Positions 1 to 64,000 of a DNA stretch of 64,000 nt are shown here, one piece after another (positions within the stretch are counted from its first letter, which is position 1; every line of letters begins with the position of its first letter). Under the pieces are notes generated by a model. It was not told the origin of the DNA, did not search any database, and saw only the letters and a list, made by a program, of their open reading frames with translations. The position numbers and the translations under genes were made by a program. The stretch lies in the sequence record NC_054929.1; one strand, given 5' to 3'. The DNA comes from Escherichia phage PE37.

Positions 1-100
1 TCTTTGATTAAATCAGTCGTTCTTGCAGCCATGGCTTCAGCAAATAATTTACGAGCGGCTACGAGGTCGTTTGATTTAATAGCTTCAATTAAACCTTCCA

Positions 101-1726
<1,626 letters not shown>

Positions 1727-1758
1727 TTAAGCAGGATGGGGATTTCTCCCCATTCATT

Positions 1759-2250
1759 TTATTCCCAATAATCGAGAGCAAGAGTTACTTCAAATGTTTG
1801 GATTTCATTGTTTGAATCCCAATCTAATTGAAGTTCACCCACGTTAGTAGGCCACAGACCTTTAATTTCAATTTCTTTTGTTACTGTTTTAGCGTCACGA
1901 GCATATTGACGAACGATAGCGCTCTTTTTATACTCTGCAGGTTTTCCACCAGTAATTTCGTTTCCTTGTCCTGCAGCAATGCTTTGCCAATCAACAAACT
2001 TCTGGCGAGCATCATGAGCTTCATCGTTCATTACTGTAACAGTCCAGTCATCGAATGTACGATCACCTGCTACGTTAATTTTACGGTTCATAAATCCGAC
2101 TGGAATTTTTTCTACAATACCAGCTGGTAAAGCAGTGGCTTTACATTGAAACGTAAAATTTTGTCCAAGATAAGAAATTTCTACTTGGAATAAGTTAGGT
2201 CGCGCAAAATCACCAGATTCAAACGCTCGTGTTACATCATCTACAAACAT
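1759..2250 (-). CDS. 19: tail tube protein gp19
   Basis: 163 aa, MFVDDVTRAFESGDF..., T4 gp19 length and sequence from memory; TATAAATA late promoters upstream. Confidence 0.95.
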   Translation of the reverse strand: MFVDDVTRAFESGDFARPNLFQVEISYLGQNFTFQCKATALPAGIVEKIPVGFMNRKINVAGDRTFDDWTVTVMNDEAHDARQKFVDWQSIAAGQGNEITGGKPAEYKKSAIVRQYARDAKTVTKEIEIKGLWPTNVGELQLDWDSNNEIQTFEVTLALDYWE

Positions 2251-2264
2251 ATTAGCCTCTGTAG

Positions 2265-2272
2265 TATTTATA
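2265..2272 (-). promoter_or_regulatory. late promoter (proximal) for gene 19
   Basis: TATAAATA about 15 nt upstream of ATG. Confidence 0.6.
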
Positions 2273-2323
2273 TCCCTATGTTTAACCTAGGGCATATAGA
2301 ATTAAAGAATTAAGGATATAGTG

Positions 2324-2331
2324 TATTTATA
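2324..2331 (-). promoter_or_regulatory. late promoter (distal) for gene 19
   Basis: TATAAATA on minus strand. Confidence 0.55.
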
Positions 2332-2332
2332 T

Positions 2333-2350
2333 GGCCTGCCGAAACAGGCC
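2333..2350 (-). other. stem-loop after gene 18
   Basis: GGCCTG-CCGAAA-CAGGCC. Confidence 0.5.
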
Positions 2351-2366
2351 TTTAGAATGCACCGTA

Positions 2367-4346
2367 TTAACCTGCAAGACCAGTTAACTCATCGAAATCT
2401 GCACCGGTAGCAGTTGCTACGAAGTTTAAGGTAATGTAGTTAATGCTTCTAGCCGGTTGGATGTAGAATGTTGCAACAAACTCATTTCTATCAATTACTG
2501 ACGGAGTGTTATTTGTTGTATCGCAAACTACACGATATTCATAAATTCCACCGAGAGCTTTAATTCCCTGTAAGTACTGGGCAGTTTCTGTGCGGAATGA
2601 TGAACGAGTAAACGCATTGTTTAATTCGAACAAACGATATTTTGAACTACGTCCGATATTCGTTTTCAACATATTAAACAGACGACGAACGTTAATACGA
2701 TCAAACGGAGAAGGAACAGAAGTAGCTGTTTTATCACCATACAATACGTAACCATCACCACCTGTACCAGTTACCGGGTTGATAGCTTCTTGGTATAAAC
2801 GGTCGCGCTGAGCCTGGCGAGTTTCAATAGCAAGTTTAATAACGTTAAGAATCTGGCCACGATTATAACCAGCTGGAGACATCCAAGTCTGAGAAACGTT
2901 ATCGGTTCTCGCGCATAAACCAGCAATATCAGCTGCTAATGGAACCCAACGATTCACATCATTATATTTGTCATACTGATATTTGTAGTTGCCATCGATT
3001 GCTGCATAGGTTGAACTGATATTAAAGTTATTATCAGTGTATGAACCTGCTGCAGTTCTCCAATTGACTAAGTTATCAACAGCACGAGTTACAGGAATTC
3101 CAACTACAGTTTCACGTGGTGGTGAGCACAATACTAAGCAATCTTGACGAGCATCCCCAATTGAAACGACGTGTTTTTGGACAGTAGATGCTGTTTCTAA
3201 AGATTCACCGGCACAAGAACCCGCAATAAACAGTTGAACGTCAACAGATTCGCGGTCAGCAAAGAAGTCCCAAGCTTCCATCAAATCTCCTGCTGTTACT
3301 TCAGCATTTGATGATAATCCACCAGACAGAGTTAAAATTCCAGAGAAGCCTTCTGGCCAGTTTTGTGCAGTTGCAAAAATATATTCTGAACCACCTTTTG
3401 CGAAAAAGTCATCGATATAGATGTTACTATCGTAAATATCTTTTTCACCACGCTTAGTTGAAAGAACAACGCTTTGAACAATAGCATCATTACGACGAAC
3501 TATAATAGCGTACTGTGAATCAGTTTGTGGTCCATATCCAAACACTGCTTTAGCAGTAGATGCACGAGTACCACCACCTGGATAAATTGGGAGTAATGCA
3601 GAAGCTCCTTTTGCATAGTCAGCTTTAGATACGATTTCAATTTCAATTTTATCGCCTAATTCGCCTGGATAAAGAGCTACTACTCCTGGAATTCCGTATT
3701 TTTCGAGATTTGCTTGAAAGTCAACCGCTGTCATAGCAGCTTCAGCATTTTCAATTTCAGCTAATAAAATACCAGAATCAGTAATAATTTTTCCGAGAGT
3801 TATTACTGCAGCTAAACCAGAGGAAGATGAAGAAATTTCCGCAGTCCAGTTAGAACCTAGTGTTGGATATTCACCGACTTCTTTCGCTTTAGCGATAATT
3901 TTTGCAGTAGGAATATTAATTTTCTTGATTTTTCCATCTGCGTCTACTTCAGTAATTTTACCTTCAGTTTCAATATCATCTGAAACATATTTGACCGTGA
4001 TTTTATCTCCAACTGCATAGTTACTACCTGGGGTAGAAATTGTGTATTCAATATTACCAGCAATCGGAGATGAGTTTTTAGCGGTATCTCTATCAACAGC
4101 ACGAACTACTCGTAAGTCATTTCCGTACTGCAAGAAATTCATCGCAGACATAAAATAGTCAGCAGTTTCAGCTGTTGGTTGACCAAAAGTATTAACTAAA
4201 TCTACTTCATTTGTAACCTGTTTAATCTGAAAAGCAGGACCCCACTGGAATTTACCGGCCAAAGCTGCTGTACCAGTAGAGTTATTAACCACGGTGCTTT
4301 GAACCGTAGTTTCTTTGAGCTCAATGCCCGGAGATAATAAAGTCAT
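2367..4346 (-). CDS. 18: contractile tail sheath protein gp18
   Basis: 659 aa; matches T4 gp18 length and N-terminus MTLLSPGIELKETTVQ. Confidence 0.95.
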   Translation of the reverse strand: MTLLSPGIELKETTVQSTVVNNSTGTAALAGKFQWGPAFQIKQVTNEVDLVNTFGQPTAETADYFMSAMNFLQYGNDLRVVRAVDRDTAKNSSPIAGNIEYTISTPGSNYAVGDKITVKYVSDDIETEGKITEVDADGKIKKINIPTAKIIAKAKEVGEYPTLGSNWTAEISSSSSGLAAVITLGKIITDSGILLAEIENAEAAMTAVDFQANLEKYGIPGVVALYPGELGDKIEIEIVSKADYAKGASALLPIYPGGGTRASTAKAVFGYGPQTDSQYAIIVRRNDAIVQSVVLSTKRGEKDIYDSNIYIDDFFAKGGSEYIFATAQNWPEGFSGILTLSGGLSSNAEVTAGDLMEAWDFFADRESVDVQLFIAGSCAGESLETASTVQKHVVSIGDARQDCLVLCSPPRETVVGIPVTRAVDNLVNWRTAAGSYTDNNFNISSTYAAIDGNYKYQYDKYNDVNRWVPLAADIAGLCARTDNVSQTWMSPAGYNRGQILNVIKLAIETRQAQRDRLYQEAINPVTGTGGDGYVLYGDKTATSVPSPFDRINVRRLFNMLKTNIGRSSKYRLFELNNAFTRSSFRTETAQYLQGIKALGGIYEYRVVCDTTNNTPSVIDRNEFVATFYIQPARSINYITLNFVATATGADFDELTGLAG

Positions 4347-4374
4347 TTTTAATCCTCTTTAATATGCTTTAATA

Positions 4375-7515
<3,141 letters not shown>

Positions 7516-7556
7516 GATTTCTCCTAATCTGGGCTTTAATTAGTTTATAATATTTA

Positions 7557-9258
<1,702 letters not shown>

Positions 9259-9272
9259 TTAAAATCCTTTAG

Positions 9273-9288
9273 GGCCTTGCGGCCCCAT
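9273..9288 (-). other. stem-loop between wac and 13
   Basis: GGGCC-TTGC-GGCCC. Confidence 0.45.
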
Positions 9289-9289
9289 G

Positions 9290-10747
9290 TTATGCTGGTG
9301 ATAAAAAGGTAGAAAGCAATACCCATTCGCCGTCTTTACGAACGTAAGCTTGACCATCTTTTGGAGCTTCAGGAATATAACCAGCTTCTTGTAAAGTCTG
9401 GACATCCCTCTGCAATGAGGACACATTACCTTTAATACTACGAATCTCTTGATTAATTGAAGAAATGTTAGTCTCATTAGCTTTTATTGAATTAGTCAAT
9501 CCGCGTTCTTCGACAGTTGAACCATTCGGATTTGTTCCATTTACTAATTTATTTAGTGTTACAACTTGCCCTTTAATTCCGGAATTGTTATTACCAATTT
9601 CAACCTGTAAGTTTTGAACATCATTGTTAAGTCTATTAACAGAGGTTTCAACAGTTGAAACTCTATTTAAAAGAGACCCCGGAGGAGAAGGTTGACCTCC
9701 GTTAGAATCAGTTCCAACTATCTGATTTAGCCATGAAACGTTAGCTCTTAAACCGGACGAGGTGTTTTCACCTACAATTCCATTTAAAGATTCAATAGAA
9801 GTGGTATTATCTTTAATTTGACCTTTAATACTAGAAGGAATATCATCTGAACCAATCGATGTTTCAATGACAGTTAATCGCTGTTTAACGCCGCCACTTT
9901 TATTTAGTTCATCATTTAAAGCTGAAATTTCTTGACTATTGACATTGACATCTGTGATTATTGAAGTATTTCCTGGATATCCAATAGAAGTTTTGATAGA
10001 TTTAATTTCGGAACTAAGATTAATCTGCGATTGATCTAAATTATGCACACGTGAATATATGCTTTCACTAAATGAAGATGGTCTTTGTCCTAATTCCTGT
10101 CTAAGATTTCCTACTTCGATTGTAAGCGAACCTACATCAGATTCAATAAATTTTTCTTCCAAATCACTTAGACGTATTCCTTGGGAAGTTATAGCATCCG
10201 TATTATTAATGATACGATGCTTCATTCCTGTGCTGCTATTTCCTACAACAGGAAGACCATTAATATCTTGTCCAGCATATTGCCCTAATTCTCTTTTAAT
10301 CCATAACAAATCATTTCGAACTGTTCTATAAACTGAATTTGCGTGTTCATTAAATGGTCCTATATCAGAAAGAATGCGGTCAACAGTGGCATTTGTACCA
10401 TTTAATATATCAGTGTGTTCATTCGTAAGCGTCTTTAAATTTGATATGTCATTTTTATTAACGCTAATCTGTGATAGTGCTTCGATATCTCCAGATACAT
10501 CCAAAATGCCTTGAATTGTTTTAATATCTTCCTGTGATGTTTCAACGGCAGTTTTAAGAATTCCTATATTTTCATCAAGAACCTCAACATTTTTAAATAC
10601 GGACACAATTGGTCTATTCATTGATCCATCGTTTCCATACTTAGTACTAGCTCCTAGTATTTCTTCACCATTTTTAATCCATGAAATACGTTCCTGACCT
10701 TCGCCAGGAACGCTATCAACAAAAGGTAAATCTTTTAATTCAATCAT
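9290..10747 (-). CDS. wac: fibritin (whisker) Wac
   Basis: 485 aa; C-terminal foldon [27 protein letters not shown]; T4 wac is 487 aa from memory. Confidence 0.9.
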
Positions 10748-10756
10748 TTGTAATCC

Positions 10757-12307
10757 TTAGTAATGAATTTTAATAATATAGTTTAATGATATATTCCATG
10801 GTCTAGTTTCATAACCAATTAATCCTTCACGATTAAGTGTACCAAGGGCATCTCTCGGTCCACCTAATTCAAATCCATCATTAGTGAAGTATGAAGCATT
10901 ATCCCAGTCGGCATATTTTCTAGTTCCAAGATATCCTTGATAAACGGACGCGCCAAATGGAGCTTCATGTCTTTGGTATTCTCCCCAACCGCCAGCATGT
11001 TTATGGTATGACATCTGTTGTGCTTGAACACCGCCAACATGCATTCCGTCACATCCTACACCAAGTCTATCCTTCCCGTAACCATCTTGCCCTCGTTGAT
11101 TTAAAATATGACCACCAGTACCAGCTCCTCTGACGAAAAGACCTCGCATATCAGGAATGCCAGGATTATTCCAATCGCCACCAAATCTCGTTCCAACTGT
11201 GTTTCTATAATCAGGATATTGATCTCCTGACACAGTTCCACCATGGCACATAATCCAACCAGGAGGAGCTGAATCTCCAGCAAACATCATAATAGTTCCA
11301 ACTGGAACCCTTTCGGACGCATATCTTTCAGTGGCAACAGGTTGATCACCATTTTTCCACATACCGCCGCGCGACCAAATTCCATTTGCTGTAAGATGGT
11401 CTAAATTTAAAGAACCATTAATAGTTTGTCCACCGCGAGTATTAATTACATCTGCGTTCCATGCTAATGCTCCAGAGCTATCACCTTCAGGGGCAATACC
11501 GGCTTGCGTCGTTAATTTTACTACCCCACGCATAGAACCGGTAGCTCCTCGACCATTTAGTGTTTCACCTGTTACAGCAACATCTCCCAAATTACTGTTA
11601 ATTTCCGATTGCGTTCCTAAACGTATAACACCCTTATATTCTTGTGTTGCAACAGAATTCATAAAGGTATACGGGGAAATTGCATATCCTTCGCGAAGAG
11701 TTCCTTGACGAGTTTGAGCGACAGTTGATAACTGAACTACGCCTCTAACAGATTCTGATGCTGTGTCTTCTGAAGGAGCTATTTGCGAAATTAATTTTAT
11801 TGCAAGTTTTTGTGTTTTTAGCGGAGTCATTGCCGTAGTATCATCTACTCCAGCTAAAGCTGCAGGTGTAGATGATATTTTAATAACCCCGTTTGATGAC
11901 TCAGACGAATATCTATTTTGGAACACATCGTCAGTATGGTATTTCAGTTTTTGCGGCGTTATTGATGAATTATTATCTGAGCCTTCTAATGTTTCTTCAT
12001 TTGTTGAATAGCGCGTTAAACCATACTTAGTTTCAGTAGCATTTGGATACAATAATCTTGTTGCTAATGTAGCCGGTGTAACGATTTTAGAATTATTAGT
12101 TCCATCTAAAACCTCTTGCTCTGACGCAATCATTGCTATTCCTTTAACTTCCATAGTTGCATCAGGAATACCATTTACGCCGATATTACTTATTTTTGAT
12201 AATGCAGACTGCACTGTCGTGACAGTGTCAGGAAAATTCGATCCTGCAGGATCGAATTTAACGTATTTTGATTCATTTGATACGTGCTGATATGTATTGT
12301 TACTCAT
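10757..12307 (-). CDS. 12: short tail fiber gp12
   Basis: 516 aa (T4 gp12 527 aa from memory); synteny between wac and 11. Confidence 0.85.
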
Positions 12308-12963
12308 GCTATTCTCTCAAAATAATAAAATACCGTAGGTTGTGTGTGACTATCTAGCGTGACAGTTTGCGCACCTAATAATTGCCAAGTTCCGTATCCA
12401 GGTTTAGAAGGAGAAATTATTTCTTGTTTGAAAGTAATTCCTTTATCAGAGTATTGTTCTAAGATATGTTCTTGGTTATCTAAATACTTAACTTGTATTT
12501 TATTTCCTACGGTAGGATGGTCTTCAAATGAATCAATTGCAATAAATTTTGCAACCATTTCCTGCAGAGCTGTTCTAACGGCACTCGTGAATTCGATTGA
12601 AGTCATTCCGTTAGTAGCTTTAACTGGAATACCAAACATGTTAACAATAACTGGGTCACCTGGTTTGGCTGAAGTATCAGTAACAGTTCCTTCAAATGAC
12701 CAGTAGTCTGTTTGCTGCACGCCAGTAGGAGATACGCCACTTATATTAACTAATACAGCTCCAACCTGTTGCTCTGCCATATTTCTAACATCATTAATAG
12801 CAGATTCTACATTTGGGTCATAAAAACCTTTTGCTATTTGTGAAATTGTTACAGCGCCTACTGGCTGATTATTCATAACCGAAATATCATTTTTCTTAGT
12901 TCTAAAACCAAGAAAATCTGCTAAGCGGGAAATAACTCCCGCTTTATTATTAAGTAAACTCAT
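12304..12963 (-). CDS. 11: baseplate wedge protein gp11
   Basis: Start moved to ATG giving [14 protein letters not shown] (219 aa); TAATG overlap with gp10 stop. Confidence 0.9.
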
Positions 12964-14768
12964 TATGCAATCCTTATCCAACGGTATACAGTAATAGACG
13001 GTTGAATATTACTAATATTAGCAGGAGGAGTATGTGAAGAGTTTGTTGTTGCGTAGTCTTCACGATATTTTGTATATATAGGACCAGTTTCGTCTGGGTC
13101 ATATTGACAACCTCCAATAATAACTGATCCGTTTTCATCTTCAATTAAAACTTTTTCATCAGTTTTAGTCGCAGGAAGATTTGCGTTCTCAAGTGTCACT
13201 GATGTTGTTCCAACTGTTCCACCAGCAGTATGTGAAGGATTTCCGCTAGAATCTAAATCATTGTTGTTTAATGCAAAGTTTGGATCCGTAACATCATCAT
13301 TCCATCCTACTAAAACTTGTCCTTTACCAAATAATTTCCATGAACCAAATCCCATATAAGTTACTGGATTATTTGGGTTTATAGCATTTTCATAAATTGA
13401 ACCAATGGGATAAATGCTATCGAAAATAGATGATATTGAATTATACGTTCTAGTATAAGAATCAACTTTTTCAACATTTGGCCAACCGATTTTATCAAAA
13501 TCAGTTAAGGCTACATCACCAGTAACTTCAGTAGATGATCCTTTGCTAACATAGCGTTCATCAGTTAATTCAATAATGTCATCTTTTTCCAAAAGAGTTC
13601 CTAAATCATTATTGAACCACGTTATAACGATTATATCGCCTGATTCAAATTTTCTATCAAATAAAAGACTGATCGGTTTTCCATCTTCATATTCTATAGA
13701 ATAATCTGTGTTTGATTCTTTCCATTCACCGCCAAGAGATATACATCCTTCTTGCGTATCTGAATTAGCACCTTCACACAAAAACAGAGGATATCCGGCT
13801 GTTCCAGCTTGTTGTTGTAAAATTCCATTAAAACGAACTTCAAGAGAATTAGGATTAATAGGTTCTCCAGGAATTAATCCAAATGCAGAGAATGGAATTG
13901 ATTTCATTGTTGATAAATCAGTAACGTAAATACTTCCTTCTAAAGAAGTTTTTGACGTTAATTTTGAATCTAATACTTTTATTTGGCGTCTTGTATATGA
14001 ACTTCTCCATTGTGATACACCATCCATAAATGTTTCAATTTGAACAGTGTCACCAATATTACAAGGCTGTCTTAACCTAATATTAAATCCATCAAGAGGA
14101 ATCAATTCTCCTTCATTTTCCCCAGGAGAGCCAAAGTCACTGTTTTCACTAAATACATCGCCATAATATAATTCATTACCGCGGTGTTTTACTCGGATGT
14201 TATTAACATTATAGCTAGTTCCACGGAAAACATCTAAAAAGTCTGTTTGTCCTTGAACTTCGACTAAAAATTCTTTACGTGCTACATTACTAATATCTGA
14301 ACTAATAATTTTGTCAATTTGTTTGTTTTTGACATATTCCCAACGTCCTGGAGCACAATAAACTAATTCTAAATCGCTAAATTGAACATTAATTTCAACT
14401 GATGACGATGATCCTTTAATAGTATCACCAGAAGCGGCTACTAGAGTAACTGGATTAACATTCCATGTTGCAAATACATCCCTAGCTCTAATTACTTTAT
14501 TATAATCATTAACAGTTCCTTTAGGAAGTTGCAGTGTTACTCTTCCAGACGAAGTATTAATAGCGTATGATTTTCCCCATTCAGCTTTTAATGTTTGCCC
14601 AGATGAAGCATTATAAGTTTTCCAAGCACCGGCTGAATATGGAACATTACCATCACCAAGTTCATAATAAAGCTCATCAAAGTTTTCATTTATTTTTATA
14701 CCACCTTTACGCAGGTAGTCACCGGTACCATCATCTACAACATTACCGATATTAATATTTTGTTTCAT
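12963..14768 (-). CDS. 10: baseplate wedge protein gp10
   Basis: 601 aa, synteny. Confidence 0.9.
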
Positions 14769-15634
14769 TATTGAGCCACCCCGATTTTCTGCGTAGCGAT
14801 AACTTTAACTGCTGCTCTCATACCGACAGTTGAAGAACTTATAGTCGCCGTTACGTAATTTTCTTTAATACTAAATGCAATATTAGCGATTTCGTCTTCT
14901 TCGGTTTCATTCCCAACTCGCATGACAGCATATTCAGAAGAAATGACCTCTGAATTAACAGTATCCACAAGAATATTTATTTCTGCTGTTTTAATTTTTC
15001 TTCCATCTACTGATTGGCACGTAACTAGCAATTTAGCCATATTGTATTCAGTGCGATGAAATAGTGGAATGTCAACTGATTCAGATGTAGAAATATTCCA
15101 TGTACCTTCAGCTGGTGATTCCTTTTGCCCAAACATACTTTCAATAGAATAATTCCAAACCGACGTAGAATTATCAGATGAAATACAACGTAAAGTAACT
15201 TTACTATATGGACTAGTTACTACTAAATTACCTGAAACGCCTTTAATTGAATCAATAGCTTGAATCGTTAAAGGATTAGTAACTGATATTGATCCATTCG
15301 AGTTAATAAATTCAACACAGTCGCCAAGTTCGCCTCTTTCAATGATAACTTTAACACCTACGGTAGAAGTATCAATATCATGTCTAGTGCCAACTTTTAC
15401 TGGAGTTGCGTACTCCGCGATAGAGTGTTTTTGATAATATCCAGTAGCATGGATAATTTGACCATCAGCTCCAGTGCCATTTGCTACTGCCATTTTACGT
15501 TGATCGCCAAACGCGTTATAAATTGCGTTAAAATCACTATTAATTTTATTACCACCGTCGAATAAGATATCACCAGTAGAAGCGTTACCAATTTCGCCGG
15601 TATCAATCAATTTCTTTGGTTCTTGAATGAACAT
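14768..15634 (-). CDS. 9: baseplate wedge protein gp9 (long tail fiber socket)
   Basis: 288 aa; late promoter 25 nt upstream. Confidence 0.9.
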   Translation of the reverse strand: MFIQEPKKLIDTGEIGNASTGDILFDGGNKINSDFNAIYNAFGDQRKMAVANGTGADGQIIHATGYYQKHSIAEYATPVKVGTRHDIDTSTVGVKVIIERGELGDCVEFINSNGSISVTNPLTIQAIDSIKGVSGNLVVTSPYSKVTLRCISSDNSTSVWNYSIESMFGQKESPAEGTWNISTSESVDIPLFHRTEYNMAKLLVTCQSVDGRKIKTAEINILVDTVNSEVISSEYAVMRVGNETEEDEIANIAFSIKENYVTATISSSTVGMRAAVKVIATQKIGVAQ

Positions 15635-15658
15635 AGCGGTTTCCTTATGAGTTTATAG

Positions 15659-15666
15659 TATTTATA
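15659..15666 (-). promoter_or_regulatory. late promoter for gene 9
   Basis: TATAAATA on minus strand 25 nt upstream of ATG. Confidence 0.65.
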
Positions 15667-15675
15667 AAGAAAAAG

Positions 15676-15693
15676 GGAGCCCATGGGCTCCCT
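15676..15693 (-). terminator. stem-loop/terminator after gene 8
   Basis: GGGAGCCCATGGGCTCCC followed on minus strand by CTTTTTCTTT. Confidence 0.6.
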
Positions 15694-15697
15694 TAAT

Positions 15698-16702
15698 TTA
15701 AAATGTAAACAGAATATTGATTTCTTCTGTCTGATCCATTGCCATAATAATAGGTGGCCTATTTTCCATATAAATCATTTCACCCGAATGCCTCATTAAA
15801 TCTTCAGGATCATAATAATCCTTTTCAGCTTTAACGTTTGGATCATTTGGATGAACTTTAGCTTCAAGAGGATTTGTAATTATCGATATTTGTCTAAATC
15901 CTTTATTTCCCGGCAATGCAGCTTCAGGAAAATAAACTGAATCTAAATATGCTTTAAAACGAATTGTATTAGCTTTAACACGATAAATTAACCCAAAATC
16001 ATCTTGCTGCCAAGTGAGATTATCTTCATACCCCCATCTAGTCGGGTCTTCTTTTAATTCCTCAGGCCAAGGAACTACAATATACTCATTCGTGCATCTA
16101 TTTATAGATACATCAGGCGGAATCTCAAAAAGATATTCCCATACATATCCATCGCCGGGTTCAATTGTTCCTTCAGCATCTCCTCGGCCTTCAGGAGGAG
16201 TCATTGACCTAGCAGAAGGAGTCCATTTTCCACCTAATTTAAGGCATTCATCCTTATCAGTTAAAGATGCTATTGAGCACATTCCAGTATCAGGAACATC
16301 TAAACAGCGATACACTAACCATCCCGCGCCTGATTCAGTAGCGTTGTAAGGAGCTGAGTTGCACACTACAATATCGTTAATTCTAAATGTGTATGGATCT
16401 GGATATCTAGTATCTCCCCAATCTCGACGAGGAATAACTGCATCAAGCATAGATGGAAGAACTTTTACTGTTCCCATCATATGAGTCCACATGTCAGTTA
16501 CACCTAATACAGAATCGGTAGGATAAGGTGGGGCAAAGCCCACCTCATTTTCATTTGATGACCACGGTTCTGATCTTCCAAATGTGATAAAGATAGTGTT
16601 TTTATCCGGACCACTTCCAATTGAATTATAAAAATTCAACATTTTTTCTGTTCTAAATTTTGAAGTAACTATCGCACGATAGATAACACTTGAATCATTC
16701 AT
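15698..16702 (-). CDS. 8: baseplate wedge protein gp8
   Basis: 334 aa, synteny; hairpin plus U-run downstream. Confidence 0.9.
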   Translation of the reverse strand: MNDSSVIYRAIVTSKFRTEKMLNFYNSIGSGPDKNTIFITFGRSEPWSSNENEVGFAPPYPTDSVLGVTDMWTHMMGTVKVLPSMLDAVIPRRDWGDTRYPDPYTFRINDIVVCNSAPYNATESGAGWLVYRCLDVPDTGMCSIASLTDKDECLKLGGKWTPSARSMTPPEGRGDAEGTIEPGDGYVWEYLFEIPPDVSINRCTNEYIVVPWPEELKEDPTRWGYEDNLTWQQDDFGLIYRVKANTIRFKAYLDSVYFPEAALPGNKGFRQISIITNPLEAKVHPNDPNVKAEKDYYDPEDLMRHSGEMIYMENRPPIIMAMDQTEEINILFTF

Positions 16703-19700
16703 CTATTTTAACCTGTGTTGGATTTTCAGGGTCTCTTGGATTTCCTATATTATCTTTTAGACGTTTATTAACTAAATCTCTAAATTGTGCAAATGTTGTT
16801 CCAGATGCATCAAATAAAGGACTCATTAATTTACGTCGTTCAGACGGCAATTGACCTTGAAATATTGAATTGTTATTTTCAGCATTATAGTCATCAGGAA
16901 GAGGATATTCTACACCAGCCATTGGGCCAGGCTCATAAATTGCTTCGCCTGTTACCGAATCATGCTCAATTTCACCAGTTGGAGTCAATTTAGCTACTCT
17001 ATCAGCATATTCAGTAGGCAATCCAGAATCCCATTTATAGTTTTTGTATTTATTAATTATAGTCTCTGTGTGTTTAAGAGTTAAACCAACATTAATAAAC
17101 ATCGTTAAAAGTGTAATTGCTATAAATCCAAATCCTACTGGATGAACAAAACGAATAACGTCAGATTTCCAACGAGAAGAAGGTAAATTGGATTTAATTT
17201 TCATTACATAATATGATCGACTTCTATTAATATAGTCTATATTATTTTGAAGCAAATCCTTTCCTTTAACCCCACGAATAATTTCGCCTTCAAAACCTGG
17301 AAGTCTTTCTGCTTTAACTTCTTGTCCTGCTATTAAACGCCCCAAAAGATTATGTATAGTCACGGTCCATTGCAATTTACCATTAGAATAGCTTCTTTCT
17401 ATATAAGTAACATTACATCTTCCTGTAGCTGTATAAATCGTTTGTCCTACTAAATCTTCTGTAAGAGAATCAGATTGAATGATTACATCATATTCAGTAC
17501 CTGCTCCCGATTCAATTTCAATTTCAACTTCTTCATTATAAAGAACTTTAAAAAGAAATTTATATGATGCTTCAATTCCTTTAGTAGAATAAAAATCATA
17601 GCTACGTGATTCAAAAAATCTTGCAACAGCATCACGTTTGTCAGCATTTAAATAAATGTTTCTTTTATATATTTCTGACCATAAATATTCCCACGCATGC
17701 TCTTCTCGCGGATATTGGTTACGAATTAAATTTCGTAAATTGTTATACTGAGTTCCATATCCGTCAGAAAGATATTGAATATATGCTTCACAAAATGCCT
17801 CAAAATTAGAATCTTGTAACAAATAAGAATCAGGCATCATTGTGCCAATCAATGGTCTTAAATCAGGGTCAGCTAATCCATGTTCTTCTTCTGGTGACCA
17901 AGGAGTTTCGCGCTCTTGGTTTTGTAAAAATGCTTTTAAAAATACTTCAGTTGGCTTCCAAATAATTTCTACTGTATCTCTCACACGATAGTTAAAATCA
18001 TAATAAGAAATTATTTCGCCAGAAGATTTGTAGAAAAGCATCCCAGATGCATATTTTTTAAATCCGGTGAATTTAACATTTGGCATTACTATAGTGCAAT
18101 CGCCATCATCCCAGTATTCATGAACTAATCTATCTGGTGATGTTTCCGGAATATTTTCTATAACTTTAGTGTATTTTAAATCAGCATAAACTACTACAGC
18201 TTTATCAGAGTTGTTTATCCAACAACGAGTGTTAGATTTTTTAGACCAATTAAAGAACGGTTCTGCATAGTATTTCATCGGTTGAGGAGTAAAAGTCTCC
18301 CAATCAGATTTTTCATCCGCTATAAACGCCATCATATGATAATGTTTATCAGCTAACCATTCGCGAGGAAATTCATATTTAACAGCACCGATTAACTGGT
18401 ATTTTACAGCAGTTTTAGGGTCATTAACAACGTTATCACTTAAAAATTTAAAATTACTCGAAGACAGAGAAACTAATTTACCATCAGTTGACATGTTTGC
18501 GTATCCAGGTTGAATACGTCTTCTTTCTTCTTCGGTATTACCGAAAACTCTTTTCCATGTTTTCGTGTCTTGATTTAAAACATATATTCCTTTATCAGCG
18601 GAATCAATTATTTTTGATGTTCTAGGATTAGCATTTAATGTTTCAACTTCACCAATAATAAGAGCAAAAACTTTATCACCGATAGAATCCATTTTATAGC
18701 ATACAGCTTTAGGATTTCCAGTTATAGTCATTGTATCAGGTTCAAAAAGTCTTTCCGAGTATGTTGGTGATAACGGGTCAGAATCTATAGGTGCATTACT
18801 CGTTTTTATATATCTAACTTTATCTCTGGCAACAACATAGATATAATCATCCGTACAAGTAATGGCTTCAGCTATACGATATACATTCGCTGGTAAAGTC
18901 GCATAAGTAGCGAAGATTTCAACATCGAATCCTAAATGAAGTTGGTCTCCTAATTTAGCAAATGTTATATCCTGCGAACTGAATCTGACATCATCTGCTG
19001 ACCATCTAACATCAGTAGATTTGCGACCATAGAAAATCTTGTCGTATCCTAGAACGTATGTTGTGTTTGCAGATTGGTAATATACAGTCTTAGATAAAGG
19101 ATATCCTACACGGTCATTGAAGAGCTTTACAGCTTTCCAAGTTTGTCCTTTATCATTTGATACTTTAACTACGGGTTGATAGCGCTCAAAAAGATATAGA
19201 ATCCCTTCTGATTCCATCAAATAAACTCGGTTAATATCCTTACATACTTGCTGAATAGAACCTTGTATTTCATGATACTCGTTTTCACCAATAATAAAAT
19301 TACTGATTGATGAGACATCAGCATACGATGGGCTGAACTGAAATGATTCATTCATTAACGCAGCCATTATTGTGTCATTATTGAAATTGACATAATTAGA
19401 ATTATTAAGAGTGAACTTTTCCTGAATGAATTTATTAGCTAATTGCATTTCAATCATATTTTGAAATGTGTAAGCATTCGTAGCAAAAGTTTCAAACTCT
19501 TCGGTATAAATCCAATCAGACTGCTCAAAATCTTGCGCAGCCGTAGATACTCTAATAACATATGATGTCAGTGGATCAGCATCATCAAAAAAGAAACTAT
19601 TATTTGCTGTATATCCTAAATTAATCCAACGATATTGATTACTCGGGAGATTTTCCCCCGAGTTTGTTTTTGTCTCAGCGATTTCTACAAAATAGTAGAA

Positions 19701-19793
19701 ATTAGCACCAACGTCATCCCAGCGTACTTGCACCTGATTTGCGGATAACTTGGAAATTCTGAGACTAGTGACTGAAGGTGCTTTTACTGTCAT
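16695..19793 (-). CDS. 7: baseplate wedge protein gp7
   Basis: 1032 aa, T4 gp7 length. Confidence 0.9.
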   Translation of the reverse strand: MTVKAPSVTSLRISKLSANQVQVRWDDVGANFYYFVEIAETKTNSGENLPSNQYRWINLGYTANNSFFFDDADPLTSYVIRVSTAAQDFEQSDWIYTEEFETFATNAYTFQNMIEMQLANKFIQEKFTLNNSNYVNFNNDTIMAALMNESFQFSPSYADVSSISNFIIGENEYHEIQGSIQQVCKDINRVYLMESEGILYLFERYQPVVKVSNDKGQTWKAVKLFNDRVGYPLSKTVYYQSANTTYVLGYDKIFYGRKSTDVRWSADDVRFSSQDITFAKLGDQLHLGFDVEIFATYATLPANVYRIAEAITCTDDYIYVVARDKVRYIKTSNAPIDSDPLSPTYSERLFEPDTMTITGNPKAVCYKMDSIGDKVFALIIGEVETLNANPRTSKIIDSADKGIYVLNQDTKTWKRVFGNTEEERRRIQPGYANMSTDGKLVSLSSSNFKFLSDNVVNDPKTAVKYQLIGAVKYEFPREWLADKHYHMMAFIADEKSDWETFTPQPMKYYAEPFFNWSKKSNTRCWINNSDKAVVVYADLKYTKVIENIPETSPDRLVHEYWDDGDCTIVMPNVKFTGFKKYASGMLFYKSSGEIISYYDFNYRVRDTVEIIWKPTEVFLKAFLQNQERETPWSPEEEHGLADPDLRPLIGTMMPDSYLLQDSNFEAFCEAYIQYLSDGYGTQYNNLRNLIRNQYPREEHAWEYLWSEIYKRNIYLNADKRDAVARFFESRSYDFYSTKGIEASYKFLFKVLYNEEVEIEIESGAGTEYDVIIQSDSLTEDLVGQTIYTATGRCNVTYIERSYSNGKLQWTVTIHNLLGRLIAGQEVKAERLPGFEGEIIRGVKGKDLLQNNIDYINRSRSYYVMKIKSNLPSSRWKSDVIRFVHPVGFGFIAITLLTMFINVGLTLKHTETIINKYKNYKWDSGLPTEYADRVAKLTPTGEIEHDSVTGEAIYEPGPMAGVEYPLPDDYNAENNNSIFQGQLPSERRKLMSPLFDASGTTFAQFRDLVNKRLKDNIGNPRDPENPTQVKIDE

Positions 19794-21772
19794 TGTGATA
19801 TAGGCTCCAAATCGATAGTTAAGTATTGTGGACGTAAGTCATTTTCAAATACAATCAGTGAACCATCGCGAGTAAAGATAACATCATCGGTTGGGTCAGA
19901 ATATAATTCAATAGTCTGAACTTCAAATTTTTCAGATGTTAAATTAATTTTAGCGATATTCCAATAAATCATGTCAGCTGGATAATTTATTTCACCGATA
20001 ACATAGTATTTGTCGCGTCCATCAGAATTTGCTAATTTGTTAAAATCGTTGCCTGTATACGGCTGAATGTTTTCATTTTCTGTAACATCGCCAGAAGCAA
20101 ATGGACCAATAATAACTTTACCAATTCCTTTAGAATCTCGGTCTGTTGATACTATACGAACGTCATATAATACATCTTCTTCTAAACCAGTATCAGGATT
20201 TACAACCTTTCGTCCAGAATTAAATGAAAACGTATTAGATTCCATAGAACGGTCTTTTATTTGATTATTGTATTTAATACCTGCTTCAGGAGTTTTATAG
20301 AAGTTTTGTACTTCACGAACAATTTGAATTGTCGCTGATGAACCAATGATAGAATGATCTGCATCATCTACATATGTCAACATCTTAGACTTGGCAAAAG
20401 ACGAGTTAAAAATTTCTACATCTTCGGTATAATAACGATCAATTTTATCAATTATTTGACCTTCGAGCCACTGTTCGGATTCTTGCAGCTTATTTAAAGC
20501 ATATGTGACTTTTAAATTAGTCTTAATAAAAAGATAATTAGGAGAAATAATTGATGGCGTAATAGGAGCTAAATTATAGTCTTTGAGATAATTTTTAATA
20601 TCTTCACGTTGTACAGTAGTTAAATACAATCCTGATTTAGGTTTAGCAGCAATAAATGCATAACCAGGTTTAGTAGAATCAGTGAAAGTCTGAACGGCTT
20701 GAATAATAGAACCAAATCTTTCTGAGACAAATGTATCATAATCTGTCGCAGTTACACATCGCTGCTGAGTTTCACGCTTAATAGTACCCAATTCACGAAT
20801 ACGTTCAATATCTTCTGGATCACCGCCGCCATCTGCTCCGACAAAATCTGGGTCGTCGTTTGGATTTTCATTAATATTGATGACAGTTATATTTGTTAAT
20901 GTATCTGCATATGAAAATCCGACTGCGCCATTCGCATCTGCACCGTTAGTACTGATGTACTCAATAACAATCGTAGAGTTCTGGGTAGGTTTAAGACCTC
21001 CGATATAATTAGCGGTCAAAGCTCCTTCAGAAGCATTAACAGAAATTTCACCTTCGCCAAAATAAAATTCAGTATTTCCATCAATAGTTTCACGCATGTA
21101 GTAAATTGTTGATGTAGAACCAGCATGAACCATTGACTTTCTTGTCCAGTTAATCCATTCTGCTCCATCAACATACAGCTTAACTTGGTTTCTATCAATA
21201 TTTTTATCATAAATGATAATAGGTGTTAATTTATCATAAATGATTTCAGTTCTTACTATACGTCCCTGGGCCAATTTTAAACGTGGAAAATATTGGTTAT
21301 TTTTATCACGAATAGCAATAACGTCTTCGGTAGAAACGAAGTTATATGGATTAACAGAAGTATCTTTTGCATATGCTAAAAAGCGAGTTCCGCGAGGAAT
21401 AGTAATGTAATTCCTATTCAATGCGTCGGTGCATGTTAACATAATTTCGGTCTGCGCAGCGGATTTTGAAGTAGGTAAATATCCGTTATCTTGTGCAGCT
21501 TGAACAACTGAACTTCGTAAGTTAGCAGTACGCATAAAGCTTTCATACACAGCAGCATTACCAAACTGCTGAATGTACAATGTATTATAAGCCAAAAGGT
21601 CACACAGAACGTTTAATCTTGAGCCTTCAAAATCATAATCCAAAAATTCATTTTGGCCATTAAGCCATTCAATGAGGTTTTGTTTTATTTCAGCAAACGT
21701 ACCCCCGACGAATATCTCGGGAATAGCATTTGCTGTTCTTGTTAATTGATAATTTACAGGGGTATTTGCCAT
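19790..21772 (-). CDS. 6: baseplate wedge protein gp6
   Basis: 660 aa, T4 gp6 length. Confidence 0.9.
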   Translation of the reverse strand: MANTPVNYQLTRTANAIPEIFVGGTFAEIKQNLIEWLNGQNEFLDYDFEGSRLNVLCDLLAYNTLYIQQFGNAAVYESFMRTANLRSSVVQAAQDNGYLPTSKSAAQTEIMLTCTDALNRNYITIPRGTRFLAYAKDTSVNPYNFVSTEDVIAIRDKNNQYFPRLKLAQGRIVRTEIIYDKLTPIIIYDKNIDRNQVKLYVDGAEWINWTRKSMVHAGSTSTIYYMRETIDGNTEFYFGEGEISVNASEGALTANYIGGLKPTQNSTIVIEYISTNGADANGAVGFSYADTLTNITVININENPNDDPDFVGADGGGDPEDIERIRELGTIKRETQQRCVTATDYDTFVSERFGSIIQAVQTFTDSTKPGYAFIAAKPKSGLYLTTVQREDIKNYLKDYNLAPITPSIISPNYLFIKTNLKVTYALNKLQESEQWLEGQIIDKIDRYYTEDVEIFNSSFAKSKMLTYVDDADHSIIGSSATIQIVREVQNFYKTPEAGIKYNNQIKDRSMESNTFSFNSGRKVVNPDTGLEEDVLYDVRIVSTDRDSKGIGKVIIGPFASGDVTENENIQPYTGNDFNKLANSDGRDKYYVIGEINYPADMIYWNIAKINLTSEKFEVQTIELYSDPTDDVIFTRDGSLIVFENDLRPQYLTIDLEPISQ

Positions 21773-21780
21773 TTTAAATC

Positions 21781-22074
21781 CTATTTAATGAATACTTTAG
21801 ATGATGCCTGAGCCACAGTATCACCGCATGATATTGGATCAGCCATTTGAACAGCTTTCTTTCCAGTGACATATACCTTAGAAGTTCTAGGTTGTGTCAC
21901 TCCGCCATGTGTTTCATATGGCTTTTTAATTTCTGTATGTTCTGTAATTGGATCGCCTGCTACTAGAACAGCAATTCCTCCAGTGAATACTTTACTTTGT
22001 GTAGCATTCACAACTGTTGGAGGCCACGCTTCATGGCCAGCAGTAACACACTTATCATAACTTAATCCTGACAT
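21781..22074 (-). CDS. 5.4: gp5.4 PAAR-repeat spike tip protein
   Basis: 97 aa, Gly/His-rich small protein between 5 and 6 as in T4. Confidence 0.8.
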
Positions 22075-22632
22075 TTATGGCCTCTCATACACGTAGCTTC
22101 TCAGTTTATTAGCCCAACGACTCCAATTTCCAACTATAGTTTTAGTATAATTTTTAACGAGAGTTTTTCTTACTGGAGCAGGAGGATCTGTTGGTTCAGT
22201 AGTATCAGAAGATGACCTAGAATTACTGCCAGAACCCCCAGATTCACTTTGTTCTTGGTAGTCATATATTAATGTTACTTCATAAGTGAATGTCTTCTGG
22301 AGATTTTGAGGAGCTTTCCACAAATACAACTGAGTATCAGAATCAGTAGGAAGTTCTTCCCATGAAGCAGCAGTTTTAAATTCATCGCCTAAACGATATT
22401 TCAACGCGTCATTTCCGAAACCAAATACAGATTCATATGTTCCATATAAACGATTTTCTTCTACTAAAACCCCAGGAGTTTCTTCGTAACTAGTTATATT
22501 TATAGATACTAACGTTTCACCCGTTTCTAATTGAGCGGTAAAGGTGACGTCGATAGAAGAACCTTCCATGGATTCTCCTAAATCAGCGCTCATTGGAAGT
22601 ATATTAGCCAATGTCAATCCTCGATCCATCAA
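22075..22632 (-). CDS. 5.1: gp5.1-like hypothetical protein
   Basis: ORF between 5 and 5.4; start uncertain (track start is non-ATG; ATG candidates at 22627-22629 and 22591-22593). Confidence 0.6.
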
Positions 22633-24331
22633 TTGTGTATTGACCAGATGAAATAGAACTCATGGATGCCATTTTTTCTGTCCAATCACCACCGACATCC
22701 CAATCAACTGTCCCGGCAACTTTCCAAGAAAGATTTCCATTTACTGTGTTAGTTTGATTTCCTTCAACTAAAGTGGTAGCATCTCCTTTAACTGTAATGT
22801 CAGCATTGCCTTCAACTACAATAGTAACATTACCTTTGACTAGGATAGTTCCATTACCTTCAACCGTCTTAGTTTCATCGCCACGTACAAATATTGTATT
22901 GCTTCCATCTATTTGGTGAAGACGATTATCCATGTTGTAATAAATTTCTGATCCACCGACGTTAGTCTTTTTATCACCGGCTACCAAAAAATTACCATCA
23001 GCGTTGGTTATATCATACAAATTATCAACAGTTTTTCTTGTTCTTCTCCCTGACGGTGATACTTCTTCATAAGTTCCAGTTGGATGAACTAATCTATATC
23101 GTTCTTGCCCAGGGGTATCATCAAATTCCTGAATATGTCCACTTTCAGTTTCCATTGTATGCACATAAGGATATTCGCCTTTATATGAAGAAACAGGTTC
23201 TTTAAATAAAATTCTTGAATCATTCGGAATAGGAGGGTCAGCAGGGTCAGAAGATTTAGCTACAGTCGCAGCCATTGCCGATAAAGACCTAGCTGGAGTT
23301 TTCACTTCAACACCATATGATTCTAAATTCCCTGTAAGAATAATCATGGTAACACGGGATGCACGACCTTTTGTTTGTTGATACCACAATGAATCACGAC
23401 CGGCTTTATATGCTTTTTCCCAATCTCCTGCTAACATAGCAGTTAACATTGTGTTAAATTTAGCTACACCACCAACACCCATCTGAAATGCCATATTTTC
23501 TAATGCCATTTGACGAGAACGGTTGACAGCTTGCCAGACTGGTCCTACTTTAGAATGTGATTTAATGTCCCGTTGCATATCAGCCAAATCACGCTCAAAT
23601 AAAGTCGTCGCTTCTTCCATTGTAATAGAACCTGGGTTTCCAGTAATTTCACGACCAACTTGTTTTGATAAAACTTTATTAATTTGAGCCATATCACGAA
23701 CTGGCTGCTTCATGATAAGATGACCAATACCAATTGTCGGATATCCTTCGGTATCCCAATAAACTTTTAATCTTAATCCTTCATCACGGCGAAGCATTTC
23801 AGCCATTGACATATTTGGATTATCATCGGTTGGAATCTCTGATAGTGGTCTATCATCGGGATTTATTGCGGTGTCTAAGTTACTATCTTGAATAACGTTG
23901 GAAGAGGAATCATATCCTACTTCTCCACCTTGGTTTAGTACGTTAGTATCATTTCCTAAACGTCTAGGATACTGCCCAGTTGGGTCAGAAAATCCTTCAA
24001 GTCTATTCGGTTTTTCGCGAACTATTCCACCATACGTGCCAAGGACAATTCCGTTAGTTTTCCATTTGTCTAAAAAATGACCATAAACTCTAGTTCCTTC
24101 TACCGGTCCAGTAACAGAACCTCCAATTCCTGACATTGCTGCAGAAGTTATAGGTTGAATAACTGACATCCATGGTAATTTTTCAGTTGGAATACCCATT
24201 ACATCACCTTGTGCTCTTTGCGGTGGATGCAGGCCAACAACACGAACACGAACACGACCTAATTTTAATGGGTCCATTCTATCTTCAACAACACCAACAA
24301 ACCAATTAAGGTTATTACTTATCATTTCCAT
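22604..24331 (-). CDS. 5: baseplate hub + tail lysozyme gp5
   Basis: 575 aa; MEMISNNLNWFVGVVED; lysozyme segment EMLRRDEGLRLKVYWDTEGYPTIGIGHL. Confidence 0.95.
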   Translation of the reverse strand: MEMISNNLNWFVGVVEDRMDPLKLGRVRVRVVGLHPPQRAQGDVMGIPTEKLPWMSVIQPITSAAMSGIGGSVTGPVEGTRVYGHFLDKWKTNGIVLGTYGGIVREKPNRLEGFSDPTGQYPRRLGNDTNVLNQGGEVGYDSSSNVIQDSNLDTAINPDDRPLSEIPTDDNPNMSMAEMLRRDEGLRLKVYWDTEGYPTIGIGHLIMKQPVRDMAQINKVLSKQVGREITGNPGSITMEEATTLFERDLADMQRDIKSHSKVGPVWQAVNRSRQMALENMAFQMGVGGVAKFNTMLTAMLAGDWEKAYKAGRDSLWYQQTKGRASRVTMIILTGNLESYGVEVKTPARSLSAMAATVAKSSDPADPPIPNDSRILFKEPVSSYKGEYPYVHTMETESGHIQEFDDTPGQERYRLVHPTGTYEEVSPSGRRTRKTVDNLYDITNADGNFLVAGDKKTNVGGSEIYYNMDNRLHQIDGSNTIFVRGDETKTVEGNGTILVKGNVTIVVEGNADITVKGDATTLVEGNQTNTVNGNLSWKVAGTVDWDVGGDWTEKMASMSSISSGQYTIDGSRIDIG

Positions 24332-24905
24332 AAGATTTCTCCATTATACGTATAAGGTCGTTCATAAATGAATTGATGTCTGATTTTGCTATTATTTTTA
24401 TTTGACGAAGTTTTTCATTTTCAAGAACAGCAGCTTCATACGTATCGACCGCAGCAAGTGCTCCTTCATATTGAGGATATTTTCTAGCTTTATCGCCTTT
24501 ATCATACCAAACATATGGATTATCATCGTATGATACTAAATTATAAAATTTTTCACCGTTTTCATTCACATGATATACTATTTGGTCTCCACCTACGTTT
24601 TTGTATTTTTGTATAGATGCTTGATAAGCAGCTTCTTGCGAAGTAATCCATCCATAATATGGGTCATAACTATCATTACACATCAATAAAACCCAATACA
24701 ACTGTGGATTTCCATATATAGTATTTGCTAATTCTTCCGGGCGTGGTGAACCTTTAATATAATAAGTACGTAAGCGGTATCCCGCAAGAGCACGTTTGAA
24801 ATAGTCTTTATAGTTTCTAAAAATATCTGTCATAGGAATAGTCGGCGCGTTTTTATTCACCGTTTTGGCCGCATATTCAATCGGATCAAAAAATGTAAAG
24901 AGCAT
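24315..24905 (-). CDS. 53: baseplate wedge protein gp53
   Basis: 196 aa; late promoter upstream. Confidence 0.9.
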   Translation of the reverse strand: MLFTFFDPIEYAAKTVNKNAPTIPMTDIFRNYKDYFKRALAGYRLRTYYIKGSPRPEELANTIYGNPQLYWVLLMCNDSYDPYYGWITSQEAAYQASIQKYKNVGGDQIVYHVNENGEKFYNLVSYDDNPYVWYDKGDKARKYPQYEGALAAVDTYEAAVLENEKLRQIKIIAKSDINSFMNDLIRIMEKSYGNDK

Positions 24906-24918
24906 GGGCCCTCCTGTT

Positions 24919-24926
24919 TATAAATA
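24919..24926 (+). promoter_or_regulatory. late promoter for gene 4
   Basis: TATAAATA 27 nt upstream of ATG. Confidence 0.65.
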
Positions 24927-24933
24927 TATTATC

Positions 24934-24941
24934 TATTTATA
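24934..24941 (-). promoter_or_regulatory. late promoter for gene 53
   Basis: TATAAATA on minus strand about 29 nt upstream of ATG. Confidence 0.65.
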
Positions 24942-24952
24942 AGGAGAATCCA

Positions 24953-25405
24953 ATGGCATATTCTGGAAAATGGGTTCCTAAAAATATATCAAAGTATAGA
25001 GGTGACCCTAAAAAAATTACGTATAGATCAAATTGGGAAAAATTCTTTTTTGAATGGTTAGATAAAAATCCAGAAATTATTGCATGGGGTAGTGAAACAG
25101 CAGTAATTCCTTATTTTTGTAATGCAGAAGGGAAAAAACGTAGATACTTCATGGATATTTGGATGAAAGATTCTTCTGGACAAGAATTTTTTATTGAAAT
25201 AAAACCTAAAAAAGAAACACAACCACCAGTTAAACCAGCACATCTAACAACCGCAGCGAAGAAAAGATTTATGAATGAAATTTATACCTGGTCTGTGAAC
25301 ACTGATAAATGGAAAGCAGCACAATCTTTAGCTGAAAAGCGTGGAATAAAATTTAGAATTCTAACAGAAGATGGATTACGAGCTCTTGGCTTTAAGGGGG
25401 CATAA
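24953..25405 (+). CDS. 4: head completion protein gp4
   Basis: 150 aa; RBS GGAGA; late promoter TATAAATA 27 nt upstream. Confidence 0.9.
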
Positions 25406-26229
25406 TGGCTATTTTTCAAATAATTAATGAAAGCACTCCCCAAGTTCCAAAGGTTAAGCAATCATTAAACGAAAAGAAATGGATTCAAATAGGTCTTGAA
25501 TATAAAAAGGCCAAAGCAAAAGGAATGACAGGAAAGCAATTTGCTGAAGAAAGAGGAATTAAATATTCTACGTTTACTTCGGCAATGTCAAAATATGCTT
25601 CAGGAATTAAAACGGCTGAAAAGATTCAAAAGCTTGAATCAAAACCAATGAATAAACTCAATAAGCAAGAAAGACAACTGCTTATGATAAATTCATTCAG
25701 GCAAACATTGCGTGATAAAATTCGTAATGAAGGTGCAGCAATTAATAATAAAACCAGAAAGTGGTTTGCTGAAACTATTAAGCAGGTAAAAGGACATAAA
25801 GTTGTTCGCCCGCAGCCGGGACGAATATATGCTTTTGCTTACGATGCTAAACACAAGGAAACTCTTCCTTACTGGGATAAATTTCCTTTGATAATTTACC
25901 TTGGTTTAGGTAAGCATAATTTAATGTACGGATTAAACTTGCACTATATTCCACCTAAAGCTCGTCAGCAATTTCTAGAAGAGCTTTTAAAGCAATATGC
26001 AAATACACCTACTATTACTAATAAAACGAAATTAAAAATTGATTGGAGTCAAGTGAAAGGATTTAGGGGTGCAGACCAAATGATTAAGGCATATATACCT
26101 GGTAATATTATGGGTAGCCTTGTTGAAATCGCCCCGAAAGACTGGGCGAACGTTGTGTTAATGCCACTTCAGCAGTTCGTTTCAAAAGGAAAACGTTTCT
26201 CTGCAAACAAAGTCTGGTCAAATATCTAA
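25405..26229 (+). CDS. 2: DNA end protector protein gp2
   Basis: 274 aa, synteny. Confidence 0.9.
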
Positions 26230-26335
26230 TTCTATTATCTTCCATTCTTTTCTATTGTTTGTTCTAATTGGAATTGAATGGAAGGGACTTAGACCCATTA
26301 TACCACCAACATTTATGAAGCATTATGAGGAATAT

Positions 26336-26866
26336 ATGTCGCAAGCACTACAACAAATTTTTAACCAAGCAAATACAACTAACTTTGTAGTATCAATACC
26401 GCATAGTAATACTACATCTGCTTTTACTTTAAATGCTCAGTCAGTTCCTATTCCGGGAATTAGGATACCTGTTACTGATACCGTGACTGGGCCGTTTGGA
26501 CTAGGCCGAGCACAACGTCCAGGTGTTACATTTGAGTATGATCCACTCATTGTGAGATTTATAGTTGATGAAGAACTTAAGTCGTGGATAGGAATGTATG
26601 AATGGATGCTAGGAACTAGCAACTATCTTACAGGTGAAAATACTGCCCAAAAAACAGGTCCTGAGTACATTACGCTTTACATCTTAGATAATAGCAAAAC
26701 TGAAATCGTGATGTCAATAAATTTTTATAAGCCTTGGGTTTCTGACCTATCTGAAGTAGAATTTAGCTATACGGAAGATTCAGACCCGGCTTTAGTATGT
26801 ACTGCAACGATTCCTTACACCTATTTTCAAGTAGAAAAAGATGGAAAAATTATAGCAGAAGTTTAA
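26336..26866 (+). CDS. 3: tail completion / tube terminator gp3
   Basis: Start at internal ATG (MSQALQQIF, 176 aa) with GAGG RBS. Confidence 0.85.
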   Translation: MSQALQQIFNQANTTNFVVSIPHSNTTSAFTLNAQSVPIPGIRIPVTDTVTGPFGLGRAQRPGVTFEYDPLIVRFIVDEELKSWIGMYEWMLGTSNYLTGENTAQKTGPEYITLYILDNSKTEIVMSINFYKPWVSDLSEVEFSYTEDSDPALVCTATIPYTYFQVEKDGKIIAEV

Positions 26867-26890
26867 TGCTTCAGTTTTGTGTGTTATAAT
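26867..26890 (+). promoter_or_regulatory. middle promoter (MotA box + -10) for gene 1
   Basis: aaTGCTTCA, then 11 nt, then TATAAT with upstream TG. Confidence 0.55.
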
Positions 26891-26915
26891 CTTAATTAAA
26901 TTTGAGGAGAAACAC

Positions 26916-27640
26916 ATGAAACTAATCTTTTTAAGCGGTGTAAAGCGTAGTGGAAAAGATACTACTGCTGATTTTATCATGAGCAATTATTCTGCAGTTA
27001 AATACCAACTTGCTGGTCCTATTAAGGATGCATTGGCTTATGCATGGGGAGTATTTGCAGCAAACACTGACTATCCTTGCTTAACTCGTAAAGAGTTTGA
27101 AGGAATTGACTATGATCGTGAGACTAATTTAAATCTGACTAAATTAGAAGTAATCACGATTATGGAACAAGCATTTTGCTATCTTAATGGTAAAAGCCCA
27201 ATTAAGGGTGTGTTTGTTTTTGATGACGAAGGACAAGAATCAGTTAATTCCGTAGCATTTAACAAGATTATTGACGTTATAAATAATATTGAAGATCAAT
27301 GGTCAGTCCGTCGTCTGATGCAAGCCCTAGGTACGGATTTGATTGTTAATAACTTCGACCGCATGTACTGGGTAAAATTATTTGCTTTAGATTATCTTGA
27401 TAAATTTAACTCAGGTTATGATTATTATATCGTTCCTGATACTCGTCAAGATCATGAAATGGATGCGGCTAGGGCGATGGGTGCTACAGTAATTCATGTA
27501 GTTCGTCCTGGTCAAAAATCCAATGATACACATATTACAGAAGCTGGATTGCCAATTCGTGATGGCGATTTAGTAATTACAAACGATGGTTCTCTTGAAG
27601 AACTTTTTTCTAAAATTAAAAATACACTAAAGGTACTATA

Positions 27641-27641
<1 letters not shown>
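26916..27641 (+). CDS. 1: deoxynucleoside monophosphate kinase gp1
   Basis: MKLIFLSGVKRSGKDT P-loop, 241 aa; MotA-box middle promoter upstream. Confidence 0.9.
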
Positions 27642-28338
<697 letters not shown>

Positions 28339-28350
28339 TTTCATAAAGTT

Positions 28351-28381
28351 GTTTACATACTGATGAGGTAGTGATACTATT
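28351..28381 (+). promoter_or_regulatory. early promoter upstream of ipI
   Basis: ttcataaagttGTTTAC ... gtgaTACTAT; 10-bp inverted repeat TGATGAGGTA/TACCTCATCA spans the -10. Confidence 0.6.
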
Positions 28382-28410
28382 ACCTCATCAAAATTAATTA
28401 GGAAAATAAA

Positions 28411-28695
28411 ATGAAAACTTATCAAGAATTCACTTCAACGACTAACGCTTCTACTTTGACTGAAGCGACCCTTACTTCTGAAGTTATTAAAGCAAACAAA
28501 GGACGTGAAGGTAAACCGATGATTAGCCTGGTTGATGGCGAAGAAATCAAAGGTACTGTTTACCTAGGTGATGGGTGGTCTGCTAAAAAGGATGGTGCTA
28601 CAATCGTTATCTCTCCTGCTGAAGAAACTGCTTTGTTTAAAGCCAAGCATATTTCAGTAGCTCAGCTTAAAATTATTGCTAAAAATCTTTTGTAA
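28411..28695 (+). CDS. ipI: internal protein I-like, capsid-targeted
   Basis: N-terminal MKTYQEFTSTT capsid targeting sequence; position after 57B; early promoter upstream. Confidence 0.7.
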   Translation: MKTYQEFTSTTNASTLTEATLTSEVIKANKGREGKPMISLVDGEEIKGTVYLGDGWSAKKDGATIVISPAEETALFKAKHISVAQLKIIAKNLL

Positions 28696-28713
28696 TAAAT
28701 TTTTCACAAAGTT

Positions 28714-28744
28714 GTTTACATAGGGTTTTAGTTGTGATACTATT
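28714..28744 (+). promoter_or_regulatory. early promoter in repeated block
   Basis: tttttcacaaagttGTTTACa ... gtgaTACTATtaccctatcaactactgagg. Confidence 0.6.
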
Positions 28745-28771
28745 ACCCTATCAACTACTGAGGAGAATAAA

Positions 28772-28957
28772 ATGAAACGCTGTGAATTAATTCGAAATGT
28801 TGCTATTGCAATTTCTGCTTCCGCTTTTAGTTTTTCAATGTTTGTTGGATTTATATGCGGATTATTGACTACAGCAGAAAATGTTTTTTCACTTGTAGTA
28901 GCATTTTTAATTAGTTTAATTGCTATCGTTATGGATAAAATTTCTAAAGGTGAATAG
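28772..28957 (+). CDS. small membrane protein (2 TM)
   Basis: 61 aa, hydrophobic; GGAG RBS; early promoter upstream. Confidence 0.5.
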   Translation: MKRCELIRNVAIAISASAFSFSMFVGFICGLLTTAENVFSLVVAFLISLIAIVMDKISKGE

Positions 28958-28958
28958 A

Positions 28959-29339
28959 ATGTATAAAGTGTACGCGGATTATCAGGCTAATCCATCTGAA
29001 AAGCCAGATTGCCAAATTGGATGGGCTCATGATACCCTGCTTGAAGCAGTAGATGCTGCTCAAAAATTAGGATATAAATATGTAGAGATTGTTCAACCGA
29101 CAGGAAAAGTTATTACTCTTGAAGAGTTCAATAATATTAAACCGAACTTTTTACTTTTTGCAGGTGATAATTATTATCCTCGCGGTGGATATGCTGATTT
29201 AATCGCGAAAGCCGCTACCGAAGATGAACTCCGTGACATTATCAAAGAAAATGAGAACAAACCAATGTATGGTTCTAATCGCTTTGATTGGTGGCAAATC
29301 GTAAATGCCCACACTCATACTATTGTTGATGAAGGCTGA
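28959..29339 (+). CDS. hypothetical protein
   Basis: ATG after AGGTGA RBS (MYKVYADYQ...). Confidence 0.55.
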   Translation: MYKVYADYQANPSEKPDCQIGWAHDTLLEAVDAAQKLGYKYVEIVQPTGKVITLEEFNNIKPNFLLFAGDNYYPRGGYADLIAKAATEDELRDIIKENENKPMYGSNRFDWWQIVNAHTHTIVDEG

Positions 29340-29341
29340 TA

Positions 29342-29629
29342 ATGATTCTTTATGCGAAAGTATCGTCCATTGAAAATGGATATAAATATGATCAAGACGC
29401 GGCTAAAGCCTTGATTGATGATTATGGCGTTTTAACATGTTTTGAAGTTGAAAAGGTTTACATTGACCGTTCATCTTCTCAAGTTAAATTAGTAAAGGAA
29501 GACCGTAAATTTAATACAGTAAATTTTGATTTCTTTATTGAAACGGAAAAAGGTCCTCTTGAATATGATATTTTCAAGAATCCTTTGGGTCTTGAATGCA
29601 TCGTAAATATGTATTATCATAAATGGTAA
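29342..29629 (+). CDS. hypothetical protein
   Basis: 95 aa ORF, ATGA overlap with upstream. Confidence 0.55.
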   Translation: MILYAKVSSIENGYKYDQDAAKALIDDYGVLTCFEVEKVYIDRSSSQVKLVKEDRKFNTVNFDFFIETEKGPLEYDIFKNPLGLECIVNMYYHKW

Positions 29630-29726
29630 ATATGCTTTAAGAATTATTTGTTATTATTAACTCATATCGCATTGATTAATACCCTCTATCATCAAGGGTT
29701 CTTTCCTGAGAGCCTTTGTTAATAAT

Positions 29727-29799
29727 TGGGAATTAGCCAAGTTGGTAAGGCACTGGATTTTGATTCCAGGATGCAAAGGTTCGAGTCCTTTATTCCCAG
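29727..29799 (+). tRNA. tRNA-Gln (anticodon UUG)
   Basis: Cloverleaf folded by eye: acceptor TGGGAAT/ATTCCCA, anticodon loop TTTTGAT, T-arm GGTTCGAGTCC; CCA not encoded. Confidence 0.8.
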
Positions 29800-29800
29800 C

Positions 29801-29887
29801 GCGAGAATGGTCAAATTGGTAAAGGCACAGCACTTAAAATGCTGCGGAATGATTTCCTTGTGGGTTCGAGTCCCACTTCTCGCACCA
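29801..29887 (+). tRNA. tRNA-Leu (anticodon UAA), type II
   Basis: Acceptor GCGAGAA/TTCTCGC, loop CTTAAAA, long variable arm, CCA encoded. Confidence 0.85.
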
Positions 29888-29892
29888 AATTT

Positions 29893-29966
<74 letters not shown>

Positions 29967-29976
29967 ATTTAATTTA

Positions 29977-30050
29977 CTCCGTGTAGCTCAGTTTGGTAGA
30001 GCGCCTGATTTGGGATCAGGAGGTCCAAGGTTCAAATCCTTGTATGGAGA
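29977..30050 (+). tRNA. tRNA-Pro (anticodon UGG)
   Basis: Anticodon arm CCTGA-TTTGGGA-TCAGG, T-arm CAAGGTTCAAATCCTTG; acceptor has G-U pairs; CCA not encoded. Confidence 0.8.
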
Positions 30051-30052
30051 CT

Positions 30053-30142
30053 GGAGGCGTGGCAGAGTGGTTTAATGCACCGGTCTTGAAAACCGGCAGT
30101 CGCTCCGGCGACTCATAGGTTCAAATCCTATCGCCTCCGCCA
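30053..30142 (+). tRNA. tRNA-Ser (anticodon UGA), type II
   Basis: Acceptor GGAGGCG/CGCCTCC, loop CTTGAAA, long variable arm, CCA encoded. Confidence 0.85.
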
Positions 30143-30147
30143 GTTTT

Positions 30148-30223
30148 GCTGATTTAGCTCAGTAGGTAGAGCAACTCACTTGTAATGAGAAGGTCGGCGG
30201 TTCGATTCCGTCAATCAGCACCA
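30148..30223 (+). tRNA. tRNA-Thr (anticodon UGU)
   Basis: Acceptor GCTGATT/AATCAGC, loop CTTGTAA, CCA encoded. Confidence 0.85.
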
Positions 30224-30224
30224 A

Positions 30225-30299
30225 GGCCCTGTAGCTGGAAGGTTCAAGCAAGCGACTCATAATCGCCAGATGGTGGTTCAATTCCACCCAGGGCCACCA
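30225..30299 (+). tRNA. tRNA with CAU anticodon (Ile2 lysidine-type, or Met)
   Basis: Acceptor GGCCCTG/CAGGGCC, loop CTCATAA, CCA encoded; T4 tRNA-Ile counterpart by position. Confidence 0.8.
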
Positions 30300-30308
30300 A
30301 ATTAATTT

Positions 30309-30395
30309 GGGGAGTTATCCCGTAGAGGTAGCGGTGTGGACTGTAAATCCATTGTCATTGCGACTCGGGTGGTTCGACTCCATCACTCCCCACCA
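30309..30395 (+). tRNA. tRNA-Tyr-like (anticodon GUA), type II
   Basis: Acceptor GGGGAGT/ACTCCCC, anticodon arm GTGGA-CTGTAAA-TCCAT, variable arm with GTC/GAC stem, T-arm GGTGGTTCGACTCCATC, CCA encoded; D-arm imperfect. Confidence 0.6.
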
Positions 30396-30399
30396 ATTT

Positions 30400-30474
30400 G
30401 GATGTGTAGCTCAATGGCAGAGCGATCGCCTGTTAAGCGATTGGTTATAGGTTCGAATCCTATCACGTCCGCCA
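30400..30474 (+). tRNA. tRNA-Asn (anticodon GUU)
   Basis: Acceptor GGATGTG/CACGTCC, anticodon arm ATCGC-CTGTTAA-GCGAT, T-arm ATAGGTTCGAATCCTAT, CCA encoded. Confidence 0.8.
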
Positions 30475-30478
30475 AATC

Positions 30479-30554
30479 CGAGGCATAGCTCAGAAGGAAG
30501 AGCAAGGACCTTCTAAGTCCTAGGTCGTAGGTTCGATCCCTACTGCCTCGACCA
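30479..30554 (+). tRNA. tRNA-Arg (anticodon UCU)
   Basis: Acceptor CGAGGCA/TGCCTCG, D-stem GCTC/GAGC, anticodon arm AGGAC-CTTCTAA-GTCCT, CCA encoded. Confidence 0.85.
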
Positions 30555-30570
30555 ATTAAGTGAGGAAAAT

Positions 30571-30921
30571 ATGAAAGGTAATGTTTATTTAGTAGTTCAT
30601 GATTTAACATTTTATTTTAATCACAATGACACGGTTATTTCTGAACGTGTAATTAATTTGCTTTATCAACACGCGGATTATGTTTATGTCGAAAACGAAT
30701 ATGGTCATTGGCAATTTCTCAAAAATCGTTCATTTGGCTTAGATGGTTACGAATACTTTGAACGTAAAGACCTTTTAGATAAAATTTCGTTATCTACACA
30801 ATATCAAAATCATAAGTCTTTACATAAATGTCGGCTAATTCGAAATGCTGAATCTGCTTATGAAGCAATTGATTTATGGCGTTTACGCCGTGAACAAATT
30901 GATGCTTTAAAAGAATATTAA
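30571..30921 (+). CDS. hypothetical protein
   Basis: 116 aa ORF starting 17 nt after tRNA-Arg, RBS GAGGA. Confidence 0.55.
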   Translation: MKGNVYLVVHDLTFYFNHNDTVISERVINLLYQHADYVYVENEYGHWQFLKNRSFGLDGYEYFERKDLLDKISLSTQYQNHKSLHKCRLIRNAESAYEAIDLWRLRREQIDALKEY

Positions 30922-31099
30922 GAAACCGGGTCGCTACCGGTAAGTCGTCGGACTGATGTTCCCTGTTTAAGGACTGGCATTAATAAATCTTTATGTTTTG
31001 TTAATGTCCTCTTATATCACAGCAGAAACGGCGCACCGAATTATCGATTCGAGGAAATATCTTTGCCGTAAGCCGAGTAGCGTTTTTGACGGAACGTTC

Positions 31100-31235
31100 G
31101 GATATGGTCGAGATATGGCCTTTTAAAAATATTGAGTAGCGTCAACTGCTTAATAACCGGGTTCGAATCCCGGCGTTTCGTACAAACACTTGCCTTAGCA
31201 GGTGGAACCCCGACAAGGTTGCCGCAAGGCTTAGA
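31100..31235 (+). ncRNA. putative small stable RNA (T4 species 1/2 rnaC/rnaD-like), boundaries approximate
   Basis: 390-nt ORF-free interval after the tRNA cluster with a tRNA-like T-arm (CCGGGTTCGAATCCCGG), repeated GAGTAGCGT, ending at a terminator; T4 has stable RNAs near tRNA-Arg. Confidence 0.3.
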
Positions 31236-31262
31236 CCCGACCGAAAGGTTGGGGCTTTTTGG
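31236..31262 (+). terminator. rho-independent terminator (copy 1)
   Basis: Hairpin CCCGACC-GAAA-GGTTGGG followed by CTTTTT. Confidence 0.7.
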
Positions 31263-31270
31263 TATAAATA
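31263..31270 (+). promoter_or_regulatory. late promoter TATAAATA
   Basis: Exact TATAAATA about 40 nt upstream of the 31311 ATG. Confidence 0.6.
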
Positions 31271-31310
31271 TAGTAGTATATTAAATCCACGAATTAAAAC
31301 AGGAAATAAG

Positions 31311-31784
31311 ATGAAATCATATACTCAATTTTTAAATGAAGCGGTGTTAAATGAAGCATCTAGCACCGAAATTCAAGCTGTCGCAAAAGCAGCCATTGCA
31401 GCGGGTAAATATTCTTACAAAGATGCTTCTGATGAATCGCGATTCCAGTTTGCACGCGACATGAAAGCGGAAGGATTTACGGGAAATGCAGTTAGTATGG
31501 CCTGGAAAAGTTTAGTTGCTACTGGCGCTGCTTTTGCAAAGGCTTCGGGTAAACCTGCTCCTAAAGCAGATCCTAAAGTCGCACAAGAGAAAAATATTGT
31601 TAAAGGAATTATCTCCAAATATGAAGCTATCCTTAAAGAGCTTTTAGTAATCAAAACTGAAGGCCAAAAACTAGCTCGTGCTTATAGTTTCAAAGATAAC
31701 CCACATGCTCACTCTCTTGAGTATGTTGAAGACATCCAAAAAATTATTAAAGACCGCATTTGGTCTGCTAAACAAATCAAATAA
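31311..31784 (+). CDS. capsid-targeted internal-protein candidate
   Basis: 157 aa; N-terminus MKSYTQFLNEA resembles the internal-protein capsid targeting sequence; late promoter upstream. Confidence 0.65.
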   Translation: MKSYTQFLNEAVLNEASSTEIQAVAKAAIAAGKYSYKDASDESRFQFARDMKAEGFTGNAVSMAWKSLVATGAAFAKASGKPAPKADPKVAQEKNIVKGIISKYEAILKELLVIKTEGQKLARAYSFKDNPHAHSLEYVEDIQKIIKDRIWSAKQIK

Positions 31785-31793
31785 CATTCTTAG

Positions 31794-31820
31794 CCCCGAC
31801 CAAAAGGTTGGGGCTTTTTG
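31794..31820 (+). terminator. rho-independent terminator (copy 2)
   Basis: CCCCGACC-AAAA-GGTTGGGG + CTTTTTG, near-identical to copy 1. Confidence 0.7.
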
Positions 31821-31953
31821 GTATCTAGGCCTTTCCAGGCCTCTCTAGACATCATTTAGTTTCTACCCTTTATAATATATTATCCTATCCTTTGATTTCC
31901 CCTCCCTGCCCTAGAATTCCCCAAAACTTTTTAAAAATTTTTTTCACAAAACG

Positions 31954-31984
31954 GTTTACATCCTTGTCCTTCCATGGTACTATA
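31954..31984 (+). promoter_or_regulatory. early promoter (GTTTAC -35, TACTAT -10) in repeated block
   Basis: tttttcacaaaacgGTTTACa...ggTACTATacaactatcaactac upstream of 32027 ATG. Confidence 0.6.
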
Positions 31985-32026
31985 CAACTATCAACTACTG
32001 ATACAGAAAACAACTTGGAGAATGAA

Positions 32027-32290
32027 ATGGATAATTATGGTGAACTGTTCAACTTCTTTATGAAATGTGTTTCCGAAGATTTTGGTCGTACAGTGAATGA
32101 TATTAAAGTTATCGGTCCTGACCATCCGATGTTTGAAACTTACGCAGTAATGGGTAATGAAGATGGTCAGTGGTATACTGTAAAGGTTGTGATTAACATG
32201 TTCACAGCAGAAGGTTATGTTAAACTGTCTTCTAAAGTTTACCATGATAACGACGAAATCGCAGAAGAATATTTCAATAATATGAAATAA
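32027..32290 (+). CDS. hypothetical protein
   Basis: Start moved to ATG after GGAGAATGAA RBS (MDNYGELFNFF); the track extension reads through the promoter. Confidence 0.5.
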   Translation: MDNYGELFNFFMKCVSEDFGRTVNDIKVIGPDHPMFETYAVMGNEDGQWYTVKVVINMFTAEGYVKLSSKVYHDNDEIAEEYFNNMK

Positions 32291-32293
32291 TTG

Positions 32294-32323
32294 TGTACAA
32301 ACACCAAGGATGGTGTTATTATA
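32294..32323 (+). promoter_or_regulatory. early promoter candidate
   Basis: GTGTAC-aaacaccaaggatggtg-TTATTAT, palindrome CACCA/TGGTG in spacer. Confidence 0.4.
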
Positions 32324-32358
32324 GACTTATCAAAACAAATACAGAAACGGAGAAATAA

Positions 32359-32535
32359 ATGACTACTTTAATTATTTGGTTTGACGAAAATGAAGAAACA
32401 TATTGTGTGAACATTGGCGAAAGCCCAATGCCAGAATTTGAATCTTCAGATAAAAACTCGGTTATATCTTGGGCTGAAGGTTATAAAGCAGCAAAAGGCG
32501 ATGTTGAAATAGTTTACAAACTATCCGGAGTATAA
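32359..32535 (+). CDS. hypothetical small protein
   Basis: 58 aa ORF (MTTLIIWFDENEETYCV) with GGAG RBS; below track cutoff. Confidence 0.4.
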   Translation: MTTLIIWFDENEETYCVNIGESPMPEFESSDKNSVISWAEGYKAAKGDVEIVYKLSGV

Positions 32536-32578
32536 TACTCTCATGGATTTTAAATCTTAATTAACCTAAGGAAATACT

Positions 32579-33172
32579 ATGAACACACTGAAGAAAATTG
32601 TTGAGTTTATTCGCACTAAACTTGGTTCTGCTATGGCTAAAAATCTATCTGTTGAAGAGCAGTATACTGCCGCAGCAGCAAAATTGCTTGATAAAATTAA
32701 AGATCTAAAAACTGCTTCTGTTAAATCTATTAATGAAGAAAAGCGTATTCGTGAACTTATTGTCGAAAAGAATAAGCAGGCCGAATCAAAAGAGCGTGAA
32801 ATTCGCAAGCTCCTTTCGGAAGGTCAAGATGTAACAATGCATGCTAAACTTGGTTTACTATATCGTCGAACAGCTGAGCAGTTGACTACTAAAGCTGATG
32901 GTTATGCTGAAATGCGAATTGAAATCGCCAAGAAAGTAGTTGAGTTAGATGATGCTCGCCAAGAACTTGCAGTTAAATTGGAATATATCCGTGAAACTCG
33001 TGCAGCGAATGCCCTTGGAATTAGTACTGCCGATGATGTAGTTGAAATTGCAGCGCTGACTAAGGTTGATATTGAAGATACTCTTGCTCGAGTTGAAACC
33101 TTTAACGGTAATATTTCTGGGGTTGAAACCACCTCTGCCGATGTTCAGGAATATATTAATTCTCTGAAATAA
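32579..33172 (+). CDS. coiled-coil protein, possible PspA/IM30-like
   Basis: 197 aa, predicted almost entirely helical; N-terminus loosely resembles PspA. Confidence 0.6.
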
Positions 33173-33178
33173 TGATAA

Positions 33179-33192
33179 GGGGCTTCGGCCCC
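33179..33192 (+). other. UUCG-tetraloop hairpin
   Basis: GGGGCTTCGGCCCC directly after stop codon, no U-run. Confidence 0.5.
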
Positions 33193-33213
33193 TATTACTT
33201 GGAGTAAGTAGGA

Positions 33214-33822
33214 ATGAAAATGCAAAGTGATTTCAATTCAATGTTTGAAGAGTTCCAAAGACAGGTTGATGTTCCAGACCAATTATTAAATGCTCTTAAA
33301 CGTATGGCAGAAGGACGTAATTATTATTGGGGTTCTTCATATGAAACTGTTGAAAGTCTTTCTGGAAGATTTTCTAGAGGTAAAAAGTCTTTAATACGTC
33401 CTGGAATACTTATTAACAGTATTGAATCAATTCATTTATTAACATGCGATTTTGACGTTGAATTTACTGATTTTGTTTCTCCTGAATGGACGGTCTGTTA
33501 TTTAAACGACGATTATGATTATCTTGGCGTTTATAGTTTAAGTGATGCATGGTTTAAACGTAATTTACAAAAGTCAAATTTATTCTATATTGATACTACT
33601 GTAAAATTTCAGGGCAAGAAATATTTCTTTACTCTTATAGTTGACTCTGAAACAAAATATGAAAATAAACGTATTCTTAGTAAAAAGAATATCTTAACTA
33701 CTGTCGATGATCTTTTTGATAAATTCGTAGAAAATCCCAATTTTGAAAGCGATTTATTATTAGAAAAATTTGTTAAGGAATGTAGAGAATATGTCAAAAC
33801 CATCACTATACCTTCCAAGTAA
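33214..33822 (+). CDS. hypothetical protein
   Basis: 202 aa ORF, RBS GGAGTAAGTAGGA. Confidence 0.6.
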   Translation: MKMQSDFNSMFEEFQRQVDVPDQLLNALKRMAEGRNYYWGSSYETVESLSGRFSRGKKSLIRPGILINSIESIHLLTCDFDVEFTDFVSPEWTVCYLNDDYDYLGVYSLSDAWFKRNLQKSNLFYIDTTVKFQGKKYFFTLIVDSETKYENKRILSKKNILTTVDDLFDKFVENPNFESDLLLEKFVKECREYVKTITIPSK

Positions 33823-34183
33823 ACCGTTGAAGTATGAATTAAAGCGTCAGATAATTTCTACTGATGTGTTAATAGGTCCTGTGGTAGCTGTATCATTTGT
33901 GATTCTGCTGATTGCTGGAATGGTTATAGACGTTATGACTGATATTGGATCTAATACAATATTTGCGTCAACGCTAATTCTTCCATTGGTAGTTCCGCTT
34001 TTATTAGTACCTATAAATTGGATAGGATATTGGTATCAAGGAAGACACTATCGTAAACGTGTACGTGATTGGAAAGCCCAGTGCAAAAAGATTAAAAAAG
34101 AACATCAGCTTAAACTTGCTGCGTATGAATTTGATGAAATTATGAAATTTGTTAAGGAATCACGATGCAAAAGCCAAAACTAA
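33791..34183 (+). CDS. 2-TM membrane protein, paralog 1
   Basis: Start at MSKPSLYLP; two hydrophobic helices; C-terminus FVKESRCK. Confidence 0.55.
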   Translation: MSKPSLYLPSKPLKYELKRQIISTDVLIGPVVAVSFVILLIAGMVIDVMTDIGSNTIFASTLILPLVVPLLLVPINWIGYWYQGRHYRKRVRDWKAQCKKIKKEHQLKLAAYEFDEIMKFVKESRCKSQN

Positions 34184-34527
34184 ATAAAGCCAAATATTCG
34201 TTTCCAGAGGCACTATTAATTCTTGCCGTATCAGCATTTACAGCTCTTGCGGGTAGTCTTATTGGATTATTAATTGACTGTTTTATTTTAAACATCGACG
34301 GCACAGTAATTATAACAGAGGTTTGGAGTGAACTTCGTTATACTATAGCGATTTCATTATTTTCATTCTTTGGTACCATGTTATATTTTCATTATGATAA
34401 TTTTAAAATAAATTGGCAAAGAAAAAAAGATTACAAAATACAATTAAAAGAATATAATAGCTACATGTCTTATATTGAAAAAGAATCAATGGAAGAGTTT
34501 GTGAGTGATTGTAGGAAAATTAAATGA
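34165..34527 (+). CDS. 2-TM membrane protein, paralog 2
   Basis: 120 aa, two TM helices, C-terminus FVSDCRKIK, ATGA overlap with next gene. Confidence 0.55.
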   Translation: MQKPKLNKAKYSFPEALLILAVSAFTALAGSLIGLLIDCFILNIDGTVIITEVWSELRYTIAISLFSFFGTMLYFHYDNFKINWQRKKDYKIQLKEYNSYMSYIEKESMEEFVSDCRKIK

Positions 34528-35012
34528 TTTTAAAAACTCGCTGGTATGATTTAGATGACGGGGATGATGGCATTTCAGTTAATAGAGTTGACTGGAATGG
34601 CTGTTCCGAAGATATGAAAAATTTGCTGATTAGGGAGTTTAGAATGGGATATCAACCAGTTAAGCCATCTACTGCAACAGATGATAAATTCGTGTGTATT
34701 CATAATGGTCGCGCTAAATTAACGAACGCTGATTGGTTCACAGATAAAATTATGATTCTGTGGTATATTATTAGTCTTCCTGTGACATCATTCGTATTTT
34801 ACTTTTTTATAAAAAATCCAATGGACAGAATAGGAGATTGGATTCTTTTAACCATACTTGTTAATATTTTTACTGCAGCAATATTATCTGGGATATGGTA
34901 CACGTTCATTGAAATGCCATGGCGTTTACGCAGACAACAAAAGATTTTTGATGAAAAGAAATATACCCAAAATTTAAATAGCTTTATCACTGAATGCAGG
35001 AAATTAAAATGA
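34524..35012 (+). CDS. 2-TM membrane protein, paralog 3
   Basis: 162 aa, two TM helices, C-terminus FITECRKLK, ATGA overlap with nudE. Confidence 0.55.
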   Translation: MILKTRWYDLDDGDDGISVNRVDWNGCSEDMKNLLIREFRMGYQPVKPSTATDDKFVCIHNGRAKLTNADWFTDKIMILWYIISLPVTSFVFYFFIKNPMDRIGDWILLTILVNIFTAAILSGIWYTFIEMPWRLRRQQKIFDEKKYTQNLNSFITECRKLK

Positions 35013-35449
35013 AAACATTATCAGTTGGTATTATCTTTATGACAGAAGATAAAGATTTATTTATGGGTCGGGTTACTGGTTCTCGTAAGCCTGGAATGAT
35101 GGCACATCGCTGGGATATTCCAAAGGGCCGTGTAGAAAATTCTGATTTAAGCGCATTAGATGCAGCACGAAGAGAATGTTTAGAAGAGACTGGTTTTAGC
35201 AATTATAATCCAGACCTTCTAGAAGACCTAGGTGTATTTAAATATTCTAGTAATAAAGACTTACAGTTATTTTATTATACGATTCCAGTAGAGCATGAGA
35301 TGTTCAGAAATTGCCATTGCGAGTCTTATTTTGAAAATAAAGATGGTGTTATGATTCCAGAGATGGACGCTTTTGCTCTTATTCCTCATACTCAGTGGCA
35401 ATATGTGATGGGTCCTTCACTTTACCGAATAATGAACAACCTCTTTTAA
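35009..35449 (+). CDS. nudE: Nudix hydrolase NudE
   Basis: Nudix box-like PKGRVENSDLSALDAARRECLEETGF; start at ATG after AGGAAA (alternative ATG at 34994). Confidence 0.8.
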   Translation: MKTLSVGIIFMTEDKDLFMGRVTGSRKPGMMAHRWDIPKGRVENSDLSALDAARRECLEETGFSNYNPDLLEDLGVFKYSSNKDLQLFYYTIPVEHEMFRNCHCESYFENKDGVMIPEMDAFALIPHTQWQYVMGPSLYRIMNNLF

Positions 35450-35980
<531 letters not shown>

Positions 35981-35984
35981 AGTT

Positions 35985-36016
35985 GTTTACTTTCTCCTAG
36001 AATTGTGATAGTATAT
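35985..36016 (+). promoter_or_regulatory. early promoter
   Basis: GTTTAC ... TAGTATAT upstream of denV. Confidence 0.55.
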
Positions 36017-36039
36017 TCACAGTTACTTGGAGGGATAAA

Positions 36040-36456
36040 ATGACTCGTATTAATTTGACTTTAGTATCTGAACTTGCTGATCAACATTTAATCGCAGAAT
36101 ACCGTGAATTGCCACGTGTTTTTGGTATAGTTCGTAAACATGTGGCAAATGGTAAACGGGTTAAAGATTTTAAAATATCTTCCGAGTTTATTTTAGGTTC
36201 TGGTCATGTTACGTTCTTTTACGATAAGTTAGAATTTTTGCGAAAGCGTCAATCAGACATTATAACGGAATGCTTAAAACGCGGGTTTAGTATAAAAGAT
36301 ACTGAAGTTCCTGACATCGGCGATATTCCAGCAGAATGGAAAAATGATTATAATCCATGCAAATCAGCTATTAAATTGAGTCAACAACGACTCAATGAAA
36401 AAATTTTAATGAAGCCACACTGGTACAAGTATTACGGCAAAAATATTTACATTTAA
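36040..36456 (+). CDS. denV: endonuclease V (pyrimidine dimer glycosylase) DenV
   Basis: 138 aa, [17 protein letters not shown]..., close to T4 DenV from memory. Confidence 0.95.
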
Positions 36457-36465
36457 AGGAAACAC

Positions 36466-36939
36466 ATGAAAACATATCAAGAATTTATTACTGAAGCAGC
36501 TATTAATTCTCAAATTATTGCTGAATCTTTTACTGATCTTTTGAAATTTAAAAAAGGTCAAAAAATCACTGCTGTATTGGATGATGGTACAGAAGTTGAG
36601 ATGGATGTACAGGGATATAATTATGCAGTAGATGGAAAACTGTATAATAAATCTCATGCTAAATTTGATTCATTTGACGACTTTGTTAATACAGTTGAAG
36701 ATGAAAAAACTCGTCGATCCATTGCAACTGGTGATGCTAAGGTTCTTATGGCACATGGTCATGAACGCATTCGCGCTAAACAGAATAAAATGGGCGAAGA
36801 TAATTTCGCATTAGTTGGTTATCAATCTGGTAAACAAACTTATGGTTATCAGCGTACTGCTACCATGTATAATAAAAATGGTAAAATTGCCTTTGTGAAT
36901 AGTAAGGGTTCTATTCAGTACGTTAAATCGTTCAAATAA
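36466..36939 (+). CDS. internal protein (ipII/ipIII-position), capsid-targeted
   Basis: 157 aa, N-terminal MKTYQEFITEA capsid targeting sequence, basic C-terminal region. Confidence 0.7.
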   Translation: MKTYQEFITEAAINSQIIAESFTDLLKFKKGQKITAVLDDGTEVEMDVQGYNYAVDGKLYNKSHAKFDSFDDFVNTVEDEKTRRSIATGDAKVLMAHGHERIRAKQNKMGEDNFALVGYQSGKQTYGYQRTATMYNKNGKIAFVNSKGSIQYVKSFK

Positions 36940-37073
36940 TATGGGAACAGCCTGGACCTCATTTGAGGTATTCCCGCCAACCTGTAATAAGGTCGAGCCC
37001 AAGCGCGGTAATGGGTAAATACAGAAATGGACAATTCATGCGCCATGGAATGGCCCAAACTTAGAGAGAAGAA

Positions 37074-37613
37074 ATGAGAACATTTTTAACTGGTCCTTAT
37101 CTATCCCTGATGAATGCTTTTACACACCATTCTGATGCTAGAGTAGAAGAAATTTGTAAAAACGAATATATCCCGCCATTTGAAGACTTACTTAAGCAGT
37201 ATTGCACACTTCGTATAGATGGTGGACGTCAATCCGGTAAATCAACTGCTGTGACTAACTTTGCTGCTAATTGGCTGTATGATGGTGGAACAGTTATTGT
37301 TCTTTCTAATACTTCAGCTTACGCTAAAATTTCTGCAAATAACATTAAAAAAGAATTTTCTCGTTATTCTGGCGATGATATTCGATTCCGCTTATTTACC
37401 GATTCTGTCCGTAGTTTTATCGGTAATAAAGGAAGCAAGTTCAGAGGTTTATCGCTTTCACGAATTTTGTATATAATTGATGAGCCTGTTAAAGCTCCTG
37501 ATATGGATAAAATTTACGATATTCATATTGAAACTGTACATTACTGTTGCAATAGTAAATGCTGCATTGGTGGTATTACTCGTCCACAGTTTTTCATAAT
37601 CGGAATGCAATGA
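37074..37613 (+). CDS. small P-loop NTPase
   Basis: Walker A GGRQSGKST, Walker B-like ILYIIDEP, 179 aa. Confidence 0.6.
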   Translation: MRTFLTGPYLSLMNAFTHHSDARVEEICKNEYIPPFEDLLKQYCTLRIDGGRQSGKSTAVTNFAANWLYDGGTVIVLSNTSAYAKISANNIKKEFSRYSGDDIRFRLFTDSVRSFIGNKGSKFRGLSLSRILYIIDEPVKAPDMDKIYDIHIETVHYCCNSKCCIGGITRPQFFIIGMQ

Positions 37614-37939
37614 TGACAGACACACAGCTTTTCGAATATCTTTATTTTTCGCCAAAAACTATTAAAAATAAATTGGTGAATCATTTTGAAATTTTGGCAA
37701 ATAATAACGTCTTGAGCGAATTTTATCCTAAGCAATACAAATTACAAAAAGGCGTATTCAAAGGATGCAGAGTTTTGTGCACTGCTCCTAATGCAAGATT
37801 AATGAATAAAATTCCATATTTTACCATGGAATTTATTGATGGACCTTTTAAAGGACTAATCACCCAAAGTTTAATGGCATATGATTCTGAGCCATTTTTA
37901 ATTAAAGAACAGTCTTGGATAAATTTATTTTCTAATTGA
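37610..37939 (+). CDS. hypothetical protein
   Basis: ATGA overlap with upstream stop; 109 aa. Confidence 0.5.
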   Translation: MMTDTQLFEYLYFSPKTIKNKLVNHFEILANNNVLSEFYPKQYKLQKGVFKGCRVLCTAPNARLMNKIPYFTMEFIDGPFKGLITQSLMAYDSEPFLIKEQSWINLFSN

Positions 37940-37945
37940 GGTTAT

Positions 37946-38308
37946 ATGAAAGCATATCAAATTCTTGAAGGCACACATAAAGGTACTATTTATTTTGAAG
38001 ATGGTATTCAAGCACGAATTATTGTCTCCAAAACCTTTAAAGAGGACTCTTTTGTAGACCCAGAAATTTTCTACGGTTTGCATGCCCGTGAAATTGAAAT
38101 TGAACCACAGCCTACAGTTAAAATTGAAGGTGGTCAACACCTGAACGTTAACGTTCTGCGTCGTGAAACTCTGGAAGATGCAGTTAAGCATCCGGAAAAA
38201 TATCCGCAGCTGACCATCCGTGTATCCGGTTATGCAGTTCGCTTTAACTCTCTGACTCCGGAACAGCAGCGCGACGTTATCGCTCGTACCTTTACTGAGA
38301 GCTTGTAA
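37946..38308 (+). CDS. autonomous glycyl-radical cofactor (GrcA/YfiD-like; T4 Y06I-like)
   Basis: C-terminal 60 aa ([60 protein letters not shown]) matches E. coli GrcA from memory; glycine-radical motif RVSGY. Confidence 0.85.
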
Positions 38309-38529
38309 TGGCAAAGATAATTATTGAAGGTTCTAAAGATGTGTTAAATGCTTTCGCCGAGTGGTTTAGTAATTCAGGCGAACAGCAATTTAATGAAGCG
38401 TGGACCATGGGTGATATTGATGGAATTTATCCTACGACAGAAATTTCTGTTCAAGGATATGGCATTCATGAACCTATTCGTTTAGTTGAATATGATTTAT
38501 GTACTGGTGAGGAAGTCAAATATGATTGA
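38308..38529 (+). CDS. hypothetical protein
   Basis: 73 aa ORF, ATGA overlap. Confidence 0.5.
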   Translation: MAKIIIEGSKDVLNAFAEWFSNSGEQQFNEAWTMGDIDGIYPTTEISVQGYGIHEPIRLVEYDLCTGEEVKYD

Positions 38530-38788
38530 AGACATTAAGGGTTATAAGCCACATACTGAAGAGAAAATCGGTAAAGTGAATGCTATCAAAGATGCTGAAG
38601 TTCGTTTAGGACTTATCTTTGACGCTTTATATGATGAATTCTGGGAAGCACTAGATAATTGTGAAGACTGTGAATTCGCGAAGAATTATGCTGAAAGTCT
38701 CGATCAGTTAACTATTGCTAAAACGAAACTCAAAGAAGCCAGTATGTGGGCTTGTCGTGCTGTGTTCCAACCAGAGGAAAAATATTAA
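38522..38788 (+). CDS. hypothetical protein
   Basis: Start at MIEDIKGYK; 88 aa. Confidence 0.5.
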
Positions 38789-39066
38789 TGGCTCAATTAA
38801 GCGCAGGGTTTGGTTATGAGTATTATACTGCCCCTCGTCGTGCATCTGTTGCTCCTAAGAAAATTCAAAGTCTTGATGACTTCCAAGAAGTAGTCCGTAA
38901 AGCTTTTCAGGACTATGCACGTTATCTTAAAGAAGATTCACAGGACTGTCTCGAAGAAGATGAAATTGCTTACTATACGCAGCGTCTTGAACAGCTCAAA
39001 AATCTACATGAGGTTCGTGCAGAAGTTTCAAAGTCTATGAATAAATTGATTAGATTTAAAGAATAA
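38788..39066 (+). CDS. hypothetical protein
   Basis: Start at [10 protein letters not shown] (TAATG overlap); 92 aa. Confidence 0.5.
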
Positions 39067-39068
39067 CT

Positions 39069-39098
39069 GTTTACTTTTCCTCTTGACTGTGGTATAAT
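39069..39098 (+). promoter_or_regulatory. early promoter upstream of regB
   Basis: GTTTAC-18-TATAAT. Confidence 0.6.
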
Positions 39099-39125
39099 TT
39101 TTCTATCAGTTAAGAGGAGAATAAC

Positions 39126-39587
39126 ATGACTATCAATACAGAAGTTTTTATCCGTCGAAATAAGCTTCGTCGTCACTTTGAGTCGGAGTTTCGTCAAATT
39201 AACAATGAGATTCGTGAGGCATCAAAAGCAGCAGGGGTCTCATCGTTTCATCTAAAATATTCTCAGCATCTTCTTGATCGTGCAATTCAACGGGAGATTG
39301 ATGAGACATATGTTTTTGAATTATTCCACAAAATAAAAGACCATGTTTTAGAAGTTAATGAATTCCTGAGTATGCCTCCGCGTCCTGACATTGACGAGGA
39401 TTTTATTGATGGGGTTGAATATCGTCCTGGGCGTTTGGAAATTACAGATGGAAATCTTTGGCTTGGATTTACAGTTTGTAAGCCTAATGAGAAGTTCAAA
39501 AACCCGTCACTTCAATGCAGGATGGCAATTATCAACAGTCGTCGTTTACCAGGAAAGGCTTCTAAAGCAGTAATTAAAACTCAATGA
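39126..39587 (+). CDS. regB: RegB site-specific endoribonuclease
   Basis: 153 aa, MTINTEVFIRRNKLRRHFESEFRQ, matches T4 RegB from memory. Confidence 0.9.
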   Translation: MTINTEVFIRRNKLRRHFESEFRQINNEIREASKAAGVSSFHLKYSQHLLDRAIQREIDETYVFELFHKIKDHVLEVNEFLSMPPRPDIDEDFIDGVEYRPGRLEITDGNLWLGFTVCKPNEKFKNPSLQCRMAIINSRRLPGKASKAVIKTQ

Positions 39588-39594
39588 GGTAAGC

Positions 39595-40140
39595 ATGAGA
39601 AAAGCACTACTCGCTGGTCTATTGGCCATTTCAATGATGGCACATAGCTCCGAGCATACTTTCAGTAATGTCCAACTCGATAACATGCGTTACGCGTATC
39701 AATTCGGGGAACAATTTTCTAAGGATGGAAAATATAAAACACACAAAAATATCCACAAGAGCGGATTAGGTCATATAATGGCTGCTATTTTATGGCAAGA
39801 AAGCTCTGGCGGAGTTAATTTAAAATCTAAACCAAAGCATCACGCCTACGGAATGTTCCAAAATTATTTGCCTACTATGCGAGCAAGAGTTAAGGAACTT
39901 GGTTATAATATGACCGATGCTGAAATAAAAAGAATGTTGAATAAACGGTCCAATTCAGCTTCCTGGGCGTACATTGAACTTTCTTATTGGTTAAATATAC
40001 ATAAGGGCGATATAAGAAAAGCAATATCCTCTTATAATTCGGGATGGAATGTTAAAGCAGGTTCTAAATATGCTTCTGAAGTCCTAGAAAAGGCTAATTA
40101 CCTTAAAAATAATAAACTTTTGGAAATAGTAAATGACTAA
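39595..40140 (+). CDS. secreted lytic transglycosylase-like protein
   Basis: Signal peptide MRKALLAGLLAISMMAHS; SLT-like motifs LWQESSGG ... AYGMFQ. Confidence 0.65.
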   Translation: MRKALLAGLLAISMMAHSSEHTFSNVQLDNMRYAYQFGEQFSKDGKYKTHKNIHKSGLGHIMAAILWQESSGGVNLKSKPKHHAYGMFQNYLPTMRARVKELGYNMTDAEIKRMLNKRSNSASWAYIELSYWLNIHKGDIRKAISSYNSGWNVKAGSKYASEVLEKANYLKNNKLLEIVND

Positions 40141-40474
40141 AATTTTGGTTTTATGTATAGGATTAATTTCATTTTCTGCGTTAGCAAATACATCATATAC
40201 TGAAATTAGAGAGTATGTAAACCGTACTGCCGCGGATTATTGCGGGAAAAATAAAGCATGCCAAGCTGAATTTGCGCAGAAATTAATATATGCATATAAA
40301 GACGGAGAAAGAGATAAATCAAGCAGATACAAAAATGATACATTGTTAAAACGATATGCTAAAAAGTGGAATACCTTAGAATGTTCAGTTGCGGAGGAGA
40401 AAGATAAAGCCGCTTGTCATTCAATGGTTGACCGTTTAGTAGATTCTTATAATCGAGGATTGAGTACTAGATGA
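40133..40474 (+). CDS. secreted small protein
   Basis: Signal peptide MTKILVLCIGLISFSALA, 4 Cys. Confidence 0.5.
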   Translation: MTKILVLCIGLISFSALANTSYTEIREYVNRTAADYCGKNKACQAEFAQKLIYAYKDGERDKSSRYKNDTLLKRYAKKWNTLECSVAEEKDKAACHSMVDRLVDSYNRGLSTR

Positions 40475-40950
40475 TTGTAAAATATATCAAGGGCGATATT
40501 GTCGCCCTATTTCTTCAAGGTAATATTATTGCGCACGGGTGCAATTGTTTTCATACTATGGGTTCAGGTGTAGCGGGTCAATTAGCAAGAGCCTATCCTA
40601 AAATTTTAGAAATAGATAAAACCACTACTGAGTACGGTTCTCGTGATAAATTAGGCGATATGTCTATTGTTTTTAAACATAATCCTACGGGATTTGGTAT
40701 ATGCTATAACCTGTATACGCAATACGAACCGGGTCCTAATCTTGATTATGGTGCTTTAGTAAACTGCATGATAGAATTAAATCTACAGGCAGAAACCCTT
40801 TTGTTTAAACCAGTAATTTACATTCCACGCATAGGTTGTGGTATTGCTGGCGGTGATTGGGATAAGGTTTCTAAATTAATCGACATGTTTACTCCTGATA
40901 TTGATTTAATAGTGGTGGATTATGAAAGTACATTACCCGCATCCGTTTGA
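40471..40950 (+). CDS. macro-domain protein (TARG1/OARD1-like)
   Basis: Motif HGCNCFHTMGSGVAGQ typical of terminal ADP-ribose glycohydrolase macro domains; 159 aa. Confidence 0.7.
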   Translation: MIVKYIKGDIVALFLQGNIIAHGCNCFHTMGSGVAGQLARAYPKILEIDKTTTEYGSRDKLGDMSIVFKHNPTGFGICYNLYTQYEPGPNLDYGALVNCMIELNLQAETLLFKPVIYIPRIGCGIAGGDWDKVSKLIDMFTPDIDLIVVDYESTLPASV

Positions 40951-41134
40951 TCCTAAAAACAAAGTGGAAATTATTCGTCAATGGGAACGCATTTGCCGTA
41001 CTAAATGCCCAATTAATAGTCCACATGATGTAGATAAAGACTATATTGGAACATTCGTTGAATATACCTTTATTGATAGGAAAGGTCGTAAACAACATGT
41101 AGAAGAATATTGCTTAAAGGTTACATGGTTATGA
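40922..41134 (+). CDS. hypothetical protein
   Basis: 70 aa ORF. Confidence 0.4.
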   Translation: MKVHYPHPFDPKNKVEIIRQWERICRTKCPINSPHDVDKDYIGTFVEYTFIDRKGRKQHVEEYCLKVTWL

Positions 41135-41337
41135 GCCAAACTAGTATTCTTAAAAATGCTCATTGTGAAAAGTGTGAATGGCCAGTTGTTTTTGCTTTAT
41201 GTAATGATGAAATGGCTTGTGATTTCGATTATTGGTGCTATTGTTCCAATAAAGGATGCATCAATCATAAAGGTGAAGGATTTTATTCAGGATTTTATCC
41301 TTATCCTGATTTCGTTAAAGAAGGTAAACCGAAATGA
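41125..41337 (+). CDS. Cys-rich small protein (putative zinc-binding)
   Basis: CEKCEW...CNDEMACDFDYWCYCSNKGC. Confidence 0.45.
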   Translation: MVMSQTSILKNAHCEKCEWPVVFALCNDEMACDFDYWCYCSNKGCINHKGEGFYSGFYPYPDFVKEGKPK

Positions 41338-41503
41338 ATAGTTTTGAGTTACAATATGAAGTGTTACGTGAGCTTGATAATTTAATTGAACTCGCTGCTA
41401 ATAAAGGTTTTGCCATTGGAATCGGTCAAAAAGATACTGACCATTTAACTACGGAAATATTTAAGCAAAAGCGAATTATTTTAAAACTCCTGGAAATTAA
41501 TAT

Positions 41504-41689
41504 ATGAGTCTGAGTAAAGAACAAAAAGATAAATTGTTTGAGCTTATCCATGAACTTCTAGATGAGCATGCAGAAGCAAACACCTTTTATGATGAATACG
41601 GCCCGCTATCTCCCGAACAACAAGAAGAATTTGCTGACCGGTTTGATAAGAAAGAAAACGAATTAATAGCTTATGTGAATACGCTTTAA
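41504..41689 (+). CDS. hypothetical small helical protein
   Basis: 61 aa, MSLSKEQKDKLFELIHEL. Confidence 0.45.
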   Translation: MSLSKEQKDKLFELIHELLDEHAEANTFYDEYGPLSPEQQEEFADRFDKKENELIAYVNTL

Positions 41690-41698
41690 GAAGGTGAT

Positions 41699-42280
41699 AT
41701 GGCGAGTTTAATTTTTACTTATGCAGCAATGAATGCTGGAAAATCTGCTTCTCTTTTGACTGCTGCACATAATTATAAAGAACGTGGAATGAGTGTATTA
41801 GTTCTTAAGCCTGCTATTGATACTCGCGATTCTGTCTGTGAAGTTGTTTCTCGCATTGGAATTAAACAGGAAGCGAATATTATTACAGATGATATGGATA
41901 TTTTCGAGTTCTATAAATGGGCTGAAGCACAAAAAGATATTCATTGTGTATTTGTAGATGAAGCTCAGTTTTTAAAAACTGAACAAGTGCATCAATTGAG
42001 CCGAATTGTTGATACATATAATGTTCCTGTTATGGCTTATGGATTAAGGACTGATTTCGCTGGAAAATTGTTTGAAGGTTCTAAAGAACTTTTAGCGATT
42101 GCAGATAAACTTATTGAACTAAAGGCAGTTTGTCATTGCGGCAAAAAAGCGATTATGACAGCTCGATTAATGGAAGATGGAACACCAGTTAAAGAAGGTA
42201 ATCAAATCTGTATTGGTGATGAAATTTATGTTTCTTTGTGCAGAAAACATTGGAATGAATTAACTAAAAAGCTCGGTTAG
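41699..42280 (+). CDS. tk: thymidine kinase
   Basis: 193 aa, P-loop NAGKSASLL, zinc ribbon CHCGKKA...C. Confidence 0.95.
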   Translation: MASLIFTYAAMNAGKSASLLTAAHNYKERGMSVLVLKPAIDTRDSVCEVVSRIGIKQEANIITDDMDIFEFYKWAEAQKDIHCVFVDEAQFLKTEQVHQLSRIVDTYNVPVMAYGLRTDFAGKLFEGSKELLAIADKLIELKAVCHCGKKAIMTARLMEDGTPVKEGNQICIGDEIYVSLCRKHWNELTKKLG

Positions 42281-42322
42281 TGCAAAAGTTATAAATAGGT
42301 TTATCTAACTAAAGGGGTATAT

Positions 42323-42535
42323 ATGCTACAATTAACTGAAAAGCAACTTCGCAATCTTACTGTTCTTCAATTAGATGAAATTCGTAGGGAAGTTGGAAAT
42401 ATCATTTCAGCTTTGCGTCGAGAAGTATCACTCAACCAATCTCCGGCAGACTATACTAGATTGCGAAATTTTGAAAAATACCTTGATAAAGTTAAGGCCG
42501 TGCATCGGCATAAAGTAAATACAGGACAAAAATGA
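42323..42535 (+). CDS. hypothetical protein
   Basis: 70 aa ORF, RBS AAAGGGG. Confidence 0.45.
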
Positions 42536-42547
42536 TAGGAGGCCTTT

Positions 42548-42841
42548 ATGGCCTTAAAAGCAACGGCACTATTTGCCATGCTAGGATTAGCGTTTGCTTT
42601 ATCTCCACCGATTGAAGCGAATGTCGATCCTCATTTTGATAAATTTATGGAATCTGGCATTAGACATGTTTATATGCTTTTTGAAAATAAAAGCGTAGAA
42701 TCATCTGAACAGTTCTATAGTTTTATGCGAACGACCTATAAAAATGACCCGTGCTCTTCCGATTTTGAATGTATAGAGCGAGGCGCGGAGATGGCACAAT
42801 CATACGCTAGAATTATGAACATTAAATTGGAGACTGAATGA
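42548..42841 (+). CDS. rI: lysis inhibition regulator RI (antiholin)
   Basis: 97 aa, MALKATALFAMLGLAFALSPPIEA signal-anchor; matches T4 RI from memory. Confidence 0.9.
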   Translation: MALKATALFAMLGLAFALSPPIEANVDPHFDKFMESGIRHVYMLFENKSVESSEQFYSFMRTTYKNDPCSSDFECIERGAEMAQSYARIMNIKLETE

Positions 42842-43224
42842 AATTCAGCGACTTTTCACAAAGTGGAAAACCTTCAAAGGCAGATGAATACTTAGGTTTA
42901 TTAATGGCTGCACAAGCTTATTTTCATTCTGCACATTTTGAAACTAAAAGTTATGCTAGACACAAAGCATACGATTTTATTTTCTCCGAGTTGCCAGATT
43001 TGATTGATAAATTTGGTGAGCAATATTTGGGGTATTCTGGTAGAAAATACACACCTTCAATTCCAGATGCCAGTAAACTTCCTACCGACACAATTAAAAT
43101 GATTGATCGCATACTAGACCAATCTAACAGCATTTATAAAGAAATGCCTCCAGCCATCCAAAGCACGATAGATGATATTACTGGAATGTTTTACCAGAGT
43201 AAATATCTTCTTTCCCTCGAATAA
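42838..43224 (+). CDS. hypothetical protein (rI-adjacent)
   Basis: 128 aa, ATGA overlap with rI. Confidence 0.55.
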
Positions 43225-43228
43225 CATT

Positions 43229-43251
43229 AGTCTCCTTCGGGAGACTTTTTT
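43229..43251 (+). terminator. rho-independent terminator (UUCG hairpin)
   Basis: GTCTCCTTCGGGAGAC + TTTTTTC. Confidence 0.7.
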
Positions 43252-43261
43252 CATTTTACCG

Positions 43262-43292
43262 GTTTACTTTCCATTTGAGCTGTGATACTATA
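43262..43292 (+). promoter_or_regulatory. early promoter in repeated block
   Basis: GTTTAC ... gtgaTACTATacaactatc. Confidence 0.55.
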
Positions 43293-43319
43293 CAACTATC
43301 GGATAAAGAGGAGAACATC

Positions 43320-43508
43320 ATGAAAATTGAAGCACTTAATCAAGAAGGAAATATCTACGTCATTATTAATGGTGATTTTTTCGTCGACATGGATGAAGTT
43401 ACTAGTGAAGAACTTGTAGAACTTCTTAAGAAACGTTATAATATGTGTGATGAAGTTGCAACTCACATGGCGTGTGCAATATTCTCTCTTTCATATGTGG
43501 TGGAATAA
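43320..43508 (+). CDS. hypothetical small protein
   Basis: Start at [10 protein letters not shown] after GAGGAGAA RBS. Confidence 0.45.
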
Positions 43509-43711
43509 TGATTAGTATTGAACAAGCAGATAAAATTAAGGAATTAGTGGCTTCAATTCGTAAAGCAGATGAAGAGCTGATTGACTTTGATTGGTATTCA
43601 TCGGGTATTTCTAATAAAGGCATTAAAGACTTTGAAACTAAAGTGGATAATGCTATAGAAGCGTTAGATATGTTTCTTGATGAAATTATCGATCATAATA
43701 CAAGAGTGTAA
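43508..43711 (+). CDS. hypothetical small helical protein
   Basis: [17 protein letters not shown]..., ATGA overlap. Confidence 0.45.
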   Translation: MISIEQADKIKELVASIRKADEELIDFDWYSSGISNKGIKDFETKVDNAIEALDMFLDEIIDHNTRV

Positions 43712-43713
43712 GT

Positions 43714-43908
43714 ATGCTAACACGCGAACAGTTTGAAAAAATCATTAAATTAGCACGTGATATTGAAATAGATTCATATCAATTAGCAGTTGAGCATTGT
43801 GAAGGATATTCATACGACGGTATAGAAGCAGCTAAAAAGGATTTGGATAAATCTAAAGCTAAGCTAGTTCAATATCTTGAAATGATTAGGTGGAATAATG
43901 AAAACTGA
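43714..43908 (+). CDS. hypothetical small helical protein
   Basis: MLTREQFEKIIKLARDI..., 64 aa. Confidence 0.45.
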   Translation: MLTREQFEKIIKLARDIEIDSYQLAVEHCEGYSYDGIEAAKKDLDKSKAKLVQYLEMIRWNNEN

Positions 43909-44071
43909 AAAGCAGATGTTTTTAATGAAACTAATTGAAGAATATGCTAATGCAGTTTCTGACTATGAATGTTCTTCTCGGGAAAGAGGTACAGCTTTCG
44001 CCAAAGAAGAAATGAAAATCATGGTTGATGCTCACACAAAGCTTCAGAATTTTATTGAAAACGTCATTTAA
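43898..44071 (+). CDS. hypothetical small helical protein
   Basis: MKTEKQMFLMKLIEEYAN..., 57 aa, below track cutoff. Confidence 0.4.
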   Translation: MKTEKQMFLMKLIEEYANAVSDYECSSRERGTAFAKEEMKIMVDAHTKLQNFIENVI

Positions 44072-44073
44072 TG

Positions 44074-44106
44074 GTTTACAAGTTGGCAAGGTTATGGTAT
44101 AGTAAT
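44074..44106 (+). promoter_or_regulatory. early promoter
   Basis: GTTTAC ... ggTATAGTAAT. Confidence 0.5.
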
Positions 44107-44235
44107 CTTGTCAACTGCCAAGGAGAAGAGAATGAAAGTTTTGTTTGTTATATATGTGATGATTCAATATAATTACCCAATGTTTACTTATAATTTGGTG
44201 AATAACATTATTGATATTATTCAAAGGAGTATGTA

Positions 44236-44421
44236 ATGACAAGTGAGCAGGCTTTTAAATTAAGAGAATTAATTGAGACGTATAGTAGAGCTGTTCATAC
44301 ATCAACAATTATTGATGAATCAGCTTTCTCCGGACATGCTAACAAGATTAAATACAAAACTCTTATGGAAGAAGCTAAAGTAAATCTTGATTGTTATATT
44401 GAAACTTTAATTGGTAAATAA
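44236..44421 (+). CDS. hypothetical small helical protein
   Basis: MTSEQAFKLRELIETYS..., 61 aa. Confidence 0.45.
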   Translation: MTSEQAFKLRELIETYSRAVHTSTIIDESAFSGHANKIKYKTLMEEAKVNLDCYIETLIGK

Positions 44422-44422
44422 T

Positions 44423-44965
44423 ATGAAAGCTGTAATTGAAACAACTGATTTGTTCGGTAATCTAGTTATCGAAAAACGCGGTAATGTATATGTTCTGACG
44501 CAGGAAGACGATAGTATTATTATTCTTCCTATGGAACTGGCTGCGATTTTATCTTATGCTCCCTCAAGAGTTACCGGTGTAACTAATATTACAGACGACC
44601 TCCAAGTTCGTTTTTATCGTGGCCTTTACGGCGGTAATATTGAAACTGAATTTATGTGTCTTTCTATCAACAATTGGGCAACATTCGTTGCCAAGGTGAA
44701 AGAATTCTTGGAATCTGAAACAGTCGAAACACCCGAAAAGGCTAAACTTCAATGGGCTAAAGATCGCGGTGCTAGCATTATTAATCCAGTAGCTGCAAAT
44801 TATACTACGACTTTGGATGTCAAGACTTCTTATGAAGATGGCGATGTCGTACTTGTTCGCCAAATTGATGATTCTCGAGCACATATTGTCACATTTACCA
44901 AAGATGAAGCTATTGCACTAAAGACTTATCTTGATTCTGTCATTCCAACTATGATTTCAAAGTGA
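44423..44965 (+). CDS. hypothetical protein (paralog pair member 1)
   Basis: Start at MKAVIETTDL; C-terminus EAIALKTYLDSVIPTMISK. Confidence 0.55.
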   Translation: MKAVIETTDLFGNLVIEKRGNVYVLTQEDDSIIILPMELAAILSYAPSRVTGVTNITDDLQVRFYRGLYGGNIETEFMCLSINNWATFVAKVKEFLESETVETPEKAKLQWAKDRGASIINPVAANYTTTLDVKTSYEDGDVVLVRQIDDSRAHIVTFTKDEAIALKTYLDSVIPTMISK

Positions 44966-44971
44966 GGAAAT

Positions 44972-45493
44972 ATGTTTATTTCAAGTGGAAGTGGTTTAAT
45001 TCGTGTTGAATTTAAAAATGACATCTTTCTTATTCAAGGAGATGATATTATTAAAATGAGTTATGACGAAATCAAGAAAATTTGTCATGCTCTTGAAAGT
45101 CATGGAAAAGTGAACGCTGTTATTGATATTGGCGATTTATGGGTGACACTTTATGAAGTATCCGAAGGATTTAACATTGAAGATGAAAATAACATTTTAG
45201 CTATTGATAAAAGAACTGATTTGTTTGATGTATTAAAAGTTTATGAACAGTCAAATGGCGGAAGAAAAGCTGTATTGATTTATCAAAAACCGCATTCATG
45301 TGGAACTGCTTCAATCATTTCAAATATTGAAGGCGAAGTTGATACTTATATGTGTGTTTTAAAAGCTGGTGGTGACCGTCATCCGGATTTTATTTCTATT
45401 CGTCAAAACAATGGAGAAATTTCATTGTCAAAATCAGAAGCTGAAGCTATGATTAAGTATTTAACAACCGTTACGCCTTCAATGAAAGGATAG
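44972..45493 (+). CDS. hypothetical protein (paralog pair member 2)
   Basis: 173 aa; C-terminus EAEAMIKYLTTVTPSMKG resembles upstream neighbour. Confidence 0.55.
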   Translation: MFISSGSGLIRVEFKNDIFLIQGDDIIKMSYDEIKKICHALESHGKVNAVIDIGDLWVTLYEVSEGFNIEDENNILAIDKRTDLFDVLKVYEQSNGGRKAVLIYQKPHSCGTASIISNIEGEVDTYMCVLKAGGDRHPDFISIRQNNGEISLSKSEAEAMIKYLTTVTPSMKG

Positions 45494-45495
45494 TT

Positions 45496-45957
45496 ATGAT
45501 TATTAATGAAAACTCTTGGCACTATAAATTATTCAAATTGTTTAACGATGAATGGCAACGACCTAAGACACTATGTGCATACTTTTGGTCTATTGTTATC
45601 CCTACATTTTTCGTTTCTTTTTTCGGATGCACTATACTCGCAGGTCTAACTATCATCTGTGCAGAAATCATACAGAAATGGCTTATTTTTGGTAGTTTAT
45701 GGACTCTTATTCCATCAGCATTTATACTTGCTATTTTGCTTGTTTTACTTATTATCGGTTCATTTGTTATTCCTGTACATTTGCATGAAAAATATAAAGA
45801 TTATAAATGGAAAAAGGATTATGCTTTACACGTAGAAAATATTGATAGAGCGTATAAAGGTTTACCTCCTATTCAACCCAAGAAATCTATTATCGTCGAA
45901 TTTTTAAAAGCGCGTAAAGCTAAAGTATGTCCTGTTATTGAATATAAGGCTGAATGA
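45496..45957 (+). CDS. membrane protein
   Basis: 153 aa, 2-3 hydrophobic helices. Confidence 0.55.
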   Translation: MIINENSWHYKLFKLFNDEWQRPKTLCAYFWSIVIPTFFVSFFGCTILAGLTIICAEIIQKWLIFGSLWTLIPSAFILAILLVLLIIGSFVIPVHLHEKYKDYKWKKDYALHVENIDRAYKGLPPIQPKKSIIVEFLKARKAKVCPVIEYKAE

Positions 45958-46967
45958 TGAAAACAGTAATGAAAAGTTATTTTGGTAGTCATCTTTATGG
46001 AACTTCTACCCCAGAATCTGATGTAGATTTTAAAGAAATCTTTGTTCCTCCTGCTCGCGATATTCTTATTGGAAATGTCAAAGAGCATATGAGTAAAAAC
46101 ACTAACAACACATCATCTAAAAACACTAAAGATGATATTGACCATGAACTATACAGTCTTAAGTATTTCTTTAAATTAGCAGCAGATGGTGAAACTGTAG
46201 CGTTAGATATGCTTCACACTCCGCCTGAACTAGTGGTTAAATCTGATTTGCCTGATGTATGGAAGTTTATTCAAGACAATCGTTCTCGTTTTTATACGAC
46301 TAACATGAAATCCTACTTAGGATATGTTCGCAAGCAAGCTTCTAAATACGGTGTTAAGGGTTCTCGTTTGGCTGCATTACGTGATGTATTGAAAGTAGTT
46401 AATCAAATCCCCGATCAGTGGGTTGATTACCGAGAAGATGGAACACAAGGACAACGTCGCACTAAAGTTGAAGATATTAAGCATCGTCTTCCAGAAAACG
46501 AATTCTGTGAATGGGTGTTCCATAATCATGAGAAAACAGGTCCACAAACGTTCTACACTGTATTGGGTCGTAAATATCAGACAACGCTTTCTCTTATTGA
46601 GCTTAAGCAGTCTTTGAATAAACTTGATGCTGAATATGGTGAACGCGCTCGTAAGGCTGAAGCCAATGAAGGTATTGACTGGAAAGCTCTGAGCCATGCT
46701 TGTCGTGGTGGACTCCAACTATTGGAAATTTACAAAACTGGCGACTTAGTTTATCCACTCCAAGATGCTCCATTTATTCTCGACGTGAAGCTGGGTAAAC
46801 ATCCATTTAAAACTGTTCAAGAGTTTTTGGAAGATGTGGTCGATCAAGTAGAAGCAGCATCTACTGAAGCTTCTAAGAATGGTATGCCTAAAACAGTAGA
46901 TATGAGCTTTTGGAATAATTTCCTCGAACAGGTTTATCTTGAAAACCACCGAAGTTATTATAAATGA
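45954..46967 (+). CDS. Pol-beta-type nucleotidyltransferase-like protein
   Basis: N-terminal motif FGSHLYGTSTPESDVDF fits the GS-x(9-13)-DxD NTase signature; 337 aa. Confidence 0.6.
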   Translation: MMKTVMKSYFGSHLYGTSTPESDVDFKEIFVPPARDILIGNVKEHMSKNTNNTSSKNTKDDIDHELYSLKYFFKLAADGETVALDMLHTPPELVVKSDLPDVWKFIQDNRSRFYTTNMKSYLGYVRKQASKYGVKGSRLAALRDVLKVVNQIPDQWVDYREDGTQGQRRTKVEDIKHRLPENEFCEWVFHNHEKTGPQTFYTVLGRKYQTTLSLIELKQSLNKLDAEYGERARKAEANEGIDWKALSHACRGGLQLLEIYKTGDLVYPLQDAPFILDVKLGKHPFKTVQEFLEDVVDQVEAASTEASKNGMPKTVDMSFWNNFLEQVYLENHRSYYK

Positions 46968-46969
46968 TA

Positions 46970-46993
46970 GGGAGCCTTCGGGCTCCCTTTTTA
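46970..46993 (+). terminator. rho-independent terminator (UUCG hairpin)
   Basis: GGGAGCCTTCGGGCTCCC + TTTTTAT. Confidence 0.75.
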
Positions 46994-47016
46994 TTTCAAA
47001 AATTTTTCACAAAGTT

Positions 47017-47046
47017 GTTTACAAGCATAAAGCTTTATGGTACTAT
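47017..47046 (+). promoter_or_regulatory. early promoter in repeated block
   Basis: tttttcacaaagttGTTTACa-...-ggTACTATacaactatcaact; palindrome CATAAAG/CTTTATG in spacer. Confidence 0.6.
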
Positions 47047-47080
47047 ACAACTATCAACTGATACGGATTTGGAGAATAAA

Positions 47081-48049
47081 ATGAAAACTGTAACTATCAA
47101 TAAGGGTATCTACTTCGGTAAAGAAATCTCTGGAACTTTTGAGCTCTTAGGCGAATGGTTCCCAGATAATGCTCCGGTAGATGCACAAGGAGATGGTAAA
47201 GTTTTTGTTGAAATTGACGGTAAGCGTCGCGGTGTTTGGGTTTACAAATCAGACATTTCATATGATGGTGTAAAAGTTGAAGAAGTTAAAGAATCGTATG
47301 AAGATATGAAAACCCGCATTAATAAAAGATTTAATGTTATGGGAATGATGACGAATGGTATTATTAATGGAAATATTCGTTCATTAATTATCTCTGGCGC
47401 AGCAGGTATTGGTAAAACGTATTCTTTAGATAAAGCTTTAAATAAAGCAAATGATATTGGATACATTGAATATAAAAGCATTAATGGTAAAATCTCTGGT
47501 ATTGGTCTTTATGAGCAGCTTTGGAATAATCGTGAAGAGAATTCTGTCCTTTTGATTGATGATGTGGATGTTTTCTCTGATATGGACATTCTTAATCTTC
47601 TGAAAGCTGCTCTGGACACTGGAGAGACCCGTAAAGTCTGCTGGAGCACCGCATCTTCTTACTTAGAAGAAAAAGGCATTGAGCGTGAGTTTGAATTTAA
47701 AGGAACGATTGTTTTTATCACAAACGTTGACATTGACCGCGAATTAGACCGTGGTACTAAACTTGCTCCACATTTACAAGCATTAGTGTCCCGCTCAGTT
47801 TATTTGGATTTGGGTGTTCACACTAATGAAGAAATTATGGTCAGGGTTGAAGATGTTATTCTTTCAACTGACATGATGCAAAAGCGCGGTCTTTCTGATG
47901 AAGAAACTTATAAAGCATTATCATGGATGAAAGTCAATGTTAATCGTTTACGCAATGTTTCACTGCGTACTGCTCTTTATCTTGCTGACTTTATTATGAC
48001 CGACAAAAACGGTTGGGAAGAAATTGCTACGGTTACTCTTCTGAAATAA
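47081..48049 (+). CDS. AAA+ ATPase
   Basis: Walker A GAAGIGKT, Walker B VLLIDDVD; start at MKTVTINKG after GGAGAATAAA RBS. Confidence 0.7.
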   Translation: MKTVTINKGIYFGKEISGTFELLGEWFPDNAPVDAQGDGKVFVEIDGKRRGVWVYKSDISYDGVKVEEVKESYEDMKTRINKRFNVMGMMTNGIINGNIRSLIISGAAGIGKTYSLDKALNKANDIGYIEYKSINGKISGIGLYEQLWNNREENSVLLIDDVDVFSDMDILNLLKAALDTGETRKVCWSTASSYLEEKGIEREFEFKGTIVFITNVDIDRELDRGTKLAPHLQALVSRSVYLDLGVHTNEEIMVRVEDVILSTDMMQKRGLSDEETYKALSWMKVNVNRLRNVSLRTALYLADFIMTDKNGWEEIATVTLLK

Positions 48050-48151
48050 ATTCATAAGAGGACTTCTAAGACAAAAAGGCAGTTCAGAAATAGATTATAT
48101 GGACTGCCATCAAAAAGATGACTAGAATTAAACTGGTAAATGGAGGTAAAG

Positions 48152-48454
48152 ATGTTATACTCAAAAGCTCGTGAAATTTATGAAACTAAAATTAAAGACG
48201 CGGTTCATCAGTTCGCAACGACAATGCGTTGGACAAATGACTGGGAATACTCCAAGAATCATAAGAAGCCCTTGGTGACAAGAAAGGCTCATATGTTAGT
48301 GTTAATAGACCGTGAGCAGATTAAAGCCCGAGAAGCCCTCCAGAATCATAAAAAGGCTGCCTTTGAATGGTTTATGGATAACACTGCTCCTGAGACTAAG
48401 AAAGCAGTGAGCGCTTGGTTCAGTGGAAAAAATTGTGAAAGAAGTTTCTTTTAG
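48152..48454 (+). CDS. hypothetical protein
   Basis: Start at ATG after GGAGGT RBS; 100 aa. Confidence 0.5.
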   Translation: MLYSKAREIYETKIKDAVHQFATTMRWTNDWEYSKNHKKPLVTRKAHMLVLIDREQIKAREALQNHKKAAFEWFMDNTAPETKKAVSAWFSGKNCERSFF

Positions 48455-48456
48455 TT

Positions 48457-48486
48457 GTTTACAAGACTGTTCCTCTGTGGTACTAT
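48457..48486 (+). promoter_or_regulatory. early promoter in repeated block
   Basis: GTTTAC ... ggTACTATacaactatcaactac. Confidence 0.6.
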
Positions 48487-48514
48487 ACAACTATCAACTA
48501 CGGAGGAACAGAAA

Positions 48515-49042
48515 ATGAACGCTAAAGATATTTTCAACTTGGTAAACTACAATGATGGTAAATTTAAATCTGAAGCACAAAGTAAGTTCTTTAATGACAT
48601 CTCAATCGGAGGTGAAATCACTGTTGATGGAGGACAAATTTACAAATCCCGTTGGAATTGGATCGTTATTATTGATGAGATTGGTATTGTAGAAATTTAC
48701 AAAAATACGAATAAAAATCGTACATTACACTGGTCTCGTGATACTAACGAACAGTACAAAAAGGATAAAGCATCTAAGTTATCTCGTGTAACTCAAGAAG
48801 ATATTGAGTTCATCAAGAAAGATATTTTGATGTATGATAACTTAATTGCTGAAGAGCAAGCTGTTATTGATAAATTTGATGAGATTAAAGCTTCTCATAA
48901 AATTCCTGATTTTATGAAAGAATCAGTAAATGAACGATACACTCTCATTTCAGAGCGTATTGAAACTTACAAAAAGCAAAGAGCTGAACGCCAGAATACT
49001 CTTCGGAAGTTTGAAGAACGGTTAAAGACGGTACTTGCATAA
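48515..49042 (+). CDS. hypothetical protein
   Basis: Start at MNAKDIF after GGAGGAACAGAAA RBS; 175 aa. Confidence 0.55.
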   Translation: MNAKDIFNLVNYNDGKFKSEAQSKFFNDISIGGEITVDGGQIYKSRWNWIVIIDEIGIVEIYKNTNKNRTLHWSRDTNEQYKKDKASKLSRVTQEDIEFIKKDILMYDNLIAEEQAVIDKFDEIKASHKIPDFMKESVNERYTLISERIETYKKQRAERQNTLRKFEERLKTVLA

Positions 49043-49043
49043 C

Positions 49044-49068
49044 CGCTTTATACCAAGGATGGTATAAT
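49044..49068 (+). promoter_or_regulatory. middle (MotA-box-like) or early promoter candidate
   Basis: cGCTTTA-12 nt-TATAAT. Confidence 0.4.
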
Positions 49069-49097
49069 GGTTCTAAGCCCTTTTAATTGAGATTATT

Positions 49098-49505
49098 ATG
49101 AAACAGCTGATAATTAAAAGATTGAATTTATTGATATGTTGTTTATGTATAGTAATTGCATATGGTTATTACGCAATTAATGATTATATGCATTATAAAG
49201 ATTATGATGTTACTGTAGTTAATACCCTTACAGGAACTCAAGGAAAGGGGTCTAGTTTATCGTTTATTGCCGTATATGAACTCAAAGACGGTTATAGATT
49301 TAGCGAATATATTTCCCCAGAGATGTATTCATCAATAGAAAAAGGCGATAATATTACTGTAAGTTTACGTCCTTTCGACGTAAAACAGACATTGTTTGAT
49401 AATATTGTTTGGTTCTTTGGAATGGTATTAGTTCAATCTGTATGCGGTGCTTATATAGTCTTTTCCATCATATTCTGCGTATTTAGTAAAATTGAAATTG
49501 AGTGA
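49098..49505 (+). CDS. membrane protein (2 TM)
   Basis: 135 aa, N- and C-terminal hydrophobic helices. Confidence 0.55.
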   Translation: MKQLIIKRLNLLICCLCIVIAYGYYAINDYMHYKDYDVTVVNTLTGTQGKGSSLSFIAVYELKDGYRFSEYISPEMYSSIEKGDNITVSLRPFDVKQTLFDNIVWFFGMVLVQSVCGAYIVFSIIFCVFSKIEIE

Positions 49506-49512
49506 GGAAAAT

Positions 49513-50400
49513 ATGTCAGTAGTAATTAATAATGTCAATGCAGTAATTAAATCTTTAGTTAATAAAAAATTGAATGAATGGACTGTACTTCGTCGTGGAG
49601 AGCCAGATAAATTTTTTCATAGATTTAACCCAACTTTGGATTTGAATGTTATTGACAGAGATGTTCATGCAGAAATTTTAGATAAGTTTAAAGTTGATAT
49701 TGGATTTGGATTAGAAAAACATTTACAGCGAACAAACGGGTCTGGAATGGGTTTATCTAATCGCATCATGAAAGCCCTTAATAAAATTGGAGCATTGTCT
49801 CGTATTAACGCGAGTGAAATCCTTCGTAATTATAATAAAGGATATGACCTTTATGGCCGACTAATGCCGAAATTGTCATTCGATCAAATGATTGCGGATT
49901 TGTGGGAAAATCAACGACGATTATTAGCATTAGGCGCTAGATTAGCTAAAGGTCTAGATAAACAAATGATTTTTAAAACTAATAATACAGAAGACCTTAA
50001 ATGCTTTAAATTTAGTACTCGTGGAGATGACTATTACATCAGAGCTCACTCTACAGATTATGTCAATATGGGGCATCATCTCTGTTTAGCTTTTGAAGTT
50101 TTAAAAGAAGCCGGAACATTAGAATATTCATCTGGGGCAAAATGCCCGATTGGTTCAAATTGTATTTTAATTTATCGCCCGAATGAATCCAGTTCAACTA
50201 AATTGCCTACAAAACCTGTACCAGTTCGTAATAATGAAAAACATTCTGAGCAAATTGATTATTTTAATAAGCAAATTGAAGAGCTGAATATTTCTATTCA
50301 ACAATATGATGATGAAATTTTCAGACTATCTGGACTGAGTAGTAAAGCTAAATCTGAGCGTGAAAAGTTAATTAAAATTGTTGATTTACTTAAATCTTAA
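49513..50400 (+). CDS. coiled-coil-tailed protein, array member A
   Basis: Start at MSVVINNVN after GAGGAAAA RBS; about 250-aa N-domain + C-terminal heptad-repeat helix. Confidence 0.6.
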   Translation: MSVVINNVNAVIKSLVNKKLNEWTVLRRGEPDKFFHRFNPTLDLNVIDRDVHAEILDKFKVDIGFGLEKHLQRTNGSGMGLSNRIMKALNKIGALSRINASEILRNYNKGYDLYGRLMPKLSFDQMIADLWENQRRLLALGARLAKGLDKQMIFKTNNTEDLKCFKFSTRGDDYYIRAHSTDYVNMGHHLCLAFEVLKEAGTLEYSSGAKCPIGSNCILIYRPNESSSTKLPTKPVPVRNNEKHSEQIDYFNKQIEELNISIQQYDDEIFRLSGLSSKAKSEREKLIKIVDLLKS

Positions 50401-50408
50401 GGAACACC

Positions 50409-51428
50409 ATGAAAACTCGTTCTCAAATTGAAGATATGGTTCGTAATGCCAGCTATACTCGTGATGTTATGACATTTTTGTGCCAAAATAATTTAGACCC
50501 TGATAAAGTTAATCGTGATATTCACTTTAAATATATGAATAGCAGTGAATGGTTACGTCATTTTAGTAAAGCGGGATATATTACACAAATGACTGCTCGT
50601 GAGCAGCTCACCGATTTCTGTAAAACTATTGATTATAAAAATCCTCTATTTGTTCAAGGCGTTGGTCAAAGTAAGGTCGATTTATCATCTGGATTTTTCA
50701 ATCCAAATCATTATCGTATTGAATGGAGATTTATTGCTCTGTTCCGTAGACAATTAAAGCAAATTTTGTCTACTGCTAGTCGATTAAAAGGCTCTGATAT
50801 TAACTTAAAGAATCTGAAATTTGATGGTTATACTCTTCAGATGGAAGTAAGACCGTTAAAAGAAAATAATAGAACTGCACGAATTAGCTTTAAACCTAAT
50901 ACAAAAAATTCTCTTTCAATTTGTGAATGCCTTAAATCACAGTTGACAGAAGCATTTAAGTATATGGATGTTGTTGCTGCTGTTCAATCTAAGATTTTAC
51001 CTCGTTTTGAACGATTTAAGTTAGATACAACATCATATGAACTTGATATGATCGTTTCATTTAAATACGATTTTTTGAGAAAGGACGAAGTCCCGCAAGA
51101 GAAAAAGCAAGAAGTGCAAGATAACTTAAATTTATCTAATTACTCATCAAACGATCCTAAATTTTGGATGTATAGTTCAGGCAATAAAGATGCATGGAAA
51201 TTCAATAAAGTGAATTTTCTTCCTATTGAAAATCCGAGTCTTAAACCTGTTGAAAAATGGCACGCGGATGCGATTGGGAAGTCTATCAAGGCAGTAGATG
51301 ATGAACTCGTTAAAGCAACTAATGAAGTGTTAGAAGCTGAAAAGATGCTAGAAAAAGCTCAAGAAAAAGTCAAAAATCTCACGAAGCAACGTTCTAAACT
51401 GAACAATGCACTAAATGCACTGAACTAG
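50409..51428 (+). CDS. coiled-coil-tailed protein, array member B
   Basis: 339 aa, MKTRSQIEDMV..., C-terminal coiled coil. Confidence 0.6.
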   Translation: MKTRSQIEDMVRNASYTRDVMTFLCQNNLDPDKVNRDIHFKYMNSSEWLRHFSKAGYITQMTAREQLTDFCKTIDYKNPLFVQGVGQSKVDLSSGFFNPNHYRIEWRFIALFRRQLKQILSTASRLKGSDINLKNLKFDGYTLQMEVRPLKENNRTARISFKPNTKNSLSICECLKSQLTEAFKYMDVVAAVQSKILPRFERFKLDTTSYELDMIVSFKYDFLRKDEVPQEKKQEVQDNLNLSNYSSNDPKFWMYSSGNKDAWKFNKVNFLPIENPSLKPVEKWHADAIGKSIKAVDDELVKATNEVLEAEKMLEKAQEKVKNLTKQRSKLNNALNALN

Positions 51429-51457
51429 TTTACTTTGCCACAAGGATGTGGTATAAT
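51428..51457 (+). promoter_or_regulatory. early promoter
   Basis: GTTTAC-18-TATAAT, palindrome CACA/TGTG in spacer. Confidence 0.55.
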
Positions 51458-51485
51458 GTTCTTACTTTCTACTGAGGAGATTAAT

Positions 51486-52487
51486 ATGACTCGTAACGAA
51501 TATATCAAATCATTCAATAGCGTTATTGATGATAAAGCTATACCGATGTTTGGCCAAAATAGCGTTCTTTCTATTATCAATCAATGGCTCAATAGTGTTG
51601 ATGCAGGTATTGTTTCTTCTGCTAAATTTATTCATGAAATTCGTAAAATTTCTAGCCGTGTAGATAAAGATAATATCAAGAAAACCTTTAAAGAGTCTCG
51701 TCTTCTTTCATATTTGGTTAATCGGGATATTCTTGGTAATTTTGGGAAAGAAATTAAACGAACCAAAGATGTAGTAGGATATAATTGGTTCGGTGATGTT
51801 AATTCTTATCATCTTAATAATAAAGAAGACCCTGAGAATATTTTTACTCGTCGTTGGATTAGTAATTTCAGACTTTTTAAAGGACAAATTCTAAAATCAG
51901 CTTCTAAATTATGTTATGGCGATTATCGTCAAATTCATCCTTTGGCTTCTGATATGATTATCGTAAAAGAATATGAGCTTGATGAAAATAAAGTAGCTAT
52001 TTTTGTGAATTATGGATTTTTTACACCAAACGCTAATCAAAAGAATATTAATAAATTTTTCTCAATTGCTAGTGATATAACTCGACAATTAGAGACTGCA
52101 CTACTTTGTATGGAAACAGTAGAAAATATTCATACATATCCTTTTAAGAATATATGCGGATGGGAAGGATATAAAATTGTAATTAGTCTTCGTGAAGTGA
52201 AATGTGCTTATTCACCTACTGATAAAGAAATTTACCAACAAAAATGTGATGAAATTGTGAATACTCCTAAAGAAGAAACTACCCTTGAGGAACTAATGGA
52301 TAATCTTGATGATTCACCTGAACCGGTAGAAATTCGTCCAGAAGTTATTGCATTAGAAAAAGCTTATAAAGAAGTTCTAGAAATTTCTAATAAAGCGCAG
52401 AAAGAATATGAGCAGGCTAAAAAGATTTGGGAAGAATCCGTTAATCGTCTTGATCGTCTTGAACAAGCTTTAAAGTTAATTAAGTAA
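51486..52487 (+). CDS. coiled-coil-tailed protein, array member C
   Basis: Start at MTRNEYIKSF after GAGGAGATTAAT RBS; C-terminal coiled coil. Confidence 0.6.
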   Translation: MTRNEYIKSFNSVIDDKAIPMFGQNSVLSIINQWLNSVDAGIVSSAKFIHEIRKISSRVDKDNIKKTFKESRLLSYLVNRDILGNFGKEIKRTKDVVGYNWFGDVNSYHLNNKEDPENIFTRRWISNFRLFKGQILKSASKLCYGDYRQIHPLASDMIIVKEYELDENKVAIFVNYGFFTPNANQKNINKFFSIASDITRQLETALLCMETVENIHTYPFKNICGWEGYKIVISLREVKCAYSPTDKEIYQQKCDEIVNTPKEETTLEELMDNLDDSPEPVEIRPEVIALEKAYKEVLEISNKAQKEYEQAKKIWEESVNRLDRLEQALKLIK

Positions 52488-52539
52488 TTTAAAGCCAAGG
52501 ATGGCTCGGAGTATAAATCATTAACCAAGTGAGAAGAAC

Positions 52540-53466
52540 ATGAAAACTCGTAAACATTATATTGATTATTTTGACAGTCTTATTACTAAACACCGTAATT
52601 ATCAAATCGGACACAGAGCAGTAATCAATAATATTCTTCGTGATTTTTTAGACTATATTGGTTGGGAAAACCATATTTGTAAAGATACACAAAATGCGTA
52701 TTCACATTCTCTTGGTTCTTTGCTCGAGTGGTTCAAGCGTTCCCGATTACTATCTTCTGTGATAGCTGTTAATAATGTTAAAAAATTTATGTATCCAATC
52801 TACATTAAGACTAATGTATCAAATGCTAGTGTTGTTACATTTAATATTATTAACGACGTGAAAAGAACTTATTTAGAAGAATGGTTTTCTAAAGATAGTA
52901 AAGAAAAATTTGCTAGTGAATTTTCACACGAATTCAATAATAACGTAAATATGCTTTTTAAGCATTCTCGTAGACTGTTTTGTCATGGTGATAACCGTAC
53001 TATTAATGTGAATGTAAAAGACTGGGTTACGGCTAAATTTATTCCATCGTCCCAGAATGGACAATTTGAATTGTCAATTATCGTTTGCGCTCCGCATGAG
53101 ATATATAAAAATCTTCCGTATATGAAACCACGCGAAGCTAATAAACACAATGAAACTATTAGTTCTTTGGCTTATAATTTGCGCGTGTTATTATCTGATA
53201 TGGATGTAGTCAAATCCTTTGATGATAATACGAATTATGGTCTTTCACTGTTTGAAACTAAATTTGTTATTAAATTAAAGGACCCTAGTGAATTTAAACC
53301 TATACCAAAATCCAATCATGGAAATGATACTATGAAAGAAGAACGTGAATATCTCAATGTCCGTTTGACTGAAGTTGAAAAACAAATTGAAGAGCATACT
53401 AAAGTTCTTAAGGCTTTAACCGCCAAAGCAAATGGTTTACGTAATGCTATTGAGGTATTGAAATGA
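52540..53466 (+). CDS. coiled-coil-tailed protein, array member D
   Basis: 308 aa, MKTRKHYIDYF..., C-terminal coiled coil. Confidence 0.6.
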   Translation: MKTRKHYIDYFDSLITKHRNYQIGHRAVINNILRDFLDYIGWENHICKDTQNAYSHSLGSLLEWFKRSRLLSSVIAVNNVKKFMYPIYIKTNVSNASVVTFNIINDVKRTYLEEWFSKDSKEKFASEFSHEFNNNVNMLFKHSRRLFCHGDNRTINVNVKDWVTAKFIPSSQNGQFELSIIVCAPHEIYKNLPYMKPREANKHNETISSLAYNLRVLLSDMDVVKSFDDNTNYGLSLFETKFVIKLKDPSEFKPIPKSNHGNDTMKEEREYLNVRLTEVEKQIEEHTKVLKALTAKANGLRNAIEVLK

Positions 53467-53852
53467 AAAAGCGTTTATTAGAAGACATTGCAGCTTCAAG
53501 TAATTCCAGTTTAATTAAAATTATTATGGCTGGTGAGGAAGATGATATGGAAATGCGTGGAAAGATTCACGGCTGCGACGATTTAGATTTTAAACCTCCA
53601 GCATGGGATGCTATTATGGCTATGGTTGAACGACGTGAAAGAGCTTCTAAAAACGTTCCTAATTGCCCTGAATGCGATACTGAACAAGTTCAATTGATTA
53701 ACTGGCGTAAACCAGAGCTTGAATATAAATGCCGTCAATGTAAACATAAATTCAGTAAGCATGCTCCGGAAATGGTTAAATTGCCTGACTCTACTGAGTT
53801 CTTTAAAGAACTTGTGAGTGTTCAACCAATGCCTAATAATATTTTGGATTAA
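53463..53852 (+). CDS. zinc-ribbon protein
   Basis: CPEC-x18-CRQC, 129 aa. Confidence 0.5.
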
Positions 53853-53854
53853 AA

Positions 53855-54097
53855 ATGACCAAGCGTAAAGAATATATGGAGGCTGCTGAAAAGGCAGTCC
53901 GTGAATTAGCAATAGCTTATTATAATGAACATGGTAAATTTCCTGATAGATACAGCGTGCTTAAATCTGCTTTAACTCGTTCATATAAAAATATGCTATC
54001 AGAAGTAAGTGATATTATATACAAACATAAAGAACAAACGGGCCAAAGTCTTGATTACGACGAGACTTTTAAACAAGTACTAGGAATTAAGGAATAA
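53855..54097 (+). CDS. hypothetical protein
   Basis: 80 aa ORF. Confidence 0.5.
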
Positions 54098-54098
54098 T

Positions 54099-54362
54099 AT
54101 GTTTAAAGTATATGGTTATGATAGCAACATTCACAAATGTGTGTATTGCGATAATGCAAAACGTCTTTTGACCGTGAAGAAACAGCCGTTTGAATTTATC
54201 AACATTATGCCGGAAAAAGGTGTTTTTGATGATGAGAAAATCGCTGAGCTTCTGACTAAACTAGGTCGTGATACTCAAATCGGCTTGACAATGCCCCAGG
54301 TATTTGCTCCTGATGGAAGTCATATTGGTGGATTTGACCAACTGCGAGAATATTTTAAATGA
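54099..54362 (+). CDS. nrdC: glutaredoxin/thioredoxin NrdC
   Basis: 87 aa, CVYC active site, MFKVYGYDSNIHKCVYCDNAKRLL matches T4 from memory. Confidence 0.95.
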   Translation: MFKVYGYDSNIHKCVYCDNAKRLLTVKKQPFEFINIMPEKGVFDDEKIAELLTKLGRDTQIGLTMPQVFAPDGSHIGGFDQLREYFK

Positions 54363-54574
54363 TGCTCGAAGGAACTGACTATATTCACGATTACCGCGGA
54401 AGCGCGGTATATGTAGGTGATGAAGTTGCAGTTTATTATGGGTATGGAACTTTGATGACAGCAAAGGTTATTCAAATTAAAAATAATCGTGCTAAACTCG
54501 AAGTTTATTATTCTAATGATGAAAAGTCTATTTCTAAGTGGAAATACGGCGATTGTATGGTTAAATTGGGGTAA
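54359..54574 (+). CDS. hypothetical protein
   Basis: 71 aa ORF, ATGA overlap with nrdC. Confidence 0.45.
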   Translation: MMLEGTDYIHDYRGSAVYVGDEVAVYYGYGTLMTAKVIQIKNNRAKLEVYYSNDEKSISKWKYGDCMVKLG

Positions 54575-54757
54575 ATATGATTTACGATATTAATGTATCA
54601 CGAGCTCCGTCAATGGTTACTATTCCAGCCGAAGAACTAGAACGTCTTCAGAAAATTGAAGAACTTCTTTGGGAAATTGAATGTGCCCTGCCATCAGGAC
54701 TAGAATCCTGGATTGATGATGAAGAACTTAATAAATTGCGAAATTAATTGGTGAAAA

Positions 54758-55078
54758 ATGACTATTGAAAATAAATTAGATGTTGATGCAGTTCTGAGCG
54801 AAATCATTGAAGACCATGATGCATTTTCGGAAAACTATGATTTCGATTTTTCCGATTATCTTAAACCTGTCGAAATAGAAGACTGGGTGCAAGATGGTAA
54901 ATGTCAATATCGTCAGTGTGTTTACTTTAGTCCAAAACATAATGTACATGTGGCTGTAAATGAATCTCGGTTAGGTTCTTATCATTCTGACTGGTATTAT
55001 GCAGTTCCGACTGTTGAACTAGTCGAGCCCCATGAACGTGTAGTAACTCAGACAATACGAGAATGGATTACGCTATAA
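54758..55078 (+). CDS. hypothetical protein
   Basis: 106 aa ORF. Confidence 0.5.
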   Translation: MTIENKLDVDAVLSEIIEDHDAFSENYDFDFSDYLKPVEIEDWVQDGKCQYRQCVYFSPKHNVHVAVNESRLGSYHSDWYYAVPTVELVEPHERVVTQTIREWITL

Positions 55079-55201
55079 AACCTTGGTGGGCGGCTAGATG
55101 GGAAACTGTAGAGCCAGAGCCGGAAGAACCGGTTTACACTGATGAAGAAACAATATATAATGAACCAACGATAAATGACTTAATTGATATGGAGATGGGA
55201 C

Positions 55202-55687
55202 ATGATTACAGTAGATAAGTGGTTTAGAATTAATCGTGCTGATACAGGGCTGTGTAATTACTGGCCGGAACTTAGTGCAGGTACTGTCTTTAAAGTTCGT
55301 GAACTTGCAAAAGAATGTGAAGATGATATAGAGCCTGATACTGGAATTATTGAAATTGAACTTTCTGATGGAAAGATTATTAACATCTACGATAAGCCAA
55401 TTACGTATTGGTGCTTGTGGAATACTGAATCAGTAGAAAATGGCGAAATTGAAGAAGTTGTAGAGAGAACTAATCAAGTTGTTCAGAAGCCTAAAGCTGA
55501 TTTTCAAGGTGAACGTATTTCATACGCATTAGCTAAATTAGCTGCACAAGAAAATAACGATGGCTATGAAGGAAATTTGATGCAAGCTGCGGCAGAATAT
55601 ATTGAATGGCTTGAAACCCAAATTTCTTTTTCTGACCAAAAGATTCGGCAATATAAGCGATTGAATCAAATGTTTTACAATACTTGA
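55202..55687 (+). CDS. pin: Pin (Lon protease inhibitor)-like protein
   Basis: ATG start with GGAG RBS gives 161 aa (track start is TTG); position next to gene 49 as in T4. Confidence 0.6.
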   Translation: MITVDKWFRINRADTGLCNYWPELSAGTVFKVRELAKECEDDIEPDTGIIEIELSDGKIINIYDKPITYWCLWNTESVENGEIEEVVERTNQVVQKPKADFQGERISYALAKLAAQENNDGYEGNLMQAAAEYIEWLETQISFSDQKIRQYKRLNQMFYNT

Positions 55688-55728
55688 AAATAATAAATAC
55701 CCTTATCTATTTAAGGTAAGGGTTTATT

Positions 55729-56202
55729 ATGTTATTGACTGGCAAATTATATAAAGAAGAAAAACAGAAATTTTATGATGCACAAAATGGTAAATGTTTA
55801 ATTTGCCAACGAGAACTAAATCCTGACGTTCAAGCTAATCATCTTGATCATGACCATGAATTAAATGGACCAAAAGCAGGAAAAGTACGTGGATTGCTCT
55901 GTAATCTCTGCAATGCCGCGGAAGGTCAAATGAAGCATAAATTTAATCGTTCTGGCTTAAAGGGACAAGGCGTTGATTATCTTGAATGGTTAGAAAATTT
56001 ACTTACTTATTTAAAATCCGATTACACCCAAAATAATATTCATCCTAACTTTGTTGGAGATAAATCAAAGGAATTTTCTCGTTTAGGAAAAGAGGAAATG
56101 ATGGCTGAGATGCTTCAAAGAGGATTTGAATATAATGAATCTGACACTAAAACACAATTAATAGCTTCATTTAAGAAGCAGCTTAGAAAGAGTTTAAAAT
56201 GA
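55729..56202 (+). CDS. 49: endonuclease VII (Holliday junction resolvase) gp49
   Basis: 157 aa, zinc motif CLICQ...CNLCN, matches T4 gp49 from memory. Confidence 0.95.
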   Translation: MLLTGKLYKEEKQKFYDAQNGKCLICQRELNPDVQANHLDHDHELNGPKAGKVRGLLCNLCNAAEGQMKHKFNRSGLKGQGVDYLEWLENLLTYLKSDYTQNNIHPNFVGDKSKEFSRLGKEEMMAEMLQRGFEYNESDTKTQLIASFKKQLRKSLK

Positions 56203-58016
56203 CAATTGAAAAAGAAATTGAAGGATTGATTCATAAAACTAATAAAGACCTTTTAAACGAGAATGCTAATAAAGATTCTCGTGTTTTTCCAACTCAACGG
56301 GACCTTATGGCTGGTATTGTGTCTAAACACATTGCCAAAAATATGGTCCCGTCTTTTATTATGAAAGCGCATGAAAGCGGAATTATTCATTTCCATGATA
56401 TTGATTATTCCCCTGCTCTTCCATTTACTAATTGCTGTTTAGTAGATTTAAAAGGAATGCTTGAGAACGGATTTAAGCTTGGTAATGCACAGATTGAAAC
56501 TCCTAAATCAATTGGTGTTGCTACTGCAATTATGGCACAAATTACTGCACAGGTTGCTTCCCATCAATACGGCGGAACGACTTTTGCTAATGTAGATAAA
56601 GTACTTTCTCCTTATGTTAAACGCACCTATGCAAAACATATTGAGGATGCAGAAAAATGGCAAATCGCTGATGCGTTGAATTATGCTCAATCTAAAACAG
56701 AAAAAGATGTATACGATGCATTCCAAGCTTATGAATATGAAGTAAATACTCTCTTTAGTTCAAACGGACAAACGCCTTTTGTAACAATTACATTTGGTAC
56801 GGGAACTGACTGGACTGAACGAATGATTCAGAAAGCAATTCTGAAAAATCGTATTAAAGGTCTCGGTCGTGATGGGATAACTCCTATTTTTCCTAAGCTT
56901 GTTATGTTCGTCGAAGAAGGCGTTAATCTTTACAAAGACGATCCGAATTACGACATTAAGCAACTTGCTCTAGAGTGCGCAAGCAAAAGGATGTATCCTG
57001 ATATTATTTCAGCTAAGAACAATAAAGCTATCACCGGCTCATCTATTCCTGTTTCTCCAATGGGTTGCCGCAGTTTCTTGAGTGTGTGGAAAGATTCAAC
57101 CGGTAATGAAATTCTTGATGGACGTAATAATCTCGGTGTTGTAACGCTGAATCTTCCTCGTATCGCATTAGATTCTTATATTGGAACACAGTTCAATGAA
57201 CAGAAATTTATCGAATTGTTCAATGAACGAATGGATTTATGTTTTGAAGCTTTGATGTGCAGAATTAGTTCCTTAAAAGGAGTTAAAGCGACTGTTGCTC
57301 CTATTCTTTACCAAGAAGGTGCATTCGGGGTTCGTCTTAAACCTGATGACGATATAATTGAGTTATTTAAAAACGGCAGAAGTTCAGTGTCTCTAGGATA
57401 CATTGGTATTCACGAATTGAATATTCTTGTCGGTCGTGATATTGGACGAGAAATTTTAACTAAAATGAATGCTCATCTTAAACAGTGGACTGAAAGAACC
57501 GGTTTTGCTTTTAGTTTGTATTCTACACCTGCTGAAAACCTGTGCTATCGCTTCTGTAAACTTGATACTGAAAAATATGGAAGTGTAAAGGATGTTACTG
57601 ATAAAGGCTGGTACACTAACAGTTTCCACGTTTCAGTAGAAGAAAATATCACTCCGTTTGAAAAGATTTCTCGCGAAGCACCATATCATTTCATTGCGAC
57701 AGGTGGCCACATTTCTTATGTTGAACTTCCTGATATGAAAAATAACTTAAAAGGTCTTGAGGCTGTATGGGATTATGCCGCACAACATTTAGATTATTTT
57801 GGTGTTAATATGCCGGTAGATAAATGTTTTACATGCGGAAGTACCCATGAAATGACTCCTACTGAAAACGGATTTGTTTGTTCTATTTGTGGAGAAACTG
57901 ATCCTAAAAAGATGAACACAATAAGAAGAACATGTGGTTATTTGGGAAATCCGAACGAACGCGGATTTAATCTCGGTAAAAATAAAGAAATCATGCATAG
58001 GGTTAAACACCAATGA
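56199..58016 (+). CDS. nrdD: anaerobic ribonucleotide reductase NrdD (uninterrupted)
   Basis: 605 aa continuous ORF; C-terminal glycyl radical motif RRTCGYLG and Zn-ribbon cysteines. Confidence 0.95.
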   Translation: MTIEKEIEGLIHKTNKDLLNENANKDSRVFPTQRDLMAGIVSKHIAKNMVPSFIMKAHESGIIHFHDIDYSPALPFTNCCLVDLKGMLENGFKLGNAQIETPKSIGVATAIMAQITAQVASHQYGGTTFANVDKVLSPYVKRTYAKHIEDAEKWQIADALNYAQSKTEKDVYDAFQAYEYEVNTLFSSNGQTPFVTITFGTGTDWTERMIQKAILKNRIKGLGRDGITPIFPKLVMFVEEGVNLYKDDPNYDIKQLALECASKRMYPDIISAKNNKAITGSSIPVSPMGCRSFLSVWKDSTGNEILDGRNNLGVVTLNLPRIALDSYIGTQFNEQKFIELFNERMDLCFEALMCRISSLKGVKATVAPILYQEGAFGVRLKPDDDIIELFKNGRSSVSLGYIGIHELNILVGRDIGREILTKMNAHLKQWTERTGFAFSLYSTPAENLCYRFCKLDTEKYGSVKDVTDKGWYTNSFHVSVEENITPFEKISREAPYHFIATGGHISYVELPDMKNNLKGLEAVWDYAAQHLDYFGVNMPVDKCFTCGSTHEMTPTENGFVCSICGETDPKKMNTIRRTCGYLGNPNERGFNLGKNKEIMHRVKHQ

Positions 58017-58483
58017 ATTATGATAGATTTTATCCTTGCGATTTTGTGAATGGTCCTGGATGCAGGACTGTTCTTTTCGTTACAGGTTGTTTGCATAAAT
58101 GTGAAGGGTGTTATAATAAATCAACATGGAATGCTAGAAATGGTATTCCATTCACTGGTGAAACACTAGAGCAATTAATTGAATGTTTGAATAATGATTA
58201 TATAGAAGGATTGACTATAACTGGAGGTGACCCTCTCTATCCTGATAATCGAGATGTTATTCATTGCATTGTTCAAACAGTAAAAAATCTTTATCCTAAT
58301 AAAAGCATTTGGTTGTGGACAGGATATAAGTTTGAAGATATTAAACAACTAGAAATGCTTAAATATGTTGATGTTATTATTGATGGGAAGTATGAGAAAA
58401 ATCTTCCGACCAAAAAGCTGTGGCGAGGTTCAGATAATCAGCGACTTTGGTCAAATACCGATGGGGTGTGGAAACATGATTAA
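58013..58483 (+). CDS. nrdG: anaerobic RNR activating enzyme NrdG (radical SAM)
   Basis: 156 aa, CxxxCxxC (CLHKCEGC). Confidence 0.95.
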   Translation: MNYDRFYPCDFVNGPGCRTVLFVTGCLHKCEGCYNKSTWNARNGIPFTGETLEQLIECLNNDYIEGLTITGGDPLYPDNRDVIHCIVQTVKNLYPNKSIWLWTGYKFEDIKQLEMLKYVDVIIDGKYEKNLPTKKLWRGSDNQRLWSNTDGVWKHD

Positions 58484-58597
58484 ATTGAATTACATTATGG
58501 ATACTATAAATGATATGATTTTTCATTTTGGTCCAGAATTTTATTCGCAATATAGTTTAGTGCTTATCAATGCTTGGTTAATCAATTAAGGGTAAAT

Positions 58598-58813
58598 ATG
58601 TATAAATTTCGTAAAGGTTTAGCTGATTTTCTTACAACTGTAACATTCTTTCTGTTTATGGCAGTTGGAGCTATTTTCCTTATTCCTTTTATTGCTATAT
58701 TTTTCGTGATTAGTTTGATTTCTCCAGAAAAAGGCTTATCTTCTAGTGAGTTCAATAAGCGTCTGGATAAAATTACTAACAAGCTGAATGCTGTTCTTGA
58801 TAAAAAGGCTTAA
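58598..58813 (+). CDS. small membrane protein
   Basis: Start at MYKFRKGL, one long hydrophobic segment. Confidence 0.5.
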   Translation: MYKFRKGLADFLTTVTFFLFMAVGAIFLIPFIAIFFVISLISPEKGLSSSEFNKRLDKITNKLNAVLDKKA

Positions 58814-58815
58814 TT

Positions 58816-59127
58816 ATGATTAGTTTTGAGCGGTATGTAGTAGAGAGTTGGAATGGTTTTGATATGTTCGGTAATGACTATTATTTCTATGAATGTAGTC
58901 TGAACCCAAGCTTCTGGGCTGGACGTGAACAAGACCTCGAAGAAATCAACGCTCGTGCCGATTTGTTAGGTGAACTGCCTACTACTTATTTCACCTTTGA
59001 TGAATCCGGCTTCGTTATCCAGGTTTATTTTCCTGAAGAAAACTCTGGTGAGGATTCTGTTAATCCTCCTTATTGGGCTTATCAAGGAATTATTTCTCGT
59101 GGAACAAAACTCGAACTTAAAGAATAA
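58816..59127 (+). CDS. hypothetical protein
   Basis: 103 aa ORF. Confidence 0.5.
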   Translation: MISFERYVVESWNGFDMFGNDYYFYECSLNPSFWAGREQDLEEINARADLLGELPTTYFTFDESGFVIQVYFPEENSGEDSVNPPYWAYQGIISRGTKLELKE

Positions 59128-59422
59128 GATTGAAGTCTATGGAATTCCAGATGAAGTAGGTCGTTGTCCTGGATGTCAATCAGTTACAAAACTTCTAAAG
59201 GAGCTCAATGCTCCTTTTACTTTCTATAAAGTTCTTACAAATAACGGTAAGATTGAGTATGATCGTCCGCTGATTGTATCTCTTGCTAAACGCGCTGGAT
59301 TCACATCTCTTAACATTCGTTATCCGGTCATTTTCATTAATGATTCTAGACAAAAGAACATTAAACACTTCAAAGAAACTCTCATTTCACTTGGATATGA
59401 TAGAGATATCATAGAAGATTAA
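59099..59422 (+). CDS. nrdH: glutaredoxin-like protein (NrdH-like)
   Basis: CPGC active site; no in-frame ATG in the non-overlapping part; GTG at 59099 preceded by AAGGAA is the likely start. Confidence 0.6.
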   Translation: MEQNSNLKNKIEVYGIPDEVGRCPGCQSVTKLLKELNAPFTFYKVLTNNGKIEYDRPLIVSLAKRAGFTSLNIRYPVIFINDSRQKNIKHFKETLISLGYDRDIIED

Positions 59423-59424
59423 GA

Positions 59425-59448
59425 CGGGCCCTCTGGGCCTTTCTTTCT
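59425..59448 (+). terminator. rho-independent terminator
   Basis: GGCCC-TCT-GGGCC followed by TTTCTTTCT. Confidence 0.5.
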
Positions 59449-59520
59449 CGCATTCTGTATATTACCATTCTAAGCTATCGTTCCTTTCTTATCATTCCCT
59501 AAAATATTTTTCACAAAGTT

Positions 59521-59550
59521 GTTTACAACGAGCTCAAACTGTGGTATTAT
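59521..59550 (+). promoter_or_regulatory. early promoter in repeated block
   Basis: tttttcacaaagttGTTTACa-18-TATTAT. Confidence 0.55.
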
Positions 59551-59580
59551 TAACACATGAATTGCCTTTGAGGAATTGAT

Positions 59581-59763
59581 ATGGTTATGATTGATAAAGA
59601 AATTAAAAAGGGACAGTATTATCTCATTAATGGTAATGCTGTTCGTGTTACTCATGTAAATAGTTTTGAAGTTTGCTATATTATACTCAAGTTACATAAA
59701 CGCATGATTTGTGATCGTGCTGCATTTAGTTCAGTTGCTAAGGAAATTAAACTCCATGGGTAA
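59581..59763 (+). CDS. hypothetical protein
   Basis: 60 aa ORF. Confidence 0.4.
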   Translation: MVMIDKEIKKGQYYLINGNAVRVTHVNSFEVCYIILKLHKRMICDRAAFSSVAKEIKLHG

Positions 59764-60049
59764 AACGTATCGTCGTAAAGACTTGAAAGTTCGTGATTAT
59801 GACTATTTCGGAAAGCGTAAAGCTCCTGATGGGGTAAGTCATAAAGATATGGTTGAAAACATTTTTCGCTCAGATAAATGGCGTAGAATGAAAGGCATTG
59901 ATTCAGAAGTTAAAGATGAGCTAAATCGCCAATTACGTGGTGAAGTAAGAAAGTTGAAAAAATCAGTTTACATTGACGATGATTTTGATTATAATACTTC
60001 TCAACGAGTTGCTAAGCGCAAATCAAACGAGTGTTATCGTTACAGCTGA
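59756..60049 (+). CDS. hypothetical basic protein
   Basis: Start at MGKTYRRKDL; Lys/Arg-rich. Confidence 0.5.
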   Translation: MGKTYRRKDLKVRDYDYFGKRKAPDGVSHKDMVENIFRSDKWRRMKGIDSEVKDELNRQLRGEVRKLKKSVYIDDDFDYNTSQRVAKRKSNECYRYS

Positions 60050-60188
60050 GGAAAATATGAATATTAAACGAATGCTTTTTAAGCAAGGGCTATATACTTT
60101 AAATGTTACTCCAAAAGGCGATACAACTAAGTGGTCAGTAAATGACTGGATTAAATTTATTGATGAAAACGGTAACTGGAAAATTTAA

Positions 60189-60389
60189 ATGAATCCTGAA
60201 TCTAAATTATCGCAACGAATTGCCGAAGCTCGTCGTCAGTTCTTTGAAAATATGATAGCCCAAGGTATTGATGACGAAGTTTTTCTGAACTGGTTTTGGA
60301 ATCACAAATACTCAAAATGCGCAGGAGCAATATTAATATCAGCTGCAATGATGTACGAAGGCTGGAAGGGTGCCAAACAGTTTAGCTAA
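60189..60389 (+). CDS. hypothetical protein
   Basis: 66 aa ORF followed by terminator. Confidence 0.45.
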   Translation: MNPESKLSQRIAEARRQFFENMIAQGIDDEVFLNWFWNHKYSKCAGAILISAAMMYEGWKGAKQFS

Positions 60390-60408
60390 GGGCTTCGGCC
60401 CTTTTTGG
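60390..60408 (+). terminator. rho-independent terminator (UUCG hairpin)
   Basis: GGGCTTCGGCCC + TTTTTGG. Confidence 0.7.
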
Positions 60409-60441
60409 ATAATAAAATTTTAATGTAATTGAGGATAATGT

Positions 60442-60768
60442 ATGACTATTCAAATTAAAAACGCCATCAATTCTTACGCATATGATAAAGTAGTTTCTTT
60501 GCTAGAAAAAGGCGATATTGTAACTCCTCAAATTTTGGATAAATGGGAAAAAGAGCTTCATCAGACGATGAAACAGAATGATCAGAAAATTGGACGCAAT
60601 ACTGTCCGTGAATTGTTGGTTCAATATATCTTGTCAGAATTTGATGTTAAAGCTTTTGGTGTAGAATCTAAAGCTTATCAGAAGCATGAAATTTCTGATA
60701 AAACTATTCGTCGTATGAAAAATCAACGCAAGAAAAAATTTGCTGACCTGAAAATTACTAAGGCATAA
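60442..60768 (+). CDS. hypothetical protein
   Basis: 108 aa ORF. Confidence 0.5.
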   Translation: MTIQIKNAINSYAYDKVVSLLEKGDIVTPQILDKWEKELHQTMKQNDQKIGRNTVRELLVQYILSEFDVKAFGVESKAYQKHEISDKTIRRMKNQRKKKFADLKITKA

Positions 60769-60770
60769 TT

Positions 60771-60986
60771 ATGAATGAAGCTCTTATTAACGATTTGCGT
60801 CTTGCCGGATATGAAGTAAATACAAACGGCATTGGTTTAACTCAAATTGAAGGAAATGGATTCATCCTTGAGTATGAATTTAGCCAATGGTGGTTATACG
60901 CTAATTACGGCGAATTGATTGAATATGTTGACCAATTTGATTCACTAGATGCAGCTCTTGAAGCGGCTAAGTTGATGAATGTATGA
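60771..60986 (+). CDS. hypothetical protein
   Basis: 71 aa ORF. Confidence 0.45.
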   Translation: MNEALINDLRLAGYEVNTNGIGLTQIEGNGFILEYEFSQWWLYANYGELIEYVDQFDSLDAALEAAKLMNV

Positions 60987-61252
60987 AATTTATTAATATT
61001 TCTATTACTATTGAAAATTATGGCATTTTCTATGTTGACCAATACATGAAAATTTCATTTTTCCCAAATAAGACTGGTGTTGGATATTGGGAAAGTCATG
61101 TTTCTGAATTAAATGAAAGTGAATATGTTAGCACACATGAAAAGTTTTTAGACTTTTTATATCATGCTGATTTAACTAGTCATTACATAGATATTCATGA
61201 ATTTAAAAAGATGATGGAGAAAGTGTTCCAAGCATACTGCTTACTTAGATAA
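60983..61252 (+). CDS. hypothetical protein
   Basis: 89 aa ORF, ATGA overlap. Confidence 0.45.
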   Translation: MKFINISITIENYGIFYVDQYMKISFFPNKTGVGYWESHVSELNESEYVSTHEKFLDFLYHADLTSHYIDIHEFKKMMEKVFQAYCLLR

Positions 61253-61330
61253 CTGATATCCTCTATGCTTTAAGATAGATCTTCAAATATTATGATATAA
61301 TAGATCTATGAATTGAGCTAAGAGGTGAAA

Positions 61331-61888
61331 ATGTCAGAAACTAAGCCTAAATATAATTACGTAAACAATAAAGAGCTTTTACAAGCTATTATTGATTGGA
61401 AAACAGAATTAGCAAATAATAAAGACCCAAATAAAGTAGTTCGTCAGAATGATACTATCGGATTAGCCATTATGCTTATTGCAGAAGGCTTATCTAAACG
61501 TTTCAACTTTTCAGGATACACCCAGTCTTGGAAACAAGAAATGATTGCAGATGGTATAGAAGCTTCTATTAAGGGGCTTCATAATTTTGATGAAACGAAA
61601 TATAAAAACCCACATGCATATATAACTCAAGCTTGTTTTAATGCATTCGTCCAACGTATTAAAAAAGAACGTAAGGAAGTTGCAAAGAAATATAGTTACT
61701 TCGTTCACAATGTCTATGACAGCCGTGACGACGATATGGTTGCGTTAGTAGATGAAACTTTTATTCAAGACATCTATGATAAAATGACGCATTACGAAGA
61801 ATCAACCTATAGAACACCGGGGGCTGAAAAGAAAAGTGTTGTAGACGATTCTCCTAGTTTGGATTTTTTATATGAGGCTAACGATTAA
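61331..61888 (+). CDS. 55: late-transcription sigma factor gp55
   Basis: Start at [24 protein letters not shown] (185 aa), T4 gp55 from memory. Confidence 0.9.
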
Positions 61889-62090
61889 CCTCTCCGGATT
61901 CTTGGAAGAAATACCTGAAGTTGAAGCTATTCCCTATTTACTTAAAATGTATCTCAGGGAAGTTTTAGCTCTTGACATTGATATTGATCCAGAAAATCCG
62001 TATGATACCGCTTTTAAATCTAATGGTGTAGAATTAAACTATCGGTATCATTTAACAGATGATGATTTTTATTTTATATTAGAGAAATAA
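61872..62090 (+). CDS. hypothetical protein
   Basis: 72 aa ORF overlapping end of 55. Confidence 0.45.
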
Positions 62091-62091
62091 T

Positions 62092-62409
62092 ATGACTGAT
62101 AAACCCGAAATTAATGATGAAGTGGAAAAGCTTATTTCTTCTATTGAAGAAAAGAACCGTCTTGAAGCAGAAAGAAAAGCAAATAAGTTATTGTCTAAAA
62201 ACAAACGCGAACTGAATCGTCTTTATAAGCACGCTCAGATTGCAGCTGAAAATAATAATTTTGCTCAATACGAATATGCTATCAAGAAAAGTCGGGATAT
62301 TCTAAAACAGCCATATAACGATGAACTCATCAGTATTCTTTGGAAGACTACTAGATCGCAGATTGAGGATATGATTGATGCTTACACACGTAAAATTCAA
62401 GCGTCTTAA
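62092..62409 (+). CDS. hypothetical protein
   Basis: 105 aa ORF. Confidence 0.5.
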   Translation: MTDKPEINDEVEKLISSIEEKNRLEAERKANKLLSKNKRELNRLYKHAQIAAENNNFAQYEYAIKKSRDILKQPYNDELISILWKTTRSQIEDMIDAYTRKIQAS

Positions 62410-62581
62410 AATTAATGCAGGATTTACTGAATCTTTGAATGGTCATCTTTGTGTGAAAATTTCTGAAAAAGAATACCATGATAGTTCAATTAAAGAAGTT
62501 AATCCTCCTATTGTAAGAGCAGACCCTAATATGAAAGTGTGGGTTGATTCTTATCAAGTCAAAAAATGGTGGCAGTTATGA
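62375..62581 (+). CDS. hypothetical protein
   Basis: 68 aa ORF. Confidence 0.4.
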   Translation: MMLTHVKFKRLKINAGFTESLNGHLCVKISEKEYHDSSIKEVNPPIVRADPNMKVWVDSYQVKKWWQL

Positions 62582-62754
62582 AAGATGAACACCCAGACTT
62601 CTGAAATAGATTATAATAAAGTTCGTTCCTTTAAAGAGGAAATGATGAGACTCTTTAAAGAGTCTCATGATAAAGCTAAAGCAGAAGGAACTATAACATA
62701 TAAGCGCATAAAATTTAAAAGTTCTAACGAGCCTCTGTATGGCGTATTATGTGG

Positions 62755-62774
62755 ATAGGAGCTTCGGCTCCTAT
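62755..62774 (+). other. UUCG-tetraloop hairpin
   Basis: ATAGGAGCTTCGGCTCCTAT. Confidence 0.5.
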
Positions 62775-62824
62775 ATTGCTTTATAAATTTTTGGTAAAAT
62801 AAACCAAAACAAAGAGGATATTAA

Positions 62825-64000
62825 ATGAAAGTATGTATTTTTATGGCTCGAGGTCTTGAAGGTTGTGGTGTAACAAAATTCTCACTCGAGCAACGTGATT
62901 GGTTTATTAAAAATGGTCATGAAGTGACTTTGGTTTATGCTAAAGATAAATCATTTACTCGTAACTGTGCACATGATTATAAATCATTTTCAATTCCGGT
63001 TTTATTGGCAAAAGAATACGATAAAACACTTAAGCTGGTAAATGATTGTGATATTCTAATTATCAATTCAGTTCCTGCTACTTCAGTTGAAGAAGACACT
63101 ATTAATAACTATAAAAAAATTATTGATAACATTAAACCTTCTGTTCGTGTTGTAGTTTATCAACATGACCATTCTTCTCTTTCTTTGCGCCGAAATTTGG
63201 GATTAGAAGAAACTATTCGTCGAGCTGATGTTATTTTTAGCCATTCTGATAATGGTGATTTTAATAAAGTTCTGATGAAAGAGTGGTATCCAGAAACTGT
63301 TTCTCTGTTTGATGATATTGAAGAAGCACCGACCGTATATAACTTTCAGCCTCCTATGGATATTGCGAAGGTTCGGTCAACTTACTGGAAAGATGTTTCT
63401 GAAATTAACATGAATATCAACCGTTGGATTGGTCGTACGACTACATGGAAAGGTTTTTATCAGATGTTTGATTTTCATGAAAAACATCTTAAACCTGCAG
63501 GACTAAGTACTGTTATGGAAGGTCTGGAACGTTCTCCAGCGTTCATTCCTATTAAAGAAAAAGGAATTCCATACGAGTATTATCGTCTTCATCAAGTAGA
63601 CCAAATTAAAATTGCTCCTAATTTGCCAACGCAAATTCTTGACCGTTATGTAAATAGCGAAATGCTTGAACGCATGAGTAAATCCGGATTTGGTTATCAA
63701 TTGAGTAAGTTGGATAAAAAATATCTACAACGTTCTTTAGAATATACTCATCTCGAGCTTGGTGCATGTGGAACAATTCCGGTATTTTGGAAATCTACTG
63801 GCGAAAATTTAAAATTCCGTGTTGATAATACTCCTTTGACCTCGCATGATAGCGGTATCATTTGGTTTGATGAAAATGACATGGAATCAACATTTGAACG
63901 TATTAAAGAACTGTCATCTGACCGAGCTCTTTATGACCGTGAGCGAGAAAAAGCATATGAATTTTTGTATCAGCATCAAGATTCAAGCTTCTGCTTTAAA
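62825..64000 (+). CDS. agt: DNA alpha-glucosyltransferase (5' part; runs off window)
   Basis: MKVCIFMARGLEGCGVTKFSLEQRDWFIKNGHEV..., matches T4 AGT from memory; no stop before window end. Confidence 0.85.
   Translation, partial: MKVCIFMARGLEGCGVTKFSLEQRDWFIKNGHEVTLVYAKDKSFTRNCAHDYKSFSIPVLLAKEYDKTLKLVNDCDILIINSVPATSVEEDTINNYKKIIDNIKPSVRVVVYQHDHSSLSLRRNLGLEETIRRADVIFSHSDNGDFNKVLMKEWYPETVSLFDDIEEAPTVYNFQPPMDIAKVRSTYWKDVSEINMNINRWIGRTTTWKGFYQMFDFHEKHLKPAGLSTVMEGLERSPAFIPIKEKGIPYEYYRLHQVDQIKIAPNLPTQILDRYVNSEMLERMSKSGFGYQLSKLDKKYLQRSLEYTHLELGACGTIPVFWKSTGENLKFRVDNTPLTSHDSGIIWFDENDMESTFERIKELSSDRALYDREREKAYEFLYQHQDSSFCFK

Follow-up and report, generated by a model that had tools for sequence, protein, structure and literature searches.

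Results

The ipI gene and its neighborhood

Within the 64,000-nt stretch of DNA analyzed here (the window), gene 1 (dNMP kinase), 57A and 57B/Acb1 are followed by a 94-aa open reading frame (ORF), by trna.4, trna.3 and trna.2, and by a cluster of tRNA genes (Table 1). The original prediction had placed ipI after 57B, and this position was borne out, as the order of genes is that of T4T; the same order was found in all six compared contigs that contain the exact ipI protein. The ipI start codon is 72 nt downstream of the 57B stop codon. Coordinates, strand and sequence of the ORF were all confirmed, and its product begins with MKTYQEFTSTTNASTLTEATLTSE, the N-terminus that had been quoted. Two minus-strand ORFs, 28330-28425 (31 aa) and 28422-28550 (42 aa), overlap the conserved ipI frame.

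Table 1. Positions of ipI, its signals and other features of the window.
Feature	Position	Strand	Evidence
57A (Pfam GP57)	27641-27883		Pfam
57B homologue	27880-28338	+	Pfam Acb1 PF23474, E=2.7e-60
ipI upstream control region (putative function)	28339-28410	+	promoter scan, inverted repeat, RNA fold
Early-promoter-like site: GTTTACA, spacer, TACTAT with TG	28352-28380	+	promoter scan
Perfect 10-bp hairpin spanning the -10 element	28361-28390	+	inverted-repeat search
Shine-Dalgarno (SD)-like AGGAAA before ipI	28400-28405	+	sequence read
ipI ORF, ATG start, 94 aa	28411-28695	+	ORF list and direct sequence read
Propeptide/capsid targeting sequence (CTS), residues 1-18 (MKTYQEFTSTTNASTLTE)	28411-28464	+	motif scan and alignment with T4 propeptides
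Mature IPI* domain, 76 aa, putative GmrSD-inhibitor domain	28465-28692	+	2JUB alignment, PF11634
Codons V83-A84-Q85 (GTA GCT CAG), the sole two differences from T4 IPI* (A-A-H)	28657-28665	+	alignments
Tandem stops TAA TAA after ipI	28693-28698	+	sequence read
Second promoter/hairpin/SD/ATGAAA copy, heading the trna.4 homologue (28772-28957)	28702-28777	+	direct repeats, promoter scan, fold
tRNA cluster, ten genes (Gln, Leu, Gly, Pro, Ser, Thr, Met, Tyr, Asn, Arg), without segB	29727-30554	+	
Ip4, second capsid-targeted internal protein gene, 157 aa, start MKTYQEFITE/A	36466-36939	+	PHROG 3155

The match of 57B to the anti-CBASS protein Acb1 means that two anti-defence genes, 57B and ipI, stand side by side. 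The homologous 57B gene is called 'RNA ligase' in several RefSeq phage records. The tRNA cluster differs from that of T4T, which has eight tRNAs (with Ile, but no Met, Tyr or Asn) and is interrupted by the segB homing endonuclease gene, and from that of CAM-21, which has eleven, including His. An Rfam scan of 27500-31500 returned only the ten tRNAs, with no match at the ipI locus.

The second gene for a capsid-targeted internal protein in the window is Ip4, which follows denV (36040-36456); e (35486-35980) is in turn followed directly by denV. Its 157-aa product is identical to T2 IpIV/Ip4 and is found on 459 contigs. In T4, ipIII and ipII lie between e and denV, whereas both are absent there in the window. 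Thus, within the window, Ip1 is accompanied by Ip4 and not by Ip2/Ip3. Just after Ip4 is a 179-aa ORF (37074-37613, plus strand), roughly at the position of T4 vs.8, for which a Pfam search gave no match at E<=1e-5.

The ORF encodes a member of the IPI family

Pfam IPI_T4 (PF11634) matched the ipI product with E=5.2e-52 and 174.2 bits, against a cut-off of 25, and residues 19-94 covered profile positions 1-76 of 76. PHROG 4363, 'internal virion protein', also matched (E=1.3e-48). Because of these Pfam and PHROG matches, ipI is not a chance ORF. The sole PDB match was chain A of 2JUB ('Internal protein I'), which is the 76-residue mature T4 IPI* (E=5e-43). Homologues were found in 289 records of the annotated phage collection, the best of them (phiD1, UFV05, BECP11 and ECO4) being 98.9% identical. 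When IMG/VR viral contigs were scanned for relatives, 13 pattern matches arose, none of which was confirmed. Judged by its sequence, 28411-28695 is an ordinary ipI orthologue of a T4-like phage (Tequatrovirus).

The allele is already known and already deposited. The exact 94-residue protein is on record for Escherichia phage PE37 (ANH49724.1/YP_010073226.1), with the name 'Internal head protein' in UniRef, and 17 public contigs, metagenome assemblies among them, encode it, each time with the same neighbors. On six public contigs (L007-L012) the gene is identical at 285/285 nt, and the flanks are about 97% identical to window positions 25400-31400. Complete identity of ipI amid flanks at about 97% would reflect either a recent spread of the gene by recombination or an unusually constrained gene. 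The ipI DNA itself is a patchwork, with a phiD1/CAM-21-like 5′ third, a T4-like middle and an SG1/phiD1-like 3′ part, the kind of mosaic to which recombination among T-even phages gives rise.

Propeptide and cleavage site

The original prediction had also recognized a capsid targeting start. This was upheld, as MKTYQEF, residues 1-7 of the ipI product, are the first seven residues of T4 IPII and IPIII; the same seven residues begin the product of the Ip4 gene of the window. The ipI propeptide was aligned both with that of T4 IPI and with the T4 IPII/IPIII CTS, MKTYQEFIAE. According to a review of work on T4, the targeting determinants are mainly at residues 4 and 7 of the CTS, and the propeptides of internal proteins have lengths of 10-19 residues (PMC9026906). 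The ipI product carries Y4 and F7 at these positions.

A motif scan identified a single L/I/V-x-E motif in the ipI product, LTE18, which is followed by A19 and is a site of the gp21 type. LTE18/A19 aligned with ITE19/A20 of T4. Mature T4 IPI consists of residues 20-95 (PMC12409352), which correspond to residues 19-94 of the window protein. The propeptide of the window is 18 aa long, whereas that of T4 IPI is 19 aa, and there are 5 substitutions between them, with MKTYQEF in the window and MKTFKEF in T4; the T4T protein starts MKTFKEFTSTTTPVSTITE/A and the window protein MKTYQEFTSTTN-ASTLTE/A. The CTS start together with the lone LTE/A at the T4 position indicates that signals for capsid targeting and processing are present, and their use, by analogy with T4, is probable.

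The mature domain is nearly identical to T4 IPI*

Alignment to T4 IPI, the check that had been proposed for the locus, gave a clear result. The mature part of the ipI product (residues 19-94) was identical to 2JUB chain A at 74 of 76 positions over its full length (97%). The two substitutions, A65V and H67Q in mature numbering, fall at precursor positions 83 and 85 of the window ORF. The calculated masses of mature IPI* are 8064 Da for the window and 8045 Da for T4, and the pI is 9.02 in both cases. The mature part contained 14 synonymous and 2 non-synonymous codon differences from T4, a ratio indicative of purifying selection.

An AlphaFold2 model of the ipI product, built from a 14-sequence alignment, had a mean pLDDT of 45, which was too low for use. 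Because of this, the identity of the fold rests on the 97% identity to 2JUB, from which we infer that the protein adopts the compact alpha/beta fold of IPI*.

V83 and Q85 are the common residues in natural alleles

Natural alleles covering positions 83 and 85 were sampled; V was present in 14 of 16 and Q in 15 of 16, these being counts within a sample for which 15 of 82 cluster members were listed. T4 was the sole A/H allele among them. Thus, among the sampled alleles, V/Q is the majority natural state and the A/H combination of T4 appears as the outlier. When 17 close alleles were compared, 10 of 76 mature positions and 10 of 18 propeptide positions were variable.

RB69 IPI* differed from T4 IPI* by I46V, A83V, H85Q and N92T (precursor numbering of the window ORF; T4 numbers are one higher). 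These four changes agree with the 'four residues different' given in PMC6024577, and two of them are the substitutions of the window. RB69 IPI was reported to prevent restriction by GmrSD of CT596 (PMC6024577).

Promoter-like repeats flank ipI

The gap between 57B and ipI contains an early-promoter-like site, a hairpin and an SD-like sequence, which together may form a control region for ipI. The RNA of this region was predicted to fold with -17.4 kcal/mol (z=-6.2), and the region is almost identical in T4T, phiD1, CAM-21 and SG1. For the second copy, the fold was -13.7 kcal/mol (z=-2.6), and T4T, CAM-21 and SG1 have nearly the same sequence for this copy, whereas phiD1 does not. The promoter/hairpin pattern occurs twice in the window versus 0.02 expected. 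Since the second copy heads the next gene, ipI is bracketed by direct repeats of about 75 nt (28339-28416 and 28702-28777). The hairpin stems of the two copies occupy the same place but differ in sequence, TGATGAGGTA/TACCTCATCA in one versus ATAGGGT/ACCCTAT in the other, which is a compensatory pattern. Such repeats could serve for the exchange of cassettes at the locus, which is variable.

The T4 late-promoter motif TATAAATA was not found in the 72-nt gap before ipI, and its nearest match was at 27278. Plus-strand matches to the motif, at 27278, 29073 and 29381, fall within gene 1 and within the homologues of trna.3 and trna.2. Because the canonical late promoter is missing directly upstream, late expression of ipI is assumed from T4. 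To be packaged, IPI must be made late; its late synthesis would then have to depend on a late transcript arriving from upstream or on another signal.

Discussion

Proposed function of the ipI product

We propose, with a probability of about 0.93, that this is a T4-like ipI gene whose product is packaged, cleaved by gp21, ejected and active as an inhibitor of GmrSD-type enzymes. This reading draws on the sequence identity, motifs and synteny observed here, and on T4 and RB69 for packaging, cleavage, ejection and inhibition. The 94-aa precursor would enter the prohead scaffolding core by way of its N-terminal CTS, and the prohead protease gp21 would then cut after LTE18, removing the 18-residue propeptide. 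The basic 76-aa IPI* would stay in the head, in about 360 copies, until it is ejected with the DNA. These numbers and this route are those of T4 IPI* (PMC9026906, PMC4437046). Once in the cell, IPI* would bind and inhibit GmrSD-type Type IV restriction enzymes that cut sugar-modified (glucosyl-) hmC DNA. The expected targets are CT596 GmrSD, Eco94GmrSD and, more weakly, BrxU. Inhibition of the GmrS/GmrD enzyme by T4 IPI, which the original prediction had cited, is documented for the CT596 type (PMC4437046, PMC12373910, PMC12409352). Inhibition by Ip1 is confined to its cognate GmrSD, other variants being blocked by Ip2 and Ip3 (PMC12373910), while BrxU was inhibited in vitro by purified IPI* at 30-fold excess (PMC12409352). 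The window starts in the late region at gene 20; gene 21 and the genes for hmC and glucosylation lie outside it.

The internal proteins were long regarded as basic proteins associated with DNA (PMC9026906), and the mature product is basic, with a pI of 9.0. Conceivably, then, the ipI product serves only as an abundant protein that fills the head or associates with the DNA and has no role against restriction, or the allele is non-functional. We consider this highly improbable, given that purifying selection acts on the intact frame, that the protein is 97% identical to one with demonstrated inhibitor function (PMC4437046), and that the allele is 100% identical in DNA on contigs with divergent flanks, which share about 97% identity.

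Specificity of the allele

The original prediction had raised the possibility of an alternative allele with a different specificity. That idea fails because the mature region is nearly identical to T4 IPI*, at 74 of 76 residues, the outcome that the prediction itself had named as refuting it. We therefore rejected an allele of new specificity as the leading reading on the basis of this identity, the V/Q majority among natural alleles and the protective RB69 IPI (PMC6024577). A narrower form of the idea is that A65V and H67Q shift the inhibitor spectrum to a different set of GmrSD variants, one of which might be the UTI89 enzyme. Each Ip protein acts strictly on its cognate GmrSD (PMC12373910), and the UTI89 enzyme, although closely related, escapes inhibition by T4 IPI* (PMC4437046). 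The effect of the four residues that distinguish RB69 from T4, two of which are shared by the window, on sensitivity of the UTI89 enzyme was left open in PMC6024577. AlphaFold predictions of the IPI*:GmrSD complex, for which no structure exists, were poor (PMC12409352). Even so, a shifted spectrum is very unlikely. There are just two substitutions, each conservative in size or character, and the 14:2 ratio of synonymous to non-synonymous differences gives no sign of diversifying selection. As V/Q is the majority state and T4 the outlier, there is nothing special in this phage, and RB69 IPI retains its protection against CT596 GmrSD despite carrying both substitutions (PMC6024577). Thus an ordinary inhibitor of the T4 type is the reading that we favor.

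The broader proposition that the V65/Q67 form of IPI* differs measurably from the A65/H67 form of T4 in its spectrum of GmrSD inhibition is likewise improbable, by a barely smaller degree. If it were true, the unusual allele would be that of T4, and the surface of IPI* that contacts the enzyme would be marked by two residues of its C-terminal part. Since natural IPI* alleles almost all have V65/Q67, the T4 laboratory allele used for all of the biochemistry is a rare variant. The residue pair 65/67 could be included when the IPI*:GmrSD interface is mapped.

Comparison with known internal proteins

The main value of the finding is a correct annotation. This phage carries a classical injected anti-GmrSD inhibitor, as proposed above, beside the anti-CBASS gene Acb1, and it has Ip1 and Ip4 instead of the Ip2/Ip3 of T4. 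The deposited PE37 protein agrees with the window at all 94 residues, leaving no difference at the protein level. T4 IPI (PDB 2JUB, PF11634) shares the genomic position, a CTS propeptide, an L/I-T-E/A site and a 76-aa mature domain. Yersinia phage phiD1 and Escherichia phages CAM-21, UFV05, BECP11 and ECO4 likewise have a protein of 94 aa whose propeptide and V83/Q85 are those of the window, but carry V46 where the window has I46. RB69 (Mosigvirus) also has V83/Q85 in the mature part, and differs from the window by I46V, N92T and ISPVANVS in the middle of the propeptide; its DNA carries arabinosyl-hmC. T4 IPII and IPIII and the T2-type Ip4 have in common with ipI the N-terminal CTS MKTYQEF and the logic of packaging, cleavage and injection, whereas their mature domains show no similarity to IPI* and their cleavage occurs after residue 10 (IAE/A or ITE/A) rather than after residue 18.

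Follow-up and report, generated by a model that had tools for sequence, protein, structure and literature searches.

A T2-type tRNA cluster without segB in a T4-like coliphage, with proposed supply and nuclease-buffering roles for its tRNA-Tyr and tRNA-Asn genes

Introduction

The closest described relatives of the locus analyzed here are the tRNA regions of phages T2L, RB1 and RB3, which have been sequenced, lack segB, and contain the tRNA genes Met(CAU), Tyr, Asn and Arg together with the ORFs trna.1 and trna.2 (Brok-Volchanskaya et al., 2008, NAR 36:2094, PMC2330249). SegB's preferred cleavage site spans 27 bp at the 3' end of tRNA-Asn and has a GGTTCRANTCC core, with CCAR at its 3' end; five bases (G6, A16, G18, A26 and A27) set this Asn site apart from the tRNA-Ser site of T2L (PMC2330249). 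In crosses of T4 with T2L, segB was recovered in 99.6% of the progeny, and the excluded part of the T2L region measured about 1250 bp; the tRNA region of T4 is itself non-essential for phage development (PMC2330249).

The locus is topical, since phage tRNAs are now seen to counter tRNA-cleaving nucleases of the host. The Septu system EcB88 cleaves tRNA-Tyr in its variable loop, and infection under Septu is restored by overexpressed or amplified T6 tRNA-Tyr; a deletion of the T6 tRNA region makes that phage more sensitive to Septu, and T4, which has no tRNA-Tyr, cannot escape (Chihara et al., 2026, Nat Commun, PMC13096335). Septu cleaves the T6 tRNA-Tyr too, which is described as relatively unstable, and wild-type T6 with a single copy of the gene is still inhibited (PMC13096335), so one copy of tRNA-Tyr protects partially at most. 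The tRNA-Tyr of T5 rescues infection from retron-Eco7 in a dose-dependent manner (PMC11555353). For the PARIS system, the nuclease AriB cuts the tRNA-Asn(GUU) of E. coli between positions 40 and 41 (U36-A-A-U-C/C41, the slash marking the cut), and the T5 tRNAs for Lys, Thr and Asn act against it; tRNA-Asn is a secondary AriB target, with T5 tRNA-Asn contributing to rescue in some phages, while T4 and T7 were rescued from PARIS without any need for it (PMC12409363).

Here we analyze the tRNA cluster of Escherichia phage PE37 (NC_054929.1) in a stretch of 64,000 nucleotides, which we call the window. The region is 96–98% identical to many Tequatrovirus genomes, and the window 96–97%, and by this homology the window belongs to a T4-like coliphage, a Tequatrovirus.

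Results

Layout of the cluster

ARAGORN finds exactly ten tRNA genes in the 64-kb window, in a single plus-strand cluster at 29727–30554 with the order Gln-UUG, Leu-UAA, Gly-UCC, Pro-UGG, Ser-UGA, Thr-UGU, CAU, Tyr-GUA, Asn-GUU and Arg-UCU. A preliminary description, made from the letters of the sequence, had proposed a type II tRNA with anticodon GUA and a tRNA with anticodon GUU in this cluster; ARAGORN calls both as tRNA genes, of those kinds and at the same coordinates. The features of the locus are as follows.

29727–30223, plus strand: six tRNA genes from Gln-UUG to Thr-UGU, common to T4 (ARAGORN; Rfam tRNA scores of 59–73 bits)
30225–30299, plus strand: tRNA with anticodon CAU, T2-type allele (ARAGORN)
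30245–30920, plus strand: cassette without T4 homology, comprising the remainder of the CAU gene, the Tyr, Asn and Arg genes and the 116-aa ORF (blastn block boundaries)
30309–30395, plus strand: tRNA-Tyr(GUA), type II, 87 nt (ARAGORN; Rfam 30.2 bits; covariation)
30400–30474, plus strand: tRNA-Asn(GUU), 75 nt (ARAGORN; Rfam 74.1 bits)
30450–30476, no strand assigned: predicted 27-bp preferred SegB site at the 3' end of the Asn gene (sequence comparison)
30479–30554, plus strand: tRNA-Arg(UCU), T2-type allele (ARAGORN; alignment)
30571–30921, plus strand: 116-aa ORF, phrog_3355 (PHROG)
30921–31265, plus strand: homologues of rnaD and rnaC, species 2 and 1 (identity to the annotated T4 RNAs)

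The genes around Tyr and Asn are tightly packed, with spacers of 9 nt between Ile and Tyr and of 4 nt both between Tyr and Asn and between Asn and Arg, and the CCA end is encoded by both the Tyr and the Asn genes. It is likewise encoded in the 90-nt tRNA-Ser-UGA gene, as in T2L. The ORFs that overlap the Tyr and Asn genes are all short (75 aa or less), so none is long enough to suggest coding. The best E. coli matches of the CAU tRNA are genes annotated as tRNA-Ile, at 79–82% identity; by this likeness it is an Ile2 (lysidine)-type tRNA, the ARAGORN label 'Met' merely reading the anticodon.

Downstream of tRNA-Arg, the 116-aa ORF is present in T2 (gp136), ime09 and the phage vB_EcoM_11B_SA_NWU (11B) and absent from T4 and T6, and it probably corresponds to either trna.1 or trna.2, the T2L ORFs of the 2008 paper. 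The ORFs flanking the tRNA genes have no Pfam match and fall into PHROG families of unknown function. The rnaD/rnaC region is 94% identical to the annotated rnaD/rnaC of T4 and 97% identical to that of T6, and a search of it against Rfam found no family. All genes of the cluster lie on one strand, and a terminator scan places a terminator-like hairpin followed by a T run at 31236–31262, after rnaC, where the transcription unit likely ends. In a promoter scan, consensus matches did not exceed their frequency in shuffled sequence, and we assign no promoter.

A cassette that differs from that of T4

The annotation of T4 (NC_000866) lists exactly eight tRNAs, as the preliminary description had stated, and the window has all eight of their anticodons, arranged in the T4 order; the T4 interval between Ile and Arg is occupied by segB, a homing endonuclease gene of the sort that the description had placed there. 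The two loci share their genomic position, with trna.2 as the upstream neighbour and rnaD/rnaC downstream, and the sequence from Gln to the start of Ile is 94% identical (blastn, window positions 29157–30244, including the six upstream tRNA genes). T4 homology ends at 30244, 20 nt inside the CAU tRNA gene, and restarts at 30921, where rnaD begins. Boundaries were taken from blastn blocks against T4, T2, T6, ime09 and 11B.

Between these boundaries lies a cassette of about 676 bp (a distinct Ile, Tyr, Asn, a distinct Arg and the ORF) that corresponds to 845 bp in T4 (Ile, segB, Arg). Neither Tyr nor Asn nor the 116-aa ORF is present in T4, which carries the GIY-YIG gene segB instead and has rnaD and rnaC directly after Arg. 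The CAU and UCU tRNA genes of the window have the Ile and Arg anticodons of T4 and clearly different sequences, being identical or nearly identical to those of T2; the CAU gene is identical to those of T2 and ime09 and diverges from T4 and T6 past its first 20 or so nucleotides. Thus, Tyr and Asn are indeed extra relative to T4, but the earlier picture of two genes inserted between Ile and Arg does not hold, since the Ile and Arg genes differ as well and an ORF is added, which makes this an alternative cassette rather than a two-gene insertion.

A published T2-type arrangement with a predicted SegB site

Compared with T2 (NC_054931.1), the tRNA-Asn gene is 100% identical, the tRNA-Tyr gene is 98.9% identical (one base), and the Ile and Arg alleles match. 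The window also shares with the T2-type form the absence of segB, the gene order (CAU tRNA, Tyr, Asn, Arg, a small ORF, the stable RNAs), a tRNA-Ser ending in CCAG, and an intact 27-bp preferred SegB site. T2 differs in carrying a 133-aa ORF in place of tRNA-Thr, which leaves it with nine tRNAs against ten here, and in having U40 in tRNA-Tyr, where the window has C40, making a G30–C40 pair. By these comparisons the ten-tRNA layout is an already known one, the T2-type, segB-less form published in 2008 for T2L, RB1 and RB3 and annotated in T2, Kha5h and hundreds of Tequatrovirus genomes. A literature search for genome papers listing the ten-tRNA set gave nothing useful.

The predicted SegB site at 30450–30476, GGTTCGAATCCTATCACGTCCGCCAAA, starts with GGTTCRANTCC and contains CCAR, and it differs from the window's own tRNA-Ser site (30118–30144) at exactly the five positions G6, A16, G18, A26 and A27. 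A tblastn search of the 64-kb window with T4 SegB found no SegB homologue. With the site present and no SegB homologue in the window, the locus would be a homing target and not an endonuclease carrier.

T6 resembles the window in having tRNA-Tyr directly after a CAU tRNA, and differs in having segB in place of Asn, T4-type Ile and Arg genes, and no Pro or Ser. Since the window has no segB, the T6-style tandem amplification driven by SegB cannot start from its own genes.

The tRNA-Tyr gene

The tRNA-Asn forms a canonical type I cloverleaf with anticodon GUU and discriminator G73, and scores 74.1 bits against Rfam RF00005 (E = 7e-17). For tRNA-Tyr the score is only 30.2 bits, where the gathering score is 29, and the acceptor stem is mis-registered; in a permissive Rfam scan its top match before clan competition was tRNA-Sec, under that family's own threshold. 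The low score results from an irregular D arm, which has one mismatch and one G–U pair. In the ARAGORN fold the tRNA-Tyr has a 7-bp acceptor stem, a 5-bp anticodon stem with a 7-nt loop containing U33 and G34-U35-A36, and a T arm with a 5-bp stem and a GTTCGA-type loop; its variable region is 15 nt long with a 3-bp stem. Identity elements for TyrRS include a long variable arm that forms a stem of its own and A73 as the discriminator, and all 12 phage homologues of the gene carry A73, GUA, such a long arm and CCA.

Covariation was assessed on a cloverleaf of 23 pairs in eight distinct phage homologues, drawn from T2, T6, an rV5-like phage, a large E. coli plasmid, a T5-like phage, a Felix O1-like phage and a Klebsiella phage. 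Across these eight, standard pairing is found in 98.4% of cells and 10 of the 23 pairs have changed on both sides, values that none of 500 shuffles reached; sliding the pair partners by 1–3 columns lowers pairing to 45–61%. In the eight homologues, pairing reaches 100% in the helices of the acceptor, anticodon, variable arm and T arm, and 87.5% in the D helix. The compensatory changes in these stems point to selection on the RNA.

Allele classes and prevalence

The locus occurs in at least six allele classes:

T4: eight tRNAs and segB
T6: T4-type Ile, Tyr, segB and Arg, without Pro or Ser
T2: nine tRNAs, with an ORF replacing Thr
The window, ime09 and Kha5h: ten tRNAs in the same order
JLBYU22 and 4E10: 11 tRNAs, including His
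vB_EcoM_11B_SA_NWU: 11 tRNAs and an endonuclease 51% identical to SegB

The second tRNA-His annotated in JLBYU22 at the Asn position, considered as a possible anticodon switch, turned out to be an annotation error, as ARAGORN reads GTT there.

Prevalence was taken from the phage GenBank (INPHARED) collection, counting records that cover at least 80% of the query:

Tyr+Asn pair: 434 phage records
T4-type segB block: 131 phage records
Block with tRNA-His after Asn: 216 phage records

The eight-tRNA set of T4 is therefore a minority state in this collection, the Tyr+Asn allele being about three times as common. The exact Tyr–Asn junction pattern was found in two contigs of IMG/VR, a collection with few T-even coliphages, and INPHARED was preferred for that reason.

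Homologues of the tRNA-Tyr and tRNA-Asn genes

Close relatives of the tRNA-Tyr gene are found well outside the T-even phages. Identities to the window's gene are:

Kha5h: 100%
T6: 97.7% (2 nt differ)
rV5-like phage (Vequintavirus): 96.6%
E. coli plasmid pEC881_2: 94.3%
Karamvirus: 90.8%
phAPEC8-like phage: 85.1%
Felix O1-like phage: 84.1%
T5-like phage (Bas33): 81.8%

The plasmid pEC881_2, of about 109 kb, we take to be a phage-plasmid. The variable-arm core GTCATTGCGACTCG is conserved in this phage-borne tRNA-Tyr family, including in the T5-like Bas33, and the Asn gene often adjoins Tyr in those other phages. The T5 family resembles the window in its isotypes and anticodons, as well as in this core of a Tyr gene that is 82% identical in Bas33; it differs in that the phages are unrelated and carry a large tRNA cluster under its own strong promoter.

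The chromosomal genes of E. coli (tyrT/V/U and asnT/U/V/W) share with the phage genes their anticodons, the discriminators A73 (Tyr) and G73 (Asn) and the type II form of tRNA-Tyr, but differ in the variable arm, the D arm and the anticodon stems. Identity is 66.7% between Tyr and tyrU and 61.8% between Asn and asnT, and together with the differences in the arms these low values argue against a recent capture of the genes from the E. coli chromosome. When 5,426 E. coli genomes were searched with blastn, no close homologue turned up on a chromosome, and a recent capture from the host was rejected on this ground: 274 of the 289 matching places lie on plasmids, the best matches being plasmids of about 110 kb at 84% identity, and among the matches listed all 12 are plasmids of 72–112 kb, most of them near 110 kb. 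The spread of homologues points to exchange among enterobacterial phages rather than to capture from the host.

Codon usage

We compared codon usage in the window with a baseline of 42 annotated E. coli K-12 genes. Asn codons make up 61.9 per 1000 in the window (AAT 46.9) against 37.6 in E. coli (AAT 13.8), and Tyr codons 46.1 per 1000 (TAT 36.0) against 26.0 (TAT 14.1), corresponding to enrichments of 1.65-fold for Asn, 1.77-fold for Tyr, 3.4-fold for AAT and 2.6-fold for TAT. The excess is similar on both strands and comparable to that of CAA (1.7-fold) and CCA (1.6-fold), codons served by two phage tRNAs of the canonical eight. Lys is enriched about 1.6-fold without any phage tRNA-Lys, and His is under-used (16 per 1000 against 26), yet a tRNA-His has been added in sister alleles, so demand does not single out Tyr and Asn.

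Discussion

Our analysis very probably describes a Tequatrovirus with a segB-less, T2-type tRNA cluster that would be a target of SegB and that includes genuine tRNA-Tyr and tRNA-Asn genes, for which we propose roles both in translational supply and in buffering against tRNA-cleaving nucleases. The low Rfam score of tRNA-Tyr, its tRNA-Sec match and its D stem, with a mismatch and a G–U pair, might suggest a degenerate tRNA pseudogene, as might some GenBank records that omit the gene or call its homologue tRNA-Pseudo or tRNA-OTHER. The covariation results and the conservation of the anticodon, discriminator, variable arm and CCA throughout the homologues speak against such decay, as do the published data on the T6 copy, which differs by 2 nt, is visible on Northern blots and rescues infection (PMC13096335). 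We rejected the pseudogene reading on the covariation and T6 data; the chance that it is right is negligible, and we regard it as effectively refuted. A recent event in which a T4-like ancestor with eight tRNAs gained Tyr and Asn from a phage or from the host is also unlikely. The same Tyr family occurs at 94–97% identity in unrelated genomes (the rV5-like Vequintavirus and pEC881_2) and at 82–91% in T5-like, Felix O1-like, phAPEC8-like and Karamvirus phages, often with Tyr beside Asn, which suggests exchange between phages. However, the flanking Ile and Arg genes are also unlike those of T4, so that what is seen is a cassette difference and no clean insertion, and the plasmid-borne matches and low identities to tyrU (67%) and asnT (62%) leave the E. 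coli chromosome without a close homologue. The direction implied by 'inserted' is doubtful on two further counts: conversion driven by SegB homing runs from the Tyr+Asn allele to the T4 allele (PMC2330249), and the Tyr+Asn allele outnumbers the segB allele of T4 about threefold.

Taking the two genes as genuine tRNAs within an alternative cassette, their function has several possible readings. They could serve translational supply only, meeting the AAU and UAU demand of an AT-rich phage without any defence role; the enrichment of Asn and Tyr codons on both strands, in the same range as that of CAA and CCA, fits this well enough that we consider it a real possibility, though not the probable one. 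Tyr-GUA and Asn-GUU duplicate abundant, multi-copy host tRNAs and fill no rare-codon gap, the Lys and His counts run counter to a demand-driven set, and the nearly identical T6 tRNA-Tyr has a demonstrated anti-Septu effect (PMC13096335). It is quite improbable, on the other hand, that the pair is largely neutral passenger DNA kept by linkage, with the Asn gene serving chiefly as a SegB-like homing or recombination site. A predicted preferred SegB site does fall within the Asn gene, the cluster is mosaic, with at least six allele classes of which some have endonuclease genes, and the T4 tRNA region is non-essential (PMC2330249); but compensatory changes have kept every Tyr pair in the acceptor, anticodon and T stems and in the variable arm, and the Asn gene is 100% the same as in T2 while the region 30225–31265 is only 94% identical.

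Tyr-GUA, Asn-GUU and His-GUG are queuosine-family tRNAs in E. coli. A bolder proposal would make Tyr and Asn, with His in sister alleles, a dedicated counter-defence module and not an adaptation to codon usage, in which Asn would escape AriB, Tyr, with a variable arm of the T5 type, would evade or out-titrate retron-Eco7 and Septu, and segB, with its preferred site inside the Asn gene, would remove an anti-defence gene as it spread. In this strong form the proposal is speculative and rather unlikely. Independently of that proposal, the window's tRNA-Tyr is 97.7% identical to the T6 tRNA-Tyr, a phage tRNA with a demonstrated rescue phenotype, and from this likeness we infer that it would do the anti-Septu job of the T6 tRNA at single-copy dosage. 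The anticodon arm of tRNA-Asn ends in G39-C40-G41, so that it reads U36-A-A-G-C-G41 and does not match the AriB motif at two positions, 39 and 41; at positions 39–41, E. coli has U39-C40-C41 and the alternative, Kha5h-type allele has U39-C40-A41. The window's tRNA-Asn may, with these changes, be a poorer substrate for AriB.

Returning to the combined reading of supply and buffering, we can outline how the locus might work. By analogy with T4 biology, the ten tRNAs, the ORF and rnaD/rnaC would be transcribed together from the plus strand as a polycistronic precursor, from which RNase P and host 3' exonucleases would cut out each tRNA, the CCA end being already encoded in Tyr and Asn. The two tRNAs would add Tyr and Asn decoding capacity in a phage whose codon counts indicate about 1.7-fold the E. 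coli usage, mainly of UAU and AAU. When Septu or retron-Eco7 cleaves the host tRNA-Tyr, the phage tRNA-Tyr could sustain translation, as the T6 example suggests, and tRNA-Asn may likewise buffer against the PARIS nuclease AriB. In a mixed infection with a segB phage, SegB would cut at the 3' end of Asn and the cassette would be converted to the T4 or T6 form.

At the tRNA locus, then, T4 is not the typical T-even phage. If the counter-defence module were real, this locus would pit a selfish endonuclease against immunity evasion, a conflict that could explain why the segB allele is in the minority.

Flanking tRNA genes and tRNA-Ser

The tRNA-Tyr(GUA)/tRNA-Asn(GUU) pair of PE37 lies between two tRNA genes whose anticodons, CAU and UCU, are common to the window and T4. 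Sequence comparison showed, however, that the window's genes differ from those of T4 and are T2-type, that is, of the cluster form lacking segB, the T4 homing endonuclease gene. The preliminary description's claim that PE37 carries the same eight tRNAs as T4 thus holds by anticodon only, and fails for these two genes by sequence.

Features of the window
30053-30142: tRNA-Ser gene, 90 nt, CCA(G) encoded
30225-30299: CAU (Ile2-type) tRNA gene, one flank of the Tyr/Asn pair
30479-30554: UCU (Arg) tRNA gene, other flank of the pair
30571-30921, + strand: 116-aa ORF, phrog_3355 (function unknown), between tRNA-Arg and rnaD
30921-31265, + strand: homologues of T4 stable RNAs rnaD and rnaC (94-97% identity)
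31311-31784, + strand: 157-aa ORF, phrog_2280 (function unknown), flanked by the terminator of rnaC and the homologue of e.8

The tRNA-Ser gene of T2L likewise encodes CCA(G), whereas that of T4 does not and is 87 nt long; the CCAG of tRNA-Ser has been tied to the position of SegB cleavage (PMC2330249). The annotated tRNA-Thr of T6 (L006 2648-2722) received no ARAGORN call, while the window's was called.

Sequences downstream of the cluster

The 116-aa ORF, which has no match in Pfam, is present in T2, ime09 and 11B (vB_EcoM_11B_SA_NWU) and absent from T4 and T6. The rnaD/rnaC region matches no family in Rfam and is closed by a terminator-like hairpin (31236-31262). The 157-aa ORF also occurs in ime09 and 11B, and no homology was found at its position in the T4, T2 and T6 loci compared.

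Asn and Tyr genes in other genomes

Two tRNA-Asn alleles were distinguished among Tequatroviruses by sequence comparison: the T2-type, carried by the window, and one found in Kha5h and an IMG/VR contig (L014), which shares only 84% identity with it and has U39-C40-A41 in the anticodon stem. The adjoining Tyr gene is 100% identical across both.

Features of comparison loci (own coordinates)
L015 1000-1074: Kha5h-type tRNA-Asn (Kha5h)
L017 1001-1083: long-variable-arm 'tRNA-Asn(GUU)' (phAPEC8-like)
L016 1731-1812: the same (Karamvirus)
L020 578-662: the same (Klebsiella phage Roth20)
L019 311-565: Asn-Tyr-Asp order (Felixounavirus Barry)
L009 2427-2673: Asn-Tyr-Thr order (plasmid pEC881_2)
L011 and L012 1193-1268: inserted tRNA-His(GUG)
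L001 2490-3240: sister-allele region with tRNA-His(GUG) and the SegB-like gene (11B)

The long-variable-arm genes, 82-86 nt in length, carry the Asn anticodon on a type II body, an uncommon architecture for a tRNA-Asn. Adjacent Asn and Tyr genes likewise occur in unrelated phage genomes, those of Barry and the presumed phage-plasmid pEC881_2. In E. coli, the queuosine-family tRNAs are those for Tyr, Asn, His and Asp.

Several public records contain annotation errors: that of ime09 (L002) omits the Tyr gene and places the tRNAs on the wrong strand, that of JLBYU22 (L011) names Asn as a second His, and that of APECc02 (match H74) names the Tyr homologue tRNA-Pseudo/OTHER.

Sister alleles with tRNA-His

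In sister alleles (11B, L011 and L012), tRNA-His(GUG) is inserted 3' of Asn. The 11B insert also brings an endonuclease gene with 51% identity to SegB, the final 42 residues of its product matching T4 SegB exactly, and beside this SegB-like gene the T2-type Asn gene is intact.

Follow-up and report, generated by a model that had tools for sequence, protein, structure and literature searches.

The tRNA-like domain of tmRNA and the Y-RNA-like YrlA RNAs of bacteria have ends that pair as a mimic of the acceptor and T arms of tRNA around a large insert unrelated to tRNA, and these RNAs are stable and handled by tRNA enzymes. In HIV TAR/TAR* and in RNA I/RNA II of ColE1, hairpins meet through fully paired kissing-loop complexes of 6-7 nt. 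Two stable small RNAs, encoded by rnaC (species 1 or I) and rnaD (species 2 or II), lie next to the tRNA genes of bacteriophage T4. The species 1 RNA was reportedly sequenced in 1975, and a dimeric species 2-species 1 precursor is said to have served as a substrate of RNase P. The T4 cluster is transcribed as a precursor of ∼1.75 kb that comprises eight tRNAs and the species I and II RNAs, with termination downstream of the species I gene, and T4 can do without the tRNA region on laboratory hosts (PMC2330249). Both RNAs accumulate late and have been validated by northern blot (PMC9697503, 2022), and when a T4-like phage was evolved on a semi-permissive host, one convergent SNP in rnaD appeared in every line (PMC12685909, 2025). 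Their roles have been described as unknown from 2010 through 2025 (PMC3014915, 2010; PMC9697503, 2022; PMC12685909, 2025).

Here, we have analyzed the counterpart of these two genes in Escherichia phage PE37 (NC_054929.1). The window, that is, the whole stretch of DNA under analysis, has a length of 64,000 nt, and a preliminary description made from its letters had pointed to an ORF-free, structured interval at 30925-31235, downstream of the tRNA cluster.

The rnaD and rnaC genes of phage PE37

The window belongs to a T4-like (Tequatrovirus) phage and contains ten tRNA genes on the + strand at 29727-30554, as identified by ARAGORN and Rfam: Gln, Leu, Gly, Pro, Ser, Thr, Met/Ile, Tyr, Asn and Arg. 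This set matches the RB9 cluster (the same ten in the same order, without segB) and not the T4 type. With the Rfam tRNA model (gathering score 29), tRNA-Tyr (30309-30395) reached 30.2 bits, and the other nine tRNAs scored 59-74 bits.

A blastn search against 50,697 phage records matched the interval in 805 of them, nearly all from T4-like coliphages and their relatives. The curated features beneath these matches were rnaD and rnaC (RB9, T4, RB3, RB27 and Kha5h). In the T4 reference (NC_000866), rnaD is annotated at 71053-71171 and rnaC at 70908-71046, and in RB9 both are annotated as ncRNA. Alignment with T4 and RB9 revealed near-identity along the entire interval, and both annotated ends of each T4 gene mapped onto 30918-31037 (rnaD) and 31044-31182 (rnaC). 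The rnaC interval was 98.7% identical to T4 rnaC and 100% identical to 'rnaC: species I RNA' of RB3 (AJ884578), and it was matched in 768 phage records, 499 of which had at least 99% identity, some of them with an rnaC annotation. Judged by this sequence comparison, the two segments are the orthologues of T4 rnaD (species 2 RNA) and rnaC (species 1 RNA). Thus, since it aligns with the annotated genes of T4 and RB9 and its rnaC part is identical to that of RB3, the interval is the counterpart of the two stable small RNAs of T4, just as the preliminary description had proposed. The element is already known and is expected in a T4-like genome. In many T4-like GenBank records, a 'hypothetical protein' CDS is annotated across rnaC and rnaD; such CDS are probably artefacts of ORF prediction across genes for non-coding RNAs, and a covariance model like the one described below (R1) would correct these annotations.

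The features of the locus are listed in Table 1. As in T4, rnaD is followed by rnaC on the same strand at the 3' end of the tRNA cluster, with the same terminator. In T4 and RB9, rnaD begins 1 nt after tRNA-Arg, whereas in PE37 an ORF of 116 aa intervenes, so that the 5' end of rnaD must arise otherwise than in T4. With its stop codon (30919-30921), this ORF extends into the first bases of the rnaD homology. The ORF is missing in T4 and RB9, and was found in the same arrangement in the Tequatrovirus phages 132, KIT03 and Pinarejo and in Mosigvirus KMB38. It had no match in Pfam, and a PHROG/Pfam search of the flanking ORFs returned only families of unknown function (phrog_3355 and phrog_2280).

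Table 1 Features of the rnaD-rnaC locus in the PE37 window
Feature	Positions	Strand	Basis or remark
tRNA-Arg	30479-30554	+	Last tRNA before the 116-aa ORF
116-aa ORF	30571-30921	+	Between tRNA-Arg and rnaD; phrog_3355; context, outside the RNAs
rnaD orthologue (T4 species 2 RNA)	30918-31037	+	Mapping of T4 rnaD ends
rnaD 5' hairpin, ACCGG-GUCGCUA-CCGGU	30925-30941	+	Folding and covariation
rnaD hypervariable apical hairpin	30976-31008	+	Folding and comparison of 13 sequences
Spacer GAATTA between rnaD and rnaC, 6 nt	31038-31043	+	Alignment with T4 and RB9
rnaC orthologue (T4 species 1 RNA), 139 nt	31044-31182	+	End mapping, fold and covariation
rnaC acceptor-like stem, 5' strand	31045-31051	+	Pairs with 31174-31180
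rnaC long arm in the place of the D arm	31052-31121	+	∼26 bp, interrupted by bulges and internal loops
Loop L1, UUGACG, at the tip of the long arm	31086-31091	+	Complementary to L2
rnaC unpaired GG beside the junction	31117-31118	+	Candidate for a G18G19-like T-loop contact
rnaC A-rich single-stranded linker, UUUAAAAA	31122-31129	+	A residues conserved
rnaC anticodon-like hairpin	31130-31155	+	10-bp stem, 6-nt loop
Loop L2, CGUCAA	31140-31145	+	Reverse complement of L1
rnaC T arm	31157-31173	+	5-bp stem, canonical UUCGAAU loop; adjoins the 3' acceptor strand directly
rnaC acceptor-like stem, 3' strand	31174-31180	+	Followed by U31181, A31182 and a conserved CAA (31183-31185)
3' trailer	31183-31235	+	7-bp hairpin at 31187-31204; conserved in T4 and RB9
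Intrinsic terminator	31236-31262	+	CCCGACC-GAAA-GGUUGGG, then GCUUUUUGG

With regard to coding capacity, the earlier statement that the interval has no plausible ORF was confirmed: in the ORF list of the window, no ORF of at least 60 aa overlapped 30925-31235. What remains there are ORFs that start with TTG, one of 42 aa (30998-31126) and one of 50 aa (31132-31284), and some shorter ones; the 50-aa frame reads through the terminator. The strong terminator with which the interval was said to end is real, with a 7-bp stem and GAAA loop at 31236-31253 followed by GCTTTTTGG; the interval as drawn ends directly before it, at 31235, and does not include it. At the other side, the rnaD homology begins at 30918, 7 nt ahead of the start of the interval (30925).

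Fold and distribution of rnaC

Analysis of folding energies showed that all three parts of the region fold better than their shuffled sequences, with z values of -2.0 for 30918-31037, -4.55 for 31044-31182 (MFE) and -2.65 for 31183-31265. The MFE structures of the window rnaC and of the most divergent copy, JD18 (z = -4.33), contained the same four-way junction. In rnaC numbering, it is composed of an acceptor stem (2-8/131-137), an interrupted arm of ∼70 nt (9-78), an A-rich linker, a 10-bp hairpin with a 6-nt loop (87-112) and a T arm (114-130).

To examine this fold across phages, a covariance model (R1) was built from 17 sequences and used to align 27 distinct rnaC copies from 10 genera. 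Standard pairs were present in 95.0% of the cells (27 sequences) vs 38-47% when the partners were slid by 1-3 columns; it should be noted that the R1 alignment was fitted to the nested helices, and that the individual MFE folds agree with it. Changes on both sides were observed in 35 of the 47 rnaC pairs, a count that excludes the U.U columns because they are stored as unpaired, and none of 500 shuffles reached the observed measures. Compensatory changes occurred in 20 of the 21 pairs of long-arm helices 2-5 and in all 10 pairs of the anticodon-like stem (helix 7). In the acceptor stem, A4-U135 alternates with G-C (column pair 4/142), and C7-G132 is replaced by U-A in JD18 (column pair 7/139). 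The T4-type acceptor stem has two U.U mismatches, whereas that of Jiaodavirus JD18 is fully Watson-Crick, with U-A at column pair 5/141 and A-U at the adjoining pair in its MFE fold. The third pair of the T stem is G-C, U-A or A-U, JD18 differs in each of the three basal pairs of the long arm, and the sequence of the long arm has been swapped wholesale between lineages with its helices retained. Among the divergent copies, the fold of the Marfavirus rnaC was not distinct from shuffles (z = -0.09), and the T loop was non-canonical in Kanagawavirus Q7622 and Winklervirus. Our data show that rnaC forms a tRNA-like four-way junction, in which an acceptor-like stem is placed on a canonical T arm, an arm of ∼70 nt replaces the D arm, and an anticodon-like hairpin is present.

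Similarity to canonical tRNA is concentrated in certain parts of the molecule. The 7-bp acceptor stem closes the RNA end to end and is stacked on a T stem of 5 bp, whose loop is UUCGAAU (helices 1 and 8, conforming to GTTCRANYC), and both the four-way junction and the location in a tRNA cluster are shared with tRNA. In contrast, rnaC is 139 nt long (70-95 nt in a tRNA), has the ∼70-nt arm and no cloverleaf with a D arm, lacks a variable region, carries an 'anticodon' stem of 10 bp with a loop of 6 nt and not 7 nt, ends in the T4 type with the 3' tail ACAA and not CCA, and is recognized neither by ARAGORN nor by the Rfam tRNA model. Its paired 5' and 3' ends, which mimic the acceptor and T arms with a large non-tRNA domain within, are like those of tmRNA and YrlA. 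Unlike tmRNA, it has no tag ORF, no G3.U70 and no tmRNA call by ARAGORN; with respect to YrlA, we know of no Ro/Rsr partner in E. coli.

Searches for known families gave a consistent picture. ARAGORN called no tRNA and no tmRNA in 30555-31300. At the gathering score, the 4227 families of Rfam 15 yielded only the 10 tRNAs in the window, and rnaC and rnaD matched no family. The best sub-threshold match in the interval was tRNA-Sec, with 16.6 bits vs a gathering score of 47, and the tmRNA and Y-RNA families of Rfam gave no match in the interval even at E ≤10. The preliminary description had reported several hairpins, a perfect T-arm-like element and two copies of a short repeat, but no canonical full cloverleaf. 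The hairpins are supported by the folding energies given above, and the absence of a cloverleaf agrees with the lack of tRNA calls by ARAGORN and Rfam in the interval. The T-arm-like 17-mer, CCGGGTTCGAATCCCGG, is indeed present as an exact match at 31157-31173. It had been listed among 'tRNA-like fragments'; these are not loose pieces, and the T arm belongs to the complete tRNA-like four-way fold of rnaC. The repeat, GAGTAGCGT, was likewise recovered, with exactly two copies in the 64-kb window (31075-31083 and 31134-31142) against 0.15 expected; two copies were reached in 1 of 100 shuffles. Within the long arm, the former copy bridges the sub-apical helix and the 5' strand of the apical hairpin, and the latter leads from the 5' side of the anticodon-like stem into the loop of this hairpin. 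As a stand-alone motif, GAGTAGCGT was rejected: only UAGCG(U) is kept outside Tequatrovirus, and the copies largely represent the 5' strands of the two hairpins whose loops are discussed in the next section.

An alternative acceptor pairing, ACGGAACG/CGUUUCGU, in which ACGGAACG (31089-31096) pairs with the 3' end, was also tried and rejected, as it showed no compensatory change and was broken in 13-19 of the 27 sequences. This pairing underlies the weak tRNA-Sec match and an ARAGORN 'tRNA-Met' in Enterobacter phage SonariX, where the 3' 95 nt of rnaC (L003 2550-2644) are called 'tRNA-Met (CAT)' by both ARAGORN and GenBank; we consider this a false positive, based on pairing without covariation.

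The 3' tail of rnaC is U-ACAA in most genera and U-CCAA in Marfa- and Jiaodavirus; if the U is taken as the discriminator, rnaC of the latter two would encode CCA. The unpaired GG beside the junction (31117-31118) is GG wherever the T loop (31162-31168) is UUCGAnn, and is changed to CG in exactly four sequences, those of the Kanagawavirus Q7622 type and of Winklervirus, in which the T loop is UGCAU-type. This joint change, which goes back to only one or two evolutionary events, suggests that the GG may make a D-loop/T-loop-like contact resembling the G18G19/T-loop elbow of tRNA.

Homologs of rnaC were collected by iterated blastn from divergent copies and by pattern scans. They were identified in at least ten genera of Tevenvirinae: Tequatro-, Mosig-, Gapriver-, Karam-, Kanagawa-, Winkler-, Moon-, Marfa-, Gelderland- and Jiaodavirus. 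Beyond the Tequatrovirus group, the copies have no adjoining rnaD. Karam- and Gelderlandvirus records have rnaC between tRNA-Trp and tRNA-Gly. A tRNA ends 4-5 nt before rnaC in Karam-, Kanagawa-, Gelderland- and Jiaodavirus, and the next tRNA follows 5-11 nt beyond rnaC in Karam-, Gelderland- and Winklervirus; its spacing within tRNA clusters is tRNA-like. No rnaC was detected in two pattern scans that covered 185,579 species genomes of bacteria and archaea, and scans of metagenomes and IMG/VR revealed no members beyond the genera already found. One GC-rich IMG/VR contig (L047, 4147 bp; 2080-2105, minus strand) matched a 26-nt motif of the rnaC 3' end (T loop, 3' acceptor strand and CCAA); it had no match to the covariance model and no ARAGORN tRNA, and was treated as a chance match or an unrelated tRNA-like 3' element. 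The rnaC family thus spans at least ten Tevenvirinae genera and has no match to an Rfam 15 family in this window.

Complementary loops and the companion RNA rnaD

The apical loop of the long arm, L1, is the exact reverse complement of the loop of the anticodon-like hairpin, L2. The pair is UUGACG/CGUCAA in the T4 type and most genera, UUGGCG/CGCCAA in the Marfavirus-like clade (6 of the 27 aligned sequences) and UUGCAG/CUGCAA in Jiaodavirus (JD18 and KPV15; 138 records). Six Watson-Crick pairs can be formed between L1 and L2 in all 27 sequences, vs 17-49% paired when the loops were slid, and the L1-L2 pairs are outside the R1 structure and did not enter into the fitting of the alignment. The pair types are AU, GC and CG at one position and CG and AU at another; the remaining four of the six pairs never vary, and only two lineages (Marfavirus-like and Jiaodavirus) contribute to the covariation. 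On this comparative basis, there is good evidence that L1 and L2 pair, which indicates a kissing-loop contact. As in TAR/TAR* and RNA I/RNA II, the loops are perfectly complementary and every loop base is pairable; the difference is that both loops of rnaC reside in one molecule, or meet between two copies of it. To our knowledge, no Rop-like partner protein exists for the kissing loops of rnaC. The pairing could be intramolecular (a kissing pseudoknot), could join two molecules (dimerization) or could belong to an alternative fold. An intramolecular kiss requires that the arm of ∼26 bp be bent back onto the 10-bp arm. The DNA sequence TTGACG was also considered as a -35 box and rejected, since a -10 element to go with it is missing and its changes are matched by changes in CGTCAA, as expected for pairing in RNA.

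In Klebsiella phage KaAlpha (L006 1928-2069), the stems of the two kissing hairpins of rnaC are complementary to each other as well, and the MFE structure is a long-range helix of 19 bp and not two hairpins. In this predicted structure, the long-range helix could act as a conformational switch.

The second RNA of the locus has a much narrower range. rnaD is confined to Tequatro-, Mosig- and Gaprivervirus and is far more variable than rnaC (77-99% identity). In a set of 13 distinct sequences, 8 of 31 rnaD pairs covaried. The 5' hairpin has one covarying pair, the outermost, in which A-U alternates with G-C (pair 8/24: AU in 8 sequences, GC in 5), and the two closing helices are invariant in the 13 sequences and thus silent for covariation. 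The central hairpin (30976-31008), whose sequence in PE37 differs from that of T4, consists of unrelated sequences in different lineages with the hairpin itself kept. rnaD is without the acceptor/T-arm module. Pairing between the two RNAs was considered as well: the only complementarity found was 6 nt long, between CGCUAC in a loop of rnaD and GUAGCG in rnaC, and an rnaD-rnaC interaction was rejected because the duplex energy was no better than that of shuffles (34 of 300 were as good). rnaD may be a lineage-restricted companion RNA, whose variable hairpin hints at fast-evolving and possibly host-specific recognition.

Processing and possible functions of the RNAs

We consider it highly probable that the interval contains the genes for rnaD and rnaC at the 3' end of the tRNA operon, that both are co-transcribed with it and that they are cut from the precursor. 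In this scheme, transcription of the + strand would proceed through the ten tRNAs, the 116-aa ORF, rnaD and rnaC up to the terminator, after which rnaD and rnaC would be excised. Tentatively, from tRNA biology and the tRNA-like spacing, the acceptor/T-arm minihelix would lead RNase P to cut the 5' end of rnaC, and the 3' end would be a substrate of tRNA 3'-trimming and possibly CCA-adding enzymes; rnaC would then owe its metabolic stability to its tRNA-like ends. Taken as a whole, our analysis suggests that rnaC is most likely a tRNA mimic that is processed by the tRNA enzymes of the host.

What such a mimic does may be approached from several sides. The RNAs may be decayed tRNA genes or spacers with a role in cis only, as processing sites, 3' protection or terminator of the tRNA transcript. 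This explanation, which we find unlikely, would fit the observations that rnaC retains just those tRNA features that are read by enzymes (acceptor stem and T arm), that it invariably occurs within tRNA clusters, that most genera are without rnaD and that the region is dispensable on laboratory hosts (PMC2330249). It has difficulty in accounting for the ∼40 pairs kept by compensation across 10 genera, which include a long arm and a loop-loop contact needless for processing, and for the near-invariance of rnaC in Tequatrovirus (at least 99% identity in 499 of 768 records) while the adjoining rnaD and ORFs vary; moreover, the mature RNAs are abundant enough for northern blots (PMC9697503). With a comparably low probability, rnaC may be a non-decodable tRNA mimic, its anticodon loop locked by the kiss, that occupies or diverts a tRNA-recognizing factor, either a defence nuclease of the host that targets tRNAs or a tRNA-processing or -modifying enzyme. 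We are still more hesitant about a broader version, according to which rnaC would be a widely conserved mimic of T4-like phages serving as a decoy or sponge for a host tRNA-recognizing factor, for example a defence of the anticodon nuclease type or a tRNA-processing enzyme. If rnaC were such a decoy, an RNA that has been an orphan for 50 years would turn out to be a counter-defence or host-takeover element.

Base-pairing in trans offers a different explanation, in which rnaD and/or rnaC would act as sRNAs on host or phage mRNAs via single-stranded segments or loops. Conserved unpaired segments exist (the A-rich linker of rnaC and the GUCGCUA loop of rnaD), the hypervariable hairpin of rnaD could follow variable targets, and the convergent rnaD SNP arose during host adaptation (PMC12685909). 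However, L1 and L2 are complementary to one another and hence not free, no target was found, the sole match being the 6 nt between rnaD and rnaC with a duplex equalled by 34 of 300 shuffles, and a review of 2010 stated that no trans-acting sRNA of T4 had been functionally characterized by then (PMC3014915). We regard an sRNA function as rather doubtful. Far less probable, to the point of being hardly credible, is that the interval encodes small proteins. Hypothetical-protein features do lie beneath the match in many records, and the TTG-start ORFs of 42 and 50 aa could be cited for it, but these ORFs are short and TTG-initiated and the 50-aa frame passes through the terminator. Furthermore, where genera differ, the substitutions compensate one another within RNA helices, the long arm has exchanged its whole sequence but kept its structure, and the curated records of T4, RB3 and RB9 annotate RNAs at this interval.

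A fold backed by covariation provides experimental handles on the function of these RNAs, a question that dates from the 1970s. For example, two point mutations could break and then restore the L1-L2 contact (31086-31091/31140-31145).

Finally, beyond the terminator, PE37 differs from T4 by an additional cassette. The terminator after rnaC is duplicated ∼555 bp downstream, at 31792-31818, and a T4 late-promoter motif, TATAAATA (31263-31270), and an ORF of 157 aa (31311-31784, phrog_2280) are located between the two copies. The cassette is absent from T4 and RB9 and is flanked by a direct repeat of ∼35 bp (31233-31262 and 31790-31820); it looks like an insertion relative to both phages.

Follow-up and report, generated by a model that had tools for sequence, protein, structure and literature searches.

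A protein-coding gene of Escherichia phage PE37 (NC_054929.1) is bracketed by two near-identical copies of one terminator, which raises the question of what such a unit encodes and why the same regulatory element marks both of its borders. We addressed it in a stretch of 64,000 nucleotides of this genome (the window, whose coordinates are used throughout). The part of the window around the cassette belongs to a Tequatrovirus and is 99% identical to the genomes of the RB51/RB68/wV7 group, the strand given here being the reverse of their GenBank orientation. The gene order, as derived from the RB68 annotation and from T4, starts upstream with 57B, which is followed by the ipI locus, tRNA.4-.2, ten tRNA genes (29727-30554), an ORF of 116 aa, rnaD, rnaC and the cassette; downstream of the latter lie e.8 (32027-32290) and e.6, the order continuing onward to e and denV and then to the Ip4 gene. 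The rnaC gene closes the tRNA/stable-RNA operon and borders the cassette locus on its left side (the 3' end of T4 rnaC aligns at the rnaC of the window). An Rfam scan of positions 29500-32500 recovered tRNAs only, no family being matched by rnaC, rnaD or the terminator repeat. A foreign origin of the cassette was considered on the basis of its GC content and rejected, since the value of 36.9% (vs. 35.4 +/- 3.1% for the genome) lies within 0.5 sd. The literature consulted on internal proteins (IPs) speaks of two IP loci, 57B-tRNA.4 and denV-e (PMC2839356), and the cassette, which has the tRNA/stable-RNA operon on its left and e.8 on its right, falls outside both of them.

Table 1. Features of the rnaC/e.8 locus (window coordinates)
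Feature	Position	Strand	Remarks
rnaC (species 1 RNA)	31044..31182	+	RB68 coordinates transferred (L001 5945-6083, offset +25099)
Terminator copy 1	31230..31265	+	hairpin 31236-31253, then T-tract; left linker, ends tRNA/rnaC operon
TATAAATA (T4 late-promoter consensus)	31263..31270	+	41 nt upstream of ATG
Shine-Dalgarno AGGAAA	31301..31306	+	5 nt before ATG; read from sequence
ORF A	31311..31784	+	157 aa, 17.3 kDa, pI 9.5; candidate internal head protein
CTS-like propeptide MKSYTQFLNE	codons 1-10, 31311..31340	+	predicted gp21 cleavage after Glu10 (L-N-E/A)
Second L-N-E/A, AVLNE	codons 11-15, 31341..31355	+	putative redundant cleavage site
Terminator copy 2	31789..31824	+	10-bp stem 31792-31815; right linker, predicted to end cassette transcript
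Right flank CTAGGCCTTTCCAGGCC...	31825..32026	+	conserved; carries early-type e.8 promoter 31955-31983

Terminator repeats and the late-promoter motif

The element that delimits the cassette is a direct repeat of 36 nt (CTTAG[A/C]CCCGACC[G/A]AAAGGTTGGGGCTTTTTGGTAT), the two copies of which are identical at 34 of 36 positions and spaced 559 nt apart. The original prediction, made from the letters of this stretch, had described a near-identical terminator repeat of 27 nt; the repeat is present, its length and coordinates needing small corrections (the consensus as then written is in fact 30 nt long and matches 31236-31265 and 31795-31824). Both copies were recognised by a consensus scan as intrinsic (rho-independent) terminators and give GC hairpins with a T-run after them (-14.6 and -19.5 kcal/mol; z -2.5 and -4.6), and the 30-nt core of the repeat has two matches in the window vs. 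none in 100 dinucleotide shuffles.

The 157-aa ORF with the N-terminus MKSYTQFLNEA (hereafter ORF A) was found where it had been predicted. The late promoter that had been placed between the repeats is likewise represented by its motif (TATAAATA), with two qualifications: it overlaps copy 1 (its first three bases being the last three of that repeat, so that the left junction of the insert falls inside the promoter motif), and the octamer is not enriched. Enrichment of TATAAATA as evidence for a promoter was in fact rejected, as 16 occurrences were observed against 10.4 expected and 6 of 100 shuffles reached 16; in this AT-rich window the motif draws its weight only from its position and from its conservation across genera. 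With regard to the latter, TATAAATA recurs at the equivalent place in Klebsiella phage phiKp_22 and, with one mismatch, in the phages a48 (TATAAATT) and APCEc01 (AATAAATA), and is absent from Serratia phage PS2, where gene A overlaps the upstream ORF. Furthermore, the promoter/terminator scan of the window revealed no sigma-70-like site between terminator copy 1 and the ATG, nor any within the terminator repeat itself. Given the motifs, their position and the missing sigma-70-like site, the unit would be transcribed late in infection, with the gp55/gp33-modified RNA polymerase starting at TATAAATA and stopping at the second terminator copy. At least one record, that of phage fPS-65, annotates a terminator, a predicted late promoter, a CDS and a terminator at this site, without interpretation.

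Gain and loss of cassettes at the shared terminator

In T4 there is one terminator copy, in which ...GGGGCTTTTTGGTAT runs directly into CTAAGCCTTTCCAG... (the sequence found 3' of copy 2 in the window), so that the right-flank sequence comes directly after the single terminator. T4 and T2 are without exactly 559 bp of the window arrangement, a length made up of one repeat and the 523 bp that separate the two copies. Used as a query, the empty site of T4 was matched in a single piece in T4 isolates, a T2 record, G2540-3 and F2, and in two pieces spanning approximately 855-860 bp (i.e. a filled site) in most Tequatroviruses; the comparison of this locus across T-even genomes, which had been proposed as a check, found that both terminator copies are not universal, T4 and T2 having a single one. 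Gene A is syntenic (after tRNA/rnaC and before e.8/e.6) in Mosigvirus APCEc01, Jiaodavirus phiKp_22 and Serratia phage PS2, and a diverged allele occupies the same position in Tequatrovirus a48. With the gene syntenic in several genera, the condition of T4 and T2 looks like a loss through recombination between the two copies, which is a simpler account than a gain in the lineage of the window.

The same site holds in RB69 a different ORF (ORF149c/148c, apparently frameshifted; hereafter B) with the leader MKTYAEFLTEA, the family of which counts 165 phage records. B stands alone at the site in Shfl2 (Shfl2p135), and follows A in tandem, with three terminators, in CrRp10 (gp089); in EC.W2-9 and DCP2 the matches to A and B lie about 130 bp apart, as read from tblastn tables only. 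BLASTP and hhalign align the two proteins over residues 1-10 only, and PHROG 2280 (function unknown), the family to which ORF A is assigned, matches both, so that A and B may be remote paralogs despite the outcome of the pairwise alignments. No fewer than two cargo families, A and B, are represented among the cassettes of this site, in 0, 1 or 2 copies.

After the left flank (L) and the terminator (T), the sequence continues as "GGTATAAATA..." into A, as "AGTTTGAATC..." into B, or as "GGTATCTAGGCC..." into e.8, and A is again followed by T. The resulting haplotypes can be written as L-T-e (T4), L-T-A-T-e (window), L-T-B-T'-e (Shfl2) and L-T-A-T-B-T'-e (CrRp10); the empty, A, B and A+B states all occur within one genus, and every junction is found at the T-tract of the shared terminator. 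Taken together with the exact absence in T4 and T2, these four haplotypes show that homologous recombination joins or removes cassettes at the shared terminator, which serves as the linker, and the exchange at repeated regulatory elements that had been suggested for this locus is thereby supported.

A different account of the repeats would be that they represent the scar of a single ancient, moron-like insertion and have no continuing role in exchange. Each gene needs its own terminator anyway, the GC content of the cassette is like that of the genome (with no sign of a recent foreign origin), and in a48 and APCEc01 the terminators, which are copies of each other and all still fold as hairpins, have diverged to an identity of only 78-81%. 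We nevertheless consider the scar very unlikely, for it has to contend with the presence of all four cassette combinations in one genus with junctions at the same point of the terminator, with the fact that less than 50 bp of homology suffices for recombination in T4 phage (PMC2839356), and with an identity between the copies of 94% in the window and of 93% in CrRp10, values that are suggestive of recent exchange or conversion.

The leader of ORF A and the protein that it precedes

The first 10 residues of IPIII, MKTYQEFIAE, served to define the capsid targeting sequence, or CTS (PMC9026906). In an amber-suppressor analysis of IPIII, residues 4 and 7 proved to be the main determinants of targeting, whilst processing depended on residues 8 and 10, the requirements being an aromatic residue at position 4, Phe at 7, Leu or Ile at 8 and Glu at 10 (PMC9026906). 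The leader of ORF A has Y4, F7, L8 and E10, the next residue being Ala, which IPII and IPIII also have at this point, and its predicted resemblance to the T4 CTS therefore extends to all four experimentally critical positions. The second tandem site (L13-N14-E15/A16) is missing from the shorter members of the ORF A family; multiple sites within propeptides are known for related proteases (PMC5694885). Within the window, a CTS-like start is carried by 3 of the 598 ATG-initiated ORFs of at least 40 aa, namely ORF A, an ipI homolog (28411-28695) and an Ip4 homolog (36466-36939), the last two falling in PHROG families named "internal virion protein".

An alignment of the leaders of 13 family members (from phages of Escherichia, Klebsiella, Yersinia, Serratia and Cronobacter) showed Y or F at position 4 and F at position 7 in every one of them, and L at position 8 in 12. 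Between members that share less than 40% identity in their mature parts, the identity amounts to 55% in the leader vs. 29% in the rest of the protein, and no other part of the family is as well conserved across several genera. A profile search (HMMER, 1.84 billion representatives) retrieved 13 relatives only (small proteins with the leader, or fragments of the family) and no cellular ones, and the leader is retained wherever the N-terminus of a relative is intact (MLKFNEFLAEG, MINFSDFLNEG and MKSFSSFLNEG).

Virion proteomics is available for Yersinia phage fD1 (phiD1, HE956711), whose gene g140 (67942-68415) encodes a protein of 157 aa that is 98.7% identical to ORF A, the fD1 data being deposited as PXD026812; the paper on fPS-2/65/90, by contrast, contains no proteome. 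This protein was flagged as PPAP (virion-associated) by LC-MS/MS (Table S3 of PMC8309999) in the same list as the Ip4 homolog g129 (PMC8309999); as far as the entries of that table go, its last column, which is taken to refer to a T4 homolog, reads "No" for g140 (PMC8309999). The virions were prepared by ultracentrifugation only, being pelleted rather than banded, and the proteome contains 113-137 of the 277 phage proteins together with 672 host proteins, DenV, lysozyme and NudE being included (PMC8309999). In view of such an unspecific preparation, PPAP status is weak evidence of packaging, and what the detection shows is that the ORF A homolog is made and co-purifies with fD1 particles. The mass spectrometry of virions that had been proposed as a check is in this respect partly supplied by the published detection of g140, in a list that spans about half of the phage proteins.

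One could object that ORF A is an unpackaged, cytoplasmic late (or late-and-early) accessory protein, and that its CTS likeness arose by chance or as a by-product of a recombination linker. The Shine-Dalgarno and leader DNA form a 42-nt direct repeat between A and B (76% identical), so that leader DNA could be kept for the sake of recombination; the proteome with g140 also contains many non-structural proteins, and the literature consulted puts IP genes at two other loci only. Such a protein, on the other hand, would leave unaccounted for a conservation that is seen at the amino-acid level and at the exactly mapped positions 4, 7, 8 and 10, that persists across genera whose DNA no longer aligns, and that is always followed in register by an LxE site; besides, the motif is confined to 3 of 598 window ORFs, the other two of which are bona fide ip homologs. 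We consequently regard an unpackaged protein as improbable. The known ip genes sit in two other loci flanked by early-type promoters (PMC2839356), an observation that speaks against the assignment of ORF A to the IPs.

By tblastn, the ORF A family was placed in Tevenvirinae and related phages, and the gene is present in approximately 510 phage records, every one of which labels it hypothetical; the rnaC flank occurs in roughly 690 genomes. Sequence searches of Pfam, NCBIfam, PADLOC and PDB gave no match to ORF A. Its AF2 model (mean pLDDT 75) has a disordered leader (residues 4-14 below 50) and a body made of a helical N-domain, a K/P/A linker (KASGKPAPKADPK) and a helical hairpin, for which a Foldseek search of the PDB returned no significant structural neighbour (best E = 1.3), the fold thus offering no hint of a function; the mature protein likewise resembled neither IPI*, Ip2 and Ip3 nor any anti-defence protein searched, be it in sequence or in structure. 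Its composition (pI 9.5-9.6, 14% Lys, 2.8% Arg, 18% Ala) lies in the same range as that of the comparison set IPI*, IPII* and IPIII* (pI 9.0-9.65, 13-16% Lys), and the K/P/A character of the linker is kept in all distant homologs, even where the sequence differs. The critical CTS residues, the conservation of the leader, the IP-like composition and the listing of g140 among fD1 virion proteins support the capsid-targeted protein that had been proposed for this ORF, and we consider it probable that the one-gene late transcription unit in the modular rnaC/e.8 site encodes an as yet unnamed internal head protein of the T4 type.

Proposed role and comparison with known systems

As an internal head protein, the 157-aa precursor would bind the prohead scaffolding core through MKSYTQFLNE (as the match at the four mapped positions suggests), whereupon the prohead protease gp21 would cut after Glu10 and, judging by the motif, perhaps also after Glu15. 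The peptides AVLNEASSTEIQAVAK or ASSTEIQAVAK would mark the gp21-processed form, and SYTQFLNEAVLNEASSTEIQAVAK the unprocessed N-terminus. The predicted product is a basic, Lys/Ala-rich, all-helical two-domain protein of approximately 15.5-16 kDa that would be packed with the DNA, co-injected with it in its mature form and act before any phage gene expression. In the DNA, recombination at the shared terminator yields the empty, A, B and A+B haplotypes. To our knowledge, no T4 proteins other than the internal proteins enter the host cytoplasm ahead of phage gene expression. IPI* is said to have been described as a GmrSD inhibitor by Bair and colleagues in 2007. Ip1, Ip2 and Ip3 are specific inhibitors of GmrSD type IV restriction enzymes, each acting on a different one (Silas et al. 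2025, PMC12373910), Ip4-10 had no activity on eight active GmrSD systems (PMC12373910), and for five GmrSD groups with activity against T-even phages no inhibitor is known (PMC12373910). By analogy with Ip1-3, the action of ORF A would most plausibly be directed against host defence, and we put forward an anti-defence function as a tentative possibility about which some doubt is warranted. The ip1-10 genes that were assayed on 15 GmrSD groups apparently do not include the ORF A family (PMC12373910), and its leader sequence is absent from the supplements of Silas 2025, which carry no ip sequences as text.

Packaging in the head would also be compatible with a physical role, in which ORF A would serve as a histone-like component that condenses DNA or neutralises its charge, or as an aid to ejection, and not as an inhibitor of defence. 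Its basic, Lys/Ala-rich nature and the conserved character of its K/P/A linker would suit such a role, IP lysines being known to contact DNA phosphates in T4 heads (PMC3012670), and the family is old and syntenic across genera, which makes it less like a fast-turnover arms-race gene. We hold a physical role to be rather unlikely, given that gene A is dispensable (T4 and T2 being without it), that the unrelated cargo B replaces or joins it at the site, as fits an accessory or adaptive use, and that all three characterised T4 IPs are specific restriction inhibitors (PMC12373910).

Returning to the internal-protein reading, its widest form is that rnaC/e.8 constitutes a third T-even IP locus, made of late-promoter, terminator-delimited A/B cassettes whose products would be packaged via MK[ST]Y.[EQ]FL.E and injected; our confidence in this is almost evenly poised, inclining slightly to the doubtful side. 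A literature search by ORF names produced no relevant paper (Repoila 1994 and Comeau 2007 being outside its scope). If the proposal is true, a third locus would contradict the published view of IP genes as confined to two loci, and two widespread candidates (A in approximately 510 and B in approximately 165 phages) would join the injected anti-defence arsenal. More than 30 IP variants have reportedly been described earlier, and the ORF A family may correspond to one of them. A and B represent testable candidates for orphan GmrSD or other first-response defences, which is of relevance to host-range prediction for therapeutic T4-like phages. Moreover, the locus provides a clean natural example of a transcription terminator that acts as a homologous linker for the gain and loss of gene cassettes, and its variant leader would widen the CTS definition used in T4 protein-delivery engineering.

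The systems with which ORF A can be compared include T4 IPI-III and the T-even Ip4-Ip10, a series reportedly described by Repoila and colleagues in 1994 and by Mullaney and Black in 1996. With these it shares a 10-residue leader of the form M-K-(T/S)-(Y/F)-x-(E/Q)-F-(I/L)-x-E, after which comes a small residue, a mature protein that is small, basic and Lys/Ala-rich, and a non-essential character, with a presence that is polymorphic among phages. As at the T4 IP loci, unrelated cargos share a leader at one genomic site and are flanked by repeated regulatory elements; since unrelated cargos with a common leader are a hallmark of IP loci, the occurrence of A and B supports the IP reading. The differences concern the leader, in which ORF A departs from that of the T4 IPs at positions 3, 5, 6, 8 and 9, the mature sequence, which is unrelated, and the site, which is a third one (rnaC/e.8) and not 57B-tRNA.4 or denV-e, a difference of location and not of mechanism. 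The flanks differ as well, consisting of a rho-independent terminator and a late promoter and not of the early-promoter/stem-loop elements that Repoila et al. described for IP loci (PMC2839356). ORF A, which is set apart from IPI*, Ip2 and Ip3 in both sequence and fold, would share with them the predicted route of delivery, being pre-made, packaged and injected ahead of gene expression.

With regard to its regulatory elements, the locus can be set beside the PeSL cassettes of RB49 and phi1 (Arbiol et al. 2010, PMC2839356). At the present locus a terminator acts as the linker, its T-tract directly adjoining a late promoter, unlike the sigma-70-like early promoter plus stem-loop of PeSL, and it is present in 2-3 copies at one locus vs. 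dozens across hyperplastic regions. In both systems a single accessory ORF lies between conserved regulatory elements that contain a stem-loop, the stem is of the GGGG...CCCC type, and close relatives differ by the exact presence or absence of the cassette, one element remaining.

A second cargo family at the rnaC-e.8 site

The rnaC-e.8 site, which in the window holds the target ORF A (a candidate internal head protein, bracketed by two terminator copies), also receives a second family (B; leader MKTYAEFLTEA, 187-188 aa), which we observed in 165 phage records, where it is arranged either solo or in tandem downstream of A. The region upstream of B was found to contain only near-matches to the late promoter (of the AATAAATA type), and the RB69 copy has an apparent frameshift that splits it into ORF149c/148c. 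On its right side, the cassette site is invariably flanked by the near-palindrome CTAGGCCTTTCCAGGCCTCTCTAG, which is kept in T4, a48, RB69, CrRp10 and (partly) APCEc01. Furthermore, both classical ip genes of the window (i.e. the ipI and Ip4 homologs) were recovered; the Ip4 homolog coincidentally equals A in length, their sequences being unrelated. In the close relative RB68 (99% identical at the target locus), Ip5 replaces ipI at the first ip locus.

Features of the cassette surroundings (window positions; family B in the local coordinates of each locus sequence)
Feature	Location	Strand	Remark
ipI homolog	28411-28695		94 aa, MKTYQEFTSTT...LTEA
tRNA cluster	29727-30554		Gln, Leu, Gly, Pro, Ser, Thr, Met-CAU, Tyr, Asn, Arg
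116-aa ORF	30571-30921		PHROG 3355; between tRNA-Arg and rnaD
rnaD + rnaC	30919-31182		by homology; correspond to the stable RNAs of T4 named species 2 (rnaD) and species 1 (rnaC)
Near-palindrome	31825-31848		directly 3' of terminator copy 2
58-aa ORF	32359-32535		PHROG 5461; at position of T4 e.7 (111 aa)
e.6 homolog	32579-33172		197 aa; counterpart fD1 g137
e.5 homolog	33214-33822		202 aa; counterpart fD1 g136
Two TATAAATA motifs	35452-35472	+	13 nt apart; within nudE, upstream of lysozyme gene e
Ip4 homolog	36466-36939		157 aa
B in CrRp10	L011 1301-1864
B in Shfl2	L012 901-1467
B in RB69	L009 2061-2623

Genes flanking the cassette site

To the right of the site, the 58-aa ORF represents, with respect to e.7, a further replacement polymorphism within the same hyperplastic stretch. 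It is followed by the e.6 homolog (long, coiled-coil-like and devoid of family assignment) and the e.5 homolog, whose counterparts, like that of A, were both flagged as particle-associated in the (unspecific) virion proteome of Yersinia phage fD1. Further downstream lie the paired motifs in nudE, which are possible late promoters of gene e. To the left, the stop codon of the 116-aa ORF overlaps the annotated rnaD start. This ORF is present also in T2, RB68, fPS-65 and Shfl2 but is missing from T4, where tRNA-Arg is directly succeeded by rnaD. Searches of rnaD and rnaC against Rfam returned zero family matches even at E <= 1; folding of the ~50-nt rnaC 3' trailer ahead of the terminator revealed additional hairpins.

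The tRNA cluster in comparison to T4 and RB68

The ten tRNA genes of the window enclose no segB homing-endonuclease gene, as compared to T4, which has eight tRNAs together with segB, and to RB68, in which a truncated segB replaces tRNA-Pro. Moreover, the CAU tRNA is the positional counterpart of the T4 gene annotated as tRNA-Ile.

What the first reader, a model, noticed from the sequence alone, without database searches (positions are those of the whole stretch)
32579..33172. 197-aa all-helical coiled-coil protein with PspA/IM30-like character
The protein is predicted helical throughout, and its N-terminal region ([28 protein letters not shown]...) loosely resembles the N-terminal amphipathic helix and first coiled coil of PspA/Vipp1 membrane-stress proteins. 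A phage-encoded PspA-like protein next to a membrane-protein cluster and the lysis enzyme could modulate envelope stress or lysis timing. The similarity is weak and judged by eye only.
Basis: inference. Interest (0 to 1): 0.4.

Follow-up and report, generated by a model that had tools for sequence, protein, structure and literature searches.

The report
T4 e.6 is a PspA homologue
This 197-residue protein is gene e.6 of T4-type phages, a very diverged relative of the bacterial membrane-repair protein PspA/Vipp1, and it is always encoded just upstream of small proteins sharing one short tail, which suggests these phages carry their own membrane-maintenance kit.

The parts
32568..32572 (+). Shine-Dalgarno sequence (AAGGA) of e.6, 6 nt before the ATG
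   Evidence: Read directly from the sequence.
32579..33172 (+). e.6 coding sequence (197 aa + stop): diverged PspA/IM30-family protein
   Evidence: ORF. 100% identical to T4 msp3/e.6. phrog_1203 at E=8e-88. PspA homology. 20 synonymous and 0 non-synonymous codon differences from T4.
32582..32644 (+). Residues 2-22: N-terminal basic amphipathic helix, counterpart of PspA/Vipp1 helix alpha0
   Evidence: Helices 2-14 and 16-22 in the model, at low confidence. Aligned residue-for-residue with PspA 1-22. Hydrophobic moment 0.45, against 0.49 for PspA and 0.61 for Vipp1, but not significant against shuffles (p=0.11).
32651..33013 (+). Residues 25-145: long antiparallel helical hairpin (25-80 and 86-145), counterpart of PspA alpha1 and alpha2/3
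   Evidence: AlphaFold2 pLDDT 85-97. Collinear alignment with the PspA/Vipp1 hairpin. Foldseek match to Vipp1 structures.
33029..33169 (+). Residues 151-197: short C-terminal helices (151-170, 186-196), counterpart of alpha4/alpha5. Includes the invariant T174-F175 (ARVETF, aligned with PspA ARFESF) and the conserved end ...EYINSLK
   Evidence: conservation; helices, low confidence in 163-184; alignment up to residue 176; the C-terminal helix resembles the neighbours' tail motif, weakly.
33178..33193 (+). GC-rich UUCG-tetraloop hairpin just after the e.6 stop codon. No T-run follows on the + strand
   Evidence: Annotated as a putative stem-loop in the T4 record L13089. Function not tested.
33214..33822 (+). 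e.5 (202 aa, soluble): first tail-motif protein. Tail FVKECR at residues 186-191 (33769-33786)
   Evidence: phrog_2607, unknown function. No Pfam or PADLOC hit.
33791..34183 (+). e.4 (130 aa from the ATG, 2 predicted TM segments). Tail FVKESR at residues 120-125 (34148-34165)
   Evidence: phrog_2604.
34165..34527 (+). e.3 (120 aa, membrane protein). Tail FVSDCR at residues 112-117 (34498-34515)
   Evidence: phrog_2330.
34524..35012 (+). e.2 (162 aa here, 2 predicted TM segments). Tail FITECR at residues 154-159 (34983-35000)
   Evidence: phrog_2203, 'membrane protein'.

Best explanation
The ORF is gene e.6 of T4-type phages, a highly diverged, phage-specific member of the PspA/IM30(Vipp1) branch of the ESCRT-III superfamily. 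Homology confidence is about 0.9. Proposed mechanism: e.6 is made from early transcripts as a soluble cytoplasmic protein. It binds the cytoplasmic face of the inner membrane through its N-terminal basic amphipathic helix, and it self-assembles through its long alpha1-alpha2/3 hairpin, as PspA and Vipp1 do. This would seal or stabilise the membrane and preserve proton-motive force during infection, when the host's own psp operon is only weakly induced. It does not act alone. The genes directly downstream (a soluble e.5-type protein, then one to five small membrane proteins; in this window e.5, e.4, e.3 and e.2) are otherwise unrelated. They all end in the same short, basic, amphipathic, probably cytoplasmic helix, L-x-x-F-[IV]-x-x-C-[RK], or S-I-[IV]-x-x-A-R in Vi01-like phages. 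I infer that this tail is a docking peptide that ties these proteins to the e.6 assembly. In that role they would be analogous to, but not homologous with, the PspB/PspC or LiaI anchors of bacterial PspA and LiaH. Shown here: the homology, the conserved gene module and tail motif, early expression, and dispensability in the laboratory. Inferred: membrane binding, polymerisation, tail docking and the physiological role.
For: Homology: P0188 (39.0 bits) and P0186 (35.1 bits) exceed the PF04012 gathering score of 33.9, in register (protein 6-146 against profile 2-143); P0189 reaches E=1e-4. These proteins are e.6 orthologues: E about 1e-20 against the e.6 profile in an exhaustive search of 1.84 billion representatives, and they are encoded in phage contigs with uvsX, gene 41 and ligase. 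hhalign of the family against PspA/Vipp1 gives 92.9%, E=3.7e-7, 170 collinear columns. Without the bridge members it gives 88.5%, E=2.8e-6. Reversed profiles reach at most 1.5%, and column-shuffled profiles score at most 17 against 45-50. hmmsearch of profile A2 against PDB: top eight hits are Vipp1/PspA, E 1e-4 to 1.5e-3, residues 1-146 against 1-147. Foldseek: top eight PDB hits are Vipp1, then archaeal CdvB2. The model has the alpha0 / hairpin / alpha4-5 layout. Module: e.6 occupies four different genome contexts but is always followed by tail-motif ORFs. A motif defined on T4 alone occurs in 16/50 ORFs at +1..+3, against 11/460 elsewhere and 0/132 upstream (Fisher p=3.9e-11); at +1 it is 11/17, or 14/17 with a looser motif. 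The 48 tail proteins fall into 29 unrelated body clusters. The tail window ranks in the top 1-10% of conserved windows within five homologous clusters. Tails lie in K/R-rich C-terminal segments in 23/25 membrane members. In the 64-kb window the motif marks only e.5-e.2 plus one chance hit. Expression: e.6 RNA early and protein middle; e.5, e.4, e.3 and e.2 also early transcripts detected as proteins (PMC9697503 supplements). Host psp is only weakly induced by T4 but strongly by PhiX174 (PMC12795941).
Confidence: 0.55

Rival explanations
1. e.6 is a PspA mimic that antagonises or exploits host PspA-dependent processes rather than protecting the membrane. It could bind PspF, as PspA does, to keep the host psp operon off. 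It could co-assemble with and poison host PspA. Or it could act as a decoy for immune systems that use PspA as a platform, such as type II CBASS, whose cyclase is conjugated to PspA.
For: e.6 is homologous to the PspA region (residues 1-144) that forms the hairpin. Host psp is only weakly induced during T4 infection (PMC12795941). A CBASS cyclase is conjugated exclusively to PspA and released on infection (PMC11153139). Early expression and lack of a laboratory phenotype are typical of counter-defence genes.
Against: About 14% identity to E. coli PspA makes co-assembly or PspF binding uncertain. No PADLOC or anti-defence signature was found. The conserved array of membrane and soluble tail proteins is not explained by a simple decoy. 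The CBASS-PspA link was shown in Bacillus, not for T4 hosts.
Confidence: 0.15
2. e.6 and its tail-motif partners remodel the inner membrane for a specific phage purpose other than general repair, for example resealing after DNA injection, superinfection exclusion or resistance to lysis from without, or stabilising the membrane against premature holin triggering during lysis inhibition.
For: PspA/Vipp1/ESCRT-III proteins remodel as well as stabilise membranes (established knowledge; reviews PMC7619361 and PMC9950537 found). Several partners are small membrane proteins. Early expression fits injection-site repair or exclusion. In this window the module lies 2.3 kb upstream of lysozyme e.
Against: Adjacency to e or other lysis genes is not conserved. 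The early transcript class does not fit a late lysis-timing function. No phenotype has been reported, and knock-down is neutral in plaque or liquid fitness.
Confidence: 0.2
3. e.6 is just a generic coiled-coil protein (a structural, scaffolding or 'host specificity' protein, as some records call it), and the PspA similarity is a compositional artefact.
Against: Reversed and shuffled profile controls fail. Among all PDB coiled coils the top eight HMMER hits and the top eight Foldseek hits are specifically Vipp1/PspA, aligned from residue 1 in register. Family members pass the curated Pfam threshold. Early or middle expression argues against a virion role. The alternative names carry no supporting evidence in the records.
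Confidence: 0.05

Closest known systems
PspA (E. coli phage shock protein A; Pfam PF04012 PspA_IM30)
   Same: Collinear alignment over about 170 residues: N-terminal amphipathic helix, alpha1-alpha2/3 hairpin, and the ARFESF / ARVETF segment. Similar size (197 against 222 aa). No Cys, essentially no Pro or Trp, balanced charge.
   Different: About 14% identity. T4 e.6 itself is below Pfam detection. The 'EDP' linker is not conserved. It is encoded by a lytic phage, transcribed early from phage promoters rather than sigma54/PspF. It has no PspB, PspC or PspF neighbours. Its partners are a different, phage-specific set of tail-motif proteins.
Vipp1/IM30 of cyanobacteria and chloroplasts (e.g. 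PDB 7O3W, 6ZVR, 8QFV)
   Same: Best-scoring solved relatives by both sequence profile (E=1e-4, residues 1-146 against 1-147) and Foldseek (top eight hits). Same helix order.
   Different: Vipp1 has an extra C-terminal helix (alpha6) and is about 260 aa. It functions in thylakoid biogenesis. The e.6 C-terminal part (163-184) is predicted with low confidence.
LiaH-LiaI and PspA-PspB/PspC anchor systems
   Same: A PspA-family protein is encoded next to small membrane proteins that, in the known systems, recruit it to the membrane. Here e.6 is followed by small membrane proteins with 1-3 TM segments and cytoplasmic, basic C-terminal tails.
   Different: There is no sequence relationship. The apparent resemblance of the tails to the PspC C-terminus (MERYVTSD against MEEFVSDC) is not significant: 25% of background proteins score as well. 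The phage module also includes a soluble tail-bearing protein, and the number of partners varies from 1 to more than 5.
ESCRT-III (Snf7/CHMP, archaeal CdvB)
   Different: No Vps4/MIT partner. Sequence similarity is detectable only to the PspA/Vipp1 branch.
Phage proteins already labelled PspA-like (Acinetobacter phage vB_AbaM_ME3 'PspA/IM30 family protein'; Salmonella phage SeF3a 'shock protein A', phrog_1203)
   Same: They show that phage-borne PspA-family genes exist at annotation level. The SeF3a protein belongs to the same PHROG as e.6 and has the same downstream membrane protein plus small ORF.
   Different: These are isolated database labels without analysis. T4 e.6 and more than 1,000 Straboviridae orthologues remain 'hypothetical' or mislabelled. 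PHROGs v4 lists phrog_1203 as unknown function.

Membership tests
PspA/IM30 family (Pfam PF04012) | Sequence match to the family profile above the curated threshold | tested here: inconclusive
   T4 e.6 itself has no hit at E<=10. Two of 41 family members pass (39.0 and 35.1 bits against a cut-off of 33.9) and a third reaches E=1e-4. Membership of T4 e.6 is therefore transitive: those members match the e.6 profile at E about 1e-20.
PspA/IM30 family (Pfam PF04012) | Profile-profile and profile-sequence similarity to bona fide PspA/Vipp1 that is collinear from the N-terminus | tested here: met
   hhalign gives 92.9%, E=3.7e-7, 170 columns, and 88.5% without the bridge sequences; reversed and shuffled controls are negative. 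hmmsearch of A2 against PDB puts Vipp1/PspA in the top eight, E 1e-4 to 1.5e-3.
PspA/IM30 family (Pfam PF04012) | N-terminal amphipathic membrane-binding helix (alpha0) | tested here: inconclusive
   A helix is predicted at residues 2-22 but with pLDDT about 40. The hydrophobic moment of 0.45 is comparable to PspA (0.49), but 11% of shuffles reach it.
PspA/IM30 family (Pfam PF04012) | Long alpha1-alpha2/3 helical hairpin followed by shorter alpha4/alpha5 helices | tested here: met
PspA/IM30 family (Pfam PF04012) | Self-assembly into rings or rods, and binding and protection of membranes | not testable with these tools
   Needs purified protein (EM, liposome binding and leakage assays) or multimer structure prediction.
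Bacterial Psp system (PspF-PspABC) | Co-occurrence with PspB/PspC membrane partners and the PspF regulator | tested here: not met
   The E. coli operon has PspF, PspB, PspC and PspD next to PspA. The phage neighbours have no Pfam or PADLOC family, and the PspC-tail resemblance is not significant. e.6 is therefore a PspA homologue but not part of a canonical Psp system.
ESCRT-III superfamily | ESCRT-III core fold (hairpin plus following helices) recognisable by structure comparison | tested here: inconclusive
Spanin / lysis proteins (phrog_1267 Rz-like) | Significant match to a lysis-protein profile, membrane anchor, conserved linkage to lysis genes | tested here: not met
   Only E=0.25 to phrog_1267. 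No TM segment. Linkage to lysozyme is not conserved.

The most novel reading that the evidence does not exclude
T4-like (Straboviridae) and Vi01-like (Ackermannviridae) phages carry a self-contained viral ESCRT-III/PspA-type system. It would consist of a PspA-like polymer (e.6) plus a fast-evolving, variable array of soluble and membrane adaptor proteins. These would plug into the polymer through one shared C-terminal docking helix, possibly by mimicking the polymer's own alpha5 helix. The system would let the phage control inner-membrane integrity, or counter membrane-depolarising abortive-infection defences, independently of the silenced host Psp response.
Probability: 0.3. Interest if true: 0.8.

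Novelty: new variant of a known kind. Interest (0 to 1): 0.6.

Why it matters
PspA was named for its induction by phage, yet the best-studied lytic phage turns out to encode its own diverged copy, conserved in more than 1,000 T4-like and Vi01-like genomes and still listed as unknown function in recent T4 functional-genomics annotation. If the inferred mechanism holds, it assigns a function to a block of five T4 'dark matter' genes (e.2-e.6). It adds a viral branch, with a new partner-recruitment principle (a shared C-terminal tail), to the PspA/Vipp1/ESCRT-III superfamily. It also gives a tractable model for how a lytic phage keeps the host membrane energised after shutting off host stress responses, and for how phages might resist membrane-targeting abortive-infection systems. 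All of this can be tested directly with T4 genetics.

Tried and rejected
1. A direct Pfam scan of T4 e.6 gave no PspA hit, only weak coiled-coil noise. The close-family profile alone was also insufficient: Vipp1 at E about 1-2, hhalign 10.8%.
2. An exhaustive HMMER search with the close profile found only 45 representative clusters, all about 200 aa, and no bacterial PspA at E<=1e-3. The family is small and phage-restricted.
4. The idea that the neighbours' tails resemble the PspA-binding C-terminus of host PspC (recalled from memory, with the sequence verified) is rejected. On a tail PSSM, 25% of background proteins score at least as well as PspC.
5. The idea that the tails mimic e.6's own C-terminal helix has only weak support: T4 at the 95.7th percentile, the family median at about the 80th, and non-independent sequences. 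I keep it as speculation.
6. The amphipathicity of alpha0 is not significant against shuffles.
7. A conserved orthologous partner at +1: T4 e.5 and the Vi01-type +1 protein share no BLAST similarity, and the bodies fall into 29 clusters. Only the tail is shared.
8. PADLOC and Pfam scans of e.6 and its neighbours found nothing.
9. The search for related loci with the broad alignment failed because it lacks a conserved stretch, and queries P0180 and P0196 returned no IMG/VR loci.
10. Literature searches found no paper on e.6 function or on a T4 PspA homologue. Two PSP/ESCRT-III evolution papers do not discuss phage-encoded PspA.
11. No convincing sigma70-type promoter was found immediately upstream of e.6 by the consensus scan. 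Timing was taken from published omics instead.

Full report
**1. The observation**

The ORF exists exactly as described. It is an ATG-initiated frame of 197 codons at 32579-33172(+). It is preceded by AAGGA at 32568-32572 and followed by a GGGGC-UUCG-GCCCC hairpin at 33178-33193.

The surrounding genes identify a T4-type phage: lysozyme e at 35486, denV at 36040, a Nudix gene at 34994, several proteins starting MKTYQEF, and ten tRNA genes at 29727-30554. The window is not T4 itself. The best 6-kb match in the phage collection is 96.8% identical (phage EO1), and identity to the T4 record L13089 is 93-95%.

The encoded protein is nevertheless 100% identical to T4 msp3, now called e.6. The two genes differ at 20 codons, all synonymous, which is direct evidence of purifying selection. 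Homologues occur in 1,098 phage records. The family is PHROG 1203, listed as 'unknown function'.

AlphaFold2 with a 31-sequence alignment (mean pLDDT 74.7) predicts about 83% helix:
- a short N-terminal helix (2-22, low confidence);
- a long antiparallel hairpin (25-80 and 86-145, pLDDT 85-97);
- shorter C-terminal helices (151-170, 186-196) around a low-confidence stretch.

**2. Is it PspA-like?**

Single-sequence methods fail. Pfam gives no PF04012 hit for T4 e.6. A profile of close relatives (A1) finds Vipp1 only at E about 1-2, though aligned from residue 4 to 142 in register. An exhaustive HMMER search of 1.84 billion representative proteins with that profile finds only 45 clusters, all about 200 residues.

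Those distant members provide the bridge. When all 41 sequences of a broad alignment (A2) are scanned individually, five hit PF04012. P0188 (39.0 bits) and P0186 (35.1 bits) lie above the curated cut-off of 33.9, and P0189 reaches E=1e-4, each aligned from its N-terminus to profile positions 2-143. These proteins match the e.6 profile at E about 1e-20. They are encoded in 156-160-kb phage genomes between uvsX/gene 41 and DNA ligase, that is, in Ackermannviridae.

Four further results agree:
- Profile-profile comparison of A2 with a PspA/Vipp1 alignment gives 92.9% probability, E=3.7e-7, over 170 collinear columns (e.6 1-176 against PspA 1-172). This includes the invariant ARVETF segment opposite PspA's ARFESF.
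- Removing the three bridge sequences leaves 88.5% and E=2.8e-6. Reversed profiles give at most 1.5%, and 24 column-shuffled profiles score at most 17, against 45-50 for the real comparison.
- hmmsearch with A2 against all PDB sequences returns Vipp1/PspA as the eight best hits (E 1e-4 to 1.5e-3, residues 1-146 against 1-147), ahead of every other coiled coil in the PDB.
- Foldseek with the model gives Vipp1 as the eight best PDB hits (probability 1.00, E 2e-3 to 1.6e-2), followed by archaeal ESCRT-III CdvB2.

I conclude, at about 0.9 confidence, that e.6 is a highly diverged PspA/IM30 homologue. The evidence is sequence-profile based. The fold is compatible but not decisive.

**3. Surroundings**

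Linkage to lysozyme is not conserved. The gene lies in four different contexts:
- after the tRNA cluster in T4-type phages;
- after gene 31 in Aeromonas phage 65;
- between nrdD and nrdG in RB43 and GAP161;
- between gene 41 and ligase in Vi01-like phages.

What travels with it is the gene array immediately downstream. In 17 de-replicated non-T4 loci (e.6 less than 85% identical), the ORFs after e.6 are mostly unrelated to one another. The 48 proteins form 29 BLAST clusters once the tail is removed. They nonetheless end in the same short motif, consensus L-x-x-F-[IV]-x-x-C-[RK], or S-I-[IV]-x-x-A-R in Vi01-like phages.

Statistics for the motif:
- A motif defined from the four T4 proteins alone, F[VI]xx[CS]R within the last 30 residues, is present in 16/50 ORFs at +1..+3. 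It is present in 11/460 other ORFs and 0/132 ORFs at -1..-8 (Fisher p=3.9e-11).
- At position +1 it occurs in 11/17 loci, or 14/17 with a looser pattern.
- In the whole 64-kb window it marks only e.5, e.4, e.3 and e.2, plus one chance hit.
- Within five clusters of homologous neighbours, the tail window ranks in the top 1-10% of conserved windows.

The typical layout is a soluble protein of 190-315 residues at +1, followed by one to five small proteins with 1-3 predicted TM segments. In 23 of 25 membrane members the tail lies in a long K/R-rich C-terminal segment, consistent with a cytoplasmic location. My TM segmentation was crude.

None of these proteins has a Pfam or PADLOC family, and their PHROGs are of unknown function. 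The loci are related by descent, so the p-values overstate independence. Even so, relocation of the whole block to four genome positions argues for functional linkage.

**4. Expression and phenotype (literature)**

In T4, e.6 (T4p129, P39224) is classed as early RNA / middle protein. e.5 and e.4 are early/early, e.2 is early/middle, and e.3 is early/late. All are detected as proteins (supplements of PMC9697503).

In a genome-wide dCas13d knock-down screen, e.2-e.8 are all 'Not Fit', meaning no fitness effect. The accompanying re-annotation lists e.6 as unknown function, phrog_1203 (supplements of PMC11879866).

Host psp genes are induced strongly by PhiX174 but only weakly or partially by T4 (PMC12795941).

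I found no paper on e.6 function or on a T4 PspA homologue. Two papers on PSP and ESCRT-III evolution do not discuss phage-encoded PspA. At database level there are isolated labels: 'shock protein A' for the phrog_1203 member of Salmonella phage SeF3a, and 'PspA/IM30 family protein' for an Acinetobacter phage protein. Other records call e.6 homologues 'host specificity protein' or 'tail completion protein' without evidence.

**5. Mechanism**

Best explanation (overall confidence 0.55): e.6 is a phage-borne PspA-type protein that binds the cytoplasmic face of the inner membrane through its basic amphipathic N-terminal helix. It assembles through its hairpin and stabilises the membrane and proton-motive force during infection, when the host Psp response is not mounted. 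The downstream tail-motif proteins are its partners. Their shared amphipathic, basic C-terminal helix would be a docking peptide, so that the membrane members anchor or target the e.6 assembly and the soluble member modulates it. This is analogous to, but not homologous with, PspB/PspC or LiaI.

- Shown: homology, module conservation, tail motif, early expression, dispensability in the laboratory.
- Inferred from established PspA/Vipp1 biology: membrane binding, polymerisation, membrane protection.
- Inferred from gene linkage only: tail docking.

A speculative refinement is that the tail mimics e.6's own C-terminal helix (...EYINSLK). This has only weak support.

Rivals:
- a PspA mimic that antagonises host PspF or PspA, or decoys PspA-linked immunity such as type II CBASS (0.15; PMC11153139);
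- a specialised remodelling role in resealing, superinfection exclusion or lysis inhibition (0.2);
- a generic coiled coil (0.05), largely excluded by the controls.

**6. Comparison and novelty**

e.6 works like, and is homologous to, PspA/Vipp1, but it is not part of a canonical Psp system. There is no PspF, PspB or PspC. The apparent similarity of the tails to the PspC C-terminus is not significant. The 'EDP' linker is not conserved, and T4 e.6 itself is below Pfam's threshold.

I classify it as a new variant of a known kind: a viral branch of the PspA/IM30 family with its own, previously undescribed set of tail-bearing partners.

Interest is 0.6. The homology is solid and somewhat surprising for the best-studied phage, and it makes a block of five unknown T4 genes testable. 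The function is still inferred, and there is no phenotype yet.

Noticed in passing
window 33214-35012 (e.5, e.4, e.3, e.2); related loci L002-L053, positions +1..+7 after e.6: Otherwise unrelated ORFs downstream of every e.6 homologue end in a shared tail, L-x-x-F-[IV]-x-x-C-[RK], or S-I-[IV]-x-x-A-R in Ackermannviridae. It is strongly enriched by position (Fisher p=4e-11) and is not described in any library searched.
   Followed up: yes
related loci L012-L046, ORFs at +2..+7 after e.6 (e.g. L014 9980-10435 and 10445-10642; L023 9710-10027 and 10027-10305); none in the window: A second family of small ORFs (55 in the fetched loci) ends exactly in W-[VF]-[ST]-S-S-x(0-3)-C at the C-terminus (e.g. 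...GGWVSSSMEC). They are clustered just beyond the tail-motif array in non-T4 Straboviridae. Function unknown.
   Followed up: partly
window 34524-35012: e.2 is an uninterrupted 162-codon ORF here and matches the full 166-position phrog_2203. The T4 reference and L13089 annotate only 309 nt (102 aa) for e.2/msp7, so the T4 copy appears truncated or split, and the truncated form would lack the C-terminal tail motif.
   Followed up: partly
window 29727-30554: A cluster of ten tRNA genes (Gln, Leu, Gly, Pro, Ser, Thr, Met, Tyr, Asn, Arg). Together with 93-97% DNA identity to T4-group records, this shows the window is a mosaic Tequatrovirus rather than T4 proper, even though its e.6 protein is identical to T4's.
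   Followed up: partly
window 28411-28695, 31311-31784, 36466-36939: Three ORFs begin with MKTYQEF- or MKSYTQF-type N-termini, which resemble (from my own knowledge) the capsid-targeting sequence of T4 internal head proteins (IpI/IpII/IpIII). They are scattered around the tRNA-e region.
   Followed up: no
L005 (RB43, NC_007023.1) 4855-5447: The RB43 reference record has e.6 split: a 54-codon N-terminal piece plus an annotated 97-aa 'e.6'. A second RB43 record (HE981739.1) matches over 95% of the query length. This is either a frameshift error or a pseudogene in one isolate.
   Followed up: no
window 33178-33193: A GGGGC-UUCG-GCCCC tetraloop hairpin lies directly after the e.6 stop codon, without a downstream T-run on the + strand. 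It could be an RNA-stability or processing element between e.6 and e.5.
   Followed up: no
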